A stretch of DNA of 64,000 nt from Saccostrea echinata. Taxonomy: Eukaryota. The stretch is taken from the NCBI RefSeq assembly GCF_033153115.1, contig NW_026889794.1, positions 5,394,001 through 5,458,000 of the forward strand, given 5' to 3'. Each line of letters begins with the position of its first letter. Positions within the stretch are counted from its first letter, which is position 1. This document shows, one piece after another, positions 1 through 64,000 of the stretch. Both the position numbers and the translations under genes were made by a program. The notes beneath the pieces were generated by a model that saw only the letters and a list, made by a program, of their open reading frames with translations, ran no database searches and was not told where the DNA came from.

Positions 1-480
1 TGTGTATATCAAGGATATTCCAGAAAAGTGCAGAAAATCTGCAGGGAAAGTATGAGCAGTAAAAAGCCTTAAGGACTAGAAAGCATGCATATATCGCATG
101 CACTCATATTTGAATATAGGAATAAATTATAGAAAGAGGGAAACCATACTGTAGTTTTTTTTTCAGAAAATGGGGGGGGGGGGGGGTAAATCAATGTGGT
201 TAAGATTTTTTTAGTATAAATTTTAATTTTCCAAAGGGTTTTTACAGATAATTAAAACAAAATAGGCCTAACAACTGGAATCCCTCCTTCATAATAGCAG
301 CTTTAGGATTTATCACATAAATTCATACTTGTCATGTTTTTAAAAAAAGGCCTTATAATTGCCAAACAAAAATGTTAAAATGTATAGACATATTTTTGAA
401 TAATGTTTACAGGTAAACTGTGGCCTGGTGTTAAGTTTTGTTTCTTAACCGCTGTTCTAGAGGTATCTTTTCGAAAAATG

Positions 481-501
481 TGGGTGGCCCTTAAAAGGGC
501 C
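481..501 (-). terminator. Histone mRNA 3' stem-loop (SLBP site)
   Basis: The minus strand reads GGCCCT-TTTA-AGGGCC-ACCCA about 28 nt after the stop. A purine-rich HDE-like GAAAAGATA follows at 464-472. Confidence 0.93.
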
Positions 502-529
502 GTGGGGTTTTATTTAGTGAACAGACTGC

Positions 530-1369
530 TCACTTAGCCTTCGCTGCTTTCTTTGCCTTTCTTGGGGAGCTAGGTCTCTTTCTTGCTTTGGGCTTGCTTT
601 TCTTTGGCGACTTCCTCGCTGCTTTGGGCTTCTTAGCTGCCTTAGCTTTCTTTGGTGACTTGGCCTTTCTTGCTTTCTTTACTTTCTTGGCTGCCTTCTT
701 CTTTGCCTTGGGCTTCTTTGCCTTGGGTTTCTTTGCTTTCTTGGTCTTTTTAGCTGCTTTCTTTTTTGGTTTCTTTGCTGCCTTCTTCTTCTTCTTTGGT
801 GCTGCTACTTTTCCAACCCGGAAGCGTCCGGTCGCTCCATGGGCACTAGATCCCTTGGGTCTTACAAGAGCTCCACTTTTCAGTCCCTTAGCAAATGCAG
901 CTTTCATCAACGACGATAACTGTGTGGTGCTTACCCCTTTGTAATTGGCGAGGATGTATTTTCTAATAGCCTGGGCTGAAGATCCTTTGCGATCCTTCAT
1001 AGCTGTAATGGCGGCGCACACCATGTTAAGGGTCGTTGGATGGACGGCTTTCTTCGCTGCAGCTCTGGGTTTGGATGCCTTCTTCTTTGGTGATTTCCTG
1101 GCCTTCTTAGCTTTCTTTGGCGACCCACTTCGGCTACGGCTTCTAGACTTGCTTCTGCTTTTACTACGGCTACGGCTTCGACTCTTTCGTTTCGCCATTT
1201 TAGGGGTAGCTGGGGCCGGTGACTTCTTTGCTGCGGCCGGTGATTTCTTTGCTACAACCTTCTTCGGCGCTGCCTTCTTGGGAGAAGTCTTCTTTGGAGA
1301 TCGACTTCGGCTGCGGCTCCTACTCTTAGACCGTGACTTGGAACGGGAACGAGATCGCGATTTAACCAT
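530..1369 (-). CDS. Sperm protamine-like histone H1 protein (PL-I type), ~279 aa, intronless
   Basis: Two (RS/KS)n blocks, SPKK motifs, an H1 winged-helix domain (HPTTLNMVCAAI...KGSSAQAIRKYI...GATGRFRV) and a Lys/Ala-rich tail. I prefer the start at 1369 (gaacATGG) over the ORF-track start at 1444 because a TATA-like box lies between them. Confidence 0.92.
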   Translation of the reverse strand: MVKSRSRSRSKSRSKSRSRSRSRSPKKTSPKKAAPKKVVAKKSPAAAKKSPAPATPKMAKRKSRSRSRSKSRSKSRSRSRSGSPKKAKKARKSPKKKASKPRAAAKKAVHPTTLNMVCAAITAMKDRKGSSAQAIRKYILANYKGVSTTQLSSLMKAAFAKGLKSGALVRPKGSSAHGATGRFRVGKVAAPKKKKKAAKKPKKKAAKKTKKAKKPKAKKPKAKKKAAKKVKKARKAKSPKKAKAAKKPKAARKSPKKSKPKARKRPSSPRKAKKAAKAK

Positions 1370-1431
1370 GTTCGACGAACTGGCTGGAACTCCTGCAAAA
1401 ACAAGAATGACGCTGGCAGCTGCTGACGCGG

Positions 1432-1439
1432 TATTTATT
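1432..1439 (-). promoter_or_regulatory. TATA-like box of the PL gene
   Basis: AATAAATA on the minus strand, about 65 bp upstream of the ATG at 1369. Confidence 0.55.
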
Positions 1440-2016
1440 GACATGGCGCGGACGTAAAAGAAAGCTGCTGGTGCCCGGATGCCGAGAAGTCATGGCTGTC
1501 AAGAAATTTCACATATTTGTGCTTTCGATGTTACATTTTCTCAAAATTTTCATCATAACTCCGTCTCCTTATATTCATTTTGGAATGTAGTCTGATGGAT
1601 ATTATTGACAGGTATCATCTAAGGATAAGAATGCCGAATTTTCATCAAAGGTGACAATAAAAACGTAAATTTCAACCAAACATTTTGACCGGCATGTGAC
1701 ATGAAAGTTGAACCCAAGCAATATTACACATTAATTATGTGTTCTAACCCATGTTTAATGCTTGAAAAAAGTAGAATTACTTCTGAACTTTGTAATATTT
1801 CGATTGTATTAATATGATCATCTTGATCTCAATGTTTTTTCACAAAGAATAACAGGTCGGTTATCGACGGTCTTCGAAAACCTGCACGTTACTATAGAGT
1901 CATAACAAACTCCATTTCATAATTTAGTGAAATAAATACAAGTATATTCATATGATTTTTTGCCATTATTATAAGAAGGGATTGTTAAGAACAGTATTTA
2001 TTAATAATTTTTGCAA

Positions 2017-2072
<56 letters not shown>

Positions 2073-3546
2073 GTCTAGGGCCTACCGACTTGCAAAAGAC
2101 CTATGACAATGTTCAGATTTTAATTCTTTTATGAAGTTATTCAATTGTTAATTTTGTTGTATAGGTCCTAGATCTATTGCAAATTTAATTTCAAACATAA
2201 TTTGTTGAAAATTTGGAACAAAATTCTCTAAAATTATTTTAGTAAAGCTATTCATAATGTAGCAGACAGTCTATGTTTTGCCTTATGTACCGTACCGAAA
2301 GATCAGAAAATGTACTCTTAGAAATTTTAACCACAATAAACAAACCATTTTAATTTATACTTTAGTACTAACATTAATATCCCTTTTCTAAAAAGTTTTT
2401 TTTAGTTCTAGAACCTTCAGCATTTTGATCGAACTATGATGTACTTTGTGACCTTTAAACTGATTCAATCAATATATTGACGGGCAAGATAGGACAGCCC
2501 ATGCAGGGTTCCTTTTTCGCCAAAAGTTAAGAAATATTATTGTTTAGGAAAGTAAATTATAACTGTCCCCTTGAAATCCGTTTAGAGATTTTTTTTCAAC
2601 ATCACCTTGTCTTATGTGAACCCTTTCCAACACACAACCCATATTGTGTTTGCTGTCCCCCATCAAGGCATTTTTACTTGGTTCTTACTTGTCTTATTTC
2701 TTTTATTTTGCTTTAAATTCGGGATAGATTGTTTTCGTTCTTCCATTTTCTTGTTGTATTTTTGTACTATTTCTTATTTATTTTGAGAGAAAGAGAAAAA
2801 ATTCAAAATTCCCCATTGCATATAAAATTCTTGTGCCGCAAAAATATTTATAATTAAATAAACTATCTATACCTTTGCCCCAGAATAATTTTTGGTCCCT
2901 TGAACAAATATGCATGTTTATTTTTTTTTAAATTCAAAAAGTGATTCAATATGCAACTACTATCTAATAAATAAATAGTGTAAATAATAGATGATGCTGT
3001 TTTCATGCTGTAAATATTTTTCATTTCATGATAAGTATATCAACACAAAGGAGAAAAAGAGTAATAAGGATATAGAATTTTCTGTAAACAAATTTTAAAT
3101 TATTATAATTTCTCATTGCTCTTTACATCTATATATTTTTAATATCATACAGAAGCCCCGCCCCACCCCAAATCCCCCTTTTCGTATATATGAAGCACAT
3201 TGTCCTGTTTAGAAAAAAAAAGTGATCAGCTCTAATACAGCTGCTTTTGACTTGCTGAGGCAGTTGTTTGGAGCAAGGGCTGTATCGCCCTAAAGGCGAC
3301 ATAAATTTAAATTATATTTGCTATGTTTATTTTTAAACAATGAAATACATCCTTTCTATTATCTTTCAACACTTGAAAACTCTTGTACATATTTCTGTTC
3401 TTATTTTCCTGTTCAAATGTTTAATTAGGTTTTACTTTTATGGCTCATGTGGGCCTTGGGTGAAATATAAGTTTCAAGTTTTAATAAAACATTACACACG
3501 CACACAAAACTGTGTGCCAACAACATGTACCGAGGGGAAATGAATG

Positions 3547-3785
3547 CATGGCCGTAGGAACCGGGGGGGGGGGGGCGTGCCCCCCCCCCCCAATAATTTT
3601 GGCGATATATATAAAACTATAGAAAACATATCTACTATGTGCTTGTGCCCCCTCAATAATAACTTCTGAAGACCTTATTATTTTTTTTGCTTGTCAAGAA
3701 ATTTTGGTACTTGATAGTGCCCCCCCCCCCAACTAAAAATGTAAGGTTGTGCCCCCTCAAAATGAAAATGCTTCCTACGGGCCTG
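3547..3785. mobile_element. MITE with CA(T/G)G termini, hAT-like
   Basis: TIRs CATGGCCGTAGGAA / TTCCTACGGGCCTG. Flanks GAATG / AAATG match at 4 of 5 positions. Confidence 0.7.
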
Positions 3786-3807
3786 AAATGGGCGAAGTAG
3801 AGAAGTC

Positions 3808-4116
3808 CAGGCGCGGATCCAGGAATTTTTCCAGGGGGTGGGTGTCCCCATCTACTCTAACAAATGCCAAACTCGCAAATTTTTAGAAAAAAAAAAAAAA
3901 TAATAAAATCAAATCAAATAAACAAATAAAAAAAAACGCAAACAACTTGCACACACTTGAAAAACCTATTTCATAGGAATCGGGTGGAGTGGGAGTAATG
4001 TTTCCTGAGGGAGGAAGGCCTAATGTCCATTTTTTTGGTTATATTTTACATGTATACAAATTTAATAACTTAACTTGAATCACGTTCAACCCCCATTTTT
4101 TATAGATCTGCGCATG
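3808..4116. mobile_element. MITE of the CAGGCGCGGATCC family
   Basis: Termini CAGGCGCGGATCCA / TAGATCTGCGCATG with a 5-bp direct repeat AAGTC. Relatives lie at ~5693-5853 (right half only) and 50108-50502. Confidence 0.75.
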
Positions 4117-5395
4117 AAGTCAATTAAAAAGGTAAAAAAAATTTGGAGGTCATATTTTATAAAGCCCCCTCCCAAAAAAAAAAATAATGAAATAATGATC
4201 TTCTCATGGATGATATTTGATAGATTTATTGTGATACACTTGTAAGACATATCAACAAAACAGTATCCCTGTATACGCATGAAGTAATAAAGAAAACAGA
4301 GAACAAAGAATATAAACTACTGATGGGAACATGTTCATAACTTACTATGTCATTTGTTATTATAAATGCTCCAACTTTAAGGTACAACTTACTGTTGAGA
4401 CAACAACCCACGTTTATTTTGCCGAAAACGAGAGTAAAAATGATGCATCACTTTTCAAAAGGAATTAATTCAAGTGGCAAAATGAAGTGCTCCAAGTACG
4501 ACATGGTTGTCTGCCTTGGCAATCTGGAAATTCTGACCTCTGCTCAACTTGTTTCAGGGTTTGGATCCAGTGTATTCTCGAAATAGTCGTCTGTAAATTG
4601 AATTTTTTTGAAATTCATATCGAAAACACTTCTTGCTAAAACAATATGAAGATAACGGTATGCATGTCCTATATTTTATCTTTTTTCTATAGAAACTCAT
4701 AAGAAGAATTCAGAACGATTTATATATCAGTTGACTGGTAATAAACTCACTCTGATTTTCGCCCTTACTCCAAACAAACCTTTTCACAACTTATCTAATT
4801 ATTAAAAAAAATTATTCAAAAATATTTTTACCAACCCTTATTCATATCATATTCTTGACAAGAGATATAATTGTGGAAGCAAGTTTATTTATTTCTGTTG
4901 ACAAAGAAAAGTAGAAACAAGAAAACCATCGAAAGGAAGAAAATGTAGATTACACTTAGAAACATCAATTAAATACATCGCACTGATGCATTTAAAGAAG
5001 AATTTGAAACTTCCACTAGGTTTACATTTCAAAGGGAGAATAACATAACATTTAATTTTAAACAGCGAATCGATCAATTACGAAAACCCATTGAATTTAT
5101 TTTCGTAGGTAAAAAAAAAAATATATATTTTTGGCGTTATAACGCAAGACATTTGAAAAAAAAAAGATAAGCCATTATTGATTGAATTGCTTCACCCACC
5201 CCACCCCACCCCCTAAAAATAGAAAAAAGTAAATAAATAAATAAAGTAAATAAATAAAAAAATAATAATACCCGGTATAAAAAAAAAAATTAAAAAACTA
5301 ACCCCCAAGAAAAAAACTAAAAACAGAACAAAACTTTCCCCCTCCCCTCCCCGAAAGCAAACCAAAAACAGACAAACAAACCAAAATAAATCAAT

Positions 5396-5692
5396 ATCTC
5401 TCTCATCTTAATTCTCTTCGTGCCAGAAGGCACACCAGGTCTGAAAAACCTCCTTTGCTCTTTGATGTCCATTGTTTCTGTAACTGCACGTCGATTTTTT
5501 TTCAGGGAGAAGGAAGTAGGCCTCCTGCTCAACCCCTAAACTTGGAGGACCAGTGGTTTTCTGTCAGGGTGTCCTTCCCTTATGCTGCGTTGGTCCACGA
5601 CACCTTCTTCAGTGTATCCGTTCCACTCCTCAAGAAGTGATAAAGGATCCCTATCCGCCACCCGGGGGACGCGCGCCTCCTAGCCGTGCAGC
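5396..5692 (-). mobile_element. Short non-autonomous RTE-clade-derived element (5' UTR joined to 3' tail)
   Basis: The minus strand carries RTE-like 5' UTR motifs (GGCGCGCGTCCCCCGGGTGGCGGATAG; CTGGTCCTCCAAGTTTAGGGGTTGAGC) and an RTE-like 3' hairpin and tail (GTGCC-TTCT-GGCAC-GAAGAGAATTAAG). Recognised from memory of RTE consensus sequences. Confidence 0.6.
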
Positions 5693-6299
5693 CCCAAACG
5701 TGAAAAACACCTATTTCGTGGTGGTCTTGGTGGGGTCCACGTTTTCTAGGAGGGGTCCAAAGTCATTTTTTGTTTGCTTCAGCATATACTTTTTATAACT
5801 CGGCAAATTCTGGGGGGGGGGTCCTGACCTAAACCCCCTCTAGATCCGGGCATGGGTAGAGATTACAAAGACAATTAAGATAAGCATATGTTGATAATTT
5901 TGACTTCTATATACAGATTACCAACCACAGGTATAAGTATGTTGCGCCAAATTAGCATAAACTCAAATAATTGAATGTATGGTTAATTATTTGAAGATAC
6001 AATGAATTGGACCAATAATTGAATTTATGTCCACATCAAATCAATTATTGGTCTCATACACTGAATTGATGAGATTAAAGAGAGCAAGAAGATGGGCGAA
6101 CAAGGCGAGCGAAATGCCCACAGTGCAATAAACATGAAGGTGAAAAATTAAATATCAATTATAACAAAAATTCCTAGATCTACCCTTAAATTCCTTGCAA
6201 GCTCCCTCTTTTGTTGACGGGTTAATATCGTCGTTTCTAGTAACCCCTTTTCAGTGATAAACTCTCTATACAGGAAGTCATCGAAGTTTCGTTATTGAC

Positions 6300-6923
6300 A
6301 TGGAAGATTATATCTCTCGTCGAAGAATTACACACAGTTTAGATGATGAGTATAGCATCTATGAGAGAGAAATCAGGGATTCAGATGTAGTGATTGATAA
6401 AACAACTCAGTCTGAAAAATATACAATAACAAAAAATCGCAGTTCGAATGCCCGCTGTAAGTATGTGCTCGTTCTTGCTATTATAATTATAGGGACGACG
6501 TTGTTGTATCATGTTAGCGATTTAACCAATAGATTGGACGTAAATTTTAAGGCCATTCCGTTACATGTCCCAAGAGTTGTTGAGGAAAATTCTTCAAGTC
6601 CATCCGTAAATCCCGATTTATTTTGGGGAACATACAGAGCTAATTTGTACTTTGGTTTAAAAACTCGATCCCCTACGTCACCAGTATTTGGTTTGATGTG
6701 GTATGAACAATACCCTGACAGGGAAGAACAAGTATACCCCAACATAAGACATTGGTGTGAGGAAGGAGACGGCATCAGATATGGATGGATAAGACATGAC
6801 AGAGTGAATTTTGGTATTCATCGAATTGTTGAAGATAACTTCGCCTTTGAGACATCGTTCGTGAAAAAAGCAGGCGGTCTACATGGAGGAGACTGGACCG
6901 TACGGATTTCAGGAGAGTCAAAG
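6300..6923 (+). CDS. MOGS: MOGS-like glucosidase I (GH63), exon 1
   Basis: N-terminal RRR, a type II TM helix (YVLVLAIIIIGTTLLY), and the motifs LFWGTYRANLYFGLKTR, GLMW, IRHWCE and HGGDWTVRI. Phase-0 donor AAG|GTACAT. Confidence 0.9.
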
Positions 6924-7110
6924 GTACATACAATATAAAAGTGGTAGTATATTGGTACACTAAGATGTTTCACAGACAGGAATTAAAAGGCAAACGTACA
7001 GACAGAAAAAAGAGGGTCAGATTATTTATTTTTAGGCCAGTCAAGGACAGATTATTTATTTCTAAGATGACCGGGAACAGGTTATTTTAAAACATTTTTA
7101 AGGACAGATC

Positions 7111-8029
7111 TAGGGATGTCAACGAGTACCCGGTTAACCGGGTACTCGATCGAACGTCCGAGTATCGAATACTAAAATTGGTACTCGGTTACTCGGATGT
7201 ATATTTTTCTTATTTCAAAGTATATATTTTTATCAAAAATTTATCAAAAATAACTTAAATAAGCATACGGTAAATAACGTGTCGTCATCCACACCTGTAA
7301 AACACCTGTTATCGCCTGTGGCTGTGTACATGTATATATACAGTAATTAGTGACCAATCACCTGATACACGGCTGTTCTCACCTATTGTTGTCCTTAATT
7401 TTTGAATGGCTTCAATGATTGTTTTCATTGTACATCGTTTAAGTATGGTCTATTCTTTTTTCAAATCATTTTTAAATTATTTACTTAATATATGGCAGCG
7501 AAATTAGACATGCATAGAAATGCCCTTGCCCACTTCAAAAGTGAAGAAATATTTAGAAATAACGAAAGATTAAAAAAAATATTGAAAGTCAGTTTGCTAG
7601 TAGGTTTAGTGTATACCGTGGAAACAACCAACTTATGAAAAAAATATTAGACTAGCGATCCCAACAACGTCCTTCCTTCACTTTCCCTACTTTAATCATC
7701 ACAAACCTGCGTAACAGATTGTCCTCCTTTTGCGTTGATCAAATAGATTCTAAACAAGAACTGTAAACCATTTGTAATTTTTGATGTATAAATTGTGTCG
7801 TTTGTGTTCATTTGATAAATAAATTTAGTACCAAAAAATAATTTCCGTTGGAATTTATGTTTATATATGTTTATAAACGTGATAAAACCAGCTTTGGGGT
7901 TTGACAGCGCTTAACGTGGCTCAAGAAAATTAACATACTTGTATTACATTTTTACCGAGTACCCGGGTACTCGATCGGAAAAACGTCCGAGTAACCGATT
8001 AGCAAAAATTGACCGATCTGACATCCCTA
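7111..8029 (+). mobile_element. Non-autonomous hAT element in the MOGS intron
   Basis: TIRs TAGGGATGTCA / TGACATCCCTA and a perfect 8-bp TSD GACAGATC (7103-7110, 8030-8037). Subterminal GAGTACCCGG/GGTACTCG repeats. A remnant of the hAT C-terminal dimerisation domain (LIITNLRNRLSSFCVDQI../ILNKN) lies at ~7692-7761. Confidence 0.9.
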
Positions 8030-8705
8030 GACAGATCATTTACAAAATCTGTCAGCCCCCTTTCAGAATCAAATGTTCGTCTCCTTGTAGCCACGAAATA
8101 ACGTTCTCACGAATACATAACTTTTTGGTTGCCCACGAATATTGACCACCCACGAATTAAAATGATTCCACGGTATATATACACATACACTAATTTCCAG
8201 TGCCGGTAAAAATTCAAAATTTGAGGAATCAGTAATGTTCATTTGTATTTTCATTTTTCTTTTATTCATTTGACCCATTTGAATGACAATATGCCCTTGT
8301 TTTCGGCCTGTACAGTAGGTTGTGTGATCTATGATTAGATATCGACAAGGTAAATAAAATGAAGTGAAAGAATTCACACTCATTTCTGATATCTTTTCAA
8401 GAACCAGAGACATGGTTTAGAGAAAAGAGTGTGATTGCATCTATATGAAAGTCTTCTGTATATGTTTTTTACTCCATGTATTTAGTTTAGCTTGCAGGTT
8501 TAAGTGCAATTCTTCTTGCAATCGAGGGAGTAAAAGTCTAAACGAAAGTAAATGAGTCGAAAAACAGCCTTTGTTCAGCTGGCCTCAAATTTGACTTCTT
8601 ACACTTGGGCCATCATAATTTTTTTTATTTGAAGTATTCCAACCCATATTTTTCAAGGTGGGTAAGTAGGTAGGTTTTTTTTATTTTTAGAATTAACTAA
8701 CTTAA

Positions 8706-8864
8706 ACAATAAAAATAATGTCTTTCTTTGGTTGTTAGTATGGGGATTAATGTTGCAGAAACAATACGTAACCCGCTTACGCGGGTTATGTCCCCCCTCC
8801 CCCCCCTGCAATACCTGCAACGTTATTTCCCATACTTACAACCAAAGAAAGACATTTTTATTGT
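8706..8864. repeat. Foldback mini-element
   Basis: Imperfect inverted arms of ~50 bp (ATGTCTTTCTTTGGTTGT / ACAACCAAAGAAAGACAT) with a central hairpin TAACCCGC-TTAC-GCGGGTTA. Confidence 0.75.
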
Positions 8865-9534
8865 ATATATTTATATCTGTACAAATGATTATCTAAAGTA
8901 GTAGTAAGTAAATTAAATATTGTATTATTAATATGCACGTCATTGTACGTCTAATTGATGGAAGAGCCACGACTAAGAAATCTGTATACAGGTGATATGC
9001 TTAGCGGTTTTTACTGACTAGAAAACGACAATGATTTCTAAAGAAATAAAGAGGAAATATTCAATGGAATGATAATCACAGATTTACACCTTTATTCCTT
9101 AGATGATTCTCACCTACTCTTTATTTCCCAGGCGACATCAATGTTTTCTTGTTCTTTTTTTAGCTGTAACCCTTCCCCTTTAGATATCTTAGACCTGTTC
9201 TTAACCTATATATGTATACACTGGTCCATTGACCAAAGTTCTGTATACTCAATAAAGCATGAAATTGAGATCCGTGCATTAAGTAGGCCTGGGTATAAAG
9301 CGCGCGTGGTTATCGAATTGCTGAAGTTCTAGTGCTATGGCATGGAACATGTGCTTGTAGGACTTGTGCTAGAATCATGTCATACGGGCAATCGGTTTTC
9401 GTTTGCATCGACATTCTCGCCCTAACCATGATACTTCATTCATCAAAGAAAGAGGTCGTACAGGGCGAGGACAACCCCCCGCTCTGAGACAAGAGTTTTC
9501 GTCTGACGTATTTTCCCTGCGAGTTACTTTCCTT

Positions 9535-10018
9535 GGCCAATGTGTTCAAATCATGCCCCTGGGGTAGGGTGTGGCCTTTATGGGCGAACAGTTTTACATG
9601 GGTATATACCGGAAAAAATCTTTAAAAATCTTCTTCTAAAGAACAGCAAATCCTGAGAAGTCATATTTATATGGAAGAATCTTAAGATGGAGTAGATTCA
9701 AGGTTGTTAAGTTTGTTATAATCATGACCTCCGGGGATAGGGTGGACAGCAATGGGCAATCAAAGTTTTTCGTAGAATCTTTAAAAATCTTTTTCTCAAG
9801 AACAGCAAAGCAATAAATAGTCATATGAATACAGAATCATCTTCTGGTAGTGTAGATTCAGGTTTGTTCAAATCATGACCTCCGGGGGACGGGGTAAGGG
9901 GGCTATAATGGACGATCAAAGTTTGTTTATAAGAAAACATAGGAAGAATCTGCTGATGAAGAACAAGAAGGGCCTTAGTTACTCGGGTGAGCATTGTGGC
10001 CAATGAGCCTCTTTTTTA
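9535..10018 (+). mobile_element. Degenerate Helentron-type (HINE) remnant with ~165-bp satellite units
   Basis: Repeated AATCATG(A/C)CC..GGGG units. The 3' end TTACTCGGGTGAGC..GGCC..GCCTCTTTT resembles the end of the element at 59223-61661. Confidence 0.6.
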
Positions 10019-10450
10019 GTTATTTCATTTACATGATTTATCAGGGTGAACACTTACAAATCTTTGCAAGTGTAAACATTTTTGCTGCATTGGGGATTCT
10101 TTAATTTTGAGCCTTTTTTTTCTAGTTTGTACATGGAGTATTTCATCCTCTACTTTACTTTGATGTATGAAATGGGACAGAGGGTGATAGTCAATTAATT
10201 GATATAAGGACAGGGCCATTTTATGCATAAAGTGAACCTAGCTCTTTCATTAATGTTTTATATTCAAAATCATGAATATTCATAAAATGTGAATAGAGGA
10301 TAAGCCTACACTCTGTCTTTTTTGACAAGAAAACGTGATAGGTCATCAATATTTTTTCTAAATTTGCCACCTTTTCAATGTGAAATTCCCAGTTGAAATG
10401 GTTCAGGACCAAATAGGGCTAATTAAGCCACTTTTTTTTCTTTTCTGCAG

Positions 10451-12271
10451 AATAAACGATACCCATCTACAGTGTCTTTCCTAATGTATATTGCGCTGGA
10501 TGGGCAAGGAGACCTGAAACCATACATTGATAAAGACAAAATTAAATACATCGAAGGACAGACTGATGAGCTCGATAAATTTCGCATCACATTTTCCGAA
10601 GTAAAAAAATCTTACAGCTATAAACATCACTATCTTGCAAGTGAAGTCACTGATTTTGTAGAGCTACAATCAATGGTAAAAAACAATCTGATAGTCGACA
10701 GATTGCCTTATAAAGGTAAAATTGTGGTATTGAAAAACCAAGAGCCTGATGATTTTCCAAACTTTGTTGTGCACCAGGTAACAGTAGAATTGCCATTTGA
10801 ACTCGAGGTTATATACGAATCTGGTAGTTTTCGGTTTTACAACGAAAGATTAGAAGGCGATGCTTATACAGCAGAACTTTTAAAGTAAACAAAAAGATTT
10901 GATTCAAGATTTACAGATACATTTGATCGCATTTTACAAAATTACAAATCTGATGACATAAATTTTGCCAAAGAAACATTAAGTAATATGTTAGGTACAA
11001 TAAGTTATTTCCATGGAACTTCTTTGGTTAAATCACAACACGACACTGAAGTTGATGAATATTGGCCTACTTCTCTGTACACCAGTGTTCCCTCAAGATC
11101 ATTTTTCCCTAGGGGGTTTTTATGGAATGTTGGATTTGATTGTCAACTGATTTTCCTGTGGAACAAAACAATTTCAAAAGAGATAATATCTCATTGGTTA
11201 GATCTTCTCAACATGGAGGGATGGATTCCACGCGAGCAAATATTAGGTGTTGAAGCAAGAGCAAAAGTACCGGGAAAATTCCTAGTTCAAGAAAATCATA
11301 TTGCTAATCCACCCTCTCTGTTTTTAACGATCCAAAACTTTTTAGCAGATGAAAGTTACGGAACAACAATTTTCTTGGAAAAAATCTATCCGAGACTGGA
11401 ATCTTGGTTCAACTGGCTTCATAAAAATCAAAAGGGTGGTGAATCTACAACATATTACTGGAGAGGACGAAACAGTACAACTGACACAGAACTTATTCCG
11501 AAGACTCCAGCTTCAGGGCTTGATGATTATCCAAGAGCATCTCACCCTTCGCCAGATGAACGGCACCTAGACTTTCGATGTTGGATGGCACTTGCGTCTA
11601 ATGTACTAGCAAATATTGGAAAACGCTTAGGAAAAAATATACATAGGTTCAAGGTTATTTCACAAGAGTTGTTTGACAGCACGCTCTTGGAGAAATATCA
11701 CTGGAATCAAGAACAAAAATCTTTCAACGACTTCGGACTTCATACCAATGCAGTTGAACTGGATCATAAAAACTGGACAAGGATAGTTTATAGAGAACCT
11801 AAACTAAAATTTCTGGAGTCTTTTGGATATGTGAGTCTATATCCATTGATGCTAAGAATTTTAGAACCCGATTCATTACAACTGTCTAACATTCTTTCGG
11901 ATGTAACTAACAAGGAACTCTTGTGGACAGACTATGGCCTTCGATCACTTGCCAAAAATTCTCCATTTTATCAGGTTTGGAATACCAAAGATGACCCCCC
12001 TTACTGGCGAGGTTCTGTATGGATTAACTTAAACTATCTCACACTTAGCGGTCTATATCATTATGCAAATATTCCTGGGCTGCATAAAAAGATGGCCCGG
12101 GATGTTTATAATCAGCTTAGGGTTAATCTAGTTAATAATATGTTAAAACAGTACAGAGAGACAGGTTTTGTGTTCGAATATTATGACGACACAACGGGGG
12201 TGGGAAAAGGTGTTCATCCTTTCAATAGTTGGTCTTCGCTTGTTGTTAATATTATTGCAGAAAAATACTAG
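10451..12271 (+). pseudogene. MOGS: MOGS-like exon 2 with an in-frame premature TAA (10886-10888); a pseudogene, null allele or sequence error
   Basis: The acceptor ttttctgcag|AAT is in phase 0. ORFs 10472-10888 and 10988-12271 share one frame, and the bridge (TKRFDSRFTDTF...FAKETLSNMLG) is MOGS-like. Motifs: PSRSFFPRGFLW, GWIPREQILG, SGLDDYPRAS, PPYWRG, FEYYD. Confidence 0.8.
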
Positions 12272-12788
12272 GTTGTCACTGATTAATATTTCGCTTTTTA
12301 ATGTTTAATTTATTGCAATGAATATACACTAGACAAAATTGCTACATGTAACGCACCACCTAAATAAATTAGCATTTTTCTTTTCAAAACTTGTTTATGA
12401 TGTTTTTGATATATAATTATGTTACTTTAGTAAAAAATGAGACATTTAAATGCTTTAACTGATAAATAACAACAATGTTTACTGAAGCGTAACCACTTCA
12501 TAGAAAAAAATAAAATCACATTCATACTTTTTTGGTGGAATTAATTTCTAACTTTTTCTTTGTGGTTGTGTTCTTTATGTTTGTACTAATTAAAAACTCA
12601 GAAAAAAAGTTACACCGTATGCAGCGTTTGACTCTAGAAGAGGGTGCTGAGGCAGCCAGTATGGTGTCTGCAAGGGGTTCCTTTGAAGAAATATGTAAAA
12701 AATTAAAAGAATTAAATGATTATGAATTTCTCTGGTGAAAAATTGTTGAAAGTGAATTAACGATCATAAAAATGTTTACAATAGATAT

Positions 12789-12899
12789 CAATCTGATTAA
12801 AATCAGATCCTCGATGCTCCTTTTTTAACGATATGTCGCTTTTCGTAAGCGACATATCGTTAAAAAAGGAGCATCGAGGATCTGATTTTAATCAGATTG
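12789..12899. mobile_element. Perfect 111-bp hairpin MITE with a 10-bp TSD
   Basis: Perfect 53-bp arms (12789-12841 and 12847-12899) around the loop TTCGT. TSD CAATAGATAT at 12779-12788 and 12900-12909. Confidence 0.9.
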
Positions 12900-15814
12900 C
12901 AATAGATATCGACGGCATTAAGTGAGCACGACACAATAATATCAAGATTGTTCCACAAAATTGGGGCAACCGGAAGTTGGGTGGATTTGGTAGGGACACC
13001 AAGGCACGGGATGACTACTAAGCGATATGGTAGTCAATCAGGGTATATCATTTGATTTTTAAGTGGGAGACTGCTCCCGTCGCAACGTCACGGACCACCA
13101 TCGGTAATCACCAACTTCATATCTTGGCAAAAACGGTGCGCAGTGCACGTCGGGAAATTGTTTTTCGGACAAGAAGATCCTTTAAGGGTCTTGACATTAC
13201 ACCAAGACATTTGTCAATCCATCTGTTTTGGAAAAGAAGGCATATTTTATATACTAGTACCAATCAGGAAAATGATCAATTCACAAATAAGAATAATAAG
13301 TGGTGCGTTAGCAATTTTGTCTAGTGTAGTTATCTTTAACTAATGTACTATATGTTACTATATGGTGAATGTTACACATACTTGCAATTCATGACACTTT
13401 TCACCTATCCCGACTACTTTGAAGAGTGACTAAAATAATTACATCAATTAATTATTCTTCATTTTAATGTTTTGAATGATTAATTATTAAACTGTTTTTG
13501 TATTGTTGTTATAATCTAAAATCAAAGAACCTACACATCTTTTCATTGAACTTACAGGAGATGTTCATTTTGAGAGTTGAATTATAAAATTATGTGTTCC
13601 AGTTTTTAAAAATTTTTTGAAGATAAGAGAAGTGTATTCCAATTTTGGGCCGAGAGGGCAAAATAGTGAATAAAAGATTATAGAAAGAGAAAGTTCAAAA
13701 AGTTAGTTTAAATTGTAGCCCATTCTGGTTATCTGAAAATAAAAGATAAAATGTATATATTTCTTTCCACAGACAAATTTAATGAGCAAATATAGCATGT
13801 TATCTTGGTGTAAATTTTGAGTTGACTATATGGAATGAATGCAAAATTTACCAGGTCTGTGAAATGATGAATTGTAAATATATATTCTTTATTAAAGAAT
13901 GAAATTTATATTTTACTTTAGATGTCAATATTCTTTATTACACAAACTTCTGTACTAAAAGGGGTTTGAACTCGATAGTGAAGTGCAAAATTTACATGAT
14001 TAATCTAGTAATTCATATTAAAGAAATCATTCAAGAATATCCGGTACTTATAAGATATATGTATTGACGTTCCATTAACTACCCTGGTGTATATTTTGAG
14101 CTTGTTCTTTATTTTTATGAAAATATTATTATACCTGTACATATTGCATATCGTAAAGTGAGTGACAATTATTCGATTCTAAGATTTTTAATTAAAAGTC
14201 TTTATGGGTAACAGTATGGAATGCTTTGCAAAAATCTACAAAACATGCAAGAAGTCCTTTACTACCTTGTTGAAGTTAAGCACGATTTGTAAAAGGAATT
14301 TGTCCGCCATATTCTTTAATTCAATTGTCATACCTGAGGACCCCTATTTAAGCCGCTCACTTAGTCAATGTTCAGTGTTATCAGTTTTTAGCTGTGTAGA
14401 CGGACGTATGCTACATAGTACTCGTTTGCGACAAAAATAACTGTGTACTTCTTCCACGCCAGGAAAGAAAGATACCAAAGAAACTTACAAAAGTTGCACA
14501 GGTCAATGCAGTATACAAACAAACACAAATACACCTAACTGCAATAAAATGTAAACAAATGCTATTTAAGATAACAACATGAACGCGTGTCGCAATTCCA
14601 CGCCGATACCCGTGACAATAAAGCATTCAGGTGTAACGAATGCGAAGGGTATACCCAGTGCTGATATCGTAGATAGTGAAATCTAATATGGCGTACGCCT
14701 ATTTACGAGTCGTGTTCAGCTTTAATGTACATTTCATCATTCACTATAAAAACAAATGGACTGATGTTCTTTTTTTTTTAAATCCCATTCGGCTTTCATC
14801 CATACTATTATGTTCTGTTGAGAATAATCTATTTCTTTTGAAAATTTACTAGCGATAAACTGTTCCGTTTATACCTTTTAAGAATCTCTGCATGTTATTA
14901 CTTCTCTGTAGTCACTCATTTTTAATCTAAAGAAGCTAAAATGAGTCATGGGACATTTGACCTTCTTGATACACACAATACTGATGGAATAACGTCTGAT
15001 TACCCTGTTTTGCATATCAAAGAATTTAAAAAACTTTTTTCGGTTGCCCCCTACCCGAAATTGATCATGTTGATTTCCACGGGCAATTACATACTTCGCA
15101 AAGATAGTGATTCCATCACGTGTGCCTTTCAACGGATTAATTTGTCAATGAAATACACTCTGTGCTTGTGTATAATGCATTTTTGATATATCAACTTTGT
15201 CCTACTCTGGCAGGCCTGGACTCTGAATTAAAGACCTAGACGGGAAAGACATAAATTTGATAGAAGCCCATTTTAATCTTGAAAAAGTTTGCTAAATGTC
15301 AATGCAGGAGTTAGATTTTTTTTTTTAGATAATTATACAGTATAAGGATGTAATTTCAATTATTACACGAAGAATCGAATCAGAGAACTGACATAATTGA
15401 AAGTAATCCATGTCTTTGTTTGTTAAGGTGTTATCCATTCCAATTTCATGGCAAAACTTATTTCAACGAAAACGTTTTAGACCTTAGTCAAAATCTATAC
15501 ATTGTCTTAAAGGTTAATGATAACAAACACAAAATTTAAAATGTTCTAAAATATTGTCTCCATTTCGTGTTGTTAGTTTTAATTTTCAAGTGTCGATTTT
15601 TTTTATGAATGACTGAAATCTTGATTTTAAGACTGCTTCATGATCCAGGGGCCAGGAGACAGCCTTTGGCACAAATACAATTTGCTGCTTTTTATCTATT
15701 TCATCCTCCTACTGGACAAAATTAATCTTAGTGACATTTTTTTGTATGAAAGCCTTGAACAATTCAAATACACTAATTCATACGAAAACAAAGGAATTGA
15801 CGCGGTTAATATAA

Positions 15815-17285
15815 CACGTTATTACTGGTGACGTAAATATTATATAGTTAATAATGAGGACCTTAAATCATTAATATTAAAAGGGCCAAAATTTAGGGAA
15901 CCCCGATCTTTTAACTGGCGTCATAATTTCATAAATGTTATGGATTCTGTGGAAGATTACGCCAGGCGGTGGGCCAGACATGAAAAAGAAGACCTGGACA
16001 CATTGTCAGAATGGATTAAATGTATATGTATAATATCTCGCATTAAGCGATTGAGGGGCAAAATGAAAACCAACTATCCTTCTGTGTTCAACAATTTAGA
16101 AGTGAAAAAAGAATTAAATAGATAACACGATCAATATGTACTGGTTCCTGCTGACAAAGCGGGTAAAATCATTCTTTGTTTGTAAGGCTCATTATTTAAA
16201 TTGTATGTTAGAGGAACTGGAATTTAATTCTACAAGTGTTAATCCAACTTATACCCATAGCTCCCATTCTAAGGAGTAAATTCTTCAAAATCATATGTCG
16301 GTTTCGAATATTTTTAATATTCCTAACAACCAACATGAATTTGAATAACCATATCTATATTGGATTTCGAAACTTCATAAAAATCTTTACAAACAAAGAT
16401 ACATAACGGGTTCCAGTAAATGTTCTACCAAGCCTCTTTCTTTACTCATCAGTAAAATATTAATAGTAGTGAAGGAGAAATATATTGGAATTTCCATGGG
16501 TACGAATTGCGCCCCGTTATTAGCAGACCTATTTTTGTATTCATATGAAGCAGAATTCTTTCAAAATCTTATAAGTGAAAAGAAGAAAACACTTGCTGTG
16601 GCCTTGAACTCAACATTTAGATATATCGAAGACGTATTGTCAGTTAACAATGGATATTTTCATTCTTATGTCGATACGATACACTAGTATCCCGGTGAGC
16701 TTGAAATAAAAGATACCACAGATTCTGACACATCTGTTTCATATTTGGATATTTTACTAGAAAAAGACGTGATGACTTTAACTTTTCAATCCAACTTTCC
16801 TTATGCAGCAGTATACCTTCATCACTTGCATACGGGGTTTATATCTCTCAGTTGATTCCATACGCAAGAGCATGCTCTACGTATGAACAATTTCTTAAAC
16901 GAGGTAAGTTATGGACAAACAAGTTGATGAAAGAAGGATATCAGCAGTCTCGCTTAAAGCCATTATTTCGTAAGTTCTATGGTCGATACAATGACCTTAT
17001 CAGCGAATACAATCTATCATTAAGTCAAATGCTGACTGACGTTTTTCATACTAATTGTTAGGCCATTATTTACACACTGAATTGTCGACGGATTTTTCCG
17101 TTATTTCCCGATCATGACAAGGAGCACACGGTGGGTGTGACCGATCGGCAGGGGATGCTCACTCCTTCATGGCAACTGATTCCACCTCTGATGATTTAGA
17201 GGTCCGTGCTTGCTCAGCTCCAAAATTTGTATTGTGACATGGAATTTTGAGCTTGAATACTGTTTGTAATCTCCATATATTTCAT
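15815..17285 (+). mobile_element. Degenerate Penelope-like retroelement (RT ends without a C-terminal endonuclease; Naiad-like)
   Basis: Fragments HVITGD..LKGPKFREP, LVPADKA, LYWISKLHK, GISMGTNCAPLLADLFL and FRYIED, with stops and frameshifts. Internal deletion between VKEK and IGISMG relative to the copy at 22769-24479. Confidence 0.85.
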
Positions 17286-18156
17286 GAAGCACTGTAGAGT
17301 CTAGACAAAACTAACTACTATTAAGTAAGAACATAACAGTTTGCAGCAGAATACGAAAAACCTAGGATAAATAAATTGTCAACCATTCAGCTACCAGAAT
17401 TGAGGTATAAAACTTTATCAAATGATATTTTGACATCAGACCCATTTTAGGGTTAATCTGTGTTTATGTATAAGATTATCTACAAGATGTAAGTTGCACG
17501 TTTCAGAATCAACTACCACTAACCCAAGTCTTGATATTTCAGGTCTCAAGACCATAAACTGAAAACAAACTTGAGTCAAAATTTCAATTAGTAAAACGTT
17601 GAAATAAATAAATCACAGTATTCCACTGTTGAAAATGTAATAATATTGAATTTTCATCATTTGTTTGCATTTGAATATTAATCAATTATAAACAAATGAT
17701 GAAAATCATTGTGTTATTTTCAATATCATTTCATAGGCATGATTCAATAATGTGAGGCTTGATCAAAAAGTATTGTCACTAGCACTATAAAATCTTTAAC
17801 AATCGGAAGTCGTCATCATCAAAACACCATTTAAAATTGATGACCTATAAATCATTCACTTCACAAGTGGTAATTACGTGACCACAGAGACAATGAGGTC
17901 CATGCAGTGGTCTAGTCGATCAAAATAGTGATTAATTAATCAATAAATTTGAACAATTTGTAAATTGATATTTGAATGTTTTCTGGACCGAAATTAATTG
18001 ATATGAGAATCCATATACTTAACATATGTGAATCAATAGAACAAGCTAGAAAAAAATTTAAGGCTTCAAAATAAAATAAAATTGTATATATTATATAAAA
18101 ATAAGAAACTATAATTCAGTTTGCAGTCAAATTAATGTTTTACAGCAACAAAAATA

Positions 18157-18333
18157 CAGTAAAATACGCTTATAGCCAACATGGTTACAATGAATTGAGG
18201 CATATAGCGAAGTTATTTTTATTCCCCTTTGACCTTAAAATATAATTGGACACTTAACGGATATAATGAATTACCCTTATAATGAAGCAAAGTCGTCCGT
18301 CCCTGGCACCTCGTTCTAAGCGTGTTTAACTAT
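18157..18333. mobile_element. Degenerate CAGT-type (pogo/Tigger-like) MITE
   Basis: TA|CAGTAAAATACGCTTA at the left and TAAGCGTGTTTAACTA|TA at the right. Confidence 0.5.
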
Positions 18334-18511
18334 ATACTTCTAAATATCATTTTTTTTTCTTTTTCGCTGATATATTATGACAGGTGTATTTGAACATGAC
18401 TGTAAATTAAAAAAAAGACCTTGGAAATGGTCAATAATCGCAAGCATCACTCTTGAAACTATGTTACAAACATGTATAGAAGGTTAGCATTTGCATTGTT
18501 GCAGAACATAA

Positions 18512-21500
18512 TCATTCCGGAAGTATTATTTCTCCTTTGATATCTTCATAAATTCCCGCCACATTGATAGCCCGCACGTACAGATGAACAGACAGACTTG
18601 ACCAGCTGGTGATTGTTGGCGGTAGGCCAAATTTGATGCTTGTCTTTGTGGTCTCCTGCCACTGAAGAACGTTACTTCCGCTCTCAACAGTTCCAGCGCA
18701 AACTTCGTAATAAAGAGGATGTTCAGAATTAAACACGTTGTTCCAAGTGACAGAAAATTCTTTGTTTCCTGCGTGCCAGGACACTAAAAGTTGATTTCCT
18801 TTAAAAGAATATGTAGTTAATTATAAAAGGCAAGTTATTCATTATCAAAAATACTAAAGCACTATATAGCATATAAATTTATCAACACTATAATGATATG
18901 TTCTTTGCATACCAGACTTTCGTGGTTTGTCGTAGAGTACTGTAATGTTGTGTGGTACTCTGCTGCCTGCAAGAAGAAGTTTATTGATGGCTTGTATTGA
19001 AATATTTGTAAGTCCCTGGTCCATAGCTAAGTTCATTATCACTGCACTCTGAACGTCTTGGCCAATCGGAAATGACATCCTTTCAATCAATTTTAAATTT
19101 TGATCAGAAAATATGATCTACAAAAAAAAAAGAAAGAAAAGGAAATGAAAAAAAAAGATAAACACTGGGTAGAAGATACTTGTCATTAATTTCAAATGAA
19201 TAAAAGCTGACCTTATATTGATCAATTCCAACGGAATCTGTAAATCCAGACCATTTTATTCTAACACTGTCTTTGACACTTTGATAATGAACGTTAGCTT
19301 GGTACTCCGTGACAGACATAGGCAAAACCACAACCTCAGAATGAGCTACTGATGGGGTTAGGGTGGAAATTGTCACTCCATCAGAGGATTTAGAAGTTAT
19401 TAAGCCTGCACGATTTTGACACCTTATTGTAGAATACACAGTTCGATTTGCCAAAAGATTATAGTCAAAATCCTTAAATAGAACAATTTCTGAAACTGGT
19501 ACTTTCTCAAATGTCTGCAACTCGACTCCCTGAGGTTGGTAACCTGTTATAAAAGTTATTAGAAGTTTTATATCTCTTACATGCAAGATTGATTATTGGT
19601 AGAGCAATGTTAAATACTAAACCTAGGAATAGCACTTTTAAAAATGTTTGCATCTCTTATAGATTGTTATTTAAAACACACCTATACCCCATTCGCAGAA
19701 TTCTATTCCTGACTCATTGTCCAATGCCACAAAGTTGACGGCTACTTCATTGTCTATCCATGCGTCTTTATCCTCGCCTTATTAGATTAAAACGTTTGTC
19801 AATGAATATTAACAATTAATATTAAACTGAACGAAATTGAAATTAACCATATTTAGTTATTACAAAATATCCAAAATCTAGAATTTATTTGCAAATTTGA
19901 CGGTCCTGTATCCATATTCCATTTCCAAAAAAATCAAATTTCAAATTGTCTTACTTGTTAACCGACCATCGTATACATGGACGATCTCTGGAGGGGTAAG
20001 GTCGACAAGAACTGGTGCGGAGTAGGAAAGCCCATCAAGCCCAGCCATATTGGAGGCCACCGCTGTTATATGTATGACTGTGTTATGGATCAAAGTCACA
20101 TTCGTGTTGATTCCGAAGTTGTTCAGTCCAGTACTTTCGAAGCTTTGAAGTTGTATCCCACCTTTCGTATATCCTAACAATGAAACAGGCATGCATTTTT
20201 TATGGTGCGTACTTTAAAATATGTGCATCAATTATTTCCATTTTCCTCCACTTTCTTTACATCATTTGACTAGTGATGTGAATACCATACAAGTTGGCTA
20301 GAGAGTTAGCATACATGCATATAATTTACCGAAGAGGAAAGGTCATAAACGTTACCATTTGTGGATTTATTATTTTTACCTATTGCCCATTTGTACTCTG
20401 CGATAGGACTTGAATCTTCAATAAAGCTCCATTCCGCGTGTATAGAACCCCACTGGTGTATATAAACGATGTGAGCAGACACATGCGATTCATTACCGTC
20501 TTTTTCATCCCTTTCTACGCGCTGAAATGTCAGGTGTTCTACAAAGAGTCCTGTCTTGGTATCTGTACTTCCGATTTCTAAATAAGCTGAAATATCTGAA
20601 GCTGTAAAGTAAAACGTATGTCTATGCCATGACAAAGTCTCGCGAGAAATAGATTCACCATGTCCATCTTGCCTATATGGTTTTGTATATAACATAAAGA
20701 CATGTTTCTTTTTACCGATGTGAACAAAACCTTCTTTATTGGAAACCATAGCTGTTTTCAGTGATAGATGGCTTGTGAAGAAAACGACATGATACAATTC
20801 CCCAACTTTCAAATTTTGGACTTTTTGTCTTAAACTTCCCCTCAAAAATAGAAAAGCTTTGCCATCTCTGGCTAAATTTTTCTGTGACTTCACTACAGAA
20901 GCACAACTTCCATGAGTTGCATGCCAATGATCAGGTAGAAAGTCCAGATTTAAAGAACACAGGTTACTGACATTTATATTTTCAACTGACAAAAACTTCT
21001 TTGAGGACTCAAACGAAGGGTTCTGCAGTAGATTTTCTTCTGTATGATAAAGGTATCGAGGTTTCGGTGGGGTGGTGTCGATTTTTACACCATCAGAAAC
21101 AACAATTTCAGATTCATATCCAACGGTATCCACTGCGTATACTTTGCTATAGTAGGTCGCACCTGAAATGATTTATTCAACATTCATATCAAAACTCCAA
21201 AAGAAACCGTACAACACATCTACATTACATTGAAAATAATAAATTTATATGATTCAATTGGAATTAGAGAGCCTATGGATATTTAATAATGTTCAACACT
21301 ACATGCAACTACATGTAATATCAGATACTTATGTAAATACTTATCAACCAACCTTGTAGGAGTTCATTTTTCAATTTTCTAGATACGGATGTATGAATAC
21401 CAACATTTTCCCATTGGCGAACGTTGCATTCCGTATTTGCTGATGACGTATGGAAACTAGAAGTGTTACCAACGCACCAGTAATAAAGCAATATCCCGGA

Positions 21501-22146
21501 CCCCGTATCTGAAAATCCGTGCCATCGAGCACCGATCACATTTGATGTATTCTGATATTCAAGGTCATGCAAACCTGTAAGTCAAGAATTTGAAAACCAT
21601 ATATATTTTAACCCATTGACTTTTCATGCTTAAAGACTTATCTAAAAGAAGAGACATAGGTTACTTGATTAATTCTGAAAATCAGTATGCTTCATATGAC
21701 AGTTAAATCTTTCACTAAATGACAGATTACCCGGTAGTACATTTATAAAGTTTAAAGACTTTTAAAAAAGGGAAAAAGAGCAAAAATACTTCATGAAAGT
21801 GGAAAGATATTCATCTTCATGTAGAGAATACCAACCAATGCCATCGTATACAATGCCAGCTCGTGGTCTAACATCATCAGTTCGAAACCCATCGGAGGAT
21901 TCTGTGTGGTGGATTCCAGAAAACCCATATGCAATGACGTTACTAAAATACTGAACTCCCGGAGAGAGCAAAATTCTAAGAATGTGGTATGTTGTAACTG
22001 TATTTTGTAATTCCTCATTACTGTCCCAGATGTCATGTCCTAAATGATTGCAAGATATTTATTATTCTGTGTTTATAAAAGCACTTCAAATTCAAAAATA
22101 TTTTAAAACGATCATTTTGGATGCACTATCAAATATGGAGATTTCG

Positions 22147-22179
<33 letters not shown>

Positions 22180-25100
22180 ATATATATATAGTCTTGTAAT
22201 GTTAACAACACGTACCCCCTGGTTGTGAACTGATATACACATGATAGGATTTGATAGTATCTTTTGCATCAGTAAACTTATTGGTCCAATTCACCATGAA
22301 AGCTGCTCCTTCCTTAACATAATCCTGGTCTTTCATACCACTTTCCATCATTTTTTCACTAACCTACATTTACCAGAAGTTTAAAAAAAGCTTATTCTGT
22401 GAAGAGCTTTAATTACTGTTTTATAAAAGTGCACACAATAAATGCATCTAAATTCATTTCATTTCATTAAAACTTACAGAACTTCCAAGAATATTCATCA
22501 CAGATGGCTTTCGGGTTGAGATAATTACCCCATCGGATTTAAATATCGCAAAAGTGTTTTGGTCATACCATGCTTTCACGAAAACTGAATATGACACCCT
22601 TTCATCCAGAAATTGACCTACAAAGCAAATATTTTTCATCAAAGAAATGACAATTATAAATATTATGTAATTTCCCCCTTTCTTGTGATACATTACTTGA
22701 ATAGAATATTAACCCCCGTCACAAATATAGACATTGAAGAAGACTGTTCATCTTTATTTTGTTGTGAAATGAAATATATGGAGATAACGAACAGTATTCA
22801 AGCTCAAAAGTCCATTAAACAATACAAAATAGTAGCAGAGCAAACACGGACCTCCAAACATCAGAGGTGGAATCAGATGCCATGGAGGAGTGAGCATCCC
22901 CTGCCGACCGGTCACACCCGCTGTGTGCCCCTTGTCATGATCGGGAAATAACGGGAAAATCCGTCGACAATTCAGTGTGTAAATAATGGTTTAACAATTA
23001 GTATGAAAAACGTCAGTCAGCATTTGACTCAATGATAAATTGTGTTTGCTGACAAGGTCATTGTATCGACCATAGAACTTACGAAATGATGACTTTAAAC
23101 GAGACTGCTGATATTCTTGTTTCATCAACTTGTTTGTCAATAATTTACCTCGTTTTAGAAATTGTACATACGTAGAGCATGCTCTTGCGTATCGAAATAA
23201 CTGAGAGATATATACCCCGTATGCAGGTGATGAAGGTATATTGCTGCATAAGTAAGGGAAGTTGACGATTGAAAAGTTAAAGTCATCACGTTTATCATAA
23301 AGCTTGGTTGTTAGATTACCATTAACGTCTTTTTCAAGTAATATATCCAAATATGAAACAGATGTGTCAGACTCTGTGGTATCTTTTATTTCAATCTCAC
23401 CAGGATATATCGTATCGACATAAGATTGGAAATAGCCATTGCTAATTGACAATACGTCGTCGATATACCTAAATGTGGAGTTGAAGGCCACGGCAAGTGT
23501 TTTCTTCTTTTCACGTACAAGATTTTGGACAAATTCTGCTTCATATGAATACAAAAAAAGGTCTGCTAATAACGGGGCGCAATTGGTACCCATGGGAATT
23601 CCAATAGATTGTTGGAAGACCTGGTCTCCAAAAACCACATAGATATTGTCAATAAGAAACTCAAGCATCTTTTAAATGTCAACTTCAGAGTACTTGTGTG
23701 TACAATCAGAATGTTTTTTAACAAAATAATTTTGCAAATGACCAATGACAATGACAATAAGTATATTAACGAGATCCATTTTTATTGAAAAAGCAGCTGT
23801 CAACGATATCAAAAAGCCTGGACTTTAATTTATCGTGGGGAATGGTTGTGCATAAAGTTGAAAAGTCGTAAGTTTGTAAGCTGTTGATTTTGGTAAAATC
23901 TTGTGATTTCAAATTTTCCAAAACTTCCTTGGAATTTTAAAGTATCCACATCTGACTTACACCACTTCTCGAATATATTGTTGCACAGTACTCTTGAAGT
24001 TTCTCCTTCACCACTGTTAATATCTTAGTGAGGAGTAAAGAGAGAGGCTTGGTTGAACATTTACTGGAACCCGCTATGTATCTTTGTTTGTTAGGATTTT
24101 TATGAAGTTTCGGAATCCAATATAAATATGGTAATTCAAATTCATTTAAAAATATTCAAAACTGACATATGATTTTGAAGAATTTCTTCCTTAGAAAGGG
24201 AACTATGAGTATAAGTTGGATTACCACTTGTAGAATTAAATCCAAGTTCCTCTAAAATACATTTAACATAATGAGCCTTACAAACAAAAACAATGTTGTT
24301 ACCTGCTTTGTCAGCAGGGACCAGTACGTACTGATCATGTAATCTATCTAATTCTTTTTTTCACTTCTGGATTATTGAATACAGAAGGATAGATGGTTCT
24401 CATATTGCCCCTCAATCTTTTAATACGCGATTTTAACATACATCTGATACATTTAAACCATTCTGACAAAGTGTCAAGGAACACAAATTCAGTTACATCA
24501 CCTTTGTCTGTGGAAAATATAATGAAGTTGTTTTGACCAGCGTCGTGCCACACTCTATCCTTTTCTAAATTGAAAATTCCAGAAGGTTCGTCACCGTCTG
24601 TGATACCTACACTCCACTGATACCTATAGAAGAGCATGTAAAGTAGAAATTATCAGCCTCATCTCTTTTAAATCTACCATGTTCAACTTCATCAGAAATT
24701 TTACTGAGCACATTGTTTAATTGTTCTCTTTAGCTTATCTAGAAGAATATTACTAATAAAATTCAAAATTGCATAGTGTGGGGCTATATACAAGTACCTA
24801 TAAGCAAATCTACTAAGATTAAGTTAATTTTTTTTAAAATTAGAAAGTGGCTTACCAAAGAGGAGGATTGCCTTGTCTTTGTATGATTGACCATCGACCT
24901 TGCAGAATTGTGTTTGTTGGTGTATATGCAATATCTTCACTTCCATACATAACATCATTAACTTGCAACAGATTGTTTGGATTCCCTAAGAATATGTATT
25001 AAAAAAAAGTAACATCAGGGTATAAAAAAGTCTTATTTCAGCTACGCGAATAAGTTTAATTCAATGTAAAACTGAATCTGAAGAGAGGGTACAACAAAGT

Positions 25101-28100
25101 TGAACATTTTCAGGATATCTAAATATAAGCATGCATTTGAAATTTTGGAAGGAGAAAGTAAAAAAAAAGAATCAACTCACCGACTGAGACATCAACACAT
25201 CTGTTATCATTAGTGAAACAGACTTTGTCTTGTGGAGCACACACGCAGTTGCCCTCACAGTCATGGGCATCACAGCGCCTGACCAGTGAGAGAATTCCTC
25301 CACTGTGAATCATTTTAAACTTGGAGTGAACGATGTAACTTGTTAGCCCAACCTAAAAATTATTGATTAAAATGATTACTTAGCATTTAAGAGTAAAATT
25401 ATGATTATCAGGAATTCAGAATTATTCATTATACATTTATGTATATGGAGATAATAAAAATATTCAGTACCTTGTTCACACCCCAAACACTTATATAAAG
25501 AAAATTATGGTCCGACAGCGTTTGAGTTCTGATGCTGTAAGTTTGAACTTTGCCTTCGTCAAATCTATCGGCACCAGTTGTTGTGTGATTTACTTGAACT
25601 GCTTTTCCCGGTTCCTGAAAAAGAAAAGTATCATGCAGACCTATCTTAAAATCAAACGCCATCAGAACATATTTTAAACATGTTAAAAGAGGAATGTTTA
25701 GTAATATAATGTCATCATCTTAAAAACATACTGTATTCAAATCTGCGCCCATGTAAGTTGAACCAATATTGACGAAATAATGAGAGACTTCCGAATGGGG
25801 ATCTCCAAAACCAAGCCACGCGAGATTCACTCTGTATTTTGTCCACGTCATAAATCCTGAGACATGGCGGCTGAGTTCTGCAGCATGGTCCGTATGAACA
25901 GCAAACATTCCTATATCATAAAATGAAACGTTGCAGTGATATTTTCATCAGAAAAATGATAAATAAACAATTCTAATGTTTGATACATTTTGAAAGATCA
26001 ATTTTTTTTAAAAAATATAGCTGTAACAAATAATATACCGTATAACGGGTATTTTCTGCGGTTGGAAATTTTTGCGATTTAACCCCTAAAAGATAGCAAA
26101 TTAATTTCTGCGTTTTCAATTTCTGCGGTTGCATTATACCGCAAAAAATTAGTTACTGGGTATGATCACCAATCTCTAAGAATTATCAGATAGCTGCCAT
26201 GTTTACGTTTTATAAATTCATTGAGACATATTGATCAAAGTTGCATGAGAACTGGTATTAAGCTATTAAGCTTAATTAAACTACTATCTTTCAGTTAGTC
26301 TTTGTAAAATTATGTGGAGTCCCAATTGAAATGAATTTTTGATGTATCGGTCCACCCAAAGAACAATAAAAAATCTTTACTCTACATTGTAACAAACGTT
26401 TTATGCGATCTATTAAAATATTTTAATATATAGATAATTAATGCATCCAAGCCATATTCTAAAAAATACATTTATAGTTAATTGCCATCAAAATTAATCT
26501 GGTGTTTATATTTTAAGCTAAAAAAAACAGTTGCATAATCAAGTAACCTAAAGTTGACCGTGCACAATCACAGGTGCGATGTGCATTGAGGCGTAACTAA
26601 TCCTGTCAGTCGTCTACATTGTGTGAAATTTACGAGACAATCAAGCCACTTTGTGTATACAAGCAGTACTTATGGTCTCCAGATAAAACACAAGATTGAA
26701 AAAAGTGTTAAAGAAAGAAAGAAAAGCTACTATGTGTTGTTTGCAGCTATCGGAGTTTGGACTATTAATTGCAAATCTCTTTTAGTCATTTACATGTACA
26801 TGTATATCCGTATAAAATAAAGAAGTAGGTACAAGAAAAGATGTTTTTGTATAAACTTATTAAATTGATATTATTTACAGCAACGTTTTAATTCAATATG
26901 TTTTGGAAAATCCTGATATCTAAAATCTTCGAATTTCGATGACACCCGAATTTTCTCGCTAACGAGGACATACGCACCACTTATCATACCTGCATGTATA
27001 AAATATATATCTGAAGAAATATTGAAAAATATTTTGCGATTGTAATTTTTGCGGATTTGTCCTATCCGCAAAAATTGGACAACCGCAGAAAATACCCGTT
27101 ATACGGTATTATAATATAATCCCATTGTGAAATTGATGTGGAATTACATCAATCATATTGATGCAAACCTCGATTTGGTTTAGTAGTATCTACCAACATC
27201 CCCTTAGAAGTGCTAGACACGCACATCGCAGCCCCATTACACGCAATCAGCGTTACGAAATAGTTAACTCCATCATGCAGTGATAACCCAGTAAAGATAT
27301 AATCTCTTGAAATGCCATTGACCTGGTAGAAGAAATCAGAACATTATATGTCACTTGTATATAAAGATGTTTTGTGTTATATGAGATCGGTTTTTTTTTC
27401 TTTTGTTTGCAAAACTGCCTTCAGCAAAAAGTACTGTTCAACCTACCTGTATCGAGGATGTTTGGAAATCGCCACCTATATGACATTTAATAGATATATA
27501 CTGCCTATCAATGTACGACTCTTCATCTTTTACATCCCACTCAACTTTCATAGACCCCCTGTAAAACTGAGTGTTCCCATTTATTCCAAAATCCTTTGAA
27601 AATCTTGGACCATATACTATAACTGGTGGAGTGTCATCAATAACAAATCCATTTGATGTCGAGTCTGCAAACTGACCTGAAAAGGTAAACGCTTTTGAAA
27701 AATATGCGTTTTAGGAGGGAGCTGTTGATATTACATAAATTCATATATGGCATATAAATTTAAATTTAAAAATATTTTTTTTACCTGCTTTGTTGTAAGC
27801 CCTAACAGTAACGTACACTCGTGGACCAGTTCGAAGATGTGGCGTTATATTGTAAGCTGTCGCTATTTGGGTCAGGTGGACCTCTCTTTCCAGTAGGATC
27901 TCTTTACCCCCAGGTGTGGTACCTGCCCACCAAACATAATGGGACAGTCCTGACTGAGGATCATTAAAACCAAACCAATTTACCCCAATCCAATTCCTAA
28001 AAATTGAAAGAAATGAATTCCAAACTTAATCATCGCGTTAAATAAATGAAAGATCTGATTTATAGTATTTAAAAACTAACTTGATTGATTGGTACTCGAT

Positions 28101-31100
28101 GTCAGCGGAGGAAGTCCCATCTATTACCATGCCTACGTTTGGCGGACTGTTGTCCATTATGACACCATCGGAAACAGCCATAGTGCATAAATCAGCCGTG
28201 TTACATGCAGTTACCGTAGTGTAGTAAGTTAATCCAGGTCCAAAATGGACAAAGTCAACTGTTAGATCTGTATTCAAGAACATATATAATTTTATTATTT
28301 TCCACAACTACGTTACGGTATATAATTTTGCCCTGCACAGATAGATGCTGGCGATATGAGATACGCCAACATTCCCTTCGCTTCCAACAATATATGCCCG
28401 GAAAGCAGGGGTAACATACCTTTACCCTAACCCAAAAGGAGAATGCTTTAACATGAGAAGAAAATTAAACAAACTTGTAAACTATAAAAAAAAATGATAT
28501 TCGGGAAAGAAGACCGTTCTATGTAGTTGTCATCTTCCTTGCATGCTACCATGGGTTACTAACGGTACTTGAAAATGTCCCGATTTTTATGAGATCAATT
28601 ACATATTATATGAATTTCTTGAAAAATCCCTGCATATCTTTCTCTATGGTTTCTGTGATTTTTTTTTTAAATTTTCCGACTTTTTGATTGACGATTTTGT
28701 GCACAGTAAAATGTCTACACGTAATGTTGTCGGCGCCAGTATGTAAAGAGACAATATATGCCGTAACACACATCAGGTACATTGGAATATTAAGTCTATT
28801 ACCGATCTTAAAGATTTTATAATGGTTGAAAAGTTCTTCTCGTTTACAGAGGTCCTTACAAGCACTCACCAGTTGCCCTTGTGGCGCTATAGTTAGAGCG
28901 TTTGCTCTAGAGTCGCGGAGTAAGGAGTTGATCGTTACGTCGCGGGTTCAAATCTCCCACTGCGGGATGTGGAGACCGGTCCCACGGATGAGACCGTATA
29001 AACCGAGGCCCCGTGTTGCAGCAGGTCCTGGCACGAAAAAGATCCCTTACTGCTAAATGGCCCTAAGTTCCGACTATAGGTCTAAAATTTGCAGCCCTCC
29101 ACCGGCAAGTGGTGGCATCTCAATATGAGTGAAAAATTCTCGAAAGGGACGTTAAACAAACAAACAAGCACTCACTAACCATTGACAAGTCCAACGCTTT
29201 GATAGCCGATTACATCATCACAATGCAGGCATGTTCCAACAGTGATGAAATATTCTTTTATTGAAGAGTGAGGTTCGTAAAATCCTTCCCAATATACTTT
29301 TAATATGGACATATCGGTCTGGAAATCTATATCCATTTTACTATTTCCTGTTGGAGAAATGTCCAGAACGTGTCCCTTGGTAGGAGGTGATAAGTCAACA
29401 GTGTACGCCCAGGACGTTGCTACTGACATCAAATGGGCCTTATTGAAAGCCTAGAAAGTAAATAACTACGTATATATCATAAATAATCAAAAAACCATTA
29501 GATCAAGCCCATGTATCCAATCCAAGAGTACGATGCAAAAAAAAATCCGAATTTCTAAATGTAAAAAAGAATGATTCTCACTTTTACTGAAATGAAATAA
29601 GCATGTCCTTCTGTAATGTTTAAAGGCTGGCTTTTGTTGTTCATTCCACAATCACTATCTACTCTAGTGAAATACATTACATCGAAATGACCAGGTTCCG
29701 ACCCTATAGACCACATGAAATAATCCATGCCACTCTCTGGATCACTGAAGACATCATTCCAACTGTAAAGATGTCAAAGGTCATGGTCACTTTTTCCTTC
29801 TCCAATATACCAATTTCTATAAGTTGACTTCAATGAACTTTAAATTTTAAACATATTTGATAATTTTTTGAATTCTGCTTAATTAATTACAATTGTTAGA
29901 TGACTTTATCAAATAATGTTCATAAAATAGACAAAGTGGAAAAGAATTCTAAAAAGATAGTCAGGTTAAATCTCAATTTATTAGGAAAACAACAACAAAA
30001 TACAAATAATATTTTAAATATTGTTATTTGACTAGGACGTTTCTTTTGTGTAATGCTATGAATTTATTAAAGTTCATTGGTCTATTTTCCGTGGAATTTG
30101 TGGATACCTTTTACCCATCAATTTACAACCTCCAAGAAAGTGATTCCTTTTTCAACATGCATATGATATTCACCTACGAAATAATGTCTTTACCAACCTG
30201 AAAGAATCTTACCAATCCACAAAAATTGGCTCGCGCGAATTTCAACAATTCTCTGTTATTCCGGATATGTGTATTTTTCAAGAAAATAATGGGGTTGACA
30301 AAATTCTTATTCTTCAATATACGTATCGTCTTTGAAATCTTAACATCACTTTGTACTAATGTACAAAATGTAACAATAGCCCTGTAATGTGAATGACGTG
30401 AACCAAAAGCACCAAAGTACCTTTCATATGCTATTAATAAAATTAAATTCATTCACCAAACTTATTCAAATCTAATTAAGGACCCCTTTAGACACTGAAG
30501 CAAAATGTTTTTGAACACTGAAATAATTATATTGTACAAAAGTGTTGAGCTTATCTATTTCATTTACAACATAGGGTGCCTGGCATTTACCCGAGTAAAA
30601 AATGTTCAAAGGCAAAACGAAGTATTGATGAACAGAAATTAGTAATGTTTACTTAACTGGGAAAAATGCAGGCAATCAAAGTGTTCAGATAATTTTATTT
30701 TGGTCTATTGAAATGTTAAGAATACATGAAGTGATTACTTAATATACTCTAGATTTCAATTTATTTTAGCTTAGATATAAAGGAAGATTATTCTAAATGC
30801 TTAAAAGTTGATTCATCTTGAGAGTGCTGTGTATAGTGTGTTCATTAGACCTCTGTAGCTTTTTTGTATTGTTATACTTTTAAAAATTGTTTCTTATATA
30901 AATATATACTGAAACGTCTAACATTTTTCAGTGTTTATCTGAGCGGTCAAAAAAATCGATGTTGGGCCTCTGAGTGACATATTGGACCTGTTGATGAGAT
31001 ATTGGGCCGATATGATGTTTTTATGTTGCCTTGTAGGCGAAATCAGCTATATCTTATGCGTTATTGCAAACATAGAAGCCAGTGCAAATAATATGTCAAA

Positions 31101-34100
31101 ATATCAGGGATAGACATTAACTTTCAGATTCACTTGCCCTTCGGGCAAGTGATCTCAAACTTTGACTTGTCCGAATGCAAAACTTGGTTGCCCAAAATTA
31201 GGATGGAACTTGAGACGAAATTATTAATTACTGCAAACGTTATGAAAAGAAAAAATGTGACGAAATACACTACTGTCAATTTGGCAAGTTGAGTTACCGG
31301 GTACCTGAAACAATTTCGATCCTGCATTTGTACATAAATGTATACCGCTGTACTTGTAAATTTAACCTGTTAACATACACTGCCATGCAGCAATAACCCT
31401 CCGTTTCCTTTTTAAAAAAATCATATTTTTGAAAATTAATTGCGGTAGGATCATTTTGTGATTCGTGATTTTTAGCGATAACTGTGAAGCAACGCTTAAG
31501 GAAGATAGTTGCTACGAAACATACATCTTACCTTGATCGGGATACAAGTGTTACACTGTACTTATATTCTGTGCGTGAATAATCTAATTTCATAATAAGA
31601 AGTTAAAACAAAATTTTGTTAGACGTAGAGTGTATTTCCTACGAAAGAAAACAACAAAATCGATTTTTATATGAACGGTATAATCCAGAAACGCTACCAA
31701 GGAATTTCGAATGCAAAACATTGTCAGTCAGGTGCGTGGCGGAAATCGAGTGTTCAATTTATTGTTTTATTTATAAATTAATGTAAACTAAATAAATATG
31801 TACATTTGTATGAGAAAAATTCACCTGCCCGATCGGACAAGTATGTCGACAATTTCACTTGCCCGAACTGAGAATTTACTTGTCCCGGGCAATCGGACAA
31901 CCGTTAATGTCGATCCCTGAATATAGACGTAAAGGTAAAACAAAACATTTATTGACTGTGTTCTTGGGCAAAATATTTTTATTTGTTTTTTTAGGGTCCG
32001 AAAAAACGCATATTGCCCTCGAACTTAGTCAAAAAAAATGTATATTGTTCACCTGTAATTTGGTTTGCTTTTGCTACTAGCATTTTGTAATCTACTGACA
32101 ATAAACCCTCCTTTTTTGGATTAATTGCCTAAAAAAGAAATGAAAATTATTTTCTTAACTAAAAGCAATAACCCTATATTCCTTGTTAAAAATCGCAGAC
32201 AATATCATGGTTTTATGTATCATTTAAGGAATAAGATAAAACTTGTATAAGCCTTTGAAGAGGAAACATCAGTTTGCTTACCAGGTCTCAATTTCTGTTT
32301 TCGAATAAATATGACGTCCAGACAAAGTTATAGGATTGTTGGACTTGACTGGTGGACTTGTGTCTACAGTTACTGGTGAAGACGATGCCATTGTCGTTCT
32401 ATTAGCAAAATCGGTTGCTGAAATACAGCTTTGAAAGTCATTATGCATAATAAATTAGTACCTTTAGAGGATTGATACAAAATGCAAAATTTGATTACCC
32501 TTGATAGTTGCATAGTATTTGTAACCACTATGTAAGGTTAATCCATGTATATTTTTGTGGTTTACTACACCAACATCAAAGAAAGCGACTACGTCATTTC
32601 CTCCAGAAAACGTGCCTGTAAATAAAGGAAAAGTTTTACGTTTTCAACTATATTTGGCTATTGAAGATTGAAGTTCGACTTTGATCAGCTCGTTTGTTAC
32701 CAATGCTTAGCTGGTACATTTGAACTCCAGATGTATGAGATCCAGTTTTATATTCTTCAACATCTCTAAAAGATTCCCAGGTCACAAACATGTCCGTTGT
32801 AGATATCTAAAATTTACATATTTGAGGTATATTTCTGATCCCACTTGATTTAAAAAAACTGTTAGTAGGGTAATTTACAACACACATACAAACTGCCGTA
32901 TTTTATAAAGTGAACAATACTTTTACTTACTTAGCAGGTATGACCATGTATATACCTGATACTGTACACCTTCATTTCCAATCCAAACTTTTCCTGGTAC
33001 CGGGGGTGTTAGATCCACCACGATTCCATCACTACATTCATTAATCTCTGGTAAGACTTGCGTCCATTTCTCGTATTTTATCTCAGTGTATGCTGCATGT
33101 ATGCACACCATGTACCTTTGTCCATGTTCAAGCTCTCCTTCCTTAAATTTAAAATTGATGAACTCGTGTTCTGGAATTGAAAATGTAAAACAAATGATCA
33201 ATGATGTATTGTGAGACTTGTTTCTTTCAATTTACACATCATATATCAATGTTCAGAGGAAAGAAAAATGTTCAACTCCAGTCTGATGTGTCTAAATATA
33301 CAAGTAGTGCAATCTTTTCCAAAGCTTAATATAACAAGCATCTTGAGCAAACCTGTTGTGTTACACTGAAGAGAGTCAGGATGACTGCAAGGGTCTGGTA
33401 GAGACAATGAACTTGATGGCAAATAATACGTCGTGGAATCTACTGTTCTTGCATTGAGAACAGCAACCGTATAGGATTTGTACCGAAGCTGTGGCCACAC
33501 GGCTGATATATAGTTCATATGAGGAGTGTAGTCCTTGTCTGGATATGGCCATCTATCATTGGTTTGTAAACTTATCGGTTCTCCATATCCATCTAAAAAT
33601 GTTGAGCAATTAAAGATATACTTTCAGTAAAAAGGCACAAAAATATTTAACCTTTCACGTACCCTACCTTTGTAATATAGTTATCCGACATTCAAAAGGA
33701 TCAATTACATCACTGTATACAGATTTATTTTATTGCAGTTTTATTTTCAGGATAGGGCAAACCCTGATATTTTCAATCTACCGGGTATATGAAATGATTT
33801 CGATAATAGATAAAATGAGATAAATTTTTAAAATCTTTGATAATAAAGAATAAAGATAAGGATAGGCATCTTCAAATTGCTTGCAGGATGATATAGGATT
33901 TTCATTTAGAAAGAACCATCAAAGAGATCGTTTTATATTTTTCTGAGCATATTTTGTAAGAAATTGAAAAAAAAAATGTCTTTTTGGTCGAATTCCTGGA
34001 TAAATAAAACGAACTTTTGGCTTGAATTGATTCTGTTCACTAACCTCTTGATAGATCAGATCTACCTACAGCATCAATTACAGTTTTAGGTCGAATCAGA

Positions 34101-35159
34101 ATAGGATCAAATGCATTACAATCCTTGACGTCCAATGATACTGTAGAATAAAGCATAGCTTTATTGTATCCACGAACAGCGAACCTGCGACATTTGGAAA
34201 AGTCAAACTCGCCAACAAGTTCAATGATAAATGATATCTGAAAGAAAATTTTGTCTAATCATGACAAAACGACAGAAATTACTTTGTTCAGCGATATATG
34301 TCAACAGATTAGGTTTATCTGATACCTTAACTAATACATGCTTACCTTTTCCTTGTTTTGGGTGTTGAAATTCTTGAGTTGAGTCCACTTAGTATGTAAG
34401 CTTCCTATTCGAGAGTTATCTAATATTGCCCATTCATATTTATCAATCACAACGTACTTTTTCGTTGGACTAAGAATATCAGGATCGGAAAACTTGTCCA
34501 TTGTTATTTCTAGCTGCAATGCATTAGACACCATCCCTTTTATATTCTTGCTGATGTATGTAATGGATATATGCCGAATACTGTTCTATATGTAAAATTA
34601 TCAGTCTGATAATTTTACATATAGAATTGTATGAGGCATATATTTTACTTAAAACATTGCTATTTAAATGTCCAAAAGTTACCTGGAGGAGTTCTATAAT
34701 TATACAATAGGAGTTCAGGCATTAATAGTTTTCTACCTGAAACCATGTAATAAGTAGACAAAAGAAAAGAGAAAGTTTTTTTTCTTTAGACAGTAAAATC
34801 AGCGAGTGAATTCGTTTGTTTCATTCATTCAATGGCAGTCGCTTGGCTTAGCAGGAACTATGGACAGTGGTCAGGTGATGACGCATTTTTTTATGATTCG
34901 GAATATTTTTTTTGTTAAGTGCGTTTGATATTGATACAGATTCAGTGTTGGATGATTATCTTTAAAATGCATTTAAAGGAAAAACGCGGATTTTTTAATC
35001 TAAAATTTTGATTGGATTGTATGATGAAAACCTTGGGTTTTAAAAGCGTGGTCATTGGCGAACAAACCTCGTTCAATGAAGATATTCGCAGACTGGTTCT
35101 TTATCCGAAATGGATTAAATTAAATTGGCTTATTCACAGTGCTGTATCGAAAACGATTT

Positions 35160-35198
<39 letters not shown>

Positions 35199-62001: not shown

Positions 62002-64000
62002 TAATCTATCTTTAGATAGCGGGAATATTCATAACGCAGTTGTTCAACTGATTTATTATTAACAGTGTATTTTCCGACAATGTGTGAACGTAGCGACTTT
62101 TACCAATTATAGGCTTGAGTTTCTCGGACGTTTTGTCAGAACATGTATTTATACTAGCTTAACCAGATGACACGATCTTATAATCTTGACCGTGACGGTC
62201 AATAAAACATTTTTCTTGCCAAATCAGTTGCCTTTGCATGGCATTTGCGATGAAAAAGTATTTTCTTTGACAGGATTAAAAGATATTTTTGTTGCTTATT
62301 ATTCAAGAGAATTCCGTCAATATTAGGTAAGATATGATGCTAGTACATCTTTTCACAGAAGATAACTGCTTTGATTAATTAAAGATTAATATAGTACTGT
62401 GTAATTTGCAATCTTTATCGTGGCTGCCATAGTCTTACTAAGAAATTTCCTGTACAACTTTTTAGATCCTTCAGTAAGTTGGAGCTAGTGTGAATAGAAT
62501 AAAATTGTTGTGTACGGAGATTTCAGAATTCAAGATCATCATATTTCAAAATCTAATCAATCATATGGGAAACGATATTTTTAAAAAAGGATGCTGTGAA
62601 ATCAATTTGGTAAAACAAATGTTCGTTATTAAGCCATTAATTGAAATCTCACCTGTAAACATGCAGCAGTGATAATTTTTTGTTCTATTACACAAAATGT
62701 TTACACGAAATCACAAATACTAAGGCAATAGATCAGTCTTGAATTTCTTGTCTTGAACTCGTACGTAAAATAACAATTTATTGTAGAGTGAATACATAAC
62801 TTCATGGCGGATTCCACTCCGTCAGGATTAGAGCATCTAATTCAAAAATTTTTAATATAGTTTCAACTAAATTAAATAAAAACTTGTAGTGGAAACGACC
62901 AAAAATTGTGTTATGGTTAATTGTCTACAAATTGTAAAAGACTTACTAGGTTTGTAAAAGTCTTCACTTCTTATTCATCCCTTGAGAGTTTGATCCTCTG
63001 CGTCCAAAATGCCCGCGCAATATATCGAAACGGGTGAAATAAAACGTGGTAGGGATTCTGAAATAACACATCTGCCGTTGGGATAGTAAGTTGATACTTT
63101 TTGCTTTTTTTTTTATCCCAAACAAGTGCTAAATGATAATGTTAGATTAAAAACTAAAAGATAATCTGCATGGAATGTGGTCTAAACGCTGAGGTTAACC
63201 TTGCCTCTTCGGACATACAGACGGGTGGACAGCGAGACAGACAGATGGACAGGGTGATTTCAGTGTACCCTCCCATACAAATCTATTGCTATGTGACTGA
63301 AAGGAATTCTTTCAATGAACCTTGATTCAAGACGCTTTGAATATTGAGTACATCCCAAGCAATTAGGAAGGTAATAAATATCTCCACATGGCAAAATAAA
63401 AAAAAGTTATAATATAAAATAATAATAATAATAATGAAAAATAATGAAAGCGTTTACCTTTTGTCAGTTGCAGACCATTAATGAAGTCGTAAATTCATGA
63501 ACATTTGACTCTCCTAGAGTGAATATGCTGATCACAGAATAACTAAAAAATAACAAAACATAACGTTTAATTAATTACAATAAATAATCAATTAAATATA
63601 AATTGATGAACAAGGCATTAATTTCACTCTTTTGATAAAGTAGATACATGTATACTACACCAACAATAAGACAATTTGATCCAAAATTCACAAAAGCGAT
63701 ATCTATTATCTACACATAATTGTTTATGATTGATTTGATCAAATCCTATGCAAGTTTAGTAAATATTTTTAGATTGTCTTCTCTTCTACTTACTGGTTTT
63801 TTTGTTGTATGTGTAAAATCTCGATCAGGCTTTTGTCCTCTTTAACCACTCTTTTTGCTTCTGTGCAGGTAAAATGTTGCACCACTGCTCTTGTGCATTT
63901 CCATGAAATAAAATGCATGCGCAGTATGTTTCGTGATGAAAAGACACTGAAGGCTTTAAATATCGTGCGAATGGTTTGCCACAACGTATTTTCTTATAAA

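Follow-up and report, generated by a model that had tools for sequence, protein, structure and literature searches.

The window analysed here is a 64,000-nucleotide stretch of Saccostrea echinata DNA, to which all positions given without a locus name refer. On its minus strand, positions 461-1489 hold a linker histone H1 open reading frame followed by a histone 3′ stem-loop (461-506), and on its plus strand the coding segments of a glycosyl hydrolase family 63 protein (glucosidase I-like) extend over 6261-12271. Its repeats include, at 12790-12898 and 54157-54261, a long, almost perfect MITE-like hairpin and a 30-nt tandem that contains an inverted symmetry; a tandem array of a 168-bp unit in about 7.6 copies at 59984-61417; and at least five fragments of a second dispersed repeat family (28892-29174, 45815-46090, 48338-48507, 53467-53669 and 61784-62018). 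Our subject is an RNA motif at the 3′ ends of Penelope-like elements (PLEs) in this window.

Naiad copies and their 3′ motif

Five motif copies had been noted in the window, and all five were recovered by BLAST and by a covariance model (R1). They are variously decayed 3′ ends from a single repeat family; their likeness to one another therefore indicates common descent only and is no proof of structure. The first copy, at 15993..17285 on the plus strand, is a 5′-truncated and decayed Naiad element that consists of reverse transcriptase (RT) fragments with an internal deletion and a 3′ UTR, as recognised by self-BLAST to the second copy and by translation, and its 3′ end lies at 17285 (+). Its motif occupies 17122..17215 (+), about 60 nt past the ORF stop at 17061, within an R1 match at 17119-17232 (+, 71 bits). 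The copy at 17120 is a decayed relic: helix E is broken once, as is palindrome 1, and palindrome 2 carries a C-to-U substitution (see below). The second copy, at 22769..24479 on the minus strand, retains the DKA motif, the RT core up to a stop and the 3′ UTR, has no C-terminal endonuclease, and carries its motif at 22838-22932 (R1 match 22821-22933, 79 bits). The third, an old copy at 46164..46449 on the minus strand, has lost the 5′ third of the motif, namely helix A, helix E and palindrome 1 (46166-46270, 31 bits). The fourth is an extreme 5′ truncation at 49465..49637 on the plus strand with an intact motif at 49475-49568 (49472-49585, 92 bits), and the fifth, also on the plus strand, is the decayed 3′ end of an older subfamily at 58568..58738 (58568-58682, 45 bits).

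The suggestion that the motif is also inserted on its own did not hold. What looked like a standalone copy at 49465-49637 comprises an element's final 173 nt, including a normal 3′ end, and is an ordinary 5′ truncation. Moreover, all 30 copies picked by pattern from the genome run on upstream of the motif for 20 to about 1,500 nt, as a continuum, which rules out independent mobility of the motif. Genome-wide, a 21-base gapped core pattern has 6,722 exact matches, and its reversed control has none; a search for further families in the same genome yielded 19 decayed variants only.

The host element, originally predicted to be a PLE, fits the Naiad definition of Craig et al. 2021 (PMC8557442). 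The translation of the second copy contains an RT with PADKAG (the DKA motif), then a stop, and no C-terminal endonuclease after it; an N-terminal GIY-YIG domain lies near residues 130-240 in five of six long homologues scanned; and a tandem in the oyster's own genome (L324), made of two 3.3-kb Naiad units head to tail, has CSC (the CxC linker motif) and DKA in the same domain order. Combined with 5′ truncation and partial tandems, these are the characters given for Naiad_Sglo and Naiad_CGi in the relevant passages of PMC8557442: an N-terminal GIY-YIG, CxC, DKA, a C-terminal RT, a length of about 3.3 kb and partial tandems. The window element's 3′ UTR is closest to the oyster consensus Naiad_Sglo in that paper, and the motif is present in the published consensi of both Naiad_Sglo and Naiad_CGi, whose host element is of the same type. 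There it goes unremarked, and the passages of PMC8557442 at hand describe no structure at its place. The motif begins about 60 nt past the ORF stop and finishes about 70 nt before the fixed 3′ end of the element. A coding role for this region is ruled out, as it lies 3′ of the stop and varies by indels across families.

A pseudoknotted fold with two palindromes

To compare structure across divergent families, relatives were chosen by their RT protein alone, as the best 80 of 552 metagenome loci, and their 3′ UTRs were then read. Alignment A2 contains 18 distinct motif sequences, from 14 of the RT-picked loci, two loci of the oyster's own genome and two prokaryote assemblies; it excludes loci nearly identical to others and two copies that are truncated or heavily decayed (L048, L049). 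Adding four minimal-variant loci gives a set of 22 sequences. From 5′ to 3′, the motif runs through helix A, CGGGUG, a 10-nt palindrome, 1-2 nt, CAR, helix C and GCUNAC, and then through 2-4 nt, a second palindrome, CACCYG, the C partner, hairpin D and the A partner.

In the first copy, all on the plus strand, the 5′ strand of helix A, the closing stem, lies at 17127..17131 and its partner at 17204-17208. Next to it, at 17132..17137, is the 5′ strand of pseudoknot helix E (CGGGUG in the family form), whose CACCYG partner is at 17173-17178, followed by the variable, loop-less palindrome 1 at 17138..17147. The conserved junction CAR (17149..17151) precedes the 5′ strand of helix C (17152..17156, partner 17179-17183), which crosses helix E, and a second conserved junction, GCUNAM, follows at 17157..17162. 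Palindrome 2, of 6-8 nt, is at 17167..17172, and the length-variable hairpin D is at 17184..17203. Among the 22 sequences, CAR has its C in 21 and its A in 22, while GCUNA has G in 21, C in 22, U in 21, a variable position and A in 22; these fixed, unpaired residues are set among freely covarying helices.

This structure pairs 95.5% of 468 cells in the 18 sequences, and 19 of its 26 pairs show changes on both sides. The covariation score is 0.664, compared to 0.287 when the sequences are shuffled and at most 0.161 when they are slid. Covariation was counted on 18-22 related sequences, without R-scape, and these counts are not p-values, because the structure was derived from the same sequences and these are related. 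Four helices covary strongly. All five pairs of helix A are changed on both sides, all five pairs of helix C covary with 97.8% paired, four of five pairs of hairpin D covary, and palindrome 1, taken as a helix, covaries at all five of its pairs. Unprompted, RNAalifold returned A, the palindrome arms, C and D; a GC/GC stem that it also proposed is ruled out, since several families have A instead of G. Pairs of the G-U type outnumber A-C mismatches by 44 to 9, or by 29 to 9 once a fixed wobble is removed, and it follows that the sense RNA is the folded strand. Folding of single sequences did no better than shuffles in six of six folds (z from -0.92 to +0.29).

Helix E, which pairs CGGGUG with CACCYG across helix C, rests on fewer changes. 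Among the 18 sequences its changes are all one-sided; in the set of 22, pairing holds in 129 of 132 cells, with U-A to G-C in four, G-U to G-C in four and C-G to U-G in six. Its double change comes from one clade of four sequences, and helix E is consequently less certain than A, C and D. That clade is the minimal variant, found at four distant loci (L103, at 1410-1510, L104, L105 and L109) whose RTs are 45-47% identical. The variant has a G-rich helix E, an 8-nt palindrome, CAA, GCUSAA and an A-rich linker; its second palindrome is missing and its hairpin D is nearly gone.

The structure first proposed for the motif pairs 84.1% of cells, and its parts fared unequally. The closing stem and the ACCUCU/RGAGGU hairpin survive as helix A and hairpin D, and all of its double changes lie in these two. 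The inner stems CAGG/CCUG (none of four pairs with double changes, 83-92% paired) and UGC/GCA (none of three) fall away, as does a pseudoknot between GGA and UCC, which is 50% paired with double changes at none of its three pairs. The actual partner of the GGA strand is the downstream AUCCC, in helix C. The first proposal also overlooked the two palindromes, the true pseudoknot and a twister-like fold that occupies the same place in other families.

Palindrome 1 is represented by 16 distinct 10-mers in the 18 sequences, and every one of the 18 has four or five of five possible Watson-Crick pairs, compared to 0.7% of 1,905 control 10-mers. Its central pair covaries as well, and 98.9% of its cells are paired with the central pair included. 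A central pair is impossible in a hairpin, and its retention therefore points to an RNA dimer. Predicted energies agree, with a median of -15.9 kcal/mol for the self-duplex and 0 for the hairpin. Palindrome 2 adjoins CACCYG in 17 of 18 main-type sequences; it looked invariant in the fetched loci, but published Naiad consensi differ there, reading UUUCGAAA, UGGUACCA, UGGCCA, UGUCGACA, CCUAGG or CCAUGG. From these patterns, the motif likely forms dimers; most simply, its two palindromes would give a pair of intermolecular helices that hold the dimer at one and the same end of helix E.

Known ribozymes and exchange with a twister-like fold

No Rfam family matches the motif, whether in the window, in 20 loci or on short inputs, and this result, combined with the covariation across divergent families, bears out the original prediction of an uncharacterised cis-acting structured RNA. 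We conclude with high confidence that the motif is a real RNA fold, ancient or widely spread, that has not been described. The literature searched holds no description of it, and supplements, Repbase notes and subscription journals beyond that search may contain one; a term search of PMC10085705 and PMC11662667 returned no passages on palindromes, molluscs or oysters.

The remark that hammerhead and SECIS cores are missing also stands. None of the 22 motifs holds both CUGANGA and GAAA; CUGANGA occurs in one and GAAA in three, at unconserved places, with non-circular permutations included. The SECIS quartet RUGA/GA with an apical AA pattern is found in none of the 22, and SECIS_1 is unmatched on the motif. 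Separately, SECIS_1-like matches lie just 3′ of the Naiad ORFs at L080:1691-1751, L082:945-1005 and L072:1044-1106, and in L082 and L072 a twister-like fold follows further downstream. Pistol, hairpin, hatchet, glmS and VS families have no Rfam match on the motif at E up to 10; pistol and hairpin patterns occur in none of the 22, while VS and hatchet were judged from Rfam alone. HDV-like ribozymes of non-LTR retrotransposons have crossed helices in common with the motif. A G-U/G-C pair near the start of the first helix is shared as well. However, the motif has no Rfam match to them and lacks P3, P1.1, P4 and the J4/2 catalytic C between the two 3′ strands, where its linker is 0 nt (the 3′ strands of E and C are contiguous in 21 of 22), and the HDV-like ribozymes lie in the 5′ UTR, whereas the motif lies at the 3′ end.

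Two kinds of 3′ structure alternate among the relatives. Of the 80 RT-picked loci, 19 have the motif, four the minimal variant, 22 a twister-like fold and 35 neither, many of the last because the contig stops too soon. The two kinds are never found together in one 3′ UTR; in L044 the motif is confined to the opposite strand, about 1.4 kb downstream. The twister-like fold contains GAGG, UAA and a UNCCAAGN loop closed by a stem, and has one or two palindromes, variable in sequence, in the P1 region of all 18 parsed loci. It lies in the 3′ UTRs of L040, L044, L057, L058, L062, L064, L069, L072, L075, L078, L081, L083 (3369-3435), L085, L089, L092, L094, L095 and L106. One such locus has every core residue of Rfam Twister-P5 and matches it at E 0.0025, scoring 23.4 bits against a gathering score of 37.6; a second gave no twister match in the Rfam search. 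The fold is visible in five published bivalve consensi. By eye only, the 3′ end of the ctenophore consensus Naiad_Mley also looks twister-like (GAGG, palindromes, UUUAA).

Twister type P5 (RF02684) in other Naiad families thus shares with the motif its place, its retrotransposon clade, variable palindromes and a short YAR strand that follows the palindrome, and three of the helices come in a similar cyclic order. In contrast, the motif has no GAGGG and no UNCCAAGN loop closed by P4, is unmatched in Rfam, and keeps no T2 pair across its families. A loose L4 pattern occurs in four of the 22 motifs, at unconserved places, and the twister GC/GC pair does not survive in sequences whose second palindrome has a final A. 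The related RTs that bear a twister-like fold are 61-62% identical to the window's RT. In the RT tree, two twister-bearing loci are nested in the motif clade (support 99/93); AU tests on 41 rows, with unlabelled and duplicate rows dropped, did not reject a tree that places them outside it (p = 0.14 and 0.066).

The motif is found in 12 of 54 published Naiad consensi, scored by eye and unaligned: two from Clytia, five from bivalves, four from hemichordates and one from a fish, which was assigned from its place in the consensus file. For Chlamys and Hydra, the three stretches of the published consensus files covered here contain no instance. A twister-type pattern has no match in the oyster's own genome, and viral contigs gave no motif pattern match and no hit in an RT scan. 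Six pattern matches were found in prokaryote genomes, of which four have no helices and two (L142 and L143) are full motifs. L143 is a 407-nt contig nearly identical to a published pearl-oyster Naiad tail, and is thus probably host DNA in a prokaryote assembly; both full motifs probably have such an origin.

Proposed dimer-gated cutting and its alternatives

We examined 30 of 93 element 5′ starts, and all are at the same junction. In twenty-nine, the element's own 3′ end comes immediately before the start, and the resulting pseudo-LTRs measure between 11 and at least 1,483 nt (18 of the 29 exceed about 120 nt); the thirtieth carries only a few tail bases. In the two-unit tandem L324, three in-register copies of the motif are present.

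The exchange with a twister-like fold at the same place, the palindromes and the true pseudoknot shift the odds from the original alternatives of RT recognition or a ribozyme toward a dimer-activated ribozyme. On balance, we favour the reading that the motif is a dimer-activated self-cleaving ribozyme of undescribed fold, which would cut out unit-length RNA for circular reverse transcription. By analogy with its counterparts in other PLEs, self-cleavage is fairly probable; that it constitutes a new ribozyme class is a possibility against which we lean slightly. Because Naiads insert as head-to-tail partial tandems, a transcript started in an upstream pseudo-LTR would contain two copies of the motif at a spacing of 3.3 kb. 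Joined by their palindromes, these would fold the active site, and both would be cut at the same position, releasing a unit-length RNA that would then be circularised. On this circular template, the element's RT would begin about 150 nt downstream of helix E, always at the same point, and proceed over a varying distance; 5′ truncations, full tandems and pseudo-LTRs of whatever length would be the products. The five copies in the window, like other lone copies, would be inactive. A circle is proposed because cutting a linear RNA would separate it from the tail at which cDNA synthesis begins, and pseudo-LTRs longer than about 120 nt could not arise from it. In minimal dimeric PLE hammerheads, stem III is palindromic, the ribozymes work as dimers and circularisation has been proposed (PMC4209133, PMC6765202). 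These hammerheads (Cervera and de la Pena 2014, PMC4209133) have the same pseudo-LTR/3′ UTR position, a palindrome in place of a hairpin, and a likewise proposed dimer-gated cleavage and circular template. In contrast, the motif has no CUGANGA/GAAA/UH core, adopts a pseudoknotted four-arm fold and has two palindromes, of 10 and 6-8 nt.

The tandem layout fits internal priming with template jumping on uncut RNA as well. A candidate cut site may be placed between 17160 and 17161, from likeness to twister sister only (see below). Three raw RNA-seq runs, unstranded and oligo-dT primed, contained no site where many molecules begin or end; they consist mostly of passive 3′ fragments from a related organism, with a depth of 500-1,500 over the motif and less than 10 at the ORF start. 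The 5′ breakpoints of 128 young copies picked by their tails (98 from the first 100 of 1,913 matches, and the first 30 of 399) do not pile up at a single base, and one copy starts at the candidate cut site.

The strongest competitor, which we nonetheless consider unlikely, is a non-catalytic element for dimerisation and RT binding. The pseudoknot would dock the telomerase-like RT and set the start of cDNA about 150 nt downstream, while the palindromes, by holding together two RNAs or both ends of a single one, would make template jumping and pseudo-LTRs possible. The fixed 3′ end of the element alongside its varying 5′ ends would fit such docking, as would the sequence conservation of helix E, which recalls protein-bound or triple-helical pseudoknots, the sister relationship of PLE RTs to telomerase RT (PMC8557442), and the absence of a cut site from the RNA-seq runs and 5′ breakpoints. 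However, the RTs that are 61-62% identical manage without the motif and have a twister-like fold in its place, and a protein-binding site would be hard to swap for a ribozyme fold.

A somewhat less probable proposal, contained within the favoured one, is that the motif is a ribozyme but not a new class, being a rearranged twister-sister-like or twister-derived fold. The cyclic order of palindrome 1, C and E corresponds to that of twister's P1, P2 and T1, but twister's L4/P4 and general-base G have no counterpart in the motif. The likeness to twister sister and TS-like ribozymes (lantern, PMC11620745) lies in the junctions. That paper gives loop strands GCAAG and GCUCAU and a base before the cut that tolerates substitution; the corresponding strands of the motif are (G)CAR[R] and GCUNA(C/A), where the tolerant position, just before the A, is the only one in GCUNA that varies, and the minimal variant reads GCAAG..GCUSAA. 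Of the 22 sequences, 21-22 retain each of C, A and R and of G, C, U, N and A. However, the first G is present in 16 of 22 only, one core pair is not kept (the required G-C pair is A-C in four of 22, because that base pairs in helix C), and Rfam is unmatched even on short inputs. Nor do two stems flank the loop: covariation puts a single helix C strand between the two junction strands, with no stem on the other side, and the motif's strands are linked by a 3-4 nt pseudoknot strand. The likeness thus offers a lead for the cut site rather than membership.

Compact 3′ UTR pseudoknots act as stability, 3′-end or translation elements in other RNAs. That the motif is such an element (a decay blocker or terminator aid), dimerising incidentally, is improbable; 5′ truncations are somewhat denser in the motif, as a stable fold predicts (52 nt hold 21 of the 128 breaks, some being internal deletions), but two obligate palindromes and the exchange with a twister-like fold would be left unexplained. 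Least probable is a DNA-level element, either part of a pseudo-LTR internal promoter or an endonuclease/cruciform site: PLE pseudo-LTRs do contain promoters (PMC6765202) and dimeric proteins can bind palindromes, but palindrome 1 differs between families, the long-range helices covary with an excess of G-U over A-C on the sense strand, and pseudo-LTRs of 11-107 nt are without most or all of the motif. Covariation already largely refutes this reading.

Returning to the dimer-activated ribozyme, natural small self-cleaving ribozymes comprise only about a dozen known classes (12 according to PMC10761166), and a new self-cleaving class from animal genomes would be a notable addition. In the passages concerned, canonical hammerheads are absent from Naiads, and Craig et al. 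read this absence as a sign that ribozymes may merely parasitise PLEs (PMC8557442). The presence of either a twister-like fold or the motif at the same place, both with dimer palindromes, argues instead that dimer-gated cutting belongs to PLE replication. Tentatively, and with the balance slightly against it, the motif might represent a new structural ribozyme class, an obligate dimer through two intermolecular helices, interchangeable with twister and hammerhead in PLEs, and at least as old as the cnidarian-bilaterian split or since spread across phyla. Unit-length cutting would then be a general step of PLE replication, and at about 95 nt the motif makes the role of dimer-gated cutting testable. 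Even without cutting, it is an undescribed fold with unusually clear evidence for a two-helix dimer and thousands of copies in the genome.

Two further observations concern the element's ends. The units of L324 (G000:C1:52976300-52984200) share an in-frame stop and frameshifts, with an inverted motif copy at one end, which fits repeated copying of one template or local duplication. Just past the pseudo-LTR junction, CTGCTGGTGGA..CCCCGAGG is conserved, with 93 matches in the genome (L111-L140 near 1501; L034:1947-1973; L038:1629-1656); it is common to many published Naiad 5′ ends and may be a promoter, priming or splice element.
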